From Lytechinus pictus (taxonomy: Eukaryota), in contig NC_087257.1 of the NCBI RefSeq assembly GCF_037042905.1, positions 124,001 to 188,000 on the forward strand: DNA of 64,000 nucleotides, written 5' to 3'. Positions 1 through 64,000 of the stretch are shown here, piece after piece. The position numbers and the translations under genes were made by a program. How positions within the stretch are numbered: the stretch's first letter is position 1; each line of letters starts with the position of its first letter. The notes beneath the pieces were generated by a model. It did no database searches, was not told the DNA's origin, and saw only the letters and a list, made by a program, of their open reading frames with translations.

Positions 1-329
1 GGATATTTCCTTGCACATTACAGGGAAAGATTCAACAGCCGCCACATTTGGGACCCTTTGCCTTTGACTTAATGGCACATCATTCTCTACTCAATCGACA
101 AAGTGTACCAATCTATTTCTTTTTAAGTAGAAACCTTCTCAACTCCTGTTCCCCTGGGGCCAACCCCTCAATAGAGCGGCTCCAGGGATCCAGAAGGTGA
201 AGAGTAGATCCGATTCATGAGTATCCACAATGGGACACATTCTGAAGGTTCTACGTCAGGTCCTACACTCAAGACTTATAAGCCTCCCCAATCATATCAC
301 ATTGTTTATGGATCTTCTCTTTGTATGAT

Positions 330-940
330 TGGTAGGTCGTTACCATTCATAGTTAAGATAGCATTTGGGATGCTAATATTGGCATTGTGTTTTTGTAACA
401 AGTCAACGCCAAACAACATCTCATCTGCTATCGGAGCTACATAAATCTTCTCGCTGAGTATATTTGGGTACCCAGCTTGATATTGATAGGCCCTACCACC
501 ATGCCGTCCATTGTCATGTCTCGGCCAGCCCCCTTAAGGATTACACGCTTAAGGATGGGCGGCCGAGGCTGGAGGCATTTGAATAGCCTATCTGATATAA
601 TGGTGACAGCTGCCGCAGTGTCCAAAACAGATGTAATGGGCTCTTTGCCAACTGTCAACCCAACACTCAATGTTGAAGTAGACACAATTCTACAAATGAC
701 TACTTAAATATCTTAATCTTTAACCTCACCAGGAATGTCTGGTGGCCATGGTGGATTCCTCCAAGGAACATCTATTACCTCAGAGAATTTTGGGCTCCCT
801 GGACTTGCTTGTGAGTCCGGTGCCCGCAAGCGGCCATGGTCTTGTTGCATGAGACTGTCCTTTAATGGAATGGAGATGGTGGGGGTGGGGATCTGTGATC
901 GGATCGGGGATTCCCCATCTCCTCCGATCCCTGTCCATTT
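330..940 (-). pseudogene. pol: Pol N-terminus with retroviral-type aspartic protease, in the -1 frame relative to gag, disrupted
   Basis: VLDTAAAVTIIS active site, and after a frameshift IYVAPIADEMLFGVDLL (GxD-type motif); in-frame stops near 705-716. Confidence 0.8.
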
Positions 941-3195
941 ACCTCCTCCTCGAAGGTGACAGCCCTAAGTCGTCTGTTCTGAGCAGGCGATCTCCCTCTG
1001 GGGCAGGCCCTACTGAAATGGCCTTCTTCCCCACAGTTGAAGCAGCCTGCGAAGTTTCGCTGCCGATCGTTTGGTGGAAGGCCCGAAGATGGTCTTCTGC
1101 CTCCTTCTGACCGATCCGGCGTTCTATTAGAGGTATACCTCGGCCTGTCTGATGTACCTGGAGCTCGACCAGAGGTATACTTTGGTCTGTCCGGTGTTCC
1201 CAGAGCTCGGCCGGAGGTATATTTTGGTCTTTCAGGTGTGACAGGGGCACGGCCGGAGGAGTAACTCGGCTGGCCTCTTGACACCGACAAAAGTTCTTTA
1301 GTACTCCGAGACAGATCCGTGATTGCAGCAACCATCGAATCCATCTTGGAGGCCCACATTGCATTCTGAGCCTCCAGAGCACTGATTCTAGCCTCAAGGC
1401 TAGAATTTCCTTTGGTGGCAGCTTCCGGAGGAGACGACTCTTGTACCCTGAGTTCATTCTTATCTTCTCCTACAGAGAGCTGCCTTACCTCGTTTCTCAG
1501 CCTAGGGCCATGCTCCTGCATGGTCTTCTGGGTAAACTGAAACCATTTGTACTTTGTCATGGCTTCATCTAATGTCCCAGGCCGAGAAGTCAGGACATGA
1601 TGCCCTGCATCTTTGTCTTGGGCACCTTGGCAGAACCTTGCCACTACAAGTTCTTGGACGAACTTGTCAGGTAGGCCTACGAAGGCCTGACCTGCAAGGG
1701 TCATAAGCCTATCTGCCCACTTGATGATGTCTTCATCCAAGCGTTGAAAAGCCGATTGAAATTGCATCCGAGTAACTTCCGGCTCCTCCTGGAGAGCGAA
1801 TCACTTCTCCAACTTGGTAACCAAGTCAGAGAAGGCGATATTTGGATTGCTCTCCTGGATAAGGGCCATGAACTTACTGGCTTCGGCCTCCAACGCCAGA
1901 CACAGCTGATATTTCTTGTCTGCATCAGACATGCCATGTCTTTCAGTGTAAAGTTGGAACTTTGAATAGAAGGCCGCCCAGCTTCCTTTGCCGTCGAACG
2001 AAATAGTCTTCGGCAAAGGGGTTGGTCTAGAAGGGGGCCTTCTGTCGTCATATTCCGGTACCACATATCTTGAGGCCGAAGTAAGTCTGGTGACGCGGGG
2101 CGGCTGATTTCTTGTTGGCAGCCCCAAGTACCCAGGACTTACTGATGGCCTTGTGGTGTTTCTATTTTCACTGTATACTGGGCCTCCATGTCCATCTCCT
2201 TGAGGTCCAGCGCCTTGATACACAGGGTTGCTACCCCCATATTGCAAGTCACATGGTCCTTGGGGAGAGGTTTGCGGGGCCACAGTGTTAGGATAGTGTG
2301 GCGGATATCTGCCTCCAGCCCATGGTGGGCAATACCCACCGTAGGCGGCAGCAGGGTTGCAGTATGGAGGAGCTGGCTGTCCAGTTCCTCCGAATGGCAT
2401 CATCTGCATCATCCTAAACATCACGCCATACATTTCCTCGTACTGTGCTTGTGTAAAGTGTGGAACGGCCTGTGGAAAGCTATGTGGAGGTGTCTGGGTA
2501 GTTTGGTTGGTCATTGCTGGTCGGCCACCCTGAGCTCTGGGAGCCTGACCAAGCGACTCTACTTGGGCATGAGGACCAAATTGGAACTGGGGTCCTGGTG
2601 GGGAAGCTACCTGGGCACGAGGACCACATTGGAACTGGGGTCCTGGTGGGGTAACTTGGTGGGGACCCTGTGGTGGGAACAGGCCATCGTTCCATCCTGA
2701 AAATCCAAATTGATTTGCCCAGAGGGACTTAGCCCTATCTTCTGGAGAGGCCTAAGGCTGCTGAGTAGAAGCGCCACCTGGCCTCCCCCCTGTGAAAAAT
2801 GAGGGGGCCTCCCCGTCCTGTGTCTGAGAAGACTGGCCTACAGCACCCCGAGTGCTATGTGCACGGGTGTGCTGTGGCCAAGCCTCAAACGCCTGGCTCA
2901 CGGGGGGCTCCTTTGATGGAATCAGTGGAACGCTCGTAGAAGGCTCATCTCCTTCGGAGCGCACTTCTCTGCGGTCCACATTATGAGCCGTTGTTGTTGG
3001 CTCATAGTCAAAGGCGTAAACTAATAGTTCCGCCTTCGGTATGTAAGGTATTGACAAGAATGTATCCGGAGTAAGGTCGGCCGCCTCCCTCGCGTGTAGA
3101 ATGCGGTTGGCGGTGGCCATACCCACTCCGGGCAGACTCATCAATTCCTCAGACGAACAAAAGTTGATTTTGATTCTTGGTATGTTGCTCGCCAT
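862..3195 (-). pseudogene. gag: Gag-like polyprotein (~778 codons): N-terminal HhH domain, Pro/Gln-rich linker, capsid-like region, CCHC zinc knuckle; two premature stops
   Basis: ORFs 2752-3222, 1801-2514 and 862-1767 are in one frame, separated only by TAG (2752-2754) and TGA (1801-1803). Start ATG at 3195 (aagATGg). Motifs FDGKGSWAAF and CFNCGEEGHFSRAC. Confidence 0.85.
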
Positions 3196-3679
3196 CTTGA
3201 TGTAGAAATTAATCAGTAACAAAAATTAAATTCCAAAATTGAACTGTAATTAACCCAAAATTATCCTGCAGACTACTTTGTCTTGCGGATAAAATCAAAA
3301 TAAATCTGGGACAAAATTAACTTTTTGAAAAAACAATGAAAGAGAATTAACAGAACTAACCTCACAATATCCTGAGAATGTAATCAAATTAAAATCCAGA
3401 GGCTACCTTGCCTAGAAAATAAAATTCCTGTATGATTTAATTCTTAGAAAACAAAAAATGCAAACAATCGAACGCTAACTTGTTAAAAGAAAGAAATGAA
3501 ATATATAGAAATAATTTCTAATAAATAAATTCTTATTATTTATTTATTTTTTTTACAAAAGTTAATATTTACACGTACAATTGGAATAATGAACAGATCT
3601 ATGTACAATTTATCTAAATATATACAAAATTTATTTAATTATACAATTTATAATTAATTGTTTGAATTTGGATTTATAT

Positions 3680-4050
3680 AAAGATCAGCAGCACAGCTCA
3701 CAGCATTCACTCAACGGCAGCACCAGCAACAAAATATATTATACAACAGCAGCAGCAACAATTCAATTACACAACGGCAGCAGCAATAAACAACAAAATA
3801 TTCAATACAGCAGCAGCAGCAACAATACAACAGCACAGCAACAGCAGCAAAATATTCAATACGGCAGCAGCAGCAACAACAAAATAATTAATACAAGATT
3901 GAATTTCCTTATCTCCTGAGACGTAACCAAAAAAAAATATATTCCTAACAATTAAACAACAGCAGCAGCAGCAGCAAATTTCTGGTGTTTTCTCCAAAAA
4001 ACACCCAGAAATATACAAAAATAAATACTAACAACAGCAGCAGCAGCAGC
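3680..4050. repeat. (CAG/CAA)n-rich low-complexity tract in the retroelement leader
   Basis: Repeated cagcagcagcaac motifs. Confidence 0.8.
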
Positions 4051-4700
4051 GCGGCGGTCAAAGGAGAAAAGCAAATTCAGGCTTGTAATAAAATAATCAA
4101 CTCACAACATCAATAATATTCAGCAATACATTCACACCACATACGGTACACAGCTCAGCTCACTCACGTCGCAAATTCACAACACCAACCCAATCAGTAC
4201 ACACGTCAAACACAATCAAACAATCATCAAAAGTCAATCACTCTCGGTGGCCAGAAAAAATTATCCTACGAGGGAAGAGTTCATTTAAATATATGAACAA
4301 ACGGCAAAAATGTGTGGATATATACCCTAAAATAGTACAACGTATAATGTTTTGTCCAAAAAAATTCCGATTAGCTCCTGTCGAGCTAGCCGCTGAATCC
4401 CTTCAAGGCCAGCACGGCAGTGCCGATCGGTAAAAAAATAGAGTATATTTACGGAACTAAAAATCAAACTTTTTCCACCAAAAAATGAAATCTCAAACTA
4501 AAATAATATGTTACTTTTTGTTTTATTTAATATTATGGACGAAACAGAGTCAAACAGCTCAAATTAATAAAAAGCCTAAAATTTTCAAGATGGCGGCGGC
4601 TTTTTTATATTCGGCCACGGCCAACGCAGATTCTGCAACGCCGTTGGCTGTGGCGAAGTAAAGAAAATGTTTTGCCGAAAATAAAATAAAAATCGCTTTA

Positions 4701-4713
4701 ATCCTCGTCGCCA
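4701..4713 (-). promoter_or_regulatory. Primer-binding site complementary to the tRNA-Ser(GCU)-type 3' end
   Basis: Minus strand TGGCGACGAGGAT; plus strand ATCCTCGTCGCCA is a tRNA 3' end with CCA. Duplicate at 6800-6812. Confidence 0.75.
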
Positions 4714-5395
4714 GTAAAGAGGGGGGCCGATAACATAAATAATAATTCACTCACTATACACATATAAACTTCACACCGGGAGAAAGCCTTACCTTATTCT
4801 TGTTATCTATCCAGGCACTGTGACAGCTCTCTTACAACAGGTCCGCTACGACCGGGGGTTGGGTATGGAATGATGTGTTTGAGTCGAGTGTGTACGTATC
4901 TCGCTGTTCGTTCGTCCCGCCGGTGGGTCATGTGACATTGTGTGCTTAATTACGAGTACTACTAATCCCCTAACACCATAGCGATTTGACATGAGAAGGC
5001 CGTCCATGAGAGTCCAGAAAATATAAGATAACCAAAAGATTATTAATTTGGTGCAAACGATCTATCTATGATTTTAAAAAATATTACCCTTTCCATTATT
5101 TTCCGTTATTGTTTTTTATTTTTTGTATGGGGGTTTAAGACCATTTTAGCTATACCATTATGACCTCTGCCATTTTTACCTCTGCCATTATTACCTTTGC
5201 CATTTTTACCTCTGCCATATTTACCTCTGCCATTATTACCTCTGCCATTATTACCTCTGCCATTATTATCTCTGCCATTTTACATCTGCCATTTTTACCT
5301 CTGCCATTTTTACCTCTGCCATTTTTTCCTCTGTCATTTTTACCTCTGCCATTCTTACCTCTGCCATTAATATTATTACCTCTGCCATATTTACA
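4714..5395 (-). repeat. Putative 5' LTR (~680 bp) of the HhH-Gag Gypsy element
   Basis: Minus strand starts TGTAAA at 5395 and ends TTTAC directly before the PBS TGG; the partner 3' LTR is not in the window. Confidence 0.6.
5141..5394. repeat. 15-bp minisatellite (TTACCTCTGCCATTA/T), ~16 copies; duplicate at 7240-7493
   Basis: Direct tandem repeats visible in sequence. Confidence 0.95.
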
Positions 5396-8198
5396 CCGAG
5401 CCTGGGTTAGCGTGCATGATGCAGCTAGCCCGGCGGCCGTGTCGTCGGGTGCGCTCACGCAGAGGTGATGGTCGGACAGCGCTCTGCGGCCGCTTTTCGC
5501 CAAAATTGCAGCTCATTGTAGCAAATCAATGCGATCGGAACGGCGTAACGAAAAATATGCAAAGCTTTGGAGCGGCTTTCTTTGTTCTTTTTCTCAAATA
5601 AGACAAAAATGCTATGCCTTGGAACGGAAATTTGAGTAGAAAAATGGGGGTCCCCTCCGCGGCACATACCCACTATGCATTATACTGAGTGCCCCCCCCC
5701 CCCCCGGAGCATTACGAACCCAAGCCAAATAAGGGCCGTCATCTGTCTATTGACAGGGCGTGTCGCCTGTCGGAGGGGATGCCGCGGCCAGACGAAGTCA
5801 GCGGAGCATCCCTGACAGAATTGGCTATTCATTGGTCTCGTCAGAAACTTGCGACAGGGACTCTTGTTGCCCGTAACTAAATTGAAAAAAATACGGTACC
5901 GGTACATAAATCTACTACATACCTCATCATCCTCAAATAAGCAATGTGTGAGATATTCCTTTCGTACAATCCTCTCAAATATTTTGTCATTTCCTTTTGG
6001 AATTTCCTTATCTCCTGAGACGTAACCAAAAAAAAATATATTCCTAACAATTAAACAACAGCAGCAGCAGCAGCAAATTTCTGGTGTTTTCTCCAAAAAA
6101 CACCCAGAAATATACAAAAATAAATACTAACAACAGCAGCAGCAGCAGCGCGGCGGTCAAAGGAGAAAAGCAAATTCAGGCTTGTAATAAAATAATCAAC
6201 TCACAACATCAATAATATTCAGCAATACATTCACACCACATACGGTACACAGCTCAGCTCACTCACGTCGCAAATTCACAACACCAACCCAATCAGTACA
6301 CACGTCAAACACAATCAAACAATCATCAAAAGTCAATCACTCTCGGTGGCCAGAAAAAATTATCCTACGAGGGAAGAGTTCATTTAAATATATGAACAAA
6401 CGGCAAAAATGTGTGGATATATACCCTAAAATAGTACAACGTATAATGTTTTGTCCAAAAAAATTCCGATTAGCTCCTGTCGAGCTAGCCGCTGAATCCC
6501 TTCAAGGCCAGCACGGCAGTGCCGATCGGTAAAAAAATAGAGTATATTTACGGAACTAAAAATCAAACTTTTTCCACCAAAAAATGAAATCTCAAACTAA
6601 AATAATATGTTACTTTTTGTTTTATTTAATATTATGGACGAAACAGAGTCAAACAGCTCAAATTAATAAAAAGCCTAAAATTTTCAAGATGGCGGCGGCT
6701 TTTTTATATTCGGCCACGGCCAACGCAGATTCTGCAACGCCGTTGGCTGTGGCGAAGTAAAGAAAATGTTTTGCCGAAAATAAAATAAAAATCGCTTTAA
6801 TCCTCGTCGCCAGTAAAGAGGGGGGCCGATAACATAAATAATAATTCACTCACTATACACATATAAACTTCACACCGGGAGAAAGCCTTACCTTATTCTT
6901 GTTATCTATCCAGGCACTGTGACAGCTCTCTTACAACAGGTCCGCTACGACCGGGGGTTGGGTATGGAATGATGTGTTTGAGTCGAGTGTGTACGTATCT
7001 CGCTGTTCGTTCGTCCCGCCGGTGGGTCATGTGACATTGTGTGCTTAATTACGAGTACTACTAATCCCCTAACACCATAGCGATTTGACATGAGAAGGCC
7101 GTCCATGAGAGTCCAGAAAATATAAGATAACCAAAAGATTATTAATTTGGTGCAAACGATCTATCTATGATTTTAAAAAATATTACCCTTTCCATTATTT
7201 TCCGTTATTGTTTTTTATTTTTTGTATGGGGGTTTAAGACCATTTTAGCTATACCATTATGACCTCTGCCATTTTTACCTCTGCCATTATTACCTTTGCC
7301 ATTTTTACCTCTGCCATATTTACCTCTGCCATTATTACCTCTGCCATTATTACCTCTGCCATTATTATCTCTGCCATTTTACATCTGCCATTTTTACCTC
7401 TGCCATTTTTACCTCTGCCATTTTTTCCTCTGTCATTTTTACCTCTGCCATTCTTACCTCTGCCATTAATATTATTACCTCTGCCATATTTACACCGAGC
7501 CTGGGTTAGCGTGCATGATGCAGCTAGCCCGGCGGCCGTGTCGTCGGGTGCGCTCACGCAGAGGTGATGGTCGGACAGCGCTCTGCGGCCGCTTTTCGCC
7601 AAAATTGCAGCTCATTGTAGCAAATCAATGCGATCGGAACGGCGTAACGAAAAATATGCAAAGCTTTGGAGCGGCTTTCTTTGTTCTTTTTCTCAAATAA
7701 GACAAAAATGCTATGCCTTGGAACGGAAATTTGAGTAGAAAAATGGGGGTCCCCTCCGCGGCACATACCCACTATGCATTATACTGAGTGCCCCCCCCCC
7801 CCCCCCCCGGAGCATTACGAACCCAAGCCAAATAAGGGCCGTCATCTGTCTATTGACAGGGCGTGTCGCCTGTCGGAGGGGATGCCGCGGCCAGACGAAG
7901 TCAGCGGAGCATCCCTGACAGAATTGGCTATTCATTGGTCTCGTCAGAAACTTGCGACAGGGACTCTTGTTGCCCGTAACTAAATTGAAAAAAATACGGT
8001 ACCGGTACATAAATCTACTACATACCTCATCATCCTCAAATAAGCAATGTGTGAGATATTCCTTTCGTACAATCCTCTCAAATATTTTGTCATTGTACGA
8101 ATCGAGTATTTGTTCGGCAGCCATGATTTCTTTCAATCCGTGTATACAGTACGCGTATCGTATGTACGGTCGATTTGATCTCGCATGGATTGCATGGA

Positions 8199-8225
8199 GG
8201 TGCCGTGGCCGAGTGGTCTAAGGCG
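8199..8225 (+). repeat. tRNA-derived (A-box) SINE-like head, truncated; second copy at 9594-9620
   Basis: GGTGCCGTGGCCGAGTGGTCTAAGGCG resembles the 5' half of tRNA-Leu/Ser; no B box or 3' half seen. Confidence 0.55.
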
Positions 8226-9403
8226 TCTTGTCAAAAGTGTGTGTGCGTCTTTTCCTTTATATTCTACGGCGAACCCACTGAGCGTGCCATTGGCCATTTT
8301 TCTTTCCTACGGGTCAGTGCGCTTGCCATTCAAGACGCCAGCGTGCCCTTTTGCAGCGAAAATGGAAGTGTGCGCTTTTATCTTTTCTTTTGACACCCCC
8401 CGGTTGGCTCTCCGATAAGATGTTTTTGCATGAGCGCCCTCTATGTCCACGATTTCGGCGTTTTAGGCAAACTATTGAACGCCCGATCTCTAGTCACTGA
8501 TCTGAATATCGTTGTGTCCTTCCGTTGGTGTGCCTAGTCGCATTGGGGTATATATTTTCCAAAGTTACGCTTTCACAATTTCTTTTGATGATTTTTCGTT
8601 TCGGGTTTCAGTATATGACAAATTTCAATTAGATTTAGATTTCATTTCTTTAATAAAACAATTACCGTTAAGATATTGACTTTCTAAAAGTAAGTATTCA
8701 GGCGTGGGTAAGATTTTTTATTTATCACACTGAGCCCACACTGTCAGCATTGTCGGGTGAAAAGGAAAAATATGGAATTGTCCTTAACATCTTTGTAAAC
8801 GAAATGCGAAACCCCTCGCAAAAGATGCAATATATATCATACCTGGGTCCAAAAATGATGGCATTTAAATTTATACAAAAAAATACATACATAACATGCA
8901 AGCGTTTTTTGTGGAAAAAAGGATGAAAACTAAAGGCATCGTTGAAATTCAAATTTGAGCTAAACATAGGCCTATATCTAATTTAGCCAAAGTGCACAAC
9001 AATTTTACTCTTATTATACACATGTTTAAAAATTGACATGTTAGAAAATATATATTCACACATAATACAGATGCCGTGCAAAACAAACGAATAAAGTATC
9101 ATTAATTTGAACTTTAAAAACTAAATTGGATGCTCAAACAGTCATATCGGTCATTGTAGCTTAAATGCACAATTCTTGAATTTCATTGCCCGAAATTCAG
9201 AACAAAAGTACTTTCGTTACTTTGTAAGACCATTACAAACACCTTCACCTTCGAACGACATCAAAACCACTTAAAAAAATAAATATTGGAATTATCAAAG
9301 AAGTTGAGGCAGTCTTGACCATGAATTGAGTTGAGTGTTTATAAAGGAATTATAGCGTCTTCTAATGAATCCCATTCTAAACTTTGAATGACCGATGAAA
9401 AAT
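8221..9403 (+). repeat. ~1.2-kb dispersed repeat block X; second copy at 56180-57404
   Basis: Collinear similarity from aggcgt(c/g)ttgtcaaaagtgtg to accgatgaaaaat. Confidence 0.92.
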
Positions 9404-9881
9404 ATTTTCACCAAAATTGCAGCTCATTGTAGCAGATCAATGCGATCGGAAAGGCGCAACGAAAAATATGCAAAGCTTTGGAGCGGATTTCTTTCTTCTT
9501 CTTTCTCGATAAGAAGAAAATGATATGCTTTGGAGCGTATACAGTACGCGTATCGTATGTACGGTCGATATGATCTCGCATGGATTGCATGGAGGTGACG
9601 TGGCCGAGTGGTCTAAGGCGCCTGGCTAGGCAATCCTGTATTTTAGGGGTCTAAATTATTTTAGGTTGCTAACTTCAGGCAACAGCTCCACGACCATTGT
9701 TAACGGTAGTTCAGTAGTGCGTACGTACGTGCCGGTAATGGCGGGCCGTTAATGCCATTATAAGGGACTACTAGTATACAGCTGCACGCCTATGTAGTAG
9801 ATGTAAAGTTGTATTTACCAATGGGGTATCATGCGATATATAGGGGCCAGGGGGGGGGGGTGGTATAGAATAACGGTATAC

Positions 9882-10309
9882 TACCGTTATTCATGTCATG
9901 CTACCCCTCTTCTAAATGAACTACATTGGCTACCTGTTTCTGATAGAATACATTATCGAATACTTGTTCAAACCTATAAATCTCTGTCAACCACACTACC
10001 CTCTTTCATTTCTTCGTTATTTCATCAACAAAGATCTACATACTCTCTTCGTTCTGCAGCTGCTCCTTCCTATGACATTCCAAAATCCAGAAAACAGGCC
10101 GGTTTCAACTCCTTTCAATCTTTTGCCCCCCGTCTGTGGAACAAACTCCCTCCATCTCTTCGAAACCTCTCTTCTCTTGACCTCTTCAAAAAACATCTCA
10201 AAACACACTTATATAACCATAAACCTTAACTTGTCTTATGCAATCAACAGCGCTCTGTATCTTCTGGAAAAAGCGCTATATAAATCCAATTGTTATAATT
10301 ATTATTATA
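9882..10309 (+). mobile_element. 5'-truncated L2/CR1-group LINE 3' fragment
   Basis: HATPLLNELHWLPV...APRLWNKLP...FKKHLKTHL C-terminal ORF2 signature, short 3' UTR and (TTA)n tail. Confidence 0.9.
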
Positions 10310-10667
10310 CCTAAAGCCGTCGGGGGGGGGGGTATGCAATGAAGAAATATAATGCCATGCAGCGCGCCTTGGTTTTAGGGGTTTTATTATTTGGGGCATA
10401 ATAGGGGGTATATCTGAGCACTTATGGGTGAAGGATGAAGAGTATAATGGTACATATCAAACCAACGGTAATCAGCGTTACTTGTCATTGCGGGGGGGGG
10501 GTTATAGAATGAAGAAATAATAATGCCAAGCACCTCCCTGGTTTAATGGGTTTTTATTATTAAAGAATATTAAAGAACACAAACAAACAAACAAACAACC
10601 CCGTGAATGATTTTCACCTAATCCATCTATTTTCTTTACATTTGACAACAATATAAACTGCCGGGAT

Positions 10668-13295
10668 GCGAAATTATTTTTCCCACCGAGTTCTGGACCA
10701 ACATATGAATATTCATGACTTGCGTCTTCGGATTAAGAGTACGCATGCGCGTGGACTTCGCCTCGACGCGACCAGTGCCGGTCGTAAGCATTCACGTTGC
10801 TCAGAATGAATTAGCATCGTCAAATTACCGGTACCCTTACATAGTTACATAGGCCTTATATGCTTAGATCTATATATATATATATCCAATTTATCAAACT
10901 AGCTGCCATTAATGGCAAGACATGTGCTAGGCTAGGGCTCGCTTAGGCTAGCGCAGTAGTTTGAAATGCCTTGGCCTTGAGGTTTTCAGGCCTTCATTGG
11001 CCTTGGGTTTCCATGCCTTGGCCTTGGCCTTTGGTATTGAAGCCTTGGCCTTGGCCTTGGAGGTTTGAGCCTTGACTACAACACTGTTCAATAGCCGAGT
11101 AATGCCATGGTTAACTTCGAACTGGTTAATACCGAACTTTACGTTTAATAAGGTTTACGTTTAATAAAGCTTATTTGCCATGGTTTGTCTAGTCCGTATA
11201 CAAAACCAGTCCTAGATCTAAAATTCTTTTTTATCTTAGTTCGAGTCTAGTCTCTAGATCTAGACTCTGATCTACGTTGTATCAGCATGGAACCACTAGT
11301 GTACCAAACGGGGGGGGGGGGGGGCAGACTGCCCCTCTGACGAGTTACAACTGATTCAGGAGACGTGCCCCCCCCCCCCCTTTGAGAAGACAAATGAATA
11401 ATTTGTAATGTAAAAATGCAATGAAAAAGACGTATGCCCCCTCTTTTGAACGTGAATATTTTTTTTTTTTTTTTTTTTTTTTGGGGGGGGGGCTTGTCAC
11501 ATTTTTTCACGGACGAAATATCCTCCAAAAATGTGCCCCCCTTTTGGAAAATCCTAGGTACGCCAGTGCAGCAGTGGCGTAGCTACGGGGGGGAGGCACG
11601 TGCCCCCCCCCCCGAAAAAAATTGGCAGAGCAAAAAAAAAAAAAAGGGGGGGAGAAAGAAGAAAAGAAAAAGGAAATGGAGAATAAAGACAGAAGAAAAA
11701 AAAAGAAAAGGAAAATAAGGGGAGGAAGGCGAGGGAATGAAATAATGTGAGGGGAAGACTTGAAAAAAGAATCTTTCATGTTACTATATAAAAAAATTTG
11801 CTTGCACTTCGCGCCAGAATTGCCTGTTCGATGAGATTCATATCCTGCTCAATAGGCTGATATGGAGCAAGTTTTGAAGGTAATATACAAAACATATTTT
11901 AGCTCGCACTTCGTTCGAGCTTTCATGTTTTTTTTTTCATTTAATTACAAATTTAAGTGCTCTGTTAAATGTCCGTTTTATGTCCGTCTACATATCAGCA
12001 TTTTAAGCTCACGCTGCGTGGTCACATTGTTTGATTTGCCAAGTTCATAATGTCTACGTGTATTCCATAATGTTCCATTAGACAAATGTATTCAGAATGC
12101 CCAGATTCTAGGTCTAAATCTAAAACATGCGCGATAGCCTGCATGTTCTTTATTTAAAACGTACTTAAATTATCCAGTTTCACATCAGAATATCAATAAT
12201 TGTCTGCTCACGCTTCACGATCGCATTATTAATGATACCCAATTAACTATACCCTATTTATGATTACAAAAATGAATAGAGTGTCCTGCTTTTAGGTCAA
12301 AAATCTCAATTTTCTTCCTATTGCGCTTCGCGCTCGCACCAATTGTTTAGTTTCATACCTATCCCATTTATTAATACAAAATTTGTTAGGTCAGAATGTC
12401 AAAAATTGCTCGCGCTTTGCGCTCGCATTACTTGAAATATAGACCGTCTTCGTGGGTAACTGAAAGTAGTCCTTAACAGGTACCTTTTCGATAATGCTAG
12501 AACAGTTAATACAAATTTCTGTTCGTACTTGGCGTTTGCAGTAACCATCTAATTACATACGAATCTTGTTCACGACCACACATACCATTGCCCATAATAT
12601 TTATTTTTTTTTAAATCGCTTACGCTTCGCGCTCACACTTTTTATAAGGCTTACGAGATTATTTCATGTTTATGTTGTTTTATAAGAATAAAACTAAGAA
12701 ATGACTGCTCGGGGAAAATATAGGTGAAGATAATTTCGGGCCCCGTCCCCTATTTGCGAAAGTCCGATCCGCCCTTGTGACACATACACACACACCGGAA
12801 AAAATGGCCGGTGCCCCCCTCCTGAAAATGCAAGGACTCCCCAGTGCCCCCCCCCCCAGGAATAAAATCCTAGCTACGCCACTGCAGATTATTAATTTGG
12901 CTTCTCAAAGGGGGGGGGGGGGGCACGTCCCCTGGATAAGTTGTAAATCGTCAGAGGGGCAGTCTGCCCCCCCCCCCTAGCTTGGTACACTAGTTGTTCC
13001 ATGCTGATACAGCGTAGATCAGAGTCTAGATCTAGAGACTAGACTAGAACTTTTAGATCTAGGACTGGTTCTATATACGGACAAGACATATTAAACCATG
13101 GTAAATAAAATCAAACGTAAAGTTCGGAATTTACCGGTTCGAAGTTAACCATGGCATTAGTCGGCTATTACTATTAGTATTAGGCATTAGACAGGTCCAG
13201 ATTTGAGGTAAAGTTAATGCGCTAGCCTAAGCTAGCCCTAGCCTAGCACATGTCTTGCCATTAATGGCAGCTAGTTTGATAAGTGTTTAAGAAAT

Positions 13296-13332
<37 letters not shown>

Positions 13333-13501
13333 TCTAAGCCTATAAGGCCTATGTAACTTTGTAAGGGTACCGGTAATTTGACGATGCTAATTCATTCTTA
13401 GCAATGTGAATGCTTACGACGCATGCGTACTCTTAATCCGAAGACGCAAGTCATGAATATTCATATGTTGGTCCAGAACTCGGTGGGAAAAATAATTTCG
13501 C
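10668..13501. mobile_element. Non-autonomous foldback/Mutator-like DNA transposon with long inverted arms and nested MITEs
   Basis: Arms 10668-~11408 and ~12885-13501 are reverse complements (GCGAAATTATTTTTCCC...); TSD TGCCGGGAT at 10659-10667 and 13502-13510. Confidence 0.85.
11572..12884. mobile_element. MITE with TIRs CAGTGGCGTAGCTA...TAGCTACGCCACTG (hAT-type termini)
   Basis: 14-bp perfect TIRs, G/C runs, internal ttcgcgctcgca-like repeats; no clear 8-bp TSD. Confidence 0.75.
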
Positions 13502-14156
13502 TGCCGGGATGCCCCCGAGACTTTACCACAGATTTGTACACATAGCTCCATCTAGTAGTTGTTCATTGCTGACTGATATTTTGTTATTAACAGTGACTTT
13601 TTGTGTATTTCATTTCATTTCCCGGTGTCTGGAGCAGAAATGCCACATTTTTCAAAAGGTTGATAAAAACTTCATCTTTCTAACCAAACCATACTTGGGC
13701 TTTAAGTTATCAATGAAGATGCCCAGAAACTTTGCATACATTGCTTACAAGAAAGAGGTATAAAGCGGTTTGTTTTATTTCCTGGTCAAAAAAACAATCC
13801 ACGGTTCATGATGCTTTACATTCCAGTATTAAGCCGCGAAGTTTGTAGAGGACGTAACTTGCGCGAGATATTTAAAAGGGAGATAAAACGTGGGATGTGC
13901 AGTTTAGTTATATAATTCCTAATAACATCTGCTGTGTTTTTCAGATCACGCAATTGCAACACGCATGCGCTATCCGAATTTTTCCTGTATAAGGGACCGT
14001 GTGCAAAATAATTCAAAAGAAAAAATAAACGGGGGAATGAAACATTCATGAAATTGTGTAAACAAAGACGAATACTACTACTTCTACAACAACTTCTACC
14101 AGGCGCGGATCCATGGGGGGGGCGAGGGGGCCTTGCCCCCCCCCCCCCCCTTGGCA

Positions 14157-14620
14157 TGAAAAAAGAAGAGGGAAAGAAAAAGAAAAAAGAGGGGAAAGGA
14201 AAAGGAGAAAAAAAGAGAGAGGAAGGAGGAAAGAAGAGAAGAGAGAGAAAGGGGAAAAGAGAGAGGGAGAGGGGGAAGGAAGAAGAGGAGAAAAAAGAAA
14301 GAGGAAAGGGGGAAAGAAAAGAAGAAAAAGGGAAGAGGGGGAAGGAAGGGAAGGAAAAGGGAGAGGAAAATGGGAAAGAAAGAGAAGGAAAAAGAGAGGG
14401 AAAGGAAAAGGAGAAAAAAAAAGGAAGAGAAGAAAAGGGAGGGGGAGGGAGAGGGGGAAGAAAAAAGAGGAAGAGGGGAAAAGAAAAGGAGAGAGAGGAA
14501 AGAATGAAGAAAAAAGAGAGGGGAAAGACAAAAAGAAAAAAGAAGAGGGGAAAGAAAAGAAGAAAAAAAATTAGAAGAAGAGGGGAAAGAAAGAGAAAAA
14601 AGAGGAAGAGCAGGAAAGAA
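14157..14620. repeat. GA-rich polypurine low-complexity tract (copy at ~49955-50378)
   Basis: Almost pure A/G sequence. Confidence 0.95.
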
Positions 14621-15645
14621 AATGATGTTCGAACCAAAAGGGCGCCGAAATGATGTTCGAAGGAATGTCAAAATGAAGTTCGAATTGGGGGCCGAATTGA
14701 TGTTCGAAGGGGGGGGGGGAGGGGGCGAATTGCTGTTCGACGTAGGGGCGCCAAATTGATGTTCGAACTAGGGGGGGGGGCGCCAAATTGATGTTCGAAC
14801 TAGGGGGGGCGCCAAATTGATGTTCGAACTAGGGGGGGGGGCGCCAAATTTATACTCGAGCTAGGGGGGGGGGAATAATATACCAACTAGGGGCGCGAAA
14901 TTGATGTTTGACCTACATGTAGGGGCGCCGAATTGATATTCGAACTAGGAGGGCGCCGAAATGAAGTTTGAAGGGATGTTAAAATGATGTTCGAACTGGA
15001 GCGCCAGATTGATACTCGAACTAGGGGGGGGGGGGAAGGGGGCCGAATCGATGTTGGAACTAGGGGGGCGCCAAATTGATACTCGAACTAGGGGTGCTCA
15101 GAATTGATGTTGGAACTAGGGGGCGCCAAATTGATAATCGAACTATGGGGCGCCAAATTGATGTCGGGCCTACATGTAGGGGTGCCGAATTGATATTCGA
15201 GCGCCGAAATGATGTTCGAAGGGATGTTAAAATGATGTTCGAACTGGGGGCGCCAAATTGATACTCGAATCGATACTCGAATTGATACTCGAATCGATGT
15301 TCGAGCTAGGGGGGCGCCAAACTGATACTCAAACTAGGGGGCGCCGAATTGATATTCGAATTAGGGGGGCGCCAAATTGATACTCGAGCTGGGGGGTGGG
15401 GGCGAAATGATATTCGAACTATGGAAGCCAAATTGAGTTCGAATGGATGCCAAAATGCCAATTGGGGGCGCCAAAGTGATGTTCGACCTAGGGAGGCCAA
15501 ATAGATGTTCGACGTAGGGGGGGGGTTGCACCGAATTGATGTTCGACGTAGGGGTGCAAAATTTATGTTCGACATCGGGGAGCGCCGATTGAATGTTCGA
15601 ACTAGGGGCACCAAATTGCTATTCGAACTTGGGGGCGCTAAAATT
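14620..15645. repeat. ~28-32-bp degenerate tandem array (GGGGCGCCAAATTGATGTTCGAACTA); copy at ~50378-51575
   Basis: Dozens of adjacent copies with variable G runs. Confidence 0.95.
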
Positions 15646-16029
15646 GTGTATGGGTATGGCTTAAAAAGAATGCAACTAGTATAAGTTATACAAGTTGCAT
15701 TCTTTTTAAGCCATATACCTATAATTGCATAGGTTACAAAGCACATGTTAACATCGTCACGTTCAACACCAATAACAAGCAAGCAATGACCCGCCGTGTA
15801 GCTAGTTGTAGGTCGGGATAACTTGCGCTCCATAGTTATTTGGAAAGTGGATATTGATAATAACCGTATCAGACCGCCCCGATCACATTACAAGAATTCG
15901 TGTTATTATTTCCGCATTCTTACATTCCGTCCCGAAGAGACTTCCGAGAAATTCTCAAAGTTACGAGCATGCGCATTATGGTCAGGAAAGCGGGCAAGGA
16001 GCGAATTCAAACTCGCCAGTCTGCAACTC

Positions 16030-16168
16030 ATGGCGCCCAGGCGACCACGCCCAACCACAAAGTTCTCAAGTATCAATCTTCAGGTTGCGAAAATCGAAAA
16101 AGAAAAGCGGAGAGGCTAAAGCAAGCAAGCTGGCTCCCTAAACAAGTACCTCCGCCCAAATTTGAGAG
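16030..16168 (+). pseudogene. Putative first exon resembling a hAT (Tip100/ZMYM1-like) transposase N-terminus; copy at 51958-52092
   Basis: SGCENRKRKAERLKQAGSLDKYL in copy Y'; GTAGGA donor; upstream GCATGCGCA NRF1-like motif; frameshifted. Confidence 0.5.
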
Positions 16169-17295
16169 GTAGGAACACATGGTGAAAAATGAACATATAT
16201 CGATTGATAATTTGATGTCTCATTGAGAAGTTAGAATATAGTGAATCCCAGAAAAAAAGAAACCGTAATTCGGTGAAAGTTTTTGCTGCCATAATCATAA
16301 TTTTTCTTCATGTGATGTATAAATCGAAATATATGATTTCTTTCTGTCATTTAAAGACCATATCAATGGTCATAAAACATGCATGACTGAGTTAGAACAA
16401 TGGAAATGGTGTTACCAAATTTTCGTTTGCACGAGCAATTTTACGATTTTTCTAGCTTATACTGCTATCTATTCGGAAATCAAAGTTCATAACTGAGAAA
16501 TCAATTTCTTCTTTTTTTCATAATTATGAGATCCTCTTAGTAAAATATGAATGACGCACGGTCGAGAAAAAGTTGCATGAAACATACTTAATTCCCTACC
16601 TATTCGATGATGTTGGAAAAAAAACATTTCACGGCAAAAAATGTTCAGTTATGCCAAATTGAATATTTGTTTCCTTTGAATCATGGCTCAAATCTCATGA
16701 CCAGTTGACCACCATAGTCATGAATGTATTTCGACCTTAGTGATGTCAGTATGCTATACATTGAACCCTGGGCTATGAGGATAATTGACTGACGGCTACT
16801 TTGTTATTTGGAGGCTAGATCTATTTATATAGTTCATATGGGGAGCTAAAATATCGGCCTTATAGCTGAGTTCCAGTGTATTTCCTACCCTGCTCTGGGG
16901 CCTTCTCATACGATAGTTGACATAGACTCTCTGATATTTGACATTTACCAAAAATAAATATTGGCACATTTTGTGCGCACGTCAACATTTCGTGTGTCAC
17001 TCTGTGGATTTTGCTTGCCAACCGAATATCAACCCCCCCCCCAAAAAAAAAGAGCCGTTATTTGCCCACAAGGTCAAAACATTTCTATTGATGTATAATT
17101 ACCATTACCATAACATACAAAATAAAACATGCATAAAAAACATTTTGGACTTAATGATTTCACAGATTCAAGTAATCTATTTCTTTAACGGCTTTTGGGG
17201 TCATTTTCCAAACGATATTGGATTCGACGTTTTCTTTGTACACTGCAAAATCATGCAGTTTCCAGTCAGCTAGTCGGGTAATTCCATGGATAGAA

Positions 17296-17454
17296 CAGGG
17301 TCCGAGGAAGCGGGGGCTTGGGGGCTTCAGGCCCTCCCCACTTTTGTCAAAACCGTGTGCAAAAACGTAAAAATTACCATAATTTTATGAATGTGAATTT
17401 TTGCATGGTCAGCAGCCCCCCCCCTCCACTTTGAAAACCGTTCCGCGGCCCCTG
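17296..17454. mobile_element. Small MITE (CAGGG(T)CCG...CGGCCCCTG)
   Basis: Imperfect TIRs, flanked by TAGAA on both sides; left half is missing in copy Y'. Confidence 0.6.
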
Positions 17455-18465
17455 TAGAAACTGGTGAACCGGCAGAAAGTTAACTTCATTAATTTTGTAT
17501 TTTGCAAAGCATGTGAACCAGTTAATGAGGGAAATCTCAATTGGTCTAGGTAAAATACTGTTAAATGAGAAGTCCCCAAAGAAAACGGCCAGTCACCGAC
17601 TGGTGCATATTTCTTTCACAAGCAAACTAAAAAATAATATCCCTACGGGGGGGGGGGGGGCGTCAAGTAGATCTCAAACACTAAAGACAAATTCTTAGCA
17701 CGCCGTATCAACGGCAGGTAATGTTATTTTTAAGTTAGGCCCCCATAATCCCAAATCAACTAAATTAGATCTACTTCAAGTAGGTTTCCAAAAGTTTCAA
17801 AACTCCATAAACTCTACATATTATTTCACATACAACTAAATCTACATACAAGCTAAAGATCTATTGTATTTCAAGATTATGGTTGATGATTAACATAAAC
17901 ACAACGCCAAATAAATTCAAATTACTCAAGTCATATATTGATATCAAAATAAATATTTACATTTAGCGCATGTTTCCAATTCAAAACACTTTATAATTAT
18001 ATACACTACATGATAGAAAACATCTCAATGTTACTTATACCATCGAACTTGTCAGATACACGGGTTTATCTGACTATCTGCTAGTTTGTATAATACGACG
18101 TACATTTTTTATATTGTATTTTTTAAATTGAATACATCTAATGTGGGATATTAGCTTTAATCTTACACACGCTTTGGAATATCTGATTCTAGTTTTTAAT
18201 TTTGCTAACAACAAAGGGTTGTTTGCGTTGTTTATTGGTATGAATCAGGCCGACGAAAATGTGATAATAAATAATTTTAAACTGAGATATCAACAAACGT
18301 TAATAATATAAGAAATTAAAACATGCCTCTTAGAAATCATTGATGAAATAAAAGTAAACTATAAAGGGGAGATTCAGCTCCTTCTCATCATTGAATCAGT
18401 CGTCCCTCTGATAATGTAAGACATGCAATTATTAATTAAACATTTTATAATCTTTTTATTAACAG

Positions 18466-18674
18466 AGAGGACTCAAAGGAGTACTGGAACAGAACTTTTC
18501 AGAAGACGTCTGACGGAAAATCACGCTACTTTCGGTCTTCGAATTATATTAGATGTGAAAGGGGATGGTGGCTGCTTCTTTCATGCAGTCCACCATCAAC
18601 TAACAAAAGAATGTAAAGATAATAGCTACAACTTCAGAACATCCTCGAAAGATGAGGCTTTCCTGTGTCATTGA
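18466..18674 (+). pseudogene. OTU-like cysteine protease exon remnant (catalytic Cys loop); copy from 54489
   Basis: LDVKGDGGCFFHAVHHQL matches the OTU DGxCFFxAV motif; preceded by a polypyrimidine tract and AG acceptor. Confidence 0.75.
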
Positions 18675-20619
18675 TGATCCTAACGATGTATAACAAGTGA
18701 AACGCGTAACGTGTAACAAATGGATATTTGATTGTTTTTTTTTGTCTTAATTTCATGAATTACTAGTAGATCCATAAACTATTTAATTTATGTCAACATT
18801 TCAAAAAATTAATTTTGGTAAGATTTCGATGTTGATTCTCCCAACATTTTCTAAGTTCATTGACCCAGGCGGCCAGGCCTGCATTGACCCTAAACTACCT
18901 TTGACCTTGGTCATGTTACCTTAAACAAACGTAGTCAGGATATTTTGCTATACTTTATTACCCTTGTTTCCAAGTTTCATGAACTATGACATTTCAAAAA
19001 CTTAACTTTGGTTAAGATTTCAGTGTTGACGCCGTCCCCATCGTCAAAAAGAGGCGCCAATTATTGTCTCGCTCTGCTATGTAGGCGAGACAAAAATTAT
19101 GTTCTGTCCTAGCGACTTTTGTAACATGTTTTAGTAGGGGGCACGTAGGCAATTCGTCAATATTTTAATGAGTAATTCGTGAGCTTCACGAGCTGAGCAC
19201 TCCATAACTCTATTCCTAACAAAAGTCGCTCTTGTTTATTAAAGGCTAAGAAACAAAATATGAATAAGAGTTGTGAATTCTTCTTGCATGAAGGGAAGCA
19301 TTCTGCACTTTGACAAATGTATGAGAAGCGTCTGACTTTAACTGTTGTTTTTATATTGCTTGCAACACTTAATCCACTAATCCCAAACGGATAGGAAAAT
19401 ATAACAAGTGGTTTTATACTATTATATATAGGTCCTATATTTCAATTGGACGGTGAATGGAGTTCACGGCCAACAATTATAAAACTTTAGCAGTAGTGAG
19501 AGTATTATTCTTTAATCTTAGCAGATTGAATAACCGATTTTTTTTTGACATTTCTATTAATTTCAAATTACATGTTATGCTAACACTGTTTACCTTTTGT
19601 ACTGATACTCTTGATATTTATCAGAACAAATGAGGATTTCTATTCTTAGGTGAATGTTCTCTTGTTATTTCTCTATTGGAAAGCCGTTTGAGTAAAAATC
19701 GGTCTAGTAGTATAGTCACTAGTTACTACATGTATACTAGTAAACGTTTTGCATGTTCTAGGTGGGTAGACATTCATACCACAACGCATATCACAGTCTG
19801 AAATAGGATGTGCAGTATACCACCATGTGAACTTAATTGTCTATGCATATATCAATATATGTTATTTACAGAAATGTTGAAGTTTACTTGCAATATGTAA
19901 AGGAATAAATGAAACTTTCATTGTAATGGTGAAAGTTTCGGATGCGTTTTTTATTTTTTGACGAATCGTAAAATACTCAAATAACTGAAATAACTCTATG
20001 GTTTATATCGCTCCTATATTTTTGTTTCATGTAGTAATGGGTAAAAGACAGCTAGATACAGTTGATGACTGATACGGCACCTCTTCGTTTCCAACCTACA
20101 GTGGGAAATCGCATTGTAATTTTTTTAAACGAATTCCACTGGAGCTATTACGTGGATTTACTCAGGCCTAAACTGCATTGCTATCATTTACATTAATTGT
20201 TACATCTTGAAATAGTTGATGAATACAAGATACATGGGACCTTGGAATTCATGTTTCACTTGTATTGTATGAAAGAGAGAGATAAGAACCTATCGTCCTA
20301 AATGATGCGAACTTAAGAGCATTGTTGTCATATTTATATAGACATTGCCAATAAAGTATATTTTTACAGCATATTTATCTTTAGTATATTATATTTGTTT
20401 TATTCACACCGTTTACACGCATTCTGTTTCTTTTGAAAATCTATTTGGAGTATATACAACTTGAGCAAGATTATAAGATACATAACCTTTTGATACTTGA
20501 TATGATTGTTGCAAGAGCGGAAGAGCCAATATTTGTTGAATAGGATTGACAAGACAACTCACTGTTTGAAACGAAGTATGCCTATACAAAGCAAGATAGG
20601 TTTTCTGTGTGAAGTAAAT

Positions 20620-23600
20620 GAAAAATGAAAGCAAAGAATGCAAGAACTATTCGCTGCATCTTCTTTTCCATCTATATTATAATAGATGAAAGAAAGCGAA
20701 CTATTCAAGATGTCATGGTCGAAAACAACCTTTGATTTTCTAACAAAGCGAGGAATGCAATAACTAATCTTTGTATCTTCGCTCCAATCGGTTATTTTGC
20801 TTAATGGCAGAAAGCAAACTACTTAACGATGTCTTTGTCGAAAAAGCTTTTGATTTTTCGAACAAAGCGTGGAATGAAAGAAACTAATCTTTGCATCTTC
20901 GCTCCAATCGGTTACTTCATACTTCCATAGTTTTCATTTTGACCCACATACACGACTCTCTTTATTGGCTTTCTCACTCACACAAATTGTATTACATAGA
21001 ATCCAGTAGATGGCACTAGCTTCAGGTCAACTCCATTCACCCACATGATGATAACATAGAACACTGTACAATATATGTTATTATTATTCATTTTTATTCC
21101 ATTTTAAGTCCAGACATAATACACAAAGCAGATTTTGATACAAAGGTAAAAGTAATCGAAGTTATGTAGTAAACGTATGTCGTAGACAAAATAATTGCTA
21201 ACTGTTATATCTTCGCTTTAACACAATCCATGTATAGACGGAGATGTATAGAGGGAGAAGGGTTTCACTATATGGGGGAAGATCCAAAAATAAGAGGAAA
21301 ATCCATGAAAGCGATGGAAACTCAAGGAGTTGCAAAGGAAGTAATTTGGGGAGATCACAAAGACATGCTGGACAGGTTTGAAAAGGATTGTGTTCCAGGG
21401 ATGGCGTCGATGGAAAATCGTTGCGTAGCGATACCAGGGTGTATCATTTCCAATCACTACGAAACTATGTCAGACCAAGAGAAATTCGAAAAAAATGAAA
21501 GCAAACAATGCAAGAACTATTCACTGCATCTTCTTTTCTATCTATATTATAATATAAATTGAAATGTCATTGAAATGACAGAACATGACGTTCAACTTAA
21601 TTTCTTACAATATGCTGACGATACTCTATTTTTTGTTCAAGATGAAAAATCGTTAAGAGAAATATTAAACGAATTAAAAACCTTTGGTAGAATAGCAGGT
21701 CCAAAGATTAATAAAGAAAAAACAGCATTGATATGGTTAGGAGATATAAGTAAGAGATATGATATTAAAAAATACAATTTATCTTGGACTGTTAAGCCTG
21801 TAAAATACTTAGGTCACTATATTCATTCTGATAATGACAAATCGCTAAACTTAGAGTGGGAAGAAAAATTAATTAAATTGAAAAAGACTCTTGACAGCTG
21901 GTCAAAACGAAACTTAACTATTTTTGGTCGGGTAACTATTCTTAAATGTCTAGCACTTAGTCAAATAATACATTTCAGCATTGTTGATTCCATTCCAACG
22001 AAATGCACGAAAAGTTTGGATAATCTAGTGTTTAGATTCATTTGGAACAGAAAAGTAGAAAAAATTAAAAGATGTACTTTAACAGAAAATTATATTAATG
22101 GTGGAATAAAAATGACTGATGTACACCGCCAAATGCTAAGCTTTCGGTTAAAATGGTTAGGAAGGTTTTTGAATGACAAAACAGAAACATGGAAGAAAAT
22201 GTGTTCATATTGGTTTGACCTCCTAGGAGGTATCTCGTTCCTTTTAAATTGTAATTTCAGTACTAAAACACTGAAAATTATAAATGAAAGAAAAATACCA
22301 ACTTTTTACAAAGAAATACTGGAAGCTTGGGAATTTTTTAGAACTATTACCACATTGAAAGATGTTTGCATGTTTAACCCTAACTGTAATGATATTCGAA
22401 ATCAAATACTTTGGCATAATAAACATATAATATTTGATAACCAGTCTTTATTTTATGAAGACTGGTTTAGAAGTGATATAGTTTACTTAACATATATTAT
22501 TGGGAGAAATGGTTACATACCAATGGAAAACATTCAGAGAAAGATCGATATAAAATGAAGTAAGAATACTGTTATTTTTTTACTACACAAAACTAAAAAA
22601 GGCAATACCAGCAATATGGAAAAAAAAGTTTGAGCGATAATAATGGAATCACTTTCCGGCCTCATGTCTTTATTGTTCCCCAGGTAATGATTGGAAAAAG
22701 TTTGAAATGCATCAGTGATCTGAGGAGTAATACTATATATAAACTGTTCCCCTCAAAAAATACTTTCAACAATAAATGCTGTTAACATTGGGAGAACAAA
22801 CTTGATATTGATGTGAATTGGGCAAATGTATTTAAAAATAATTTTATTCAAGTTAGAGAAAATAAATTACGAGAGTTCAATCTTAAGTTATTATATAATC
22901 TCTTACCAGTAAAAAGTAACCTGTTTAAATGGAATTTTGCAACTGACGATTTGTGTCCAACATGCAAGTTTAAAGAAGATATTATACATGCTTTTATCGA
23001 CTGTGAACTAAACAAATCCTTTTTTGAATATATCAAAATTATTTTGCGAGAAGTTTACAATGTAGAAGTGGAAGTAAACATCAAACATTTGCTTAAAGTT
23101 GAAAGTGATAGTAAAACAAATCTCTTTGTAACTATTACATTTTGGTCAATATATAAAGTTATTTTGGATAGGAACAAATCAGGAACTGAAAAAAGAAGTT
23201 TTGTTTTGAAACATGTATTTATAAAAGAAATTAAAAAACGGATAGAAATGTACAACATTGATAGTAAAAAGACCAAAGAAAAAGATGAACAGCCCAAGGG
23301 CTTGCTACGATTCATGTAAGAACAATCTATGTAACTTGAATATGATTTTGTAATTTATGTAGAAATACTTGTGTTTCATAATTTATGATTAATTGTGTAA
23401 CCTATGATTTAAATGTGATTTACTGTGTAACCCCTGATTTGAATGTGAATAAATCCTCTGATAGAGGCAAAAAAGATCTACTGGATTCTATGTAATACAA
23501 TTTGTGTGAGTCAGAAAGCCAATAAAGAGAGTCGTGTATGTGGGTCAAAATGAAAACTATGCAAGTATGAAGTAACCGATTGGAGCGAAGATGCAAAGAT

Positions 23601-23863
23601 TAGTTTCTTTCATTCCTCGCTTTGTTCGAAAAATCAATAGTTTTTTCGACCAAGACATCGTTAAGTAGTTTGCTTTCTACCATTTAGCAAAATAACCGAT
23701 TGGAGCGAAGATACAAAGATTAGTTATTGCATTCCTCGCTTTGTTAGAAAATCAAAGGTTGTTTTCGACCATGACATCTTGAATAGTTCGCTTTCTTTCA
23801 TCTATTATAATATAGATAGAAAAGAAGATGCAGTGAATAGTTCTTGGATTCTTTGCTTTCATT
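20620..23863. repeat. ~390-bp inverted repeat pair (20620-21011 and 23476-23863), overlapping direct repeats at 21245-21553 and 24208-24603
   Basis: Reverse-complement and direct matches read from the sequence. Confidence 0.9.
21555..23475 (+). mobile_element. 5'-truncated L1/Tx1-clade LINE (ORF2 RT C-terminal half and zinc finger), disrupted
   Basis: LQYADDTLFF, KYLG, WSKRNLTIFGRVTILK, CPTCKFKEDIIHAFIDC; AATAAA and a short A tail at the 3' end. Confidence 0.93.
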
Positions 23864-24689
23864 TAACAAAATACCGATTGAAATAGATTGAAAAATCAAA
23901 AGTTGTATTCGACCAACAAGGTATATAGGTATAGTTCACTTTCTACCATTTAGCAAAATAACCGATTGAAGCGAAGAGGGAAACATATCAGTCTTTGTTA
24001 GTTTTTTTTTACATTCATTTTCGATAAATTTAATAGAGATAAAATGGCTCGATCTTCAGAGGTATCAGTTAGTTTCCGTAAATTCGAGGCAACCTCGCCT
24101 CTTAACGAAGATATCCTTGATCTACGAGGATATTCGTCACATAAAGCATTTTACAATAGCTGGATTTATTATCCTTTTTTATTGCGATTATGTTAGAGAA
24201 CATGATGATAGAGGGAGAAGGGTATCACTATATGGGGGAAGATCCAAAAATAAGAGGAAAATCGATGGAAGCGATGGAAAATCAAGGAGTTGCAAAGGAA
24301 GTAATTTGGGGAGATCACAAAGACATGCTGGACAGGTTTGAAAAGGATTGTGTTCCAGGCATGGCGTCGATGGAAAATCATTGCGTAGCGATACCAGGGT
24401 GTATCATTTCCAATCACTACGAAACTATGTCAGACCAAGAGAAATTCGAAAAAAATGAAAGCAAAGAATTCAAGAGCTATTCACTGCATCTTCTTTTCTA
24501 TCTATATTATAATAGATGGAAGAAAGCGAGCTATTCAAGATGTCATGGTCGAAAACAACCTTTGATTTTCTAACAAAGCGAGGAATGCAATAACTAATCT
24601 TTGTTATTTCTACAATGTTAGTATTCTACCTAAAATGTATTATGTAACATTAGCATTTTCAATCCTTCCATTCAAATTTTTGTTTGTTG

Positions 24690-25115
24690 ATTCGTTTCCA
24701 GGGAGACTCTTCCGTCGCTTCCAACCGATACGTAACATTACAACGTCACTGTGCTCATTGTTATTTAAATGATCCCCCATTGGAAACCCATCTTCCTCGT
24801 AGTCCTACCTCTTTAATTTAAATTACCCTCCATTGAATTCCCATCTTTCCAGACTACTCTTATTTTGTTATACGTAACATTACTACGTCACCGGGATTAT
24901 TGTTATTTAAATGATCCCCTATTCAATGACCATCCTATCTCTTCGTATTCACCATTGTTATGGTAATCATCCCTATTCAATGGCTATCTTTCCAGACTAC
25001 TCTTCCATTGTTATGCTAATCAACCCACTATTCAATTGCTATGTTTCCCGACTACTCTTCCATTGTTATGCTAATTACCCCTATTCAACTCTTCATTGTT
25101 ATGCTAATGATATTA
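24690..25115. repeat. Degenerate tandem repeat (ccagactactcttccattgttatgctaat-like)
   Basis: Recurrent motif visible. Confidence 0.7.
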
Positions 25116-25469
25116 CGTCATATTCTTTTGTGCGCGCGTCATGCTTGAGTGAACCTTTAGAATGGCCATATCGCCGTCATTATTCTCTGCTCGCATTGAT
25201 TCTTTTTTAAAGTGATATTACATTTATTCATGAACACATCATTATAAAACCATTATTCAATTGCCTCTTCGTCATGTGCCTATGAAATAAGATAATTTAA
25301 CATGCATTTAAGGCACTTATGATTGCCTGGGGGAGGGAGGGGCTGCCATTTTTGCGAAAAGTACACAGGGGCGCCAAAATCAGGTCGAATTTGGCCCCCC
25401 CCCCCCCCTCCCTACGAAATCCTGGATCCGCGCCTGGTTACAACTATATATGCAGTGACTAGTCACTTC

Positions 25470-27282
25470 TATTTTATTTCCTTTTCGCCTTTGTCAGAAT
25501 AATGCTACATATATATTTCTTAGAGATTTCTTAACGAAAGGTATATTAATTTTGTTTTTAACTCTTTAGCACCTCAAAACAATTTTGAAACATGTCCTGA
25601 TAGATCGCCAATATGAGATGTTACCAACTTCTATTCTGTTTTATTTACGTTTCCAACTTTGTCGAGAAAAGGTGTCTTTAACCCTAAACAGGCGGGGGAG
25701 GGGGGTTAAATCACCCCCCCTCAACATTTTCTGCGATCATTCCGCCGCGCTTATACTTATGCTCATACTTTAACGTCTCGCACATCTTTTGAAACCAAAT
25801 TTACGACGCCAGGGTACGCGGTTCTGAAATTATGCAACATTTCGTAAGTGCATGTCAGACCAAAAATTGTTCCAAAACGCGATTTTGTGTACAAAGTCAA
25901 TGCAAATTGAGTTTTCTTATCTTATCATTAATATATGATTATTTTTACTTTAAACAGCTGAAATCAATTGATTTTAGCATAATTATGCTTCAAAAAGGTT
26001 GTGCAATAAATCTGGTGAAAAAACAAAGAAAAACAAAAGGTTAAAAAACAAAGAAATACATAAGAAATTCATAAAACAATAAAATACCGAAGTTTTTTTC
26101 AATTGCGATTGTTAAGAATGCTACAAAGAATATTTTTACAAAAAATTAGCATTCCAGGAGCTTTATTGAGTGAATTAGAGCAAAAAGTATGATTTATGCA
26201 TAAATTAGCATAATTAATTCATATAAAATAAAAATTTCATTATTTTGGAAAATTTTACCATACAGCCTTGTAGATTGCATCGCACACTACCGGCGTGCAA
26301 ATTTTTGCGGCGCTCGCGCGATCGGCGGCCGAGTCAACCCCCCCCCCCCCCCGGCCACAGAACAGCCAAAAAAGCCCGGCCTAGTTAGGGTTAATATTTC
26401 TTAACGGAGAACAAGGGATCGTAACGAGAGGTATATCAAATATATTATAACTTGTTGACTCCTAAAAACAATTTTAACACATGTCCTGATAGATCGCCAA
26501 TGTGAGATGTTACCAACTTCTATTTTGTCTTATTTACGTTTCCAACTTTGTCGAGAAAAGGCGTCTTTAATATTTCTTTATAACGGAGAACAAGGGATCA
26601 TAACGACAGATATATCAAATATATTATAACTTGTTGACCCCTAAAAACAATTTTAAAACATGTCCTGATAGATCGCACACTCATATCTAAGATGTTTGTG
26701 ACTTCTATTTTTTTTTATTTACGTATTCAACTTTGTCAAGAAAAGGCGTCTTTAATATTTCTTAACGGAGAACAAGGGATCATTACGAAACGTATATCAA
26801 ATATATTTTAACTTGTTGACCCCTAAAACAATTTTAAAACATGTCCCGATAGATTGCACACTCATCTGAGATTTTTGAGACTTCTACTTTGTTTTGTTTA
26901 CGTATTCAACTTTGTCGAGAAAAGGTGTATTTTACATTCCTTAACAGAGAACAAGGGATCATGACGAAAAGTATATCAAATATATTTTAACTTGTTGACC
27001 CCTAAAAACAATTTTAAAACACGTCCTGATAGATCGCCAATATGAGATGTTACCAACTTCTATTCTGTTTTATTTACGTTTCCAACTTTGTCGAGAAAAG
27101 GCGTCTTTATAATATTTCTTAACGGAGAACAAGGGATCATAACGAAAGGTATATCAAATATATTTTAACTTGTTGACCCTAATAACAATTTTAAAACATG
27201 TCCTGATCATGCGTTCATTAATCTGAGATGTTTGTGACTTCTATTTTTCTTTATTTACGTTTCCAACTTTGTCGAGAAAAGG
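25470..27282. repeat. ~180-bp AT-rich tandem satellite, ~6 units, interrupted by a MITE
   Basis: Unit starts (ttaacggagaacaagggatc) at ~26401, 26580, 26762, 26941 and 27119, plus a degenerate unit at ~25531. Confidence 0.93.
25682..26390. mobile_element. piggyBac-type MITE
   Basis: TTAA TSD (25678-81, 26391-94); CCCTAA...TTAGGG termini; empty site tctttaatatttc in neighbouring satellite units. Confidence 0.9.
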
Positions 27283-28284
27283 GGTGTCAAATGAATAGTT
27301 ATGGGGGGGGGTAAGAATGCAGACATAATTAATGCCATACAGGACCTCCTGTGTTTTAAAACCAAGGGTGAGCCACGTGACTTGTCATGACGGGGGAGGG
27401 GGGGGGGGTTATAGAATGAAGAAATATAATGCCACATAGCACATCCCTGGTTTAATGGGTTTTTATTATTAAGGGCTCATTGCAGGTTGGATATGATGAT
27501 GATGATGAGGAGGGTATCCAGCCAATTGGTTGGCACGTTACTTGATATGGGGCCGGGGGGGGGGTGGGTAGCAGATAATGCCATATAAGACCTCTTCGGA
27601 ATTTGGGGGCATTCATTTTAGGGGCCTAATAGGGGTATCTGCGGACGGCAATGGGGTCAAGGATGATGATGAGTATCAAGGTATTAGAGCCCATGGGGTG
27701 TCAAATGAATAGTTATGGGGGGGGGGGGTGAGAATACAGACATAATTAATGCCATACAGGACCTCCTGTGTTTTAGGGGTTTCTATTATTTGGGGCATAA
27801 TAGGGGGTATCTGAGCACATATGGGTAAAGGAAGATGAGTATAATATGGTACACATGTACATAAAACCAAGGGTGAGCCACGTGACTTGTCATGACGGGG
27901 GAGGGGGGGGGGTTATAGAATGAAGAAATATAATGCCACATAGCACATCCCTGGTTTAATGGGTTTTTATTATTAAGGGCTCATTGCAGGTTGGATATGA
28001 TGATGATGATGATAAGGGTATCCAGCCAATTGGTTGGCACGTTACTTGATATGGGGCCGGGGGGGGGGGGGGGGGTAGCAGATAATGCCATATAAGACCT
28101 CTTCAGAATTTGGGGGCATTCATTTTAGGGGCCTAATAGGGGTATCTGCGGACGGCAATGGGGTCAAGGATGATGATGAGTATCAAGGTATTAGAGCCCA
28201 TGGGGTGTCAAATGAATAGTTATGGGGGGGGGTGAGAATACAGACATAATTAATGCCATACAGGACCTCCTGTGTTTTAGGGGT

Positions 28285-29533
28285 TGTCACAAGCCCAGTG
28301 CAAAAGCAAAGGACAAAAATACTCTAGAGAAAAGATAATTGCCTATGTACTGTTTACACAACAAATCACGAAAAAGAAAATGGATTGGAATTACAAATCA
28401 AATGAAATATCTTTAATCATAATTAAATTCAATGCGTTCACTTCTGTGAATAATATGGCGTAACATCAACGAATAAATTCATAATGAAATTTCATTTCGA
28501 ATAACATAAAGTCCTTAGCTGTTATCATTTCGTTGGGGCCCATTGAAGAAAACTGACGAGTTTATCGCGATCAATGGCGAATCCGAACATCGATGACTCA
28601 TCACTATGACGTCACACTGGAGGGCGATTCCCGAGACTTCTGTCCCGTCCGGAGTTCCCGTAAGCACCCTCAGTACTCACTGTTGATACGGCTCTGCCTT
28701 TAGAACCTCGATACCAAAAACCCTACAATAAATAGTAAACATGGAACCACACTTCTAATACATTGATCTAATCACGCAATTGATTCATTAATTAGTTTTG
28801 CATAACTAGTTGTCAATAAGTGTCCATGTTTGATTGATGGAAATTCATTTCAAAATTATCCATAAAGTAATCTTTCAAAATACGTTCAATCTTACAAATA
28901 CATTACAAATTAATTATGCCAATCCCTTATAGATAAACACACAACATGTTCAGGCATAGTATGTAAACAGACCCATTAAACGGACGTAATGTCAAAAATC
29001 TGTTAAATAGTTTTAATTTGCAAAATTCAACATTAAATAACTTTCACATATTCTGCAATTAACTTAAAACCTTATTTCGTGCAAATTTCCGTCTTAGTTT
29101 TAAAGATTATTGAAATATCCTAGTAGGAAGTAATTTTGACTTACCACGTATGTGGGTTAAGAAATACACCAAGAAATCATCTAAAACTCCTTCCTGACAT
29201 AGCAGCATAAAATATGATTAGCTCGTCGATAAAACAAATCCATATTATGTGTCTGCTAAAATTATAGCAAAATGATGAAGTTGATATTGCCCCTAAGGCA
29301 AAAACAAATCGAGACAAATCATGTCAGCTCCATCCAAACCAATAAAACGTAATGACCAAAATTAATAGGCCTACAGTACACGACGCCGTCGGATCGGGTT
29401 TTAGGGCGTAGTTCATTTGCCTAACAAAAGTTTTACAATTAATTTGCATATACGTATGCGCTTCGCCTAGACGTAATGTCCAGTCTTTAAGAAAAGCTCT
29501 AAATTAGTAAGATTCATACACTTAACCTTGACA
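28285..29533 (-). repeat. 3' LTR (1249 bp)
   Basis: TGTCAC...TTGACA; matches 34276-35524. Confidence 0.97.
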
Positions 29534-29697
29534 AATAACCGCCAACCCAAAATGATATTACTGCTTTAGAGATTTTCAATGTTATCAAATTATAAAAGTT
29601 AGTTCACTCTATTTTATGAACCATTCAATCTTCGGGACATCTACTGAGAAAATCTGCTCCCACATTATCAGATCCCTTGATAACCTCAACATGGAAA

Positions 29698-32600
29698 TTA
29701 TAGGACTGTAATGCCTAACGCCCACCGTAAAACTCTGAGATTTTTCAATCTCGCTTGCGACAAGTATGCCAAAGGAAAGTGGTCCGTCTGCAACGTGAAC
29801 TTCCTCCCATGTAAGAAGTAGGCAAACTTCTTAACAGCCCACGCTAAGGCAAGACACTCGCGCTCTACTATCGGATACAAGCGTTCGCGATCAAGTAACT
29901 TACGACTGGCAAAACAAATGGGAAACAATTTCTCTTCATGAGTTTGCATCAACACGGCGCCGATGCCAACATCAGATGCATCCGTGCGCACAACGAACTC
30001 GCTATCGATGTCCGGTAATCTAAGTACAGGAAAATGACTCAGCCTGCTCTTAAGTGTTTGGAAAGCGTGTTCATGCGCTTCCTCCCACTTTACTTTCGTA
30101 GCACTATTTTTCTTCGTGAGATCGGATAGAGGGGCAGCAATGGTGGCCATATTTGGGATAAATTTCCGGTAGTACCCCACTAGACCAAGAAATGACCTTA
30201 CCTCCTTCTTTGTTGTCGGTCGGGATGACGACAACACTTGCTTGATCTTCTCTGGCGTAGGTTTCACTTCACCTTGTCCCACGATGTGTCCAAGAAATTC
30301 TACTGAGCTACATGCAGCATGACACTTGCTCGGTCGAGCAGTGAGATGACTTTCCCTTAATCGTGATAGGACTCTCCTTACATCTTCCAGATGCTCTTCC
30401 CATGATGAACTATAGATGAGGATGTCATCTATATAATGAAGGACGTGAGGGAGTTCATCTAACACCTTCCTCATCATTCTGGTAAACACAGCAGGGGCGT
30501 TAACCATGCCAAAGGGAAGTACCAAAAACTCGTACTGGCCATCAGGAGTTACAAACGCCGTTTTCCCACGGTCCTCCTCGACCACTGGTATCTGCCAATA
30601 TCCTTTTGACAAGTCAATTTTAGTGAAGTACTTGGCATCTCCGATATCTGCGATTACCTGATCTATGTTGGGAATTGGTTCGTTGTCGATGACTGTTTTA
30701 GCGTTGATCTTCCTATAGTCAACGCAGAATCTATTCTTCCCGTCCTTTTTCTTGACGATTACCACAGGTGATGCATAGGGCGATGTAGACTTTTCGATTA
30801 CTCCCATCCTAAGCATCGTCTCTACTTCCTCTCTAATCGTCTGTCGTAGTGCTTGAGGTACTGGGTAGGGGCGTGATCTGATGTGTTCGGCCGAAGTCAA
30901 CTCCACCGAATGACTAATGATGTCCGTCTTCCCAGGGACATCGGTCATGACGTCTGTGAATTCCCGGAAGAGCGCCTGCATCTGAGTTCGCATGTCGACG
31001 GGTACGTCGTCGCCAAACTCCACGTCATCGATGCTTTCCGTCTGCTCAACTACTGGGAATATAATGCTCGCAGAACTATCACTCTCGTCACCCTCATCCA
31101 CAATATGGATAGCAGCAACTTGATCAGCTGGGGCTGAAACTTCTTGACTACCATCTTCATGTTCCCTCTCAACATACCTCTTCAGTAGATTGGCGTGATA
31201 AGTCTTCTCTTTTCCATTCACCATCAACTTGTAGTTGTTCCTAGCAACCCTCTTCACGACCTCATAAGGACCTCTCCAATGCATGAGTAGCTTATTGCTG
31301 CTAGTTGGTAGAAGTAGAAGAACTTGATCACCACACTCAAATCTCCTCTCCTTCGCCTTAACGTCGAAGTGTGTCTTGTACTTCGTTGAAGCCTTCGTAA
31401 GCTCCTTCCTAGCGAGCTCACAAGTCGACTCTAGTCGTTCCTGCAAATCAATGACATACTGATAAACTGATTTGACTTCTTCTTCTGGGACTTCTGTAGA
31501 CCATAATTCCTTGAGAATAGTCATGGGTCCCCTGACAGTTCTCCCATACATTAATTCAAATGGAGAATATCCAAGACTCTCATGTGGAACCTCACGATAC
31601 GCAAACAGAAGCGCGGGTAAGTATCTATCCCAATCTTTAGGACATTCCTGACACATCCTACGCAACATTTGCTTAAGGGTCCCATTGAACCGTTCACATG
31701 CTCCATTAGCCATTGGATGGTAAGGAGTAGTGTGAAACTGGCTAACTCCTAACAATTGGGCAGCTTCTTTCATAACTCCCGAAACAAACTGAGTACCATT
31801 ATCAGACAATATTTGATTAGGTACACCTAAGCGTGAAAATATTTCAACTAGGGCCTCTGCCACACGCTCGGCTTCAATTCGAGGTAGGGCTACTGCCTCA
31901 GGGTAGCGAGTAGCTAGATCAACTACAGTCAAGATATACCTATTCCCTCTATCAGTAATGGGATTTAGGGGTCCTATCAAATCTACTGCAATTCGTTTGA
32001 AACAAGTATCTATCAAAGGGGGAATTACGAGTGGCACCTTACCAATCCGTCCTTTAGGCATTGTACGTTGACATGCGTCGCAAGAAGCACAATAACGCTT
32101 GACATCGGATTGTAGTCCAGGCCAGAAGAATTGCGTCAGGATCCTGTCATTCGTCTTCCTTGTCTTCAGATGTCCAGCTAATGCAGAGTCATGAGCTAGT
32201 CGAAGAACTTGAGATCTGAACGGCTTGGGTACCAACAGTTGAGTAAACGTCTTCCCCTGGGTGTTACCTAGTGACCTGTATTCACGGAATAGAAGACCAT
32301 TCTTGAAGTAAAATCTCACTTCGCTATTCTTCCCTACAAGCTTTGACTCACCCTTTTCTGCTAAATCTCTTAGTTTCTTCAGCGTTGCATCTGCCTTCTG
32401 TGCTGCAATAACATCCTCACGGGTTGCGATACACTCCGGCTGCTTTGACGATCCAAGACTCATGAACGGCCGATCCTTTCGTCTCTTCGTCCCTCGAGTC
32501 TCCACTCCTGCCCCTTGTTCCACCTCTTCATTGATAGTTGACTCACTCATCAACTCACTTGGTTGCTCTTGAATGATGACATCATCCTGGTTGTGCGGCT

Positions 32601-34203
32601 GGGACACATCATTCGGTATCTTTTCGTCTGGTACTTGAGTAACGCCTGACAGATCATCTTCTGTGGCCTCCGACGATGAGGGCGTACTCTGCTCTCTTAC
32701 AGTTGTCTCCTTTATGTCATCAGGATCACCGTCACAGGAGGATCTATCCTCCTTGATGGATGACTCGCCGTCACTCGCCTTAGTGTAGGTCCAGTTCTGA
32801 TCCTCATCTCCAGGTTTCCTGGCACCTGTAATATTTCCGATGACTAAATCGTACAACGGGTTATCAACACATAATGCTGTCACATTACCTTGGAAATATG
32901 GGGTACTAACATACAGCCTTGCCTCTGGCATCCGTCTAATTGTTCGGTCAATTAGCATACATAGCTTTGTTTTTCCTGTAAACTGAGCTTTCTTCACTAA
33001 ATCCGTACGAACAATCACGCAACTACAACCTGAATCGCGCAAGACTGTTATTTTCTTGCCATTTATACTGCCATCACAAGTGGGCATATCTGATTCTACT
33101 GTACAAGCCGTATAAAGCAACGGAATTTCATGACCACACTGCAGCTTTACCGTAGCTGAATCGGGACTAACACCTTGCGTTTGCGGTGTTGACATATCAG
33201 GGCATACTCCGACTACGCATGCGTTCACAGATTGCTTACGCGAATCCGAGCTTAACTTGCCTGACCCGTCTCTCGAATTACTGCCCTTTTTGTTTGGACA
33301 CCTGGCCATAAAATGACCTGATTTACCGCAAGTATAGCAAGCTTTTGGATTAGGACTTATGTCGCTTCGGTCCTTACTTTTACCATCTCTCAATTTGCGA
33401 GCATTTTCTTCACGGCGTGCGCGTCTACCGGAGTCAGTTGTAGCTGACACATGCGCACTCCTATATTGCTCAGCTAGCAAAATTAGCTCTGGAACGTTTT
33501 CGGGATTTCTCTCCCGCATAAATACTGACAATGAACGCTCAGAGGTCTCGTAAATATGTTCACGAACTATTACATCCAACAACGCATCAAATGTCTTTTC
33601 TTTGCCGCTCAAATCAATGCAGCGCGTGACGTAACGAATCAAACGGTTAGCATATTGGTAATAAGATTCTTCTCCGCCTTTCTTCGCTTCGCGAAAGCGT
33701 TTCCAATTTCCTTCACTCGTAAGAGCAAAGTATTGCAATAGCATGTTCTTAAGGAGATCGTAATCGGTTGCCTCCTCTGCGCTTATTGAACAATATACAT
33801 CTAGGGCGGGACCTGTCAACAAGTTGCCTAGAGCAGACGCCCAACAATCCTTTGGCCATTTACTCAAAGTCGCGTGCCGTTCAAAACGGTCTATGTACGC
33901 ATCTAGTTCATCCGTTTTGTCTCGGAACGCTGGCATACAGGGGATTTTACTAAGACCCTCAGACGATGTCCCAATAACTTTCCTACTTTCACTTATCTTC
34001 AAATCTAACTCCTTTTGTTTCGTTACCTCTTCTAACCTTCTTTGATCATCTTCCCTCCTAAGTCTTCGTTCATCTCTTTCTATCTGTTCGTTTCTACGCT
34101 TTTCTTCGAGAACCTTGTCACGTTCTTTACAAGCAAATTCTAATAATTCTTTACCCGCTAGTCCACACACTTTACCGAATTCAACAAACTTTTCCAAATC
34201 CAT
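29698..34203 (-). CDS. gag-pol: Gag-Pol polyprotein (capsid/SCAN-like, CCHC, protease, integrase, RT, RNase H); natural end probably 29625
   Basis: CYTCGKSGHFMARC, LRDSG, AHDSALAGH...CASCDAC, DLIGP/SDNG/ERFN integrase core, YIDD, TDAS RNase H. Confidence 0.96.
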   Translation of the reverse strand: MDLEKFVEFGKVCGLAGKELLEFACKERDKVLEEKRRNEQIERDERRLRREDDQRRLEEVTKQKELDLKISESRKVIGTSSEGLSKIPCMPAFRDKTDELDAYIDRFERHATLSKWPKDCWASALGNLLTGPALDVYCSISAEEATDYDLLKNMLLQYFALTSEGNWKRFREAKKGGEESYYQYANRLIRYVTRCIDLSGKEKTFDALLDVIVREHIYETSERSLSVFMRERNPENVPELILLAEQYRSAHVSATTDSGRRARREENARKLRDGKSKDRSDISPNPKACYTCGKSGHFMARCPNKKGSNSRDGSGKLSSDSRKQSVNACVVGVCPDMSTPQTQGVSPDSATVKLQCGHEIPLLYTACTVESDMPTCDGSINGKKITVLRDSGCSCVIVRTDLVKKAQFTGKTKLCMLIDRTIRRMPEARLYVSTPYFQGNVTALCVDNPLYDLVIGNITGARKPGDEDQNWTYTKASDGESSIKEDRSSCDGDPDDIKETTVREQSTPSSSEATEDDLSGVTQVPDEKIPNDVSQPHNQDDVIIQEQPSELMSESTINEEVEQGAGVETRGTKRRKDRPFMSLGSSKQPECIATREDVIAAQKADATLKKLRDLAEKGESKLVGKNSEVRFYFKNGLLFREYRSLGNTQGKTFTQLLVPKPFRSQVLRLAHDSALAGHLKTRKTNDRILTQFFWPGLQSDVKRYCASCDACQRTMPKGRIGKVPLVIPPLIDTCFKRIAVDLIGPLNPITDRGNRYILTVVDLATRYPEAVALPRIEAERVAEALVEIFSRLGVPNQILSDNGTQFVSGVMKEAAQLLGVSQFHTTPYHPMANGACERFNGTLKQMLRRMCQECPKDWDRYLPALLFAYREVPHESLGYSPFELMYGRTVRGPMTILKELWSTEVPEEEVKSVYQYVIDLQERLESTCELARKELTKASTKYKTHFDVKAKERRFECGDQVLLLLPTSSNKLLMHWRGPYEVVKRVARNNYKLMVNGKEKTYHANLLKRYVEREHEDGSQEVSAPADQVAAIHIVDEGDESDSSASIIFPVVEQTESIDDVEFGDDVPVDMRTQMQALFREFTDVMTDVPGKTDIISHSVELTSAEHIRSRPYPVPQALRQTIREEVETMLRMGVIEKSTSPYASPVVIVKKKDGKNRFCVDYRKINAKTVIDNEPIPNIDQVIADIGDAKYFTKIDLSKGYWQIPVVEEDRGKTAFVTPDGQYEFLVLPFGMVNAPAVFTRMMRKVLDELPHVLHYIDDILIYSSSWEEHLEDVRRVLSRLRESHLTARPSKCHAACSSVEFLGHIVGQGEVKPTPEKIKQVLSSSRPTTKKEVRSFLGLVGYYRKFIPNMATIAAPLSDLTKKNSATKVKWEEAHEHAFQTLKSRLSHFPVLRLPDIDSEFVVRTDASDVGIGAVLMQTHEEKLFPICFASRKLLDRERLYPIVERECLALAWAVKKFAYFLHGRKFTLQTDHFPLAYLSQARLKNLRVLRWALGITVL

Positions 34204-34253
34204 TCTTTAAATTCTATTTGTTATGAACAGTACTGCAATTAATTATTTTTCTC

Positions 34254-34273
34254 ATCCCAAGGACATGCCCCCA
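34254..34273 (-). promoter_or_regulatory. PBS, tRNA-Pro-like (imperfect)
   Basis: Minus strand TGGGGGCATGTCCTTGGGAT, 2 nt after the 5' LTR; canonical Pro PBS is TGGGGGCTCGTCCGGGAT. Confidence 0.7.
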
Positions 34274-34275
34274 TT

Positions 34276-35524
34276 TGTCACAAGCCCAGTGCAAAAGCAA
34301 AGGACAAAAATACTCTAGAGAAAAGATAATTGCCTATGTACTGTTTACACAACAAATCACGAAAAAGAAAATGGATTGGAATTACAAATCAAATGAAATA
34401 TCTTTAATCATAATTAAATTCAATGCGTTCACTTCTGTGAATAATATGGCGTAACATCAACGAATAAATTCATAATGAAATTTCATTTCGAATAACATAA
34501 AGTCCTTAGCTGTTATCATTTCGTTGGGGCCCATTGAAGAAAACTGACGAGTTTATCGCGATCAATGGCGAATCCGAACATCGATGACTCATCACTATGA
34601 CGTCACACTGGAGGGCGATTCCCGAGACTTCTGTCCCGTCCGGAGTTCCCGTAAGCACCCTCAGTACTCACTGTTGATACGGCTCTGCCTTTAGAACCTC
34701 GATACCAAAAACCCTACAATAAATAGTAAACATGGAACCACACTTCTAATACATTGATCTAATCACGCAATTGATTCATTAATTAGTTTTGCATAACTAG
34801 TTGTCAATAAGTGTCCATGTTTGATTGATGGAAATTCATTTCAAAATTATCCATAAAGTAATCTTTCAAAATACGTTCAATCTTACAAATACATTACAAA
34901 TTAATTATGCCAATCCCTTATAGATAAACACACAACATGTTCAGGCATAGTATGTAAACAGACCCATTAAACGGACGTAATGTCAAAAATCTGTTAAATA
35001 GTTTTAATTTGCAAAATTCAACATTAAATAACTTTCACATATTCTGCAATTAACTTAAAACCTTATTTCGTGCAAATTTCCGTCTTAGTTTTAAAGATTA
35101 TTGAAATATCCTAGTAGGAAGTAATTTTGACTTACCACGTATGTGGGTTAAGAAATACACCAAGAAATCATCTAAAACTCCTTCCTGACATAGCAGCATA
35201 AAATATGATTAGCTCGTCGATAAAACAAATCCATATTATGTGTCTGCTAAAATTATAGCAAAATGATGAAGTTGATATTGCCCCTAAGGCAAAAACAAAT
35301 CGAGACAAATCATGTCAGCTCCATCCAAACCAATAAAACGTAATGACCAAAATTAATAGGCCTACAGTACACGACGCCGTCGGATCGGGTTTTAGGGCGT
35401 AGTTCATTTGCCTAACAAAAGTTTTACAATTAATTTGCATATACGTATGCGCTTCGCCTAGACGTAATGTCCAGTCTTTAAGAAAAGCTCTAAATTAGTA
35501 AGATTCATACACTTAACCTTGACA
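34276..35524 (-). repeat. 5' LTR (1249 bp)
   Basis: TGTCAC...TTGACA; adjacent to the PBS on the minus strand. Confidence 0.97.
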
Positions 35525-37394
35525 GGGGTTTCTATTATTTGGGGCATAATAGGGGGTATCCGAGCACATATGGGTAAAGGAAGATGAGTATAATATGGTA
35601 CACATGTACATAAAACCAAGGGTGAGCCACGTGACTTGTCATGACGGGGGAGGGGGGGGGGGTTATAGAATGAAGAAATATAATGCCACATAGCACATCC
35701 CTGGTTTAATGGGTTTTTATTATTAAGGGCTCATTGCAGGTTGGATATGATGATGATGAGGAGGAGGGTATCCAGCCAATTGGTTGTCACGTTACTTGAT
35801 GTGGGGCCGGGGGGGGGGGGGTGGGTAGCAGATAATGCCATATAAGACCTCTTAGGAATTCGGGGGAAATTATTTTTAGGGGCCTGATAGGGGTATCTGA
35901 TAGGGTCAAGGATGATGATGAGTATCAAGGTAGTGTAGCCCAGGGGATGTCACATGAATAGTCATGGGGGGGGGGGGTAGGAAGAGAATGCAGAAATTAG
36001 ATGACACACAGGATTTCCTTGGTTTTAGGGGTTTTTATAGTTGAGAGCATAATTGGGGTCTCTGAGGTATTGGGAGAGAGGATATTTATGAGGAAGAGGG
36101 TATCCAGCCAATTGGGGTGTCATGACGTGATAGATGAGTGGGGGGGGGGGGGATACAAAAATGTTTAATACCTTATAGCACCCTCTTCGATATAGAGGTT
36201 TTATTTTTAAGGCATTCCGGAGAGGGAGTATCTGAGCTCGTAGAGGTGAGGACTGAGGATGGGTGTAAGGGTATACCTTTAGCCAAGTAGGGTGTCACCT
36301 GACTCAGAACATGGAAGGGGGTTTTAAATGCAGATATATAATGCCATACAGCACCACCTTGGTTTAAGGGGTTTTTATTATTAAGGGCATAAAAGCGGGT
36401 CTCTGAGCTCATGTGGGGGGGGGGGTGGGCTAAAGGATATTGATGAAGAGTATATCCAGATAATCGGTGTGACTTAAAAAGGGTCAGGGGTTGAATGCAA
36501 AAATATGATGATGATTAGGAGGGTAAATAGCCAAGGGGATATCACGTGACTTCATAATGGGTGGTGGGGGAGGGGCGAATGTCTTGATATAATGCCTTAT
36601 ATAGCTCCTCTTTACTGTAAGGAGATTTTCTTATTTACGGCATAATAGGGTGTCTTTGCTCATGGGGGATAAAAATGATGAAGGATATATAGCTCACGAG
36701 GTGTCACGCTACTTGATTATGTGCGGGGGGGGGGGGGCAAATGAGGATAAAGACCCCTTTGGCTTCAATGGATTTTATTTATTATAGTTACTATAAATTG
36801 CAGAATTAATATTACTGGTAAGGATATTCAACGGGAACCAGGCCTTTAAAAGAGTATAACGCATGTACTATACATTGAAACTGTTATATTTGTTTCTTAT
36901 ATTTGTTATCAATAAAAGATGGTATACTAATAACTGAAATTCATTCGTTTGCTTTCATCTCGTCTCTTTTATTTTCCTTTATTCAATTTGACAGATTACT
37001 ATCTGGCACTTCAAAATTCGCGCAGTTTGTCCCCACGACATCATGGTCAGTCTTACAAAATGTTGCCGAGTAGTTCAAAACATCTTTACGTCCTTTTCAC
37101 CCCGTTGAAATTAGAAGGAGCACGCAATAAGGATCAATACCCTACGTTACCATCTTCGAATTGCAACACAACAATGATGCCATAATGATGATTCGAGGAT
37201 CCTCTTACAATGGATATTAGATTGTGGATTGAAGAGTTTCCTAATTGAATTATAATTCTAGTTCACTCACAGGACACACAGTAAAAACCTAGGGCAATGT
37301 GATTTTATAATTGGCATGTCTATATTTATATTGAAGTATTTATCATGGGGAGATGTTCCTTTTTCTGAATGTCATAATGCTGAAAATGAAATAA

Positions 37395-37700
37395 GATTCG
37401 TTATTCTGGAAATGGAAAAAGCGTTATTTCCAACATTTGTGGCGTTATTCCGAAGGTTCGTTAGTCCGAAAATAAAATACATGTCGTTATTCTAAAGGTC
37501 CGATATTCCAAAAATAAACTTAAGGCTCGTTATTCCTTGGGTTCATTTGTCAGAAATTCAAATAAGACGACTGATTTACTCTGTGCCATTTCCGGAATCA
37601 AACTTTCGGAATAATGCCGCGAACGACCCCTTCTTCATTTACGAACTAATGAACATCCAGGTATACCAAATTTGAGTGTTATGGAATAACAAACCTTATT
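37395..37700. repeat. Degenerate short-unit repeat (ttattccgaaggttcg-like), probably a MITE relic
   Basis: Recurrent motif in both orientations. Confidence 0.5.
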
Positions 37701-38827
37701 TTATTTTCCAACTTAGCCTCTTCTTATGTTCTATATAATTATTTATATCTAATTTATGCACCCATGCACTTTTCTGAAACTGAAAAATGTGCCGGTTATT
37801 TTTTTCTTTTTGTCGCCAAAAATGAGAGGCGGGTGGCAATAAAAAGAAGGGGGGGGGGTGACCGATTCGCCCCCCTTGATCCACTACTGCTATGAACAAA
37901 ATATATATATCTACATCTCTTATTTCAATTCGTCATTTCCATATTGTATCTCAAATATTATGAATTCCATCCCATAATTTGTCTATAGATCTATCCCTTT
38001 TTATTTGTACATTTCTTCTGACTTCTTCACTTCTTGACTTTATCATTATCATGTCTTCTTTCAAGGGACAGATAATCTCTAGTTGGTATTTTGACATTGG
38101 AACTACAGGTGCATTACCTGTATGATACGCTACAAATTGCTTATTGAGCTTCTTCAGATACATTTACTAATACATGCCTAACTACTCCAAAATAATGAGA
38201 CTATTCTTTTACCGTTCAAAATAAAGAAAAATAAAGTTACATGTATATTAAAATCGGAATTTTGAGGTTAGCATAACATATATTACGTACTTTAAGCGAT
38301 GGATATAATCAATGCGGATTATCGAACCGTTTATGCTTCAAAACTAGCATGTGTGTGCGTTCTTGAAAAAGCTAATTAAAATCGATGTGTTACACTGAAC
38401 GATTTATGATACAAAATTAAGTTCACCCTCTACGAAGGTGAAAGAAGTTTTGGAAAATAACAGACATCGTGTTTTGTTCTCGGTTATTAATTCGGACTAT
38501 TTTCAAGGGGCAGGGGCGGCGGAACAGTGAGACTGGGGGCACGTAGCCCCAATCCCCTTTACTTTATTCATATATTTTTTAGCGGACTTCTGGTCGCCGA
38601 AGGGGAGTCGTGACCCCCCACCATTTTTCTGGCCTGCATTAACATCAAACTCTTAGTGAATGTATACATTCTGAAAATCTGTGATAGCAAGCGCCCCCAG
38701 CTTTTTATTTTTAATTACTTTGCGCACTGTCCATAATACTGAAAAATATTAAGTATAAAATACTTTTGTAAGCAGATGAGTTTTCGAAAATAAAAAGCTA
38801 ATTCATTTATCGAAGGTATCAAACACT

Positions 38828-39077
38828 GTGGCCCGAATTCAAAAAGGTGGTTTCGTTTGAGACCGTGGTTTTCACAAACCGTGGGTTTTATAAACCATGG
38901 TTTTTCAAAAAGCATGGTTTCTAAAACTTGCGATTCACAAACAATGGTTTCTAAAACCCACGGTTTCAACAGTGGTCTCAAATGAAACCATGGTTTCAAC
39001 AGTGGACTCAAATGAAACCATGGTTTCAACCGTGGGTTTTACCTAAAAACCAGGGATTTCCCCTTTTTTAGCGTGTA
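38828..39077. repeat. AAACC(A/G)TGGTTT palindromic-unit array, DNA transposon subterminal-like
   Basis: Repeated aaaccatggtttc; ends in TTTTTTAGCGTGTA. Confidence 0.6.
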
Positions 39078-39225
39078 CTGAGCATGCTCAGTTCATTTAA
39101 AACTTACATTCTACAGCTAGCACTAGCAATACGGTCTGATTCTTCACTAACTACAATTTTTTTTCGTTGAAATATAAAACATTGAAAAAAGGTGTAATTT
39201 TATTCGCTTCTAGCTAGTATCTCCA

Positions 39226-41625
39226 ACTCCAATCTATGAAGGGAAAGGCCCACGGAATGAAGAAGCAAATTATCGCCCAATATCTGTCCTTAGTCATATC
39301 TCTAAAATAATAGAAAAGGAAATTCAAGAGCAACTGCTCCGATATCTCCTTAAACACAATCTTATCAATACTGAACAGTACGCGTTCCTACCACACCACT
39401 CAACGACTACGTGTCTCCACAGAGTCATTGGTGAATTTATTGATGCATTTAATGAAAAAGAAAAAATAGGAGCATGTTTTTTAGATATATCGAAATGTTT
39501 CGATTGTGTAGACCATGAGATTCTACTATTTAAGATGCAACAATATGGTATAGTAGGAAATATGCTTAAGTGGTTCACATGTTACCTTAAAAACAGACAT
39601 CAGGTTGTTTTTTCACAAGGAAAGCTTTCTGCCAAGAAAGAACTTTCTGTAGGGGTACCTCAAGGGGGAGTTCTTGCTCCCACGCTCTTTTTGCTGTTTA
39701 TAAATAATTTTTAAATAATTTACACTGGCTCCCTATTAAACAACGTATTAATTTTAAGTTACTTCTCTTTGTATACAAATCTCTCTATAACCTAGCCCCA
39801 AAATACTTGTCTGATTGTTTAGAAATTTATGTCCCAGGTAGAAAAACTAGATCCTCTGAAGACCCACTTAAATTAACATATCCAACAAAAAGAAAACAGA
39901 CCGGAGATAGAACATTCACCGTTGCATCCTCAATGGAATGGAACAAACTCCCTCTCACAATAAGACAATCCCCAACAATTGAGTCCTTCAAGAAATCCCT
40001 TAAAACCCTTTTGTTCTAGGCAACTGCCTTCATTTAATATGTCATTCTGATTTTTGTTTGTATAAATAAGTTAAATGAAATTGTGAGCGCTTTGGGCAAT
40101 GTGGGAAAAGCGCGTTATAAATGTTGAGTATTATTATTATTATTATTATTATATCACAATCAATTAAGTCTGGTGTTATAGCAATTCATGCTGATGATGT
40201 TATTATATTTGAGACTGGTAAAGATGTTGAGACAATTACTTCAAAATTGCAATCAAATATGGATTCCCTTAATGACTGGTATAAACTTAATCATTTAAAG
40301 ATAAATATCGACAAAAAAAATTTATGTTTTTAAAAACACGCTCCCATGATGTAATGAAAATATTTATTGATAGGACTGAAATTGAACAAGTTAAGTCAAT
40401 TCGTCATTTAGGGGTTTTAATACGTGAAAATCTTAAATGGGACATTCACGTCAATAACTTATGCAAATCCATTGGATTCAAGATCCGTTCCCTTGGACAA
40501 TTAAGAAAGTCCTTCATTATTAAACACCCTTTATAAATTAACAATACAACCTTGCATCGATTATGGACTACCTATTTGGGGAAATACTACTGATAAAAAC
40601 AAAAGCAAAATTTATAGATTGCAAAAAAGAGCCGCACGTTACATAACTGGAAACTTTGATCAAAATATTTCTCTTAAAACACTTGTAAAAAACCTTTCCT
40701 GGACTAATATGGATGAGCGAAAAGAACACTTTCTTGCCACACAAATGTTTAAATGTATACAAGGATTAGCCCCTCCCCAACTTTGTAATGACATTGAAAT
40801 GGTCTGTGACCGACATAATTACCATACAAGAAATAATGATAGCCTTAACGTAGTTGCACCTATTGTTCGCCTTTCAATTTTCAAACAAGCTTTCAGATTT
40901 CCGGTGCCAAACGATGAAACGACATACCCCATAATATTCAAAATGCACAAACTATCGAAACATTTAAATTGATTTATAAGAAGTTTTATTTCAATAATTA
41001 ATATTATATGCTTCTTGTCCCATTTTACTTTATTTTTCTCTTTTGATTGTGTTAATGATTTGGGATATCAAATATGTTGGAACGAATGATTTTTATGTAA
41101 TATAATTCTTAGCAAATAAACTTTCATTACTTAACTTGGCGATATTTATTTTGTAAAATTGTATACTTAAGTCTAGTATGATATCCTCAATGATAACTAT
41201 ATTCTTAATTTCTTTCATAAATTTTGTTGATTTTTGTATTTACTATGTCAATGATATCATGCATCTTAATTTATATTTCACAGTTATTGTATTGTCTACA
41301 GGATATTTTTCCCATTTCATCAAAAAAAAAAAAATTAATACATGGATTTGGTCCACTGATTCTATTGTTCTCTGGCTGAGGCAGGTAGTGGTGAGTCAGG
41401 GAATTGTGACTGGTAGTGTATTTTATCTTTGAACAATTTTGTATTAGTGATAATTCTGATTTTAAATGTTATTGAATTCCCTCATTACTGTACAGAACCC
41501 AAGTTACTCTTTTATCTATTATGTATATATTGTTTTTTTATGTTAACAGGACCAGGCTGAAAAACAGTCAATCTGAGCCTGTTATCCTGTATAAAGATAT
41601 TTTAATAAATAAAAAAATAGAATAA
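39226..41625 (+). mobile_element. 5'-truncated CR1/L2-group (Crack/Daphne-like) LINE, decayed, split by a nested L2
   Basis: NYRPISVLS, FLDISKCFDCVDH, GVPQGGVLAPTLFLLFIN, then HADD, LQKRAARYI; long 3' UTR with stem-loop and A-rich tail. Confidence 0.9.
39709..40150 (+). mobile_element. Nested L2-type LINE 3' fragment
   Basis: LHWLPIKQRINFK...GDRTF...WNKLP...FKKSLKTLLF followed by a (TAT)n tail. Confidence 0.9.
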
Positions 41626-42834
41626 AATCTCGAATTCCCAGGTACAGCTAGGCGCGTGCGTGTATAATAGCTAGCTGCTGTACTTTATTGGTGCTGGACT
41701 CGGACCCCGCTCAACAACTGCTTTATTTTGTGATCATAATTTATTTTTCTCACTTTTTTCGCAGAAGATAGACTTTCTTGTATTCCCTTGACTCAATTTC
41801 TTCATATATGGAGTAAAATTCAGTGTAGATGCACGATTTTTTGAGGTTTTTCACCTTTTCTGTCTGATCGTGAGTAGCGAAAACGGGAGCGAAAAACGGA
41901 TGAATGATTCGGTGCTTTTCATCGCGATACTACGTAGCTCGGCCCCCGTAGCTGCCGTCGCGCTTCAGCCCCGAATATCCCCGACGGAAGTTGGTATGTA
42001 CAGTCAAAGAGCTTGGCTAAGACCTGAGTGAAGCTTGACATCGTAGGCTCTGCCCTTCTATTTTTTTAAGTAAATATTTTTATAGATATTTCTTTTCCAT
42101 GGTGTATAGCTTAGTTTTAAGTAGTAATAGGCTTCAATTTATTTGACTTTGTCAAGTTTGTGTCGTGAATGTTCGATTCAGGCTAAGTCAGTAGTACACA
42201 GGGGCTGCAGGGGGGGGGGGGGCGTTTTGCCCCAGCCCCAAAAATGATTGTGGTGATAGGCTGTGTCAGCATGCTGGGCTGAAAGAAGCGATCAATAAAA
42301 AAAGGGGGCTTAGCATTATTTTAGCAGAATTTAAAATAACTTGGACAAAATGATCTAATATCGCCCCTTTCAATTTTTTCCCCCGATTTATTTTCTTTAA
42401 GTTTTCTTGCAGCTTACTATGAATAATATGTTGCTTTTTATATTAATTTTTCCCTGGTGTACAGCTTAGAATGAGTTATATGCTTATTACGTGACTGTTA
42501 CTTTGAGTATAAAGTGAAATATACATGGGGGCCGGCTTGAGATGATATCACCCCGGCCCCCAAAATGTTAAAAACCATGGCCCTACGCAGCAGTTGCCCC
42601 CCCCCCCTGGAATTTTTGAAAATTTAATTTTACTGAAAATTTTTATATCCGCTGAAAGTGTGCATGAAAACATTCAGTTTCACTTTCAAAAATTCAAATA
42701 TTAAGAATACAGTGTTTACTATGTGATTATTCAACTTTATATGGCAAATAATAAAACCCACTTTACAGAGAGATATTTTAGAAGAAATATTTTGACTGTT
42801 GATTTATATCTTGTGCATATGCATTTTCCTGAGA

Positions 42835-43372
42835 CGAATGGAGATGATGAGAAAAATGGAGATGTTGCGAAAGTGAACTGTTGAGAGGGATGGAAATGAT
42901 GAGAGGAATAGAGATGATGAGGGTGATGGAGATAATGGGAGGGATGGAGGTGATTGAGACGAGGAATGGAGGGGATCTGAGGATGGAGATGAGAGATGAA
43001 AGGGTAGAGTGATGGATATTGAGTGGAGGGATGGAGATAGTGAGGAGGAAGGGGAGATGATTAGAGGAGGGATGTAGATGAGAGGGATATAGATAGATGA
43101 GAGGAGTGATGGAGATAAAAGGCGGATGGAGATGAAAGGGGATGATAATTACTATCGTCATCAACATCATTGCCATTATCAACACTAACATCACCATTGC
43201 TATCATCTTTATCGTCATTACCAACCTCATCATCATCATCACCACCAACATCGATACCTTAACATATACGACCACCACCATCATCACCACCATCAAACTC
43301 GTAACCGCCAACTTCATCATCAACATCCTCGTCACCACCATATTTATCTTAATCATCTTCATGATTATTTCA
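42835..43372. repeat. GA/GAT-rich followed by (CAT/CAC)n low-complexity tracts
   Basis: Composition. Confidence 0.85.
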
Positions 43373-44035
43373 TAAAATCATTAAAAAAGGGAAAAGACTT
43401 CTCTTCTAGTATCTTTCTGTATATCTTTAATTTGCATGATACCACCTTGCACCTTGGAAATTCACACCAGGAAATTCGATAAAAATATAACACTGAAAAT
43501 CTAATACTCAATTGGCATTTTGAAAACATATTGTAAAATTACAAATATTTGTGAAATAGATAAATACTTATTCCAAGTTTTGATATATTGCCACATCATT
43601 CTTGTATTACAATACAATAATGGCCCAAATAAAATAAATATTAGTGTTAATTATTAGCTGGTGTTTTTCTGATTGCCCGAGTCGAGCTCTACTTGTTAGG
43701 CTACCTGGTTTCCCCAACTAGGCTACATGTTATCCTTTGGGGTCAGTTGAAATTATATTTTTTCCAAGAGAATGTATTAATTGCCCTTTTAATTTGTTTC
43801 ATCCATGCCCCCTAAATGTGCATGTGCCATACCAAGCTAGTGTTTTCCTAGTTCCCCGAGATGAGCTTTACTCATAAGGCTACCTGGTTGCCCCAGCTAG
43901 GCTGTTGCCCTGGGGACACATGAAAAGAATACATTTTAACAAAAAACAAGGTAAACCATGAGTCTTGTGTGATATTACGATCAATAAACTATGCAATATG
44001 ATCTTTTGACCTTATCATTCTCTTGGACGTACGTT

Positions 44036-44930
44036 TGATTGATTGATTGATTTTATTTGTCAGGTAACTATGAACAAGTACAATAAAATATGAACAGAAG
44101 TGTAAACCTTGACAGGATTGCCCATGAAAGCCGAGATGGCTTATTTCCAATGGGGTCCTTACATCAGTAATTGAATACAATGTACATCTATGAAAAAACA
44201 CCTATAGAAATCTACAAACTACATCAATTAAGTCTAGCCCACTAAATTAACACGATGAACTGTAAAACTTAATATATAAAAAGACAAAAACAAATAAGTT
44301 TGTCATGAAAAACATTTACGCAGTCAACAAAATATGATTAAAATAATTGTAAACAGGTTGAGTAAACGATCATTACTTTTAAGTTACATATGAGAATTAT
44401 ACTAATAATCAGTTTTTGAGTAGCGCTAAATGCATCGTAACTAATACAAGATTCATGAATCGTAAAACCTAAGATATGAAAAAGTACGAATAAGTTAGAC
44501 ATCAAACTTTCACGCAAACAACAAAAGATGATGAAACAATGTAAAACAAGTTGATTAAATAAATCATAACTAAATAGTTGACTACACGATACACATGAAA
44601 TTAGAAAGAATATTTAACATTACAGAGTGGGGACATTTTTTAAGTGTTGTTTCAATACTCTTTTAAATTGTGTGAAAGTCTTAACCGATTTAACATGATT
44701 AGGGAGGGAATTCCAAAAATGTATACCTTTATAATAAAATGTGTTGCCAATTTGACCTTTTCTCATAGGTACCATAAAGTTAAACAGGCTATTTCTTGTT
44801 TCATGCCCGTGAATATTAGATGACCGTGTAAAATCTTTTGATATGTAATGATATTCGTTTGAATAGAAAATTTTATGAACATGGTGAAGTATAAGTTGTT
44901 GCGACGTGTGGTATCTAATAACCAATGATT
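44036..44930 (-). mobile_element. Crack/L2-group LINE 3' fragment
   Basis: IHGHETRNS...TFYYKGIHFWNSLP...FKRVLKQHL; 3' UTR stem-loop (aggaccccattggaaataag); (AATC)n tail. Confidence 0.85.
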
Positions 44931-45339
44931 ATCTTTACCAAGTGTAAACACAACTAATGCAAGAACAAAGAAATGAGAGCGATTTGAATTGATGACCCTT
45001 GACCTAATCATCCTCATGGACACAAATGCATATTTTGGGGCATGCAATAAACTTTCTGTGAGCTATCAAAGTTCTAATCATTTGAAAAAAATACAATTTA
45101 AAATATGTGAGAATATTTCACATAAAAAAGTTAATGAGGAATTTACATTTGATGCTTCTAGATTACATAGTGTTTTTTTTAAGGACTGTTTAAATCTAAA
45201 AATTATTGAAGACACATGTAGTCTGTGAAATAAACTAAATCTGATAAAATTAATTGATTAATTTCAAATACTTAAAAAAAAAAAGATTACATGATTTTCC
45301 TTTGTATTCATGTGAAATTCTTAGTAATCATGCGCTATT

Positions 45340-45935
45340 TCAACCCTACAACCGCCGGGGGGGGGGGGTGGGGGTTGAACCACCCCCCCCCCCCACCCTC
45401 GACATTTTCCACAACCATTCCGCTGTGTGAAATTCTACGACCGTGCCGCTCGCCAACATTTTACTTTGAAGTCTTGCACATCTTTTGAGACCAAATTTAC
45501 GATGCCTGGGTATGCAGTCGGAAAATTACTCAACTTTAAATAAGTGCATGTCAGACCCAAAATTGCACCAAAACGTGATTTTGTGTACAAAGTCAATGTT
45601 AAGTTTTCTCATATTCTTCATAAAGAAAAACAAAAGGTTGAAAAACAAAGATATACATAAGAAATTCATAAAACAATAAAATACATACTAAATTCATTTT
45701 CAAACTAGGATTTTTTTCATTTTTGATTGTTAGCAATGGTATAAAAGCATGACTTTGCATAAATTAGCATAATTAATTCATATAAAAGATCTGACGATTT
45801 CGGAAAAATTAACCATACAGCATTGCACATTACACCCCCACTATTATCATACCAATTTTCAAGGCATTTATGTGATCATTGGCCGAGATCTCAAGGTAGG
45901 TTGATTCAACCCCCTCCCCCCCCCCCCCCCCAGTG
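45340..45935 (+). mobile_element. Diverged copy of the piggyBac-type MITE at 25682-26390
   Basis: Shared internal blocks (taagtgcatgtcagacc, ataaattagcataattaattcatata). Confidence 0.8.
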
Positions 45936-46009
45936 AAAAAGTGTTAAAAAGAAAAGACACAAATAAATAATGAAATTTTCACTTGTACATTACAAAAAAT
46001 ACCTGTTCT

Positions 46010-46608
46010 AGAGCAAGTCCACTGTACAACAACAAGTTAATTTGAATGGATAGAGAAAAATAAAACGGGCATGACACTGAACATGTTGAAAACATCAAAA
46101 TAGGATGTAAAATAAGAAAGTAATGACATATCTCAAAGAATCACATAAATCACTTATATGCACAAAACAGGTGATATGCAAACAAGTCTATGATGTCACA
46201 CACTCACTCTTTCTTTTGTATATCAATATACGAAATATATTACAATACTTGACTTTTTACAGAATTCACAATTACAATAAAACTCTTCATCGAATTGAGT
46301 ATAGGTTGCCAGAATGGCTTTTTACAAAAGTTTCAGGGGGAAATCAAACCATACACTTGTATTTTATACACATTATGAGGGGGAAAAAAATCATATTTCA
46401 TGAAAAATTTTACGAAACAGTGAGTGGAGACTGTCATGACTCATTTGCACACTGACCAGGATGTGTATTTGTGAAAATAAGCGAAACTTCAAAATGTCAG
46501 AACCTCCTCATTTTGCATCAAATTTTGATGAAATTTTCGTGTTATGCTCATTGGAATTTTTCTTTATTATATCAAAGAAACTTTTGTTTGGGTGGACTTG
46601 GCCTTCAA
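46010..46608. mobile_element. Decayed MITE with CAAGTCCAC/GTGGACTTG termini (Kolobok-like)
   Basis: Inverted motifs at 46014-22 and 46592-600; TTAA-like flanks are degenerate. Confidence 0.55.
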
Positions 46609-47359
46609 GAAAGTACAAAGCTTGTTTCCCTCCAGGAATTCCTATTATCTTTAACTCTTTAACTCTTTAAGAGCAATTGGCAGCTATAGTTGCCCATAGC
46701 CGTCTAGTGCCATTGGCAGCTATAAATGCCCAAGTACCTTTTTTTTTTTTTGCCAATTTTACAGCCAGAAAATCAACACCATATTCTGTGTTTTTTATGT
46801 TGTTATATGGGCAAGGAATTCACAATTAATTTTGTCATATAAAAAATAATGGTTTACATATAAATTTTTTTAATAAAATTGTATTTTTGCATCAGTATTT
46901 TGAAGAGTTGATTTCGGATATTGCCGCGATCTGAATCAAGATTTCCCCTATAGACACGTGTGATATAATGGTTGTGTGTAGCAATACACGTATTTCTATG
47001 GGCAGAGCAAAGGAAAGTGTGCGAAGGCATTCAGCTCGGAATTGACCAATGACAGAGCGGTACGATGTCTCTCACCCAATGCAACTCGCCCATGCGCTAT
47101 TGTTTTATGAATATTCATGAGCTATCTATCGGGTCTTTTGCAGGCCGGTATGGTGGTATTCTTGTGTCAAGGCTTTTTTCTGCCTGCAAATGTGCACGGT
47201 TTGGGGGGGGGATTTTCTGGGGGGAGGGGGGGGGGGACGGGGAAAGGTCTTATCCTTTTAGTTTTTTTTTGCATTCTCACAAAATTGTTCTCGTTATAAA
47301 TATTTGAGTAAAGAAGGCTGTCATTTCCAACTCTCGTCGCACTGCAATCATCACACTCA

Positions 47360-47565
47360 TTATTTATTTATTCATTTATTGTTATTATTATCATTATTAG
47401 TATTACTATTATCGTAATCATTATTATCATCATTGTTATTGTTCTTATTAGTTTTATTATCATTATTCTTCTCCTTCACCTTCTTCGTATTATTATTAAT
47501 GTAATTGCCATCAGAATCCTCATCATCATCATTATGATTATTATTAAAAAATTATTGTAATCATA
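47360..47565. repeat. (TTA/TCA)n low-complexity tract
   Basis: Composition. Confidence 0.85.
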
Positions 47566-49365
47566 TCAATTGCATTCCTTCTGCCTCCAAACTCTCTCTT
47601 CATAAACTTAAGATCAGGTAAATGACGGTTCATATTCGTTTGTATTTTTATAGCCAAAACCATTATATAAAAAAAGAATGATTGACATTTTTATGCTTAT
47701 CAATAAAATATTCAAACTTCTCACAAAAATATGAATCGTTCAAGATTCTCCTCGAATAAAATAGGAAGAAGCAAAAAAAAATAAATGTGATAATTAAAAC
47801 GCTGATAATACCGCTTTATTCGTCTCAAGATTTTTTTTTCAAGGTGGATGTTTTTCCTTTGCTAAATCGAACCATTGGTCAAAGAAAATATAAACGGAGT
47901 ATATACAGGAATATCAGATGTTTTGAGGAAAAGAGAGAAAGGGATAAATTAACAAAACCGATCAGACCAACCTGTTAGTTGCTGCATCATTGACGTCACT
48001 ATCAAGGGTATTTTAAAACGACTTTAGAGAGTAGAAATAAAAATGATAACGACGATAATGGGTTGAATATTACATTTCTTTATACTACGTTTATTATTGT
48101 ACATTATGTTATCTGAACAAATTATTTTTTTTACCACGGATAGTGCTACGAGCTGGGGAGGCCCTGGGCGGATGCAGGATTTTCTGTAGGGGGGGGGGAA
48201 TTTTTTTTCTTTACCTGGGTCACCCATAAAAAAGCAAAATGTGAAAAGAAATAAATACCGGAACAAAAGTCAAATCAAAAGACGCGCGTGAGCCCCGATT
48301 TATATGAACATCCTGTGCTAAATTAGTTTTACTCTCCTAGATAATAGGTCAGGAGGGAACACGGATTGCTCGTGAAAGAGAGTCTGGGCATCTATTGTTT
48401 ATGACTTGGTGGCATGAACAAAATAATGTTGTCGCGTTGAATGTTAACATGTGGCTACTTTGGTCAGACCAGTAATACAGAACAAATAGGCCTATTTTCT
48501 TTTTAAAAATTTGTATTTTTTTGTTTGTAGCTGATCTGCATTTCCTCTTCTTTGATTCACGAAAAATAATTTATTTTTTCTTACTCCTGTGCACTTTGCC
48601 AGATTTTGTGGGATTTTATATCCCAAACTTGTACGTATTGAATCTGTCCGACCCCTCTTTATCTATATCTCAATATATCATCTTTAGTTCTTTTATGTTT
48701 TGTCTCCTTCTGGCTGGCAATGACTTTGTTTGTTACACTACGAATAAAAAAAAATTACAGAGTCTTATTTTGAAGACTACATGAATGAAAGGGTACAGTT
48801 GGCCGCACTTTGAAGATACATGGCTCTAATATATTATTGAGTGTGTTTGCGTGGGGATCGCAGCTGTGCTGTGATTGGTCACTTGATCGACGACAATGCC
48901 CTTTTTTGGAACAGGTCGTAATCAATAGCGTGTGTATATATACTCTCTCGTACTTCAGAGGAAATAACTTGAATAGCAAAATAGTATTTTATTCAAAAGA
49001 GCATTATTTTTCGTTATTTCTGTTTGTTCAATTTCATCAATAGATATGTCATTTGAAAGGGTAAACATTGAACTTTCATTTTGTCTTCTTAATTTCTTGG
49101 TATCGTTACAATTCCTCACGTTATTTACTCTTTGAAATGTTCATGAAATCATAATTTTCTAGGTTTTACTTAAAAAAAAAACGATTAAAAATATTACATC
49201 TTTTCTCCATTTTTCAAACGCGAATATGAAAGATAATAACACGACCATAAAGCCCATGAACCATGCATCATTTCATGTGTAGAAGGTTTCATTATACAAT
49301 GTACGGGTACAGAATTATGACCGTTTTAAAATCAGTCGCTGCTCACGTTTCGGTCAATTTAGTCA

Positions 49366-52300
49366 ATTGCTGACTGATATTTTGTTATTAACAGTGACTT
49401 TTTGTGTATTTCATTTCATTTCCCGGTGTCTGGAGCAGAAATGCCACATTTTTTTCAAAAGGTTGATAAAAACTTCATCTTTCTAACCAAACCATACTTG
49501 GGCTTTAAGTTATCAATGAAGATGCCCAGAAACTTTGCATACATTGCTTACAAGAAAGAGGTATAAAGCAGTTTGTTTTATTTCCTGGTCAAAAAAACAA
49601 TCCACGGTTCATGATGCTTTACATTCCAGTATTAAGCCGCGAAGTTTGTAGAGGACGTAACTTGCGCGAGATATTTAAAAGGGAGATAAAACGTGGGATG
49701 TGCAGTTTAGTTATATAATTCCTAATAACATCTGCTGTGTTTTTCAGATCACGCAATTGCAACGCGCATGCGCTATCCGAATTTTTCCTGTATAAGGGAC
49801 CGTGTGCAAAATAATTCAAAATAAACGGGGGAATGAAACATTCATGAATTGTGTAAACAAAGACGAATACTACTACTTCTACAACAACTTCTACCAGGCG
49901 CGGATCCATGGGGGGGGGGGGCGAGGGGGCCTTGCCCCCCCCCCCCCCTTGGCAAAAGAAAAGAAGAGGGACAGAAATAGAAAAAAGAGGGGAAGAGGGA
50001 AAAGGAAAAGGAGAAAAAAGAGAGAGGAAGGAAGAAAGAAGAAAAGAGAGAGAAAGAGGAAACGAGAGAGGAAGAGGGGGAAGGAAGAAGAGGAGAAAAA
50101 AGAGAGAGGAAAGGAGGAAAGAAAAGAAGAAAAAGGGAAGAGGGGGAAGGAAGGGAAGGAAAATGGAGAGGAAAAGGGGAAAGAAAGAGAAGGAAAAAGA
50201 GAGGGAAAGGAAAAGGAGAAAAAAGAGGAAGAGAAGAAAAGAAAAGGAGAGAGAGGAAAGAAGGAAGAAAAAAGAGAGGGGAAATAAAAGAAGAAAAAAG
50301 AAGAGGGGAAATAAAGAAGTAAAAAAGGAGAAGAAGAGGGGAAAGAAAGAGAAAAAAGAGGAAGAGCAGGAAAGAAAATGATGTTCGAACCAAAAGGGCG
50401 CGGAAATGATGTTCGAATTGGGGGCCGAATTGATGTTCAAACGGGGGGGGGGGCGAATTGCTGTTCGACGTAGGGGCGCCAAATTGATGTTCGAACTAGG
50501 GGGGGGGGCGCCAAATTGATGTTCGAACTAGGGGGGGGGGGCGCCAAATTGATACTCGAGCTAGGGGGGGGGGCGAAATAATATTCCAACTAGGGGCGCC
50601 AAATTGATGTTTGACCTACATGTAGGGGCGCCGAATTGATATTCGAACTAGGAGGGCGCCGAAATGATGTTTGAAGGGATGTTAAAATGATGTTCGAACT
50701 GGGGGCGCCAGATTGATACTCGAACTAGGGGGGGGGGGGGGAAGGGGGACGATTCGATGTTGGAACTAGGGGGGCGCCAAATTGATACTCGAACTAGGAG
50801 GGCTCAGAATTGATGTTGGAACTAGGGGGCGCCAAATTGATAATCGAACTATGGGGCGCCAAATTGATGTCGGACCTACATGTAGGGGCGCCGAATTGAT
50901 ATTCGAGCGCCGAAATGATGTTCGCAGGGATGTTAAAAAGATGTTCGAGCTGGGGGCGCCAAATTGATACTCGAACGGGGGGGGGGCGAATCGATGTTCG
51001 AGCTAGGGGGGCGCCAAACTGATACTCAAACTAGGGGGCGCCGAATTGATGTTCGAACTAGGGGGGCGCCAAATTGATACTCGAGCTGAGGGGTGGGGGC
51101 GAAATGATATTCGAACTATGGAAGCCAAATTGAGTTCGAAGGGATGCCAAAATGATGTTCGAACTGGGGGCCGAATTGATGTTCGAATGGGGGGGGGGGG
51201 CGAATTGATGATCGACCTACATGTAGGGGCGCCGAATTGATTCTCGAACTAGGGGGGGGGGGCGCCGAATTGATGTTCGAAGTAGGGGCACCACATTGAT
51301 GTTTGAACTAGGGGGCGCCGAATTGATATTCGAACTAGGGGCGCCAATTTGATGTTCCAATTGGGGGCGCCAAAGTGATGTTCGACCTAGGGAGGCCAAA
51401 TAGATGTTCGGCGTAGGGGAGGGGGGGGGGTTGCACCGAATCGATGTTCGACGTAGGGGCGCAAAATTTATGTTCCACATCGGGGAGCGCCGATTGAATG
51501 TTCGAACTAGGGGCGCCAAATTGCTATTCGAACTTGGGGCGCCAAATTGATGTTAGAACTAGGGGGCGCTGAAATTGTGTATGGGTATGGCTTAAAAAGA
51601 ATGCAACTAGTATAGATTATACAAGTTGCATTCTTTTTAAGCCATATACCTATAATTGCATAGGTTACAAAGCACATGTTAACATCACGTTCAACACCAA
51701 TAACAAGCAAGCAATGACCCGCCGTGTAGCTAGTTGTAGGTCGGGATAACTTGCGCTCCATAGTTATTTGGAAAGTGGAAATTGATAATAACCGTATCAG
51801 ACCGCCCCGATCACATTACAAGAATTCGTGTTATTATTTCCGCATTCATACATTCCGTCCCGAAGAGACTTCCGAGAAATTCTCAAAGTTACGAGCATGC
51901 GCATTATGGTCTGGAAAGCGGGCAAGGAGCGAATTCAAACTCGCCAGTCTGCAACTCATGGCGCCCAGGCGACCACGCCCAACTACAAAGTTCTCAAGTA
52001 TCAATCTTCAGGTTGCGAAAATCGAAAAAGAAAAGCGGAGAGGCTAAAGCAAGCTGGCTCCCTAGACAAGTACCTCCATTTAAATTTGAGAGGTAGGAAC
52101 ACATGGTGAAACACGAACATATATCGATTGATAATTTGATGTCTCATTGAGAAGTTAGAATATAGTGAATCCCCAGAAAAAACGAAACCGTAATTCGGTG
52201 AAAGTTTTTGCTGCCATAATCATAATTTTTCTTCATGTGATGTATAAATCGAAATATATGATTTCTTTCTGTCATTTAAAGACCATATTAATGGTCATAA

Positions 52301-55300
52301 AACATGCATGACTGAGTTAGATTAATGGAAATGGTGTTACTAAATTTTCGTTTGCACGAGCAATTTTACGATTTTTCTAGCTTATACTGCTATCTATTCG
52401 GAAATCAAAGTTCATAACTGAAACATCAATTTCTTTTTTTTTTCATAATTATGAGACTCTCTTAGTAAAATATGAATGACGCACGGTCGAGAAAAAGTTG
52501 CATGAAACATACTTGATTCCCTACCTATTCGAAGATGTTGGAAAAAAAACATTTCAAGGCAAAAAATGTTCAGTTATGCCAAATTGAATATTTGTTTCCT
52601 TTGAATCATGGCTCAAATCTCATGACCAGTTGACCACCATAGTCATGAATGTATTTCGACCTTAGTGATGTCAGTATGTTATACATTGAACCATAGGCTA
52701 TGAGGATAATTGACTGACGGCTACTTTTTTCTTTGGAGGCTAGATCTATTTATTTAGTTCATATGGGGAGCTAAAAAATCGGCCTTATAGCTGAGTTCCA
52801 GTGTATTTCATACCCTGCTCTGGGGCCTACTCATACGATAGTTGACATAGACTCTCTGATATTTGACATTTACCAAAAAGAAATATTGGCACATTTTGTG
52901 CGCACGTCAACATTTCGTGTGTCACTCTGTGGATTTTGCTTGCCAACCGAATATCACCCCCCCCCCCCCAAAAAAAAAAAAAGAGCCGTTATTTGCCCAC
53001 AAGGTCAAAACATTTCTATTGATGTATAATTACCATTACCATAACATACAAAATAAAACATGCATAAAAACATTTTGGACTTAATGATTTCACAGATTCA
53101 AGTAATCTATTTCTTTAACGGCTTTTGGGGTCATTTTCCAAACGATATTTGATTTGACGTTTTCTTTGTACACTGCAAAATCATGCAGTTTGCAGTCAGC
53201 TAGTCGGGTAATTCTTAAAAATTTGTAAAAATTACCATGATTTTATGAATGTGATTTTTTGCAGGGTCAGCAGCCCCCCCCCCCCCTCCACTTTGAAAAC
53301 CGTTCCGCGGCCCCTGTAGAAACTGATGAACCGGCAGAAAGTTAACTTCATTAATTTTGTACTTTGCAAAGCATGTGAACCAGTTAATGAGGGAACTCTC
53401 AATTGGTCTAGGTAAAATACTGATAAATGAGAAGTCCCCAAAGAAAACAGCCAGTCACCGACTGGTGCATATTTCTTTCACAAGCAAACTAAAAATTACT
53501 ATCCCTACGGGGGGGGGGGCGTCAAGTAGATCTCAAACACTAAAGACAAATTCTTAGCACGCCGTATCAACGGCAGGTAATGTTATTTTTAAGTTAGGCC
53601 CCCACAATCCCAAATCAACTAAATTAGATCTACTTCAAGTAGGTTTCCAAAAGTTTCAAAACTCCATAAACTCTACATATTATTTCACATACAACTAAAT
53701 CTAAATACAAGCTAAAGATCCATTGTATTTCAAGATTATGGTTGATGATTAACATAAACACAACGCCAAATAAATTCAAATTACTCAAGTCATATTATGA
53801 TATCAAAATAAATATTTACATTTAGCGCATGTTTCCAATTCAAAACACTTTATAATTATATACACTACATGATAGAAAACATCTCAATGTTACTTATACC
53901 ATCGAACTTGTCAGATACACGGGTGTATTTTTTTTTGTTAGTTGATGGTGGACTGCATGAAAGAAGCAGCCACCATCCCCTTTCACATCTAATAAAATTC
54001 GAAGACCGAAAGTAGCGAGATTTTCCGTCAGACGTCTTCTGAAAAGTTCTGTTCCAGTACTCCAGTACGGGTGTATCTGACTATCTGCTAGTTTGTATAA
54101 TACGACGTACATTTTTTATATTGTATTTTTTAAATTGAATACATCTAATGTGGGATATTAGCTTTAATCTTACACACGCTTTAAAATATCTGATTCTAGT
54201 TTTTAATTTTGCTAACAACAAAGGGTTGTTTGCGTTGTTTATTGGTGTGAATCAGGCCGACGAAAATGTGATAATAAATAATTTTAAACTGAGATATCAA
54301 CAAACGTTAACAATATCAGAAATTAAAACATAGCGGACGTGTCCCTTACCTCTTAGAAATCATTGATGAAATAAAAGTAAACGATAAAGGGGAGATTCAG
54401 CTCCTTCTCATCATTGAATCAGTCGTCCCTCTGACAATGTAAGACATGCAATTATCAATTAAACATTTTAAAATCTTTTTATTAACAGAGAGGACTCAAA
54501 GGAGTACTGGAACATAACTTTTCAGAAGACGTCTGACGGAAAATCTCGCTACTTTCGGTCTTCGAATTATATTAGATGTGAAAGGGGATGGTGGCTGCTT
54601 CTTTCATGCAGTCCACCATCAACTAACAAAAAAAAATGTAAAGATAATAGCTACAACTTCAGAACATCCTCGAAAGATGAGGCTTTCCTATGTCATTGAT
54701 GATCCTAACGATGTATAACAAGTGAAACGCGTAACGTGTAACAAATGGATATTTGATTGTTTTTTTGTCTTAATTTCATGAATTACTAGTGGATCCATAA
54801 ACTATTTAATTTATGTCGACATTTCAAAGAATTAATTTTGGTAAGATTTCGATGTTGATTCTCCCAACATTTTCTAAGTTCATTGACCCAGGCGGCCAGG
54901 CCAGCATTGACCCTAAATTACCTTTGACCTTGGTCATGTTACCTTAAACAAACGTAGTCAGGATATTTTGCTATACTTTATTACCCTTGTTTCCAAGTTT
55001 CATGAACTATGACATTTCAAAAACTTAACTTTGGTTAAGATTTCAGTGTTGACGCCGTCCCCATCGTCAAAAAGAGGCGCCAATTATTGTCTCGCTCTGC
55101 TATGTAGGCGAGACAAAAATTATGTTCTGTCCTAGTGACTTTTGTAACATGTTTTAGTAGGGGGCACGTAGGCAATTCGTCAATATTTTAATGAGTAATT
55201 CGTGAGCTTCACGAGCAGAGCACTCCATAACTCTATTCCTAACAAAAGTCGCTCTTGTTTATTAAAGGCTAAGAAACAAAATATGAATAAGAGTTGTGAA

Positions 55301-56180
55301 TTATTCTTGCATGAAGGGAAGCATTCTGCACTTTGACAAATGTATGAGAAGCGTCTGACTTTAACTGTTGTTTTTATATTGCTTGCAATACTTAAGCCAC
55401 TAATCCCAAACGGATTGGAAAATATAACAAGTGGAATATAATATTATATATAGGTCCTATATTTCAATTGGACGGTAAATGGAGTACACGGCCAACAATT
55501 ATAAAACTTTAGCAGTAGTGAGAGTATTATTCTTTAATCTGAGCAGATTGAATAACCGATTTTTTTTTTGACATTTCTATTAATTTCTAATTACATTTCA
55601 TGCTGACACTGTTTACATTTTGTACTGATACTCTTGATATTTATCAGAACAAATGAGGATTTCTATTCTTAGGTGAATGTTCTCTTGTTATTTCTCTATT
55701 GGAAAGCCGTTTGAGTAAAAATCGGTCTAGTAGTATAGTCACTAGTTACTACATGTATACTAGTAAACGTTTTGCATGTTCTAGGTGGGTAGACATTCAT
55801 ACCACAACGCATATCACAGTCTGAAATAGGATGTGTAGTATACCACCATGTGAACTTAATTGTCTATGCATATATCAATATATGTTATTTACAGAAATGT
55901 TGAAGTTTACTTGCAATGTGTAAAGGAATAAATGAAACATTTTAATGGTGAAAGTTTCGGATGCGTTTTTATATTTTTTGACGAATCGTCAAATACTCAA
56001 ATAACTGAAATAACTCTATGGTTGATATCGTTCCTATATTTTTGTTTCATGTAGTAATGGGTAAAAGACAGCTAGATACAGTTGATGACTGATACGACAC
56101 CTCTTCGTTTCCAACCTACAGTGGGAAATCGCATTGTAATTTTTTTAAACGAATGCCACTGGAGCTATTACGTGGATTTA
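49366..56180 (+). repeat. Segmental duplication copy Y' (partner 13565-20160)
   Basis: Collinear similarity. Confidence 0.97.
53929..54066 (-). other. Inverted templated insertion of the OTU exon, flanked by a 10-bp direct repeat
   Basis: Reverse complement of ~54501-54637; ACGGGTGTAT at 53919-28 and 54067-76; absent from copy Y. Confidence 0.92.
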
Positions 56181-57404
56181 GGCGTGTTGTCAAAAGTGTG
56201 TGTGCGTCTTTTCCTTTATATTCCACAGCGAAACCGCTGAGCGTGACATTGTCCTTTTTTCTTACCTACGGGTCAGTGCTCTTGCCATTCAAGACGCCAG
56301 CGTGCCCTTTTGCAGCGAAAACGGAAGCGTTCGCTTTTATCTTTTCTTTTGACGCCCCCGGTTGGCTCTCCGATAATATGTTTTTGCATGAGCGCCCTCT
56401 ATGTCCACGATATCGGCGTTTTAGGCAAACTATTGAACGCCCGATCTCTAGTCACTGATCTGAATATCGTTGTGTCCTTGTGTCGGTGTGCCTAGTCGCA
56501 GTGGGGTATATATTTTCCAAAGTTACGCTTTCTAAATTTCTTTTTATGATTTTTCGTTTCGGGTTTCAGTATATGACAAAGTTCAATTAAATTTAGATTT
56601 CATTTCTTTAATAGAACAATAAAGCTTTAGCCCTTTAGCACGAGTATGTTGCTTTATTTTGAAGAATATACCGTTAGATATTGACTTTCTAAAAGTAAGT
56701 ATTCAGGCGCGGGTAAGATTTTTTTTAATCACACTGAGCCCACACTGTTAGCATTGTCGGGTGGAAAAATTGTCCTTCATCTTTGTAAACGAAATGCAAA
56801 TCCCCTCGTAAATGATGCAATATAAATCATTCCTGGGTCCAAAAATGATGGCATTTAAATTTATACATTGAAAAGCTACTGTGACAAAAAAAAAAAAATA
56901 CATCCACAAAATGCAAGCGTTTTTTGTGGAAAAAAGGATGAAAACTAAGGCCATCGTTTAAATTCAAATTTGAGCTAAACAAAGGCCTTTGTCTAATTTA
57001 GCCAAAGTGCACATCAATTTTACTCTTATTATACACATGTTTAAACATTGACATGTTGGAAACTTATATATTCACACATAATGCAGATGCCGTGCAAAAC
57101 AAACGAATAAAGTATCATTAATTTGAACTTTAAAAATTTAATTGGATGCTCAAGCAGTCATATCGGTCATTGTAGCTTAAATGCACAATTCTTGAATTTC
57201 ATTGCCCGAAATTCAGAACAAAAAGTACTTTCGTTACTTTGAAGGACCATTACAAACATATTTGCCTTCGAACGAAATCAAAAGCACTTAAAAAATAAAT
57301 ATTGAAATTATCAAAGAAGTTGAGGTAGTCTTGACCATGAATTGAGTTGAGTGTTTATAAAGGAATTACAGCGTCTTCTAAACTTTGAATGACCGATGAA
57401 AAAT
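56180..57404 (+). repeat. Repeat block X' (partner 8221-9403)
   Basis: Collinear similarity. Confidence 0.92.
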
Positions 57405-58086
57405 GTCGCGTGAATTAAAATGCAAATTAACACATTTAAGTGACTCCGACATGATATTGGACAGGAAAACCTATATTATCTTTTTACCTGGGATCCGTCT
57501 TTATTCCCTTATATAAATTTCCCCTGTGATCTAGAGTATTATGTGACCTAGTGTTCTTGATTACCACCCAGGAGCCACAGAACCGAAGGGGGTCTGGGGC
57601 TGAGGCCTCCACAAGTACCATGATTTTATGCATGGTGACCCCCACCCCCTTCAAACCAGTCCGCTGGGGGGGGGGGAACTTAATTATTTCTTTTGATTTT
57701 CCAGTTCTACTTACAATATCCAATTTTGTCAACTTAATTCTAATGGTTCCTTTTTTCATCCAACTTCATTTCTTCCTTGAATTTTTCTAAATCTTTTCTA
57801 TACCTATTCTTTTTTAACCTTCACGTTTGACTTGTACAATACGTGTATATTGCCGTTGATTTCTTCTTCCTATTAAATATCTGAATTAATCTGCAATGTG
57901 TGTATGTCAAATTATTGCAAATTAGATTCCCAGTGTCTAAGGTAAACATAGTAATACGAAAGCCTCTTTGGCCTAGTTTCCCTTCCAACTTTGTACTTCA
58001 CCTCTTAATCGTATAGCTGCATTCTGTAAGGCTTGCATGTTTGAATATGCACAAAAAATCAATAAACGTACAGGAAATGGTAATGA

Positions 58087-58232
58087 CTCGGTCACATTTG
58101 CTCTATACGGCGGCCATACGGCGAGTCGAAAACAGCCGTTTTATTCATTTTATTCAAACCTCCTATACTTAGCTGGTACATAAACTGTTAAAACGACTGT
58201 TTTCGACTCGCCTTAAAACAAATGTGACCGAG
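58087..58232. mobile_element. Short palindromic MITE (Harbinger-like)
   Basis: TIR CTCGGTCACATTTG/CAAATGTGACCGAG plus an inner inverted pair ggcgagtcgaaaacag/ctgttttcgactcgcc. Confidence 0.8.
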
Positions 58233-61200
58233 GTATTTGGCATACTAGATCAACAAGGATGGGGTGCATGCTGGTGCGGATCCTGCCGGAGTAACACAGT
58301 ACAATCCAATAGGCGCCGTATTTATTTTGAACAATAGTTGGGCTCTCAAAAGTATTGTGGTCTATTTTGTGACCTCTACTAAAAGAAGTCAGTGGTTGTA
58401 TATTCTGCACCTGGAAGGTACAGTTATGTAGTGAATCCCGCCCCCCCCCCCCTATGAGAGCCATTATCAATTTTGTTGATATAAAATATGCCATTTTTAC
58501 ACAAGTGTGCCCCCTATAAAACTCACAGCATGTATTTTAATGAGAATATGTCGTTCATAGACAGGTGAGGACCTTCACTTTAGCCTGATAAACACCCCTT
58601 TTCCAAATATATTTGGTTATTAAAATGCACAGAGAGATGGTAGGCAAAGAATATAACTCGAATGTTCATATTAAGAGGAGACCTATATAGAGGGAAGTTA
58701 CATGGTTAATTAAAAATGTGTTGATGAAATATCAGTCGAATGTTATGTTATAATCTGCTTATAATCTGGCACTGGTATGCGAGCGCGCAGCGCTTACGGT
58801 TTAGATTTCTAAAAAGTTTAGACTTGCAGTAAAGCGCTGTAATAATACGCCGCGTGTGAAGCCCCTCTATTATTTACAGCCTACTGTGAACTGTGCAACT
58901 ATTTCAATTTTGGGTGAAATTCCTTCTCACTTTCTATTTTTTCCTTAGCGTTTAGATACATATTTTGTGCTTCACTTGTAAGTGGTATACAGATAATGTA
59001 AATTACTATTAATCGCGTGCGTTCCCGATCTCCTTATCGAAATCAATATTAATGAGCTGTAAGCACGATATTGTTCTCGCTCTAATGGAGGGGGGGGGGG
59101 TCAGTGTTCTATCAAGCAAAAGACGTAGGCCTATATGTGCATACGTTCATATCATTGGTGTAATGATAAAGAACCTGATGAATTCTGTTTTTGTATGTCG
59201 ACGTTTTTGTATGTCGACCATGGTGGTGCCCCACTCACAAGTTTTTTTTAATGAAAACTTCTAGGGGCTCCCAATCCCATGTTTTTACCTAATTTGTATA
59301 TACCTGTATTTTTATGATTGATTGATTGAAATAAATTTTGAATTGAAATTGAATTGAAATTGACGTTATTATAAAGTTAATACAAATGACAATCAATGTG
59401 ATTCAGGCGTACACCGGTTTAACTGCAAGGTAACATGCATCCAGAAATCGAAATATCCGATGAATTCAAAACGTACGTAGCCGGAATGGCATGTAGTTCG
59501 GATGTTACAGACTCTAACTAAGAATAATCTCGTATTACAAATGTTAATCTTGCTAAAAATGCACACAAACTCACAACGTGATAGACTCTGGGGATGATGT
59601 CGTTGATATAAAATTCACATCGACCTCGACATGCAATCATTTTTTATACTGCATCGGACTTGACAACTCGCAAAATCTTTTCCAAAATTAGATGGCCATC
59701 CATTCTCTCTCTTTTTAATCTTAATATAATCTTTGTATTTCAGGATCATGATATGAAAACCCTTTTTAAACAAACATGATAAAGGAAAAACGCGTCTCAA
59801 GTTATACATGGTTCATTGCCGCAAAATATACAAATCATCTTCATTTGTTGATATTAAATCATCAACATTATCACTGATATTATTATTCGTATTATCATGT
59901 CCGTTAATATCACTTCAAAGTTATGATTATCACTTTCATCATCACCATCATTCATTATCTATTTCCAGTCGTTCTCCAGTATTAATTTTATATTCTATAT
60001 AATTAAAAATATATGAAAGATAATGGTAATCATGAACATTAGATCCGTTATGTGAGATAATTAATGCGATTTTACACGCTAATCGCTATTTGATGATGGT
60101 GAAAGAAATCTTTTAAATAGCACAAAAGAAGTCGGGACGGTAGTTACCGCATACACGTACTTTAATACACTATATATTACAAAAGATTCCCCATCGGACG
60201 GGCCAACGGTCTTTTGAAGTAGGTTCATCTATTGAAATTACGACAATAATCACGACAGCAGATATGCGGGGAATTAAAGTCTGTGAGCGTCTTTCTGTGG
60301 CACATGCTATTGTGAATGATTCTCTACTATACGGGTGAGTGATCTTGCTTTTTCATGATCATAGGCCTGGGCAATGACTAAGAACAGTTCGATGAGTATC
60401 AATGCCAAGCAATCCTGAAAGGTCAATAATGTTCAATTCTCTTGATAGAGGAGACTATATCATGGCCCTATTTGCTTTTGCTTTTAGGCCAGTAAGTGTA
60501 TAAACTAACATAGATAATAAATAATTATTACATTCCATCTATTTTAGAGTAATGATCTAATGTTAATATTATTATACATATCTCCCTGCAGCTTACGGCC
60601 CCATATCTTCACCCGTGAAGTACTGAATTTTGAAGCTTAAATTATTGAACATCTTGGCATCCTAGTATTGTAATGATGTTTACCATCACTGCAATGTAGA
60701 TAAAAACATTAATTTAATTCTACTCACATTGATTTTACTTTAGAACAAACTCACACCCCACCCCTTCCCGCTACAACCTTTCTCTCATTTTCATTATTTC
60801 CTTACCAAAATTATCAAAATTTCAATAACTACGATAATGACATAGATGGTTCTGTTGACATGATTGACTATAATGATCCTACTGATGATATTGACGAAAA
60901 TTAACACTGATGATGATGGTGGTGGTGGTAGTGAATGTGGTAGCGGTAGCCTTGATGATTATAATAAATGAAAATACTGAAAGTTACGAAAGTCACACAT
61001 TCAGTGAATAATACTAAGAAACATACTTTTTGATGAAATAAAATTCACACACACTTTATGCTTCTTGTAGGCCTCCTATTTAATTTATTCTTATTTTCTG
61101 AACTGCAGTGTGTCCGCTTATATTCATTTTGTATGATTTAAAGCTTTTAAGTTTATAATTATATTGGTAAATCCCGGTCAGAAAAGTTCATGTCACCATT

Positions 61201-63429
61201 CCATTCCAGATTACTATATTATATGAGCATGGCCCTAAAATGAATATGATGTGATAGGTATGAAATCAAATGTGTTTTATTGGAAAATTTAGCCCTTTTA
61301 CACATCCTTTTTTCCAGCGATTTGGCGACCGATCAAAATTTACGCGTATTTTGTATTGGAAACCATCTATCGGGACAGCCTTCAAGATCTAGGTCTGAAT
61401 AACATTGCAACATACTTCGTTTGGTGCTCAAAAGGTTATTTCTAAAATAGAACATCATCGAGAAATGGTGCTTCATTCATGACATCTGAAAAAAAATCCG
61501 ATGACCACTGCACTGTTGTAAACAATTTAGAATGCTTGTTAATACTCGACAAAATTCAAAAGACAAAATTACGTATTATTTACCAAAGTTAATCGAAGAG
61601 TTTTAACATGACAATTAGAACAATAAATTAAACACTACCCATGCAGAAAACGATCGAGATGAGAAAAAAAACTTGATCAGATGATGTAATATACTGATAA
61701 GCAAAGCTTGTTAATAAAACATAACTTTGACAATTACATTAAAGACGACACCGCCGGTGTTTTCAAAAGTATGGGGGCTAATGGGGGAAAAGAACATTTT
61801 TGGGGTGGGGTGACAAAAATGTATTTAGGAAGAAAGTATGAGCGTCAAAAAATTGGAAAAGATTGAGTAATTTGAAATAATCCCTCTTCAGGAAATGGAA
61901 TTCATTGAGTGGTATAAAATGCCAATCTTGGGCGGATCAGATTTTATATCAAAATAATTTAGCCTTATTAATAATCTTTAACTCGCAAAACAGAGTTGAA
62001 AACGTGTGCATGTATGCAGAAAAAACACTCCTTCCTGCAAACAATGTTGGATCTCTGAATTTTCGAAATTATTCTGAAACCTTAATCTGCTCTAATTAAT
62101 CAGATTTTTCTGATGTACAAGGAAAGGACAGAATCATCTGTTTTATTATTTTTTTGTGGGGGGGGGGGGTGAATATTCGAATTTGCTAATATTAAGAGCT
62201 TCCTATTGTATGATTAAAGAAACTTGAGCGATATTCAAAATTAAGTTAATACTCTACAAAATTCACATTATTTACTACAAACTAAAGTTAATCGCAGAGT
62301 TTTAACATTTAGATTCATTTATTTCCGTTCAACAAATGATATAATCGAAGTAACAGGGTAAATACATGTACACAATAATACATACAGTTCAACGACATTT
62401 TATAACAACCAGTATTTTCAAAAGCAGAGGGGGGGGGGGAGGGGCCAAGTCAGAAAATTGTGGAGGCAAAACATGGTTTTTCGGAAAAAAATTATGAGCG
62501 TCAAAAAATGGGAAAAGATTGAGGAATTTGAAATTATCCCTCGTCAGACAGGGGCATTCATTGGAGAACATCTTTTCAATTGGCGAAACGCTATGAAGCA
62601 CCGCCTTCTGGTGGCAACGGCATGGTCTTCTGTTTCGTGTGAAATGAAATCGACGGGTTGGTTCTCCCACAGTCATTCCAATCAGGTGGAACGGGTAAAT
62701 ATATCATAAATTTGTAGGTCCAAGATCTCATGAGCAATGACAGAGCTAGGGAAGCGATCTGCACATGAAACAGGGTTTCCTATTTGCAATTCTCCATCTC
62801 CATTTTTGTCACCTGTCTTTCTTTTTAATCTTTTCACCTCCTCATTTCTTTATCCCTTCCCCTTGTCATGTTTCCTTGTATTAATTCTTCTTCCTTTTAT
62901 CTTTTAATCCTTAATCCATTTTTTCGCCGCAAATAGGAGCCCATTCAACACCTATAATCATTTTGCTTTTGTTATCTTTCCTATCCTGATAATTACTGAT
63001 GTGGTATAAGTGCTTTAGGTTCCTACATTAACAATTCGATAACTACATTTCTTCGATACACGATTTTCCCTTTCTCTTTCTCATGATTTTTCTGAAATCT
63101 TCTAGTTATTTATTTCGTTTTCTCTCAATTTCTTATCACTCATTTTCCTTCTATTTTTCCTTTTTTATTGAAAGGTTTTACCGTAAAACCTTTCAATATT
63201 CTCTCCACCATGGAAACCTTCAAAGGTCATCTTTCCTTTTTTATTCACTTATTTTGCTCTGTATATCTTTTAATGAAATATTGGTAGAAGGGGTTCGCAA
63301 TCAGATTAAAGTTGCGGCCAATTTAACTCCGAGTTTTGGGGTTTCATTTTTTCTTCATTCTCTTGTTGTTACCTGAATGAACAATTGAATAATGAACAAA
63401 AAATAAAGAACCGTTTCAGCATGGCCATT

Positions 63430-63785
63430 GCATGTCTTCCCCTCTGTTCCCCTTTCACTCTTCCCCCACCCCCTTTATATCTCCCCTCATCGTCCACCAG
63501 CTCTCTCTTCTTCTTTCCCCTTATTTTCTGTCTCTATCCATTTCCATATTCCAATTCCCCCCCCCCTCTCCCGTTGATTCTCGATCCTAAATTTCTTCCC
63601 CTCTCAAATTTCCTATTTTTTTTCTCTTTCAACTGTTTTTCCTCCATATTTTTTTTCACCCTCCCTCTTCTTCCATCGCAATATTATTTTCTTATTTTCT
63701 CTCTGTTCCCCCTTCCTTTACTCTCCCTATGAATTCTTAGTTTTCTTCTTCCTCTTGTCACCTTACCTTTCGGTCCCGCTTCTTT
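63430..63785. repeat. CT-rich polypyrimidine low-complexity tract
   Basis: Composition. Confidence 0.8.
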
Positions 63786-64000
63786 AAAACAAGGAGATAA
63801 AGAAAATTAAGAGACAATATGTTATCCTGGGGAAATGGTTGCCCGTCCAAAAATTGAACAAACTGTTTAAAACAGCTTCTAATAAATCTTTTATCTATCT
63901 ATGCCTAATAGTGTCGAGCTGTTCCGGTCATATTTATTTTTATCATTCCATTTCCTTCTATTTTTTTAGGGGGGGGGGGTGAAGGGGGGGGGGGGGGCTC

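What the first reader, a model, noticed from the sequence alone, without database searches (positions are those of the whole stretch)
3000..3195. Gypsy Gag that begins with a ComEA-like helix-hairpin-helix DNA-binding domain
Seen: the first ~65 aa of the reconstructed Gag read MASNIPRIKINFCSSEELMSLPGVGMATANRILHAR...FLSIPYI. They are in frame with the capsid-like and CCHC regions, interrupted only by two point stops. Established: I-N-x-A/C-S-x-E-E-L-x-x-L-P-G-I/V-G-x-x-x-A-x-x-I-x-x-x-R is the HhH_3/ComEA signature, a non-sequence-specific dsDNA-binding module of bacterial competence proteins and some repair proteins. It is not part of the textbook Gag. Inference: this Gypsy lineage has an HhH-Gag that could bind cDNA, tether the particle to chromatin, or shield or package DNA. 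I know of no description of such a lineage but cannot search to confirm that.
Basis: partly seen in the sequence, partly recalled or inferred. Interest (0 to 1): 0.82.

Follow-up and report, generated by a model that had tools for sequence, protein, structure and literature searches.

The report
Retrotransposon Gag with ComEA-like HhH domain
A dead copy of a sea-urchin Ty3/Gypsy retrotransposon encodes a capsid protein (Gag) that begins with a bacterial-competence-type helix-hairpin-helix domain; intact relatives in sea urchins and mussels keep it as well conserved as the capsid, yet I found no paper describing it.

Summary
On the minus strand, 3195→865 is one 777-codon frame broken only by a TAG (2752-2754) and a TGA (1801-1803). 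Its first ~65 codons pass Pfam's own thresholds for HHH_3 and HHH. An AlphaFold model of them matches ComEA best. The C-terminal piece has a CCHC knuckle.

The domain is neither chance nor a one-off fusion. At least 29 Gags that share the capsid domain carry the same N-terminal HhH, many as single intact ORFs. Named sources are Lytechinus pictus and two Mytilus species; two records are labelled as bacterial MAGs and are probably host contigs. HhH conservation equals the capsid's (0.49 vs 0.46 pairwise identity; linker 0.12). Window versus an L. pictus sibling gives dN/dS 0.23 for the HhH.

Siblings supply the Gypsy Pol order PR-RT-RH-INT, a C-terminal PHD finger and, in three lineages, a third ORF with a TatD-type DNase domain.

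DNA binding is untested. The domain is net acidic and its second hairpin is degenerate. My preferred reading (about 0.45) is an outward-facing DNA/chromatin tether on a long disordered linker.

Nine full-text searches, five aimed at the HhH domain, found no description. Verdict: a new variant of a known kind, moderately high interest.

The parts
3001..3195 (-). Codons 1-65 of Gag: ComEA-type (HhH)2 domain
   Evidence: Pfam HHH_3 29.8 bits and HHH 29.1 bits, both above cut-off. AlphaFold helices 15-19, 26-38, 43-47, 55-61 with pLDDT ~88. Top fold hit is ComEA. Conserved in 17 aligned relatives, with invariant N11, C13, L18, G25, R36, D63.
3121..3135 (-). First hairpin L-P-G-V-G (codons 21-25), a canonical HhH hairpin
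   Evidence: Read from the sequence. The column is P-G-[IV]-G in most relatives and P-S-V-G in the mussel group.
3040..3051 (-). Second, degenerate hairpin I-P-Y-I (codons 49-52)
   Evidence: Alignment A1: mostly IPYI/IPHI, but IPGI or ITGV in a few relatives. It lies between helices 43-47 and 55-61 of the model.
2752..2754 (-). In-frame TAG, first break of the Gag frame
   Evidence: A 91% identical L. pictus protein reads through this place with a sense codon.
2023..3000 (-). Long low-complexity linker (P/Q/G/Y-rich) between the HhH and the capsid; holds a 48-nt tandem repeat at 2559-2654
   Evidence: No Pfam match. Repeat D7. The equivalent segment of intact P0024 has pLDDT ~30. Pairwise identity among relatives is 0.12.
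1477..2022 (-). Capsid-like (CA) domain, codons 392-573, interrupted by the TGA
   Evidence: An HMM of the relatives' CA scores 214.5 bits on the X-masked read-through. Relatives hit Retrotrans_gag, Ty3_capsid and PNMA. The P0024 model matches PNMA2, Arc, dArc1 and Ty3 capsids.
1801..1803 (-). In-frame TGA, second break of the Gag frame
1000..1047 (-). CCHC zinc knuckle
   Evidence: Pfam zf-CCHC 29.3 bits, cut-off 20.8.
862..864 (-). Gag stop codon TAA
440..685 (-). Start of Pol: aspartic-protease-like ORF in another frame. It decays through a frameshift and stops downstream, and the element runs off the window at base 1.
   Evidence: Weak Pfam Asp_protease_2 / gag-asp_proteas / RVP hits, all below cut-off. 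Three-frame translation. 81% identical to the protease of sibling L003, which itself hits the protease families at 27.3 bits, just under the 28.2 cut-off.
3196..4761 (-). 5' leader of the element, shared with the L. pictus sibling
   Evidence: blastn window vs L003: 3223-3325 at 98%, 3331-4140 at 83%, 4175-4761 at 82%. L003 has an extra 1.56 kb of tandem repeats in this stretch.
4707..4944 (-). Weak remnant of the 147-nt direct repeat that flanks the sibling element; a candidate 5' terminus, not proven to be an LTR
   Evidence: L003 7843-7989 and 21726-21871 are 97% identical direct repeats 13.9 kb apart. A sensitive blastn places their homologue at window 4707-4872 (67%) and 4915-4944 (87%).

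Best explanation
Shown: window 3195→862 (minus strand) is the Gag gene of a dead copy of a Ty3/Gypsy-type retrotransposon. It has two in-frame stops, and the protease downstream is decayed. The order of parts is an N-terminal ComEA-type (HhH)2 domain of about 65 residues, a long disordered P/Q/G/Y-rich linker, a two-lobed capsid domain of the Ty3/Arc/PNMA type, a helical segment, and a CCHC zinc knuckle. The HhH domain is an ancestral part of Gag under purifying selection in a whole lineage found in sea urchins and mussels. Several members of that lineage also carry a PHD finger at the end of integrase and a third ORF with a TatD-type DNase domain.

Inferred mechanism (about 0.45): in Ty3, Arc and retroviral lattices the N-terminal side of CA faces outwards and NC faces inwards (my knowledge of the Ty3 and Arc capsid structures, not tested here). 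If the same holds here, the HhH modules sit on flexible tethers on the outside of the particle. One canonical G-h-G hairpin per Gag binds the DNA backbone weakly and without sequence preference. Many copies per particle would add avidity. This would hold the particle or pre-integration complex on chromosomal DNA, working like MLV p12 or the foamy-virus Gag chromatin-binding site. The PHD-integrase would then choose the chromatin state.
For: Domain identity: Pfam HHH_3 and HHH above cut-off. Family profile against the PDB: EEPD1 1.4e-10, ComEA 9.3e-9 and 1.5e-8. AlphaFold pLDDT 79 overall and ~88 in the core. Foldseek top hits are ComEA 8dss and 2duy.

Part of Gag: intact single ORFs with HhH, linker, CA and CCHC (P0024, P0099, P0102, P0123, P0146, P0169). 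The model of P0024 shows exactly these modules, and its CA matches PNMA2, Arc and Ty3 capsids.

Lineage: 29 of 46 rows of the CA tree carry the HhH. They lie on both sides of the midpoint root, and HhH-less rows are nested among them.

Selection: HhH pairwise identity 0.49, CA 0.46, linker 0.12. Window vs L003 gives dN/dS 0.23 in the HhH (6 synonymous and 5 non-synonymous changes, binomial P 0.022), 0.17 in CA and 0.26 overall. All amino-acid differences inside three 90% clusters fall outside the HhH.

Gypsy identity and chromatin/DNA context: Pol is PR-RT-RH-INT-PHD, followed by a TatD ORF.

No Gly at position 2 in any member, so the domain is not a myristoylated MA-like membrane anchor.
Against: No binding assay exists. 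The HhH domains are net acidic (-7 to +1 over 68 residues), whereas I would expect a non-specific DNA binder to be basic; that expectation is from memory and no reference domain was scored. The second hairpin lacks the G-h-G motif in most members. The same fold occurs in PsbU, which does not bind DNA; PsbU chains are hits 3-5 and 7. The outward orientation of the N-terminus is carried over from other capsids and was not tested for this family. The window copy itself is non-functional.
Confidence: 0.45

Rival explanations
1. The HhH domain is a protein-protein or structural module that binds no nucleic acid. It could recruit a host factor, bind the element's own ORF3/TatD protein or integrase, or help Gag multimerise.
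For: Net acidic charge of the domain across the family. A degenerate second hairpin. HHH_3-fold proteins without DNA binding exist: PsbU is among the fold hits. From my own knowledge, HhH pairs mediate dimerisation in XPF/ERCC1. The HhH-Gag co-occurs with a TatD ORF in three lineages.
Against: The first hairpin keeps the canonical P-G-[IV]-G and the R of the 'RI...R' helix. These are the DNA-contact elements of the motif. The closest sequence and structure matches are all DNA-binding proteins: ComEA, EEPD1, Pol X, RuvA.
Confidence: 0.25
2. The HhH binds the element's own nucleic acid, either the reverse-transcribed cDNA or the genomic RNA. It would help packaging, reverse transcription or protection of the cDNA, complementing the CCHC knuckle at the other end of Gag.
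For: Same domain evidence as above. From my own knowledge, HhH motifs bind both DNA and structured RNA in some proteins, such as ribosomal S13 and Tex/Spt6.
Against: By analogy with the Ty3, Arc and retroviral lattices, the N-terminus is outside the shell and the nucleic acid inside with NC. This is inferred, not tested. A 200-700-residue disordered linker fits an outward tether better than an internal packaging role. Gag already has a CCHC knuckle for the nucleic acid.
Confidence: 0.2
3. The HhH is not really part of Gag. It would be a chance match, a fragment captured only in this copy, an upstream ORF fused by the reader's reconstruction, or bacterial contamination, since two relatives are labelled as bacterial MAG proteins.
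For: The window copy is broken. Some relatives in NCBI are labelled Sedimenticola or Thiodiazotropha MAG. The Pfam match covers only half of the HHH_3 profile in the window.
Against: Intact single ORFs join the HhH to CA and CCHC in many divergent relatives. They are followed by eukaryote-type Pol genes on the same contigs. One sibling lies on a 44-Mb L. pictus chromosome. dN/dS is below 1. The MAG labels are best explained as host contigs binned by mistake.
Confidence: 0.03

Closest known systems
ComEA C-terminal DNA-binding domain (Pfam HHH_3, PF12836; PDB 8dss, 2duy)
   Same: Same ~65-residue (HhH)2 fold and the same signature: I-N-x-A/C-S, E-L-x-x-L-P-G-I-G, A-x-x-I-x-x-x-R. It is the best structural match.
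   Different: This is not a ComEA protein. It scores 18 bits against the comEA family cut-off of 152. It has no membrane anchor, SLBB or oligomerisation domain, and it is eukaryotic. It has an invariant Cys where ComEA has Ala or Thr, its second hairpin is degenerate and it is net acidic.
EEPD1 (animal protein with two HhH domains and an EEP nuclease domain; PDB 9yi2)
   Same: It is the best sequence-profile hit among solved structures (1.4e-10, both of its HhH domains matched). It shows that ComEA-type HhH domains already exist in animal proteins and is a possible donor.
   Different: Gag has a single HhH domain and no EEP nuclease domain. No evidence here decides between a host and a bacterial origin: single-domain scores are 24 bits for EEPD1 and 26-30 bits for ComEA.
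Chromatin tethers in retroviral Gag: MLV p12 and the foamy-virus Gag chromatin-binding sequence (from my own knowledge)
   Same: The proposed working principle is the same: a Gag-borne module that holds the capsid or pre-integration complex on chromosomes.
   Different: Those are short peptide motifs that bind nucleosomes or histones, not folded DNA-binding domains. There is no homology, and the function here is untested.
Retrotransposons that captured chromatin or DNA readers: chromoviruses (chromodomain on integrase), PHD-bearing elements, CopiaMBD (PMC6673714)
   Same: The evolutionary theme is the same: an accessory DNA/chromatin-reading domain fixed in a retrotransposon lineage. Siblings here also have a PHD on integrase.
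   Different: In those cases the domain sits on Pol/integrase, or in a Copia polyprotein. Here it is the N-terminus of a Gypsy Gag, and the domain type (HhH) is different.
Ty3 Gag and its domesticated relatives Arc and PNMA
   Same: The same two-lobed CA fold and a CCHC knuckle.
   Different: From my own knowledge, none of them carries an N-terminal HhH domain or a linker this long.

Membership tests
Pfam HHH_3 (PF12836) helix-hairpin-helix domain | Score at or above the curated gathering threshold (27 bits) | tested here: met
   29.8 bits, E 6.4e-7, on the window's first piece. Relatives P0003 (28.9), P0099 (27.6) and P0175 (29.8) also pass; P0024 (24.4) and P0146 (26.2) fall just below.
Pfam HHH_3 (PF12836) helix-hairpin-helix domain | Two consecutive HhH motifs packed as one (HhH)2 globule | tested here: met
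   The AlphaFold model has helices 15-19, 26-38, 43-47 and 55-61. It superposes on ComEA over 66 columns at rmsd 2.2 A, TMq 0.68. This rests on a model, not an experiment.
Pfam HHH_3 (PF12836) helix-hairpin-helix domain | Canonical G-h-G hairpin in both motifs | tested here: inconclusive
   The first hairpin is canonical (P-G-V-G). The second reads I-P-Y-I in the window and most relatives, and P-G-I or T-G-V in a few.
Pfam HHH_3 (PF12836) helix-hairpin-helix domain | Sequence-independent binding of the DNA backbone | not testable with these tools
   Needs EMSA or anisotropy. Net charge of -3 in the window and -7 to +1 in relatives is a caveat.
ComEA competence protein (NCBIfam TIGR01259) | Full-length match above the family cut-off (152 bits), with the N-terminal anchor/oligomerisation parts and a bacterial competence context | tested here: not met
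   18.3 bits only, confined to the HhH. The protein is a eukaryotic retrotransposon Gag. It shares the domain but is not a member of the family.
EEPD1 family | Two HhH domains followed by an endonuclease/exonuclease/phosphatase domain | tested here: not met
   There is one HhH domain and no EEP domain in any piece or relative.
Ty3/Gypsy (Metaviridae-type) LTR retrotransposon | Gag with a retroviral-type two-lobed CA and a CCHC knuckle | tested here: met
   zf-CCHC in the window. CA HMM scores 214.5 bits on the window. Relatives hit Retrotrans_gag and Ty3_capsid above cut-off. Fold hits are PNMA2, Arc and Ty3.
Ty3/Gypsy (Metaviridae-type) LTR retrotransposon | Pol order PR-RT-RNaseH-INT | tested here: met
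   Met in siblings L001, L002 and L003 and on the contigs of P0169, P0211 and P0187. The window itself holds only a decayed protease start.
Ty3/Gypsy (Metaviridae-type) LTR retrotransposon | Long terminal repeats flanking the element, with a primer-binding site | tested here: inconclusive
   The window holds only the 5' part. No terminal repeats were found in L001 or L002. L003 has only 147-nt direct repeats 13.9 kb apart. No primer-binding site was identified.

The most novel reading that the evidence does not exclude
This is an undescribed, widespread lineage of marine-invertebrate Ty3/Gypsy elements that carries three DNA/chromatin modules at once: an HhH domain on Gag, a PHD finger on integrase and a TatD-type nuclease in a third ORF. 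In this reading the capsid protein itself binds DNA, and the HhH and the TatD nuclease act together in a step unknown in other retroelements, such as docking of particles on chromosomal DNA, processing of DNA ends, or attack on host or competitor DNA.
Probability: 0.25. Interest if true: 0.8.

Novelty: new variant of a known kind. Interest (0 to 1): 0.62.

Why it matters
Gag proteins of LTR retroelements are usually described as membrane- or matrix-like part, capsid and nucleocapsid. Accessory reader domains are known mainly on integrase (chromodomain, PHD), and an MBD is known in a Copia Pol polyprotein.

A folded, conserved DNA-binding-type domain at the outward end of Gag would be a new way for a retroelement to deal with DNA. 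It would offer a natural test case for how capsids reach and hold chromatin. It would also be a new example of capture of a bacterial- or host-type module by a mobile element.

There is a practical point too. These proteins are being mis-annotated: as 'trithorax group protein osa-like' in L. pictus, and as a 'helix-hairpin-helix domain-containing protein' of bacterial MAGs. Recognising the family would fix such errors and flag host contamination in symbiont bins.

Tried and rejected
- **Word-indexed search on the HhH:** a search with the HhH region of P0024 found only itself and one relative. The HMMER scan of representatives and the search on the CA region were the productive routes.
- **Other copies in the window:** none was found for any Gag piece.
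- **LTRs:** no terminal repeats in L001 or L002 at two stringencies. L003 has only a 147-nt pair. I therefore do not claim LTRs.
- **Third ORF of mussel-type L002:** it is cut by the contig end, has no Pfam match and no similarity to the L003 TatD ORF, so it is undecided. L001 has at most a weak remnant (E 0.002).
- **Missing DNA:** the contigs of P0169, P0211, P0187 and P0219 returned no DNA. dN/dS between intact lineages could not be computed, so window vs L003 was used instead.
- **Literature:** nine full-text searches, five of them aimed at the HhH domain. The 'ComEA' search was swamped by unrelated word matches. The one paper holding helix-hairpin-helix, LTR retrotransposon and Gag (Cer1 CERV, PMC10309623) means a plain helical hairpin. 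PHD in retrotransposons is already known.
- **RNA features:** no tRNA genes and no Rfam match at gathering thresholds in the window.
- **Origin of the domain:** the scores do not discriminate between a host EEPD1-like and a bacterial ComEA-like donor, and 60 residues are too few for a tree.
- **Stop-repaired translation:** Pieces were searched separately, and X was used at the breaks in scripts.
Full report
**1. The observation**

Read on the minus strand, window 3195→2755 encodes 147 residues. They begin M-A-S-N-I-P-R-I-K-I-N-F-C-S-S-E-E-L-M-S-L-P-G-V-G-M-A-T-A-N-R-I-L-H-A-R.
- The same frame continues through a TAG (2752-2754), 316 codons (2751→1804), a TGA (1801-1803) and 312 codons (1800→865), ending at TAA 862-864.
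- There is no frameshift.
- The rules for this window forbid reading through the stops with real letters. The three pieces were therefore searched apart, and X was placed at the breaks in scripts.

**2. Is it an HhH?**

Sequence evidence:
- Pfam on the first piece gives HHH_3 at 29.8 bits (cut-off 27) and HHH at 29.1 bits (cut-off 24). The last piece gives zf-CCHC at 29.3 bits (cut-off 20.8).
- A profile of 17 aligned N-termini (alignment A1) was searched against all PDB sequences. It finds EEPD1 (1.4e-10, both of its HhH domains), two ComEA entries (9.3e-9 and 1.5e-8), then Pol X, topoisomerase V and RuvA.

Structure evidence:
- AlphaFold on A1, with the window sequence as target, gives pLDDT about 88 over residues 10-60. 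The helices are 15-19, 26-38, 43-47 and 55-61.
- Foldseek's best PDB hits are ComEA of Geobacillus (8dss: prob 1.00, TMq 0.68, rmsd 2.2 A, 66 columns, 30% identity) and the Thermus ComEA-related protein 2duy. PsbU and RuvA follow.

So the fold and signature are those of the ComEA-type (HhH)2 domain. It is not a ComEA protein: it scores 18 bits against the comEA family cut-off of 152.

Particulars of this version:
- an invariant Cys where ComEA has Ala or Thr (I-N-x-C);
- a canonical first hairpin (P-G-[IV]-G);
- a second hairpin that is mostly I-P-Y-I, so degenerate.

**3. Is it part of Gag?**

A full HMMER scan of 1.84 billion representative proteins with the first piece gave 231 hits. Most are bacterial multi-HhH proteins. 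A distinct set matches once, at the very N-terminus of long proteins.
- P0024 (606 aa), P0099 (1054), P0102 (758), P0123 (581), P0146 (667) and P0169 (622) are single intact ORFs. Each runs HhH, long variable linker, capsid and CCHC.
- Their capsid parts hit Retrotrans_gag, Ty3_capsid or PNMA.
- The AlphaFold model of P0024 shows the HhH at 1-60 (pLDDT 85-90) and disorder at 64-269 (pLDDT about 30). A nine-helix domain follows at 270-435 (pLDDT about 90), then a long helix at 487-544 and the knuckle.
- The nine-helix domain matches PNMA2, Arc, dArc1 and Ty3 capsids.
- The ORFs start 1-12 residues before the HhH, and none has Gly at position 2. The domain is therefore the true N-terminus and not a myristoylated matrix.

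**4. The window's own family**

The closest named relative is Lytechinus pictus.
- P0001 is XP_063960057, annotated 'trithorax group protein osa-like'. It is 91% identical to the linker.
- Its locus L003 lies on a 44-Mb chromosome. It is 89-93% identical to the window at DNA level from the 5' leader through Gag into the protease.
- L003 has the HhH at the start of the same frame, and its own frameshift further on.

Window against L003 by Nei-Gojobori:

| Region | dN/dS | Note |
|---|---|---|
| HhH (65 codons) | 0.23 | 6 synonymous, 5 non-synonymous; binomial P 0.022 |
| Capsid | 0.17 | |
| Linker | 0.43 | |
| Overall | 0.26 | P 5e-17 |

Most divergence between the two dead copies therefore arose while their lineages were under selection, the HhH included.

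**5. The lineage**

A search with the capsid region of P0024 found 42 proteins.
- With an HMM of A1, the HhH is found at the N-terminus of 29 of the 46 rows that enter the capsid tree.
- On that tree the HhH-bearing rows lie on both sides of the midpoint root. Rows without it are nested next to rows with it: P0204 by P0205, P0186/P0193/P0194 by P0199, and P0214-P0220 by P0213.
- Several of the HhH-less rows are plainly truncated gene models.
- The simplest reading is that the HhH is ancestral to the whole sampled family and was lost or cut off secondarily.
- Pairwise identity among eight full-length Gags is 0.49 in the HhH, 0.46 in the capsid and 0.12 in the linker.

Named sources are L. pictus, Mytilus coruscus and M. 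edulis. Two proteins are labelled as bacterial MAGs (Sedimenticola, Candidatus Thiodiazotropha) and are most likely host contigs binned by mistake. Other members sit in many copies on megabase contigs without taxon names.

**6. What kind of element**

- Next to the intact Gags lie Pol genes with the order protease, RT, RNase H, integrase (H2C2 + rve). This is the Ty3/Gypsy order. All but the P0187 contig add a PHD finger at the C-terminus.
- In three separate lineages a third ORF with a TatD_DNase match follows Pol directly (the P0169 contig, the P0211 contig and L003).
- The window ends inside a decayed protease, so none of this is in the window.
- LTRs were not established.

**7. How it may work**

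Shown: the fold, the position, the conservation and the selection. Everything else in this section is inferred.
- In Ty3, Arc and retroviral lattices the N-terminal side of CA faces outwards and NC faces inwards (my knowledge of those structures). The HhH on its 200-700-residue disordered linker would then be displayed outside the particle.
- The first hairpin and the conserved Arg are the DNA-backbone-contacting elements of the motif, and many copies per particle would give avidity.
- I therefore favour a sequence-independent tether to chromosomal DNA, working like MLV p12 or the foamy-virus Gag chromatin-binding site (about 0.45).
- Against this: the domains are net acidic (-7 to +1), the second hairpin is degenerate, and PsbU has this fold without binding DNA.
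- Rivals: a protein-protein adaptor, perhaps for the ORF3 or integrase proteins (0.25); binding of the element's own cDNA or RNA (0.2); artefact (0.03, rejected by sections 3-5).

**8. Novelty**

- Nine full-text searches, five of them aimed at the HhH domain, found no paper describing an HhH domain in a Gag or a TatD ORF in an LTR retrotransposon.
- The single paper holding the three terms helix-hairpin-helix, LTR retrotransposon and Gag is about something else.
- PHD fingers in retrotransposons are known.
- Precomputed Pfam tags and one automatic NCBI name already mark these proteins as HhH-containing. The signal is visible in databases but, as far as I could search, undescribed.
- Subscription journals and Repbase notes were not searchable.
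- I rate it a new variant of a known kind, with moderately high interest.

Noticed in passing
L003:19552-20943 (+); also the contigs of P0169 and P0211 (no DNA held): A third ORF with a TatD_DNase Pfam match (45.4 bits in L003) follows Pol directly in three divergent HhH-Gag lineages. It is 733 and 784 aa on the intact contigs. I found no paper on TatD in LTR retrotransposons.
   Followed up: partly
L001:2438-6637, L002:2718-7133; L003 just upstream of 19552: Pol of the siblings ends in a PHD finger after the integrase (Pfam 34.8 and 32.3 bits). L003 shows a PHD-like Cys/His pattern right before its Pol stop, seen in translation only. PHD in retrotransposons is known.
   Followed up: partly
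window 29698-34203 (-): An uninterrupted 1501-aa ORF of another retroelement with the order CCHC knuckle, integrase (H2C2, rve), RT, RNase H. The integrase lies before the RT, an order I recall for the Gmr1-like Gypsy group of deuterostomes. It has no HhH.
   Followed up: partly
window 3901-6000 and 6000-8100: A 2.1-kb tandem duplication. Sampled 300-nt stretches are 100% identical. It includes the outer 5' leader and candidate terminus of the HhH element plus flank. It could be a recent duplication or an assembly artefact.
   Followed up: no
window 5090-5413 and 7189-7512: A minisatellite of 15-nt units, present once in each copy of the duplication.
   Followed up: no
window 2559-2654 (-): A 48-nt tandem repeat inside the Gag linker encodes a P-G-P-Q-F-Q-F-G-P-type unit. 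The window has two copies; the L. pictus protein P0001 shows more.
   Followed up: no
window 8142-8228 and 9537-9623: An 87-nt repeat (97% identical) containing a tRNA-like box (GTGGCCGAGTGGTCTAAGGCG). ARAGORN found no tRNA genes and Rfam nothing at gathering thresholds, so it may be a tRNA-derived SINE fragment.
   Followed up: partly
P0001 (XP_063960057.1), P0191 (MES9883358.1), P0198 (MEW8548560.1): Public annotation errors. The L. pictus 'trithorax group protein osa-like' model is the linker of this Gag. Two 'MAG' proteins assigned to Sedimenticola and Candidatus Thiodiazotropha are eukaryotic HhH-Gags, which suggests host contigs in symbiont bins.
   Followed up: partly
P0214-P0220; contig of P0219: A tight clade of HhH-less Gag-like proteins with a different N-terminus, sister to HhH-bearing P0213. 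On the P0219 contig no Pol lies next to it. It may be a non-autonomous or domesticated derivative.
   Followed up: no
window 21575-22558 (+): A 327-aa ORF with a partial RT match (RVT_1, 40 bits), another retroelement fragment.
   Followed up: no

Follow-up and report, generated by a model that had tools for sequence, protein, structure and literature searches.

Dead copies of a dispersed transposon family in Lytechinus pictus carry an OTU exon and probably derive from a hAT element with an OTU-first transposase

Results

Organization of the two element copies

We analyzed a window of 64,000 nucleotides from contig NC_087257.1 of Lytechinus pictus (positions 124,001 to 188,000), in which one element is present twice, as copy X (14100 to about 20570) and copy Y (49895-56180). 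From 5′ to 3′, the element opens with a terminal CAGGCGCGGATCCA and a polypurine tract. A subterminal array spanning about 1 kb comes next, followed by exon 1, a putative intron of roughly 2.3 kb, the first OTU exon, and non-coding sequence. The features of the window are listed below.

14100..14113 (+), left terminus of copy X, CAGGCGCGGATCCA followed by a G run; homology among independent copies stops exactly there
14150..14610 (+), polypurine (GA-rich) low-complexity tract of about 460 bp, where GC and AT skew peak
14620..15650 (+), array of about 35 subterminal repeat units, each 27-32 bp long, GGGGCGCCAAATTGATGTTCGAACTAG, identified with Tandem Repeats Finder
15978..16168 (+), exon 1 of copy X, whose frame is shifted by a 4-bp insertion; donor GT at 16169-16170
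16169..18465 (+), putative intron 1 of copy X, holding unrelated repeats (e.g., 17210-17531)
18466..18671 (+), OTU Cys-box exon of copy X, DVKGDGGCFFHAV, with a phase-1 acceptor and a stop at 18672
18760..19140 (no strand assigned), nested abundant short repeat outside the gene; read depth 90-260, reads 90-95% alike with loose ends
19443..19500 (+), remnant previously read as OTU-like, unsupported
19501..20570 (+), further family-specific non-coding sequence; homology to the C4 copy reaches 20570 and then diverges
25423..25436 (−), inverted CAGGCGCGGATCCA, possible right terminus whose membership in copy X is only a candidate
49895..49908 (+), left terminus of copy Y, CAGGCGCGGATCCA
51906..52092 (+), exon 1 of copy Y, open frame reading ...SSGCENRKRKAERLKQAGSLDKYLHLNLR; phase-1 donor GT at 52093
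53933..54067 (−), incomplete duplicate of the OTU exon in inverted orientation, restricted to copy Y
54489..54634 (+), OTU Cys-box exon of copy Y, with one in-frame stop and a frameshift after ...QLTKK

The 14-bp CAGGCGCGGATCCA occurs at 14100 (+), 49895 (+), and 25423 (−), where 0.18 occurrences were expected by chance. The left boundary was exact, with different flanks, in five copies (those of the window, C4, C5, C17, and C1), and the 21-bp left end gave 156 exact matches in the genome versus none in the reversed control. The subterminal array was found in all copies examined; both it and the terminus are present upstream of the exons, where an earlier sequence-only reading had placed them. 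The terminus begins with CAGGC, which agrees with the YARNG rule of hAT elements at four of five positions and departs from it at the fifth base.

At the other end, homology to copy Y breaks at 20160 (copy X numbering) and homology to the C1 copy at 20256. Beyond its 14 bp, the inverted terminus at 25423 is unlike the left end, and in the C1 copy an inverted terminus lies 85 bp past the equivalent of window position 20256, with flanks that do not match. An 8-bp target duplication is a hallmark of hAT elements. None was found at the candidate end pair of the window (ACTTCTAC versus GTTACAAC) or at that of C1 (TTTCAGGT versus GCTCCCGC), the only two pairs examined, whose right ends possibly come from other elements. 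Two further sources of an element end were rejected: past window position 20570 the C4 copy runs into unrelated sequence without a terminus, and the L014 match at window 25189-25270 belongs to a different common repeat.

Exon 1 and the OTU exon

Homology searches were run exon by exon. The in-frame ATG of exon 1 in copy Y is at 51906, and the coding sequence ends with one extra base followed by GTAGGA, a phase-1 donor, as the sequence-only reading had claimed. That reading had placed the exon at 51958-52092; the peptide and the donor stood, while the ATG at 51958 proved to lie in another frame than the peptide. In most other copies, exon 1 contains ...MASKKSSGCENRKRK... with a start codon that is missing from both window copies, where it was presumably lost by deletion, and the short basic first exon reads MASKKSSGCENRKRKAERLKQAGSLDKYLRPNLR. 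This basic exon (SG.E.RKRK...GSL.KYL) has a pattern that we take to resemble the N-termini of Tip100 and ZMYM1-like hAT transposases. Its earlier assignment as a hAT N-terminus gained no support: a Pfam search with exon 1 returned no family match, and the exon-1 matches of this genome (at least 72) include none near a hAT or DUF4371 match.

The OTU exon follows ACAG in phase 1 in both copy X (18466) and copy Y (54489), at the acceptors named in the earlier reading, and reads ...LRIILDVKGDGGCFFHAVHHQLTK... Its Cys box is DGGC, and DVKGDGGCFFHAV aligns to positions 1-35 of the PF02338 profile. On its own, the window exon scored 16.4 bits with Pfam OTU (PF02338; E = 0.013), below the cut-off of 23.3. 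A phmmer search with the exon against 1.84 billion proteins yielded only three matches, all short, which include P0001 and P0003 (E = 7e-4 and 2e-6), and the P0003 exon passes the Pfam OTU cut-off with 24.2 bits. In addition, tblastn from a TARA OTU exon reached the window exon with E = 6e-10. Judged by these comparisons, the similarity of the exon to OTU domains is beyond chance, and its earlier identification as OTU was upheld. A word-based search with P0003 returned only P0003 itself, a metagenome scan gave three loci (one bacterial, none of the three in a hAT context), and an ESM Atlas search produced short OTU fragments only.

For the central helix region and the His box of the OTU domain, no Pfam OTU match was obtained in any open fragment downstream; a weak alignment to L087 in this region had E = 3-5.5. 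The sequence-only reading had named an LDGEW...TLAV remnant at 19443-19500 as a further piece of the domain. Its profile score was no better than chance, and since it has no Pfam match and falls outside the top 25 window fragments ranked with a profile of the C-terminal OTU half, it is not established as OTU. The segment at 20056-20193, tried together with it as the mid region and the His box, was likewise outside these top 25 and was rejected.

The window copies are inert

All copies share the stop after the OTU exon; in the two window copies the start codon is missing as well, and the frame is further damaged by additional frameshifts or stops. Neither the window nor the family copies examined contained a transposase core, and the RNase-H-like core and the C-terminal hAT dimerization domain were absent from both, being found at the related C17 locus alone and, in part, on scaffold L092 (both described below); the earlier statement that no DDE core is present agrees with our finding of no hAT core in the window. 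A RepHel open frame or rve was found neither in the window nor near the family copies examined, and no autonomous copy with the family termini or the family exon 1 was found. Copies X and Y are inert. The window copy itself is junk DNA and of little importance.

In four RNA-seq runs, hardly any reads fell on exon 1 and not one on the OTU exon, and splice junctions were not detected; the "spliced gene" of the sequence-only reading was therefore not borne out by RNA. Reads on the intron stretch were 90-95% alike and mostly continued into unlike sequence, and hence come from other repeat copies. The nested repeat at 18760-19140 is transcribed elsewhere in the genome, and the same repeat lies inside the C17 intron. 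Some copies carry an extra 1.15-kb MITE at the position of 16199.

A dispersed family in which the two exons are paired

The OTU exon was found at about 19 distinct loci on 12 contigs, with 78-100% identity. High identity together with shared defects indicated that the family was amplified from a master copy that was already broken. Copies X and Y have 535 bp of flanking sequence upstream in common and consequently represent a segmental duplicate rather than two insertions.

At a minimum of 12 loci, exon 1 is accompanied by the OTU exon at a distance of 2.5-12 kb, with order and strand preserved. The donor of the former and the acceptor of the latter are both of phase 1, a match that by itself occurs by chance in 1 of 3 cases. 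The exons probably belong together, and their co-occurrence at at least 12 dispersed loci is stronger support for this than the phase match.

An unlikely alternative is that exon 1 and the OTU exon never belonged to a single gene, and that the element is a composite non-autonomous one with a captured OTU fragment, or consists of two older repeats, with coinciding phases. The near-absence of RNA and of splice junctions on either exon would fit this, as would the 1-in-3 probability of the phase match. Moreover, exon-1 matches (at least 72) and left-end matches (156) outnumber the OTU-exon loci (about 19), and many members must therefore be without the OTU exon. Further deletion, however, explains the OTU-less copies equally easily, and the order, the strand, and the GTAGGA donor are kept in all copies examined. 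No exon-1 homologue was detectable upstream of the related OTU exons on C17 and a TARA scaffold described below (no exon-1-like sequence in the 2 kb upstream of the C17 OTU exon, none on L092). Yet these OTU exons also start at phase-1 acceptors and thus need an upstream coding exon ending in phase 1, as exon 1 does.

The nearest relatives of the OTU exon lie upstream of hAT exons

The nearest relatives of the OTU exon with usable context are followed at a distance of about 3.4 kb, in the same orientation, by DUF4371-type hAT exons, and it is through these relatives that the retained gene fragment is related to a hAT gene. One lies on C17, a chromosome-scale contig of this genome, and the other on L092, a TARA ocean scaffold.

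C17 4514900-4515085 (+), OTU exon 1, open frame
C17 4515908-4516057 (+), OTU exon 2, 31 bits and above the Pfam cut-off, open frame
C17 4518534-4519085 (+), DUF4371, open frame
C17 4520031-4520183 (+), Dimer_Tnp_hAT, open frame
L092 182-550 and 1127-1399, OTU exons
L092, between the OTU exons and the DUF4371 exon, TTF-like exon
L092 3917-4183, DUF4371 exon, matching known hAT loci of this genome
L092, after the DUF4371 exon, further hAT-like exons with CxxHxLN and RW motifs

On C17, the two OTU exons, DUF4371, and Dimer_Tnp_hAT follow one another in this order on one strand within 5.3 kb. On C17 and L092 alike, OTU exon 2 and DUF4371 are separated by 2.5 kb, and a phase-1 acceptor starts the OTU exon in the window, on C17, and on L092. 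On L092, the frame would stay open into the TTF-like exon if a phase-1 donor at 1376 were spliced to a strong phase-1 acceptor at 1771. Order, strand, spacing, and phases suggest that the OTU and transposase exons would be joined in one transcript at both loci.

The window OTU exon scored 35.6 and 19.2 bits against the two hAT-linked OTU exons, versus at most 12.6 bits for Ginger and about 5 bits for Helentron OTUs of this genome. The hAT-linked exons share about 41% identity with the window exon and with one another, and the DUF4371 sequences of C17 and L092 are about 27% identical, so that C17 is not the partner of the family. As the C17-type OTU exon was found once only, C17 is possibly a domesticated or chimeric gene. 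Searches of this genome with the L092 TTF-like exon and L092 OTU exon 2 gave no matches, and most DUF4371 loci of this genome have no OTU nearby. The earlier proposal of a hAT lineage with its own OTU protease is supported through the relatives of the OTU exon on C17 and L092, but not through exon 1. It had been foreseen that intact homologues might prove to be host or Helitron OTU genes lacking a hAT core; those on C17 and L092 lie beside hAT exons, in a predicted common transcript, and the Helentron OTUs are distant.

The OTU exon could instead stem from a Helentron, a Ginger element, or a host OTU gene, the OTU-hAT neighborhoods on C17 and the TARA scaffold being products of transposon nesting, with no OTU-hAT lineage at all. 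We regard this as rather improbable, even though the genome is rich in transposon OTUs, with at least 25 Helentron-type giant open frames (OTU plus Herpes_teg_N) and a Ginger-like rve plus OTU, and OTU domains are established in Helitron and Ginger elements (PMC2836005, PMC9741609). The single OTU-hAT transcript is itself a prediction, and the lack of a match for the L092 TTF-like exon in this genome would also suit nesting. Against it stand the bit scores (19-36 for the hAT-linked OTUs, about 5 for Helentron, and up to 12.6 for Ginger), the same order, strand, and 2.5-kb spacing at two independent loci of different lineages, the phase-consistent splice path in L092, and the absence of RepHel and rve from the window and from the surroundings of the family copies examined. 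Finally, a decayed multicopy host gene family or a segmental duplication, with the "terminus" as the edge of another repeat, is very improbable, for although X and Y are a segmental duplicate with flanking DNA in common, contig C3 holds a near-identical region, and neither candidate end pair had a target duplication, the copies are spread over at least 12 contigs and share one exact left boundary amid unrelated flanks, and their 84-100% identity with shared defects points to an amplified broken master copy.

Discussion

Copies X and Y are dead members of a dispersed non-autonomous DNA transposon family, which probably arose by internal deletion from an autonomous DUF4371-type hAT element with an OTU-first transposase. 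The parental transposase would have carried the OTU deubiquitinase domain at its start, and the internal deletion would have left the 5′ gene stub alone. Any mobility of the family would have depended on a transposase supplied in trans that reads the terminus and the subterminal units.

The family resembles non-autonomous hAT elements, such as Ds of Ac, in its short terminus starting with CAG, its subterminal repeat arrays, the retention of the 5′ part of a transposase gene with loss of the catalytic core, and its many dispersed copies that rely on a transposase in trans. It differs from them in that the gene stub has an OTU protease exon, of which we found none described for hAT elements; an 8-bp target duplication did not appear at either of the candidate end pairs. 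With DUF4371/TTF-type hAT elements (Tip100 or ZMYM1-like) it is connected by the position of the nearest OTU relatives upstream of DUF4371 and Dimer_Tnp_hAT, whereas the members described in the literature searched are without an OTU domain.

OTU domains have been reported for Helitron/Helentron and Ginger1 elements (PMC2836005, PMC9741609, PMC6431247), and our full-text literature searches for hAT combined with OTU returned nothing relevant, OTU being described for Helitron and Ginger only. Helentron/Helitron proteins carry OTU and VTD deubiquitinase domains, i.e., a papain-fold deubiquitinase fused to a transposition protein, and these are proposed to shield transposition proteins from ubiquitin-dependent degradation (PMC9741609). 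Many such elements exist in this genome; they encode a rolling-circle RepHel in giant intronless open frames, in contrast to the window element, which has no RepHel. Ginger1 is, like hAT, a cut-and-paste DNA transposon, and its transposases have a C-terminal OTU or Ulp1 domain (PMC2836005); this genome contains a Ginger-like frame with rve and OTU (L061). The OTU of Ginger1 is C-terminal to the rve integrase, while that of the window lineage is N-terminal, split by introns, and linked to hAT.

We see an even chance that an undescribed DUF4371/TTF-type hAT clade with an N-terminal, intron-split OTU domain exists in echinoderms (C17:4.5149-4.5202 Mb, apparently intact) and in at least one other marine eukaryote, with the window family as its decayed non-autonomous offspring. 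By analogy with the Helitron and Ginger proteases, the OTU domain of the C17 and L092 relatives would deubiquitinate the transposase, or else chromatin or repair factors; an anti-silencing or anti-degradation role is pure speculation.

Recruitment of deubiquitinases or SUMO proteases recurs among DNA transposons, with OTU and VTD in Helentron, OTU and Ulp1 in Ginger, and Ulp1 in Mutator and CACTA elements. If such a clade exists, hAT would be the third DNA-transposon group with an OTU protease, after Helitron/Helentron and Ginger, and would represent an independent recruitment in one of the best-studied cut-and-paste superfamilies, strengthening the idea that DNA transposons generally need to escape host ubiquitin signaling. 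Since hAT transposases lend themselves to reconstitution in vitro and in cells, it would also offer a tractable system in which to ask what the protease targets, be it the transposase, chromatin, or repair factors, for which the apparently intact C17 locus would be a concrete candidate.

Structure and dispersal of the element

The feature under study is a dead, non-autonomous transposon copy with a two-exon gene stub. The terminal CAGGCGCGGATCCA occurs in the window at 14100 (+), 49895 (+) and 25423 (-), against 0.18 occurrences expected by chance, and downstream of it lie a polypurine tract and then approximately 1 kb of 27- to 32-bp units, confirming the terminus and subterminal array that had been read from the sequence alone. 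The 21-bp left terminus gave 156 exact matches in the genome (812 Mb, 368 contigs), where the window occupies C13:124001-188000, and the reversed control gave 0. Homology between copies stops exactly at CAGGCGCGGATCCA, and the flanks are unrelated among the copies in the window and on contigs C4, C5, C17 and C1, indicating that this is a genuine element boundary. At the other end, the 8-bp target duplication of hAT elements was absent from both candidate end pairs that could be formed (window, ACTTCTAC / GTTACAAC; C1, TTTCAGGT / GCTCCCGC), the "right-end" type has only 14 terminal bases in common with the left end, and the C4 copy continues past the equivalent of window position 20570 into other sequence.

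The peptide of the OTU exon, the second exon of the stub, gave 30 genome matches at 78-100% identity, which fall into about 19 separate loci spread over 12 contigs, and that of exon 1 gave 72. The distance from exon 1 to the OTU exon is 2.5-12 kb, with order and strand constant at at least 12 loci, the larger distances being due to nested insertions. In three copies (L051, L040 and L054), a 1.15-kb MITE is nested at the equivalent of window position 16199, in the intron of one subfamily; its termini are CAGAGGCGTAAC.../...GTACGCCACTG and its 8-bp target duplication, CATCGATT, is hAT-like. Window 25189-25270 and the interval around 12.2-12.6 kb also contain internal GCTCGCGCTTCGCGCTCGCA units of this MITE. 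The same stop terminates every full-length OTU-exon match in the genome, which indicated that the OTU frame had already been truncated in the master copy that gave rise to the dispersed copies. In agreement with the sequence-only reading, no transposase core is present, since hAT, DUF4371 and other transposase signals were all absent from the window.

Two copies in the window were compared:

13565-20160, copy X
49366-56180, copy Y, in which copy X recurs with an identity that varies between segments, from about 89 to 97%

The 535 bp upstream of the element terminus are common to both, and thus X and Y represent a segmental duplicate within the window, not two insertions. A near-identical region is also present on contig C3, where C3:483000-531000 repeats the element copies in inverted order at 95-100% identity, which reflects either a large duplication of recent date or a haplotype that the assembly left uncollapsed. 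Window 8221-9365, 4 kb upstream of copy X, matches 56180-57381, the sequence after copy Y, so the duplicated blocks differ in relative order, which points to rearrangement or to insertion at the copy Y breakpoint, 56180. About 420 bp upstream of the copy Y OTU exon (54489-54634, +), a 131-bp stretch (53933-54067, -) duplicates that exon in inverted orientation and forms with it a long hairpin-capable inverted repeat; the duplicate is also present in the copy Y paralogues on C3 and C13 and absent from copy X. The interval at 20.6-25.1 kb consists of unrelated material, including a LINE reverse-transcriptase fragment. A truncated non-LTR reverse-transcriptase open frame (327 aa plus 168 aa, 21575-23319) is bracketed by inverted repeats (20623-21011 / 23476-23864, 97% identical), and a duplicated open frame of 110-127 aa was found at 21230 and 24190.

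Reading frames of exon 1 and the OTU exon

Exon 1 is a short basic exon of the MASKKSSGCENRKRK type. In copy Y it has a 62-residue open frame (51906-52092) with the end ...SSGCENRKRKAERLKQAGSLDKYLHLNLR, followed by one extra base and then GTAGGA, a phase-1 donor; most other genomic copies read ...MASKKSSGCENRKRKAERLKQAGSLDKYLRPNLR and then GTAGGA. The phase-1 donor proposed earlier was therefore upheld, and the proposed start was not, as the ATG at 51958 is in another frame; position 51906 carries the in-frame one. Neither window copy has what was probably the original start codon, a small deletion having presumably removed it, and the copy X frame is shifted by a 4-bp insertion. Exon 1 had no family match in Pfam, and no hAT domain was found near any exon-1 match in the genome; it may resemble hAT N-termini, as the sequence-only reading proposed.

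The OTU exon starts at 18466 in X and at 54489 in Y, preceded in both by ACAG and in phase 1, as expected of the proposed phase-1 AG acceptor. In copy X it reads ...TENHATFGLRIILDVKGDGGCFFHAVHHQLTK... and reaches a stop at 18672. Its match to Pfam OTU covered profile positions 1-35 at a sub-threshold 16.4 bits (E = 0.013). Window fragments were also ranked against a profile derived from five OTU domains, of which the C-terminal halves were used. The LDGEW...TLAV stretch at 19443-19500, previously read as a further OTU remnant, had no Pfam OTU match and fell outside the top 25 in this ranking, and could not be retained. A His-box-like piece at 20056-20193 was likewise outside the top 25 and was rejected.

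RNA mapping

The stub had been described as a spliced gene. Four RNA-seq runs, three rRNA-depleted ones bearing this DNA's species label and one bearing a second species label, were mapped to 15600-20400. The exon-1 bins had a depth of about 0.2 or less and the OTU exon a depth of zero, and no splice joint 16168 -> 18466 was detected in the four runs; splicing thus found no RNA support, which does not prove silence. Coverage was confined to 17210-17531 and 18820-19140, where unrelated repeats of high abundance lie; the reads on them were 90-95% alike with loose ends. The short, abundant repeat at 18820-19140, with TGACCTTTGACCTTGGTCAT units, also occurs at L093:1280-1520 and reached a depth of 90-260, with nearly all reads on one strand in the three rRNA-depleted runs. 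Because these reads are only 90-95% alike, they derive from other copies of the repeat.

Relatives of the OTU exon

An exhaustive phmmer search of the OTU exon against 1.84 billion representatives returned three matches, all short, of which two, P0001 (112 aa, 57% identity, E = 2e-6) and P0003 (118 aa, 54% identity, E = 7e-4), are real. The latter is encoded on L092, a 7.3-kb TARA ocean scaffold. Searches were made exon by exon, on single rather than joined exons.

Features of the TARA scaffold L092
182-550, +, OTU Cys-box exon (Pfam OTU 24.2 bits, above cut-off)
1127-1399, +, second OTU exon with His box (OTU positions 56-102, E = 0.0018)
between the second OTU exon and the DUF4371 exon, +, exon ending ...RKFNYEWLER
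3917-4183, +, DUF4371 exon (E = 1.3e-4)
after the DUF4371 exon, +, further exons with CxxHxLN and RW motifs

The ...RKFNYEWLER exon presumably opens a TTF-type zinc finger region, and we take the CxxHxLN and RW motifs to be those of hAT transposases. The DUF4371 exon matches established DUF4371 and hAT loci in the sea-urchin genome. A predicted splice path from a phase-1 donor at 1376 to a strong phase-1 acceptor at 1771 would cross a Ser/Pro-rich linker and keep the frame open into the TTF-like exon.

In the sea-urchin genome itself, one locus on contig C17 has OTU and hAT parts in order; the parts share the + strand, and each lies in an open frame.

Features of the C17 locus
4514900-4515085, +, OTU exon 1 (RADVRGDGNCYFRALADQL...)
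4515908-4516057, +, OTU exon 2 (31 bits, above cut-off)
4518534-4519085, +, DUF4371
4520031-4520183, +, Dimer_Tnp_hAT

OTU exon 2 and DUF4371 are separated by 2.5 kb at both C17 and L092, and we infer that OTU and hAT parts belong to one transcript at both loci. A phase-1 acceptor opens the OTU exon in the window, C17 and L092, and thus each must be preceded by a coding exon that ends in phase 1, which window exon 1 does; the 2 kb preceding the C17 OTU exon contained no sequence like exon 1. The C17-type OTU exon was found only once in the genome, and the locus may accordingly be either a domesticated gene or an element of low copy number. Identity is about 41% among the three OTU exons and about 27% between the C17 and L092 DUF4371 domains, a distance indicating that neither locus is the autonomous partner of the window family; none was found.

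Direct comparison of the window OTU exon with other OTU sequences
P0001, 43.7 bits
TARA exon (L092), 35.6 bits
C17 exon, 19.2 bits
Ginger-like rve + OTU open frames, 12.6 bits or less
Helentron-type open frames (OTU plus Herpes_teg_N), about 5 bits

A tandem array on contig C2 (C2:34067036-34073280, 233-bp period) carries a decayed OTU Cys-box exon in each unit, with 10 matches at 35-45% identity to the TARA exon, and looks like a satellite born from an exon of this type.

Other OTU-bearing transposons and the hAT lineage

OTU domains have been documented in Helitron/Helentron proteins and Ginger1 transposases, and Ulp1 in Mutator elements (PMC2836005, PMC9741609, PMC6431247). The proposed roles are to shield transposition proteins from degradation or to engage DNA repair. 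Some 25 open frames, all intronless and 3,200-3,500 aa long (L066-L090, e.g., C14:22916476-22919742), encode OTU followed by Herpes_teg_N (VTD), and these OTU + VTD deubiquitinase frames are of the Helentron type of PMC9741609, which in this genome seems to be both young and abundant. A 799-aa open frame (L061, C14:1130718-1134098) encodes an rve integrase core and then a complete OTU domain, an order like the Ginger1 architecture. Full-text searches of an incomplete literature collection, Repbase not included, found nothing relevant on hAT or DUF4371 with OTU or a deubiquitinase.

The sequence-only reading had proposed a hAT lineage with its own OTU protease from the relic. The relic itself lends this no support, which comes instead from the off-window loci, C17 and L092. 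Judged from the domain order at these loci, a hAT lineage carrying its own OTU protease plausibly exists, and we provisionally regard it as undescribed.
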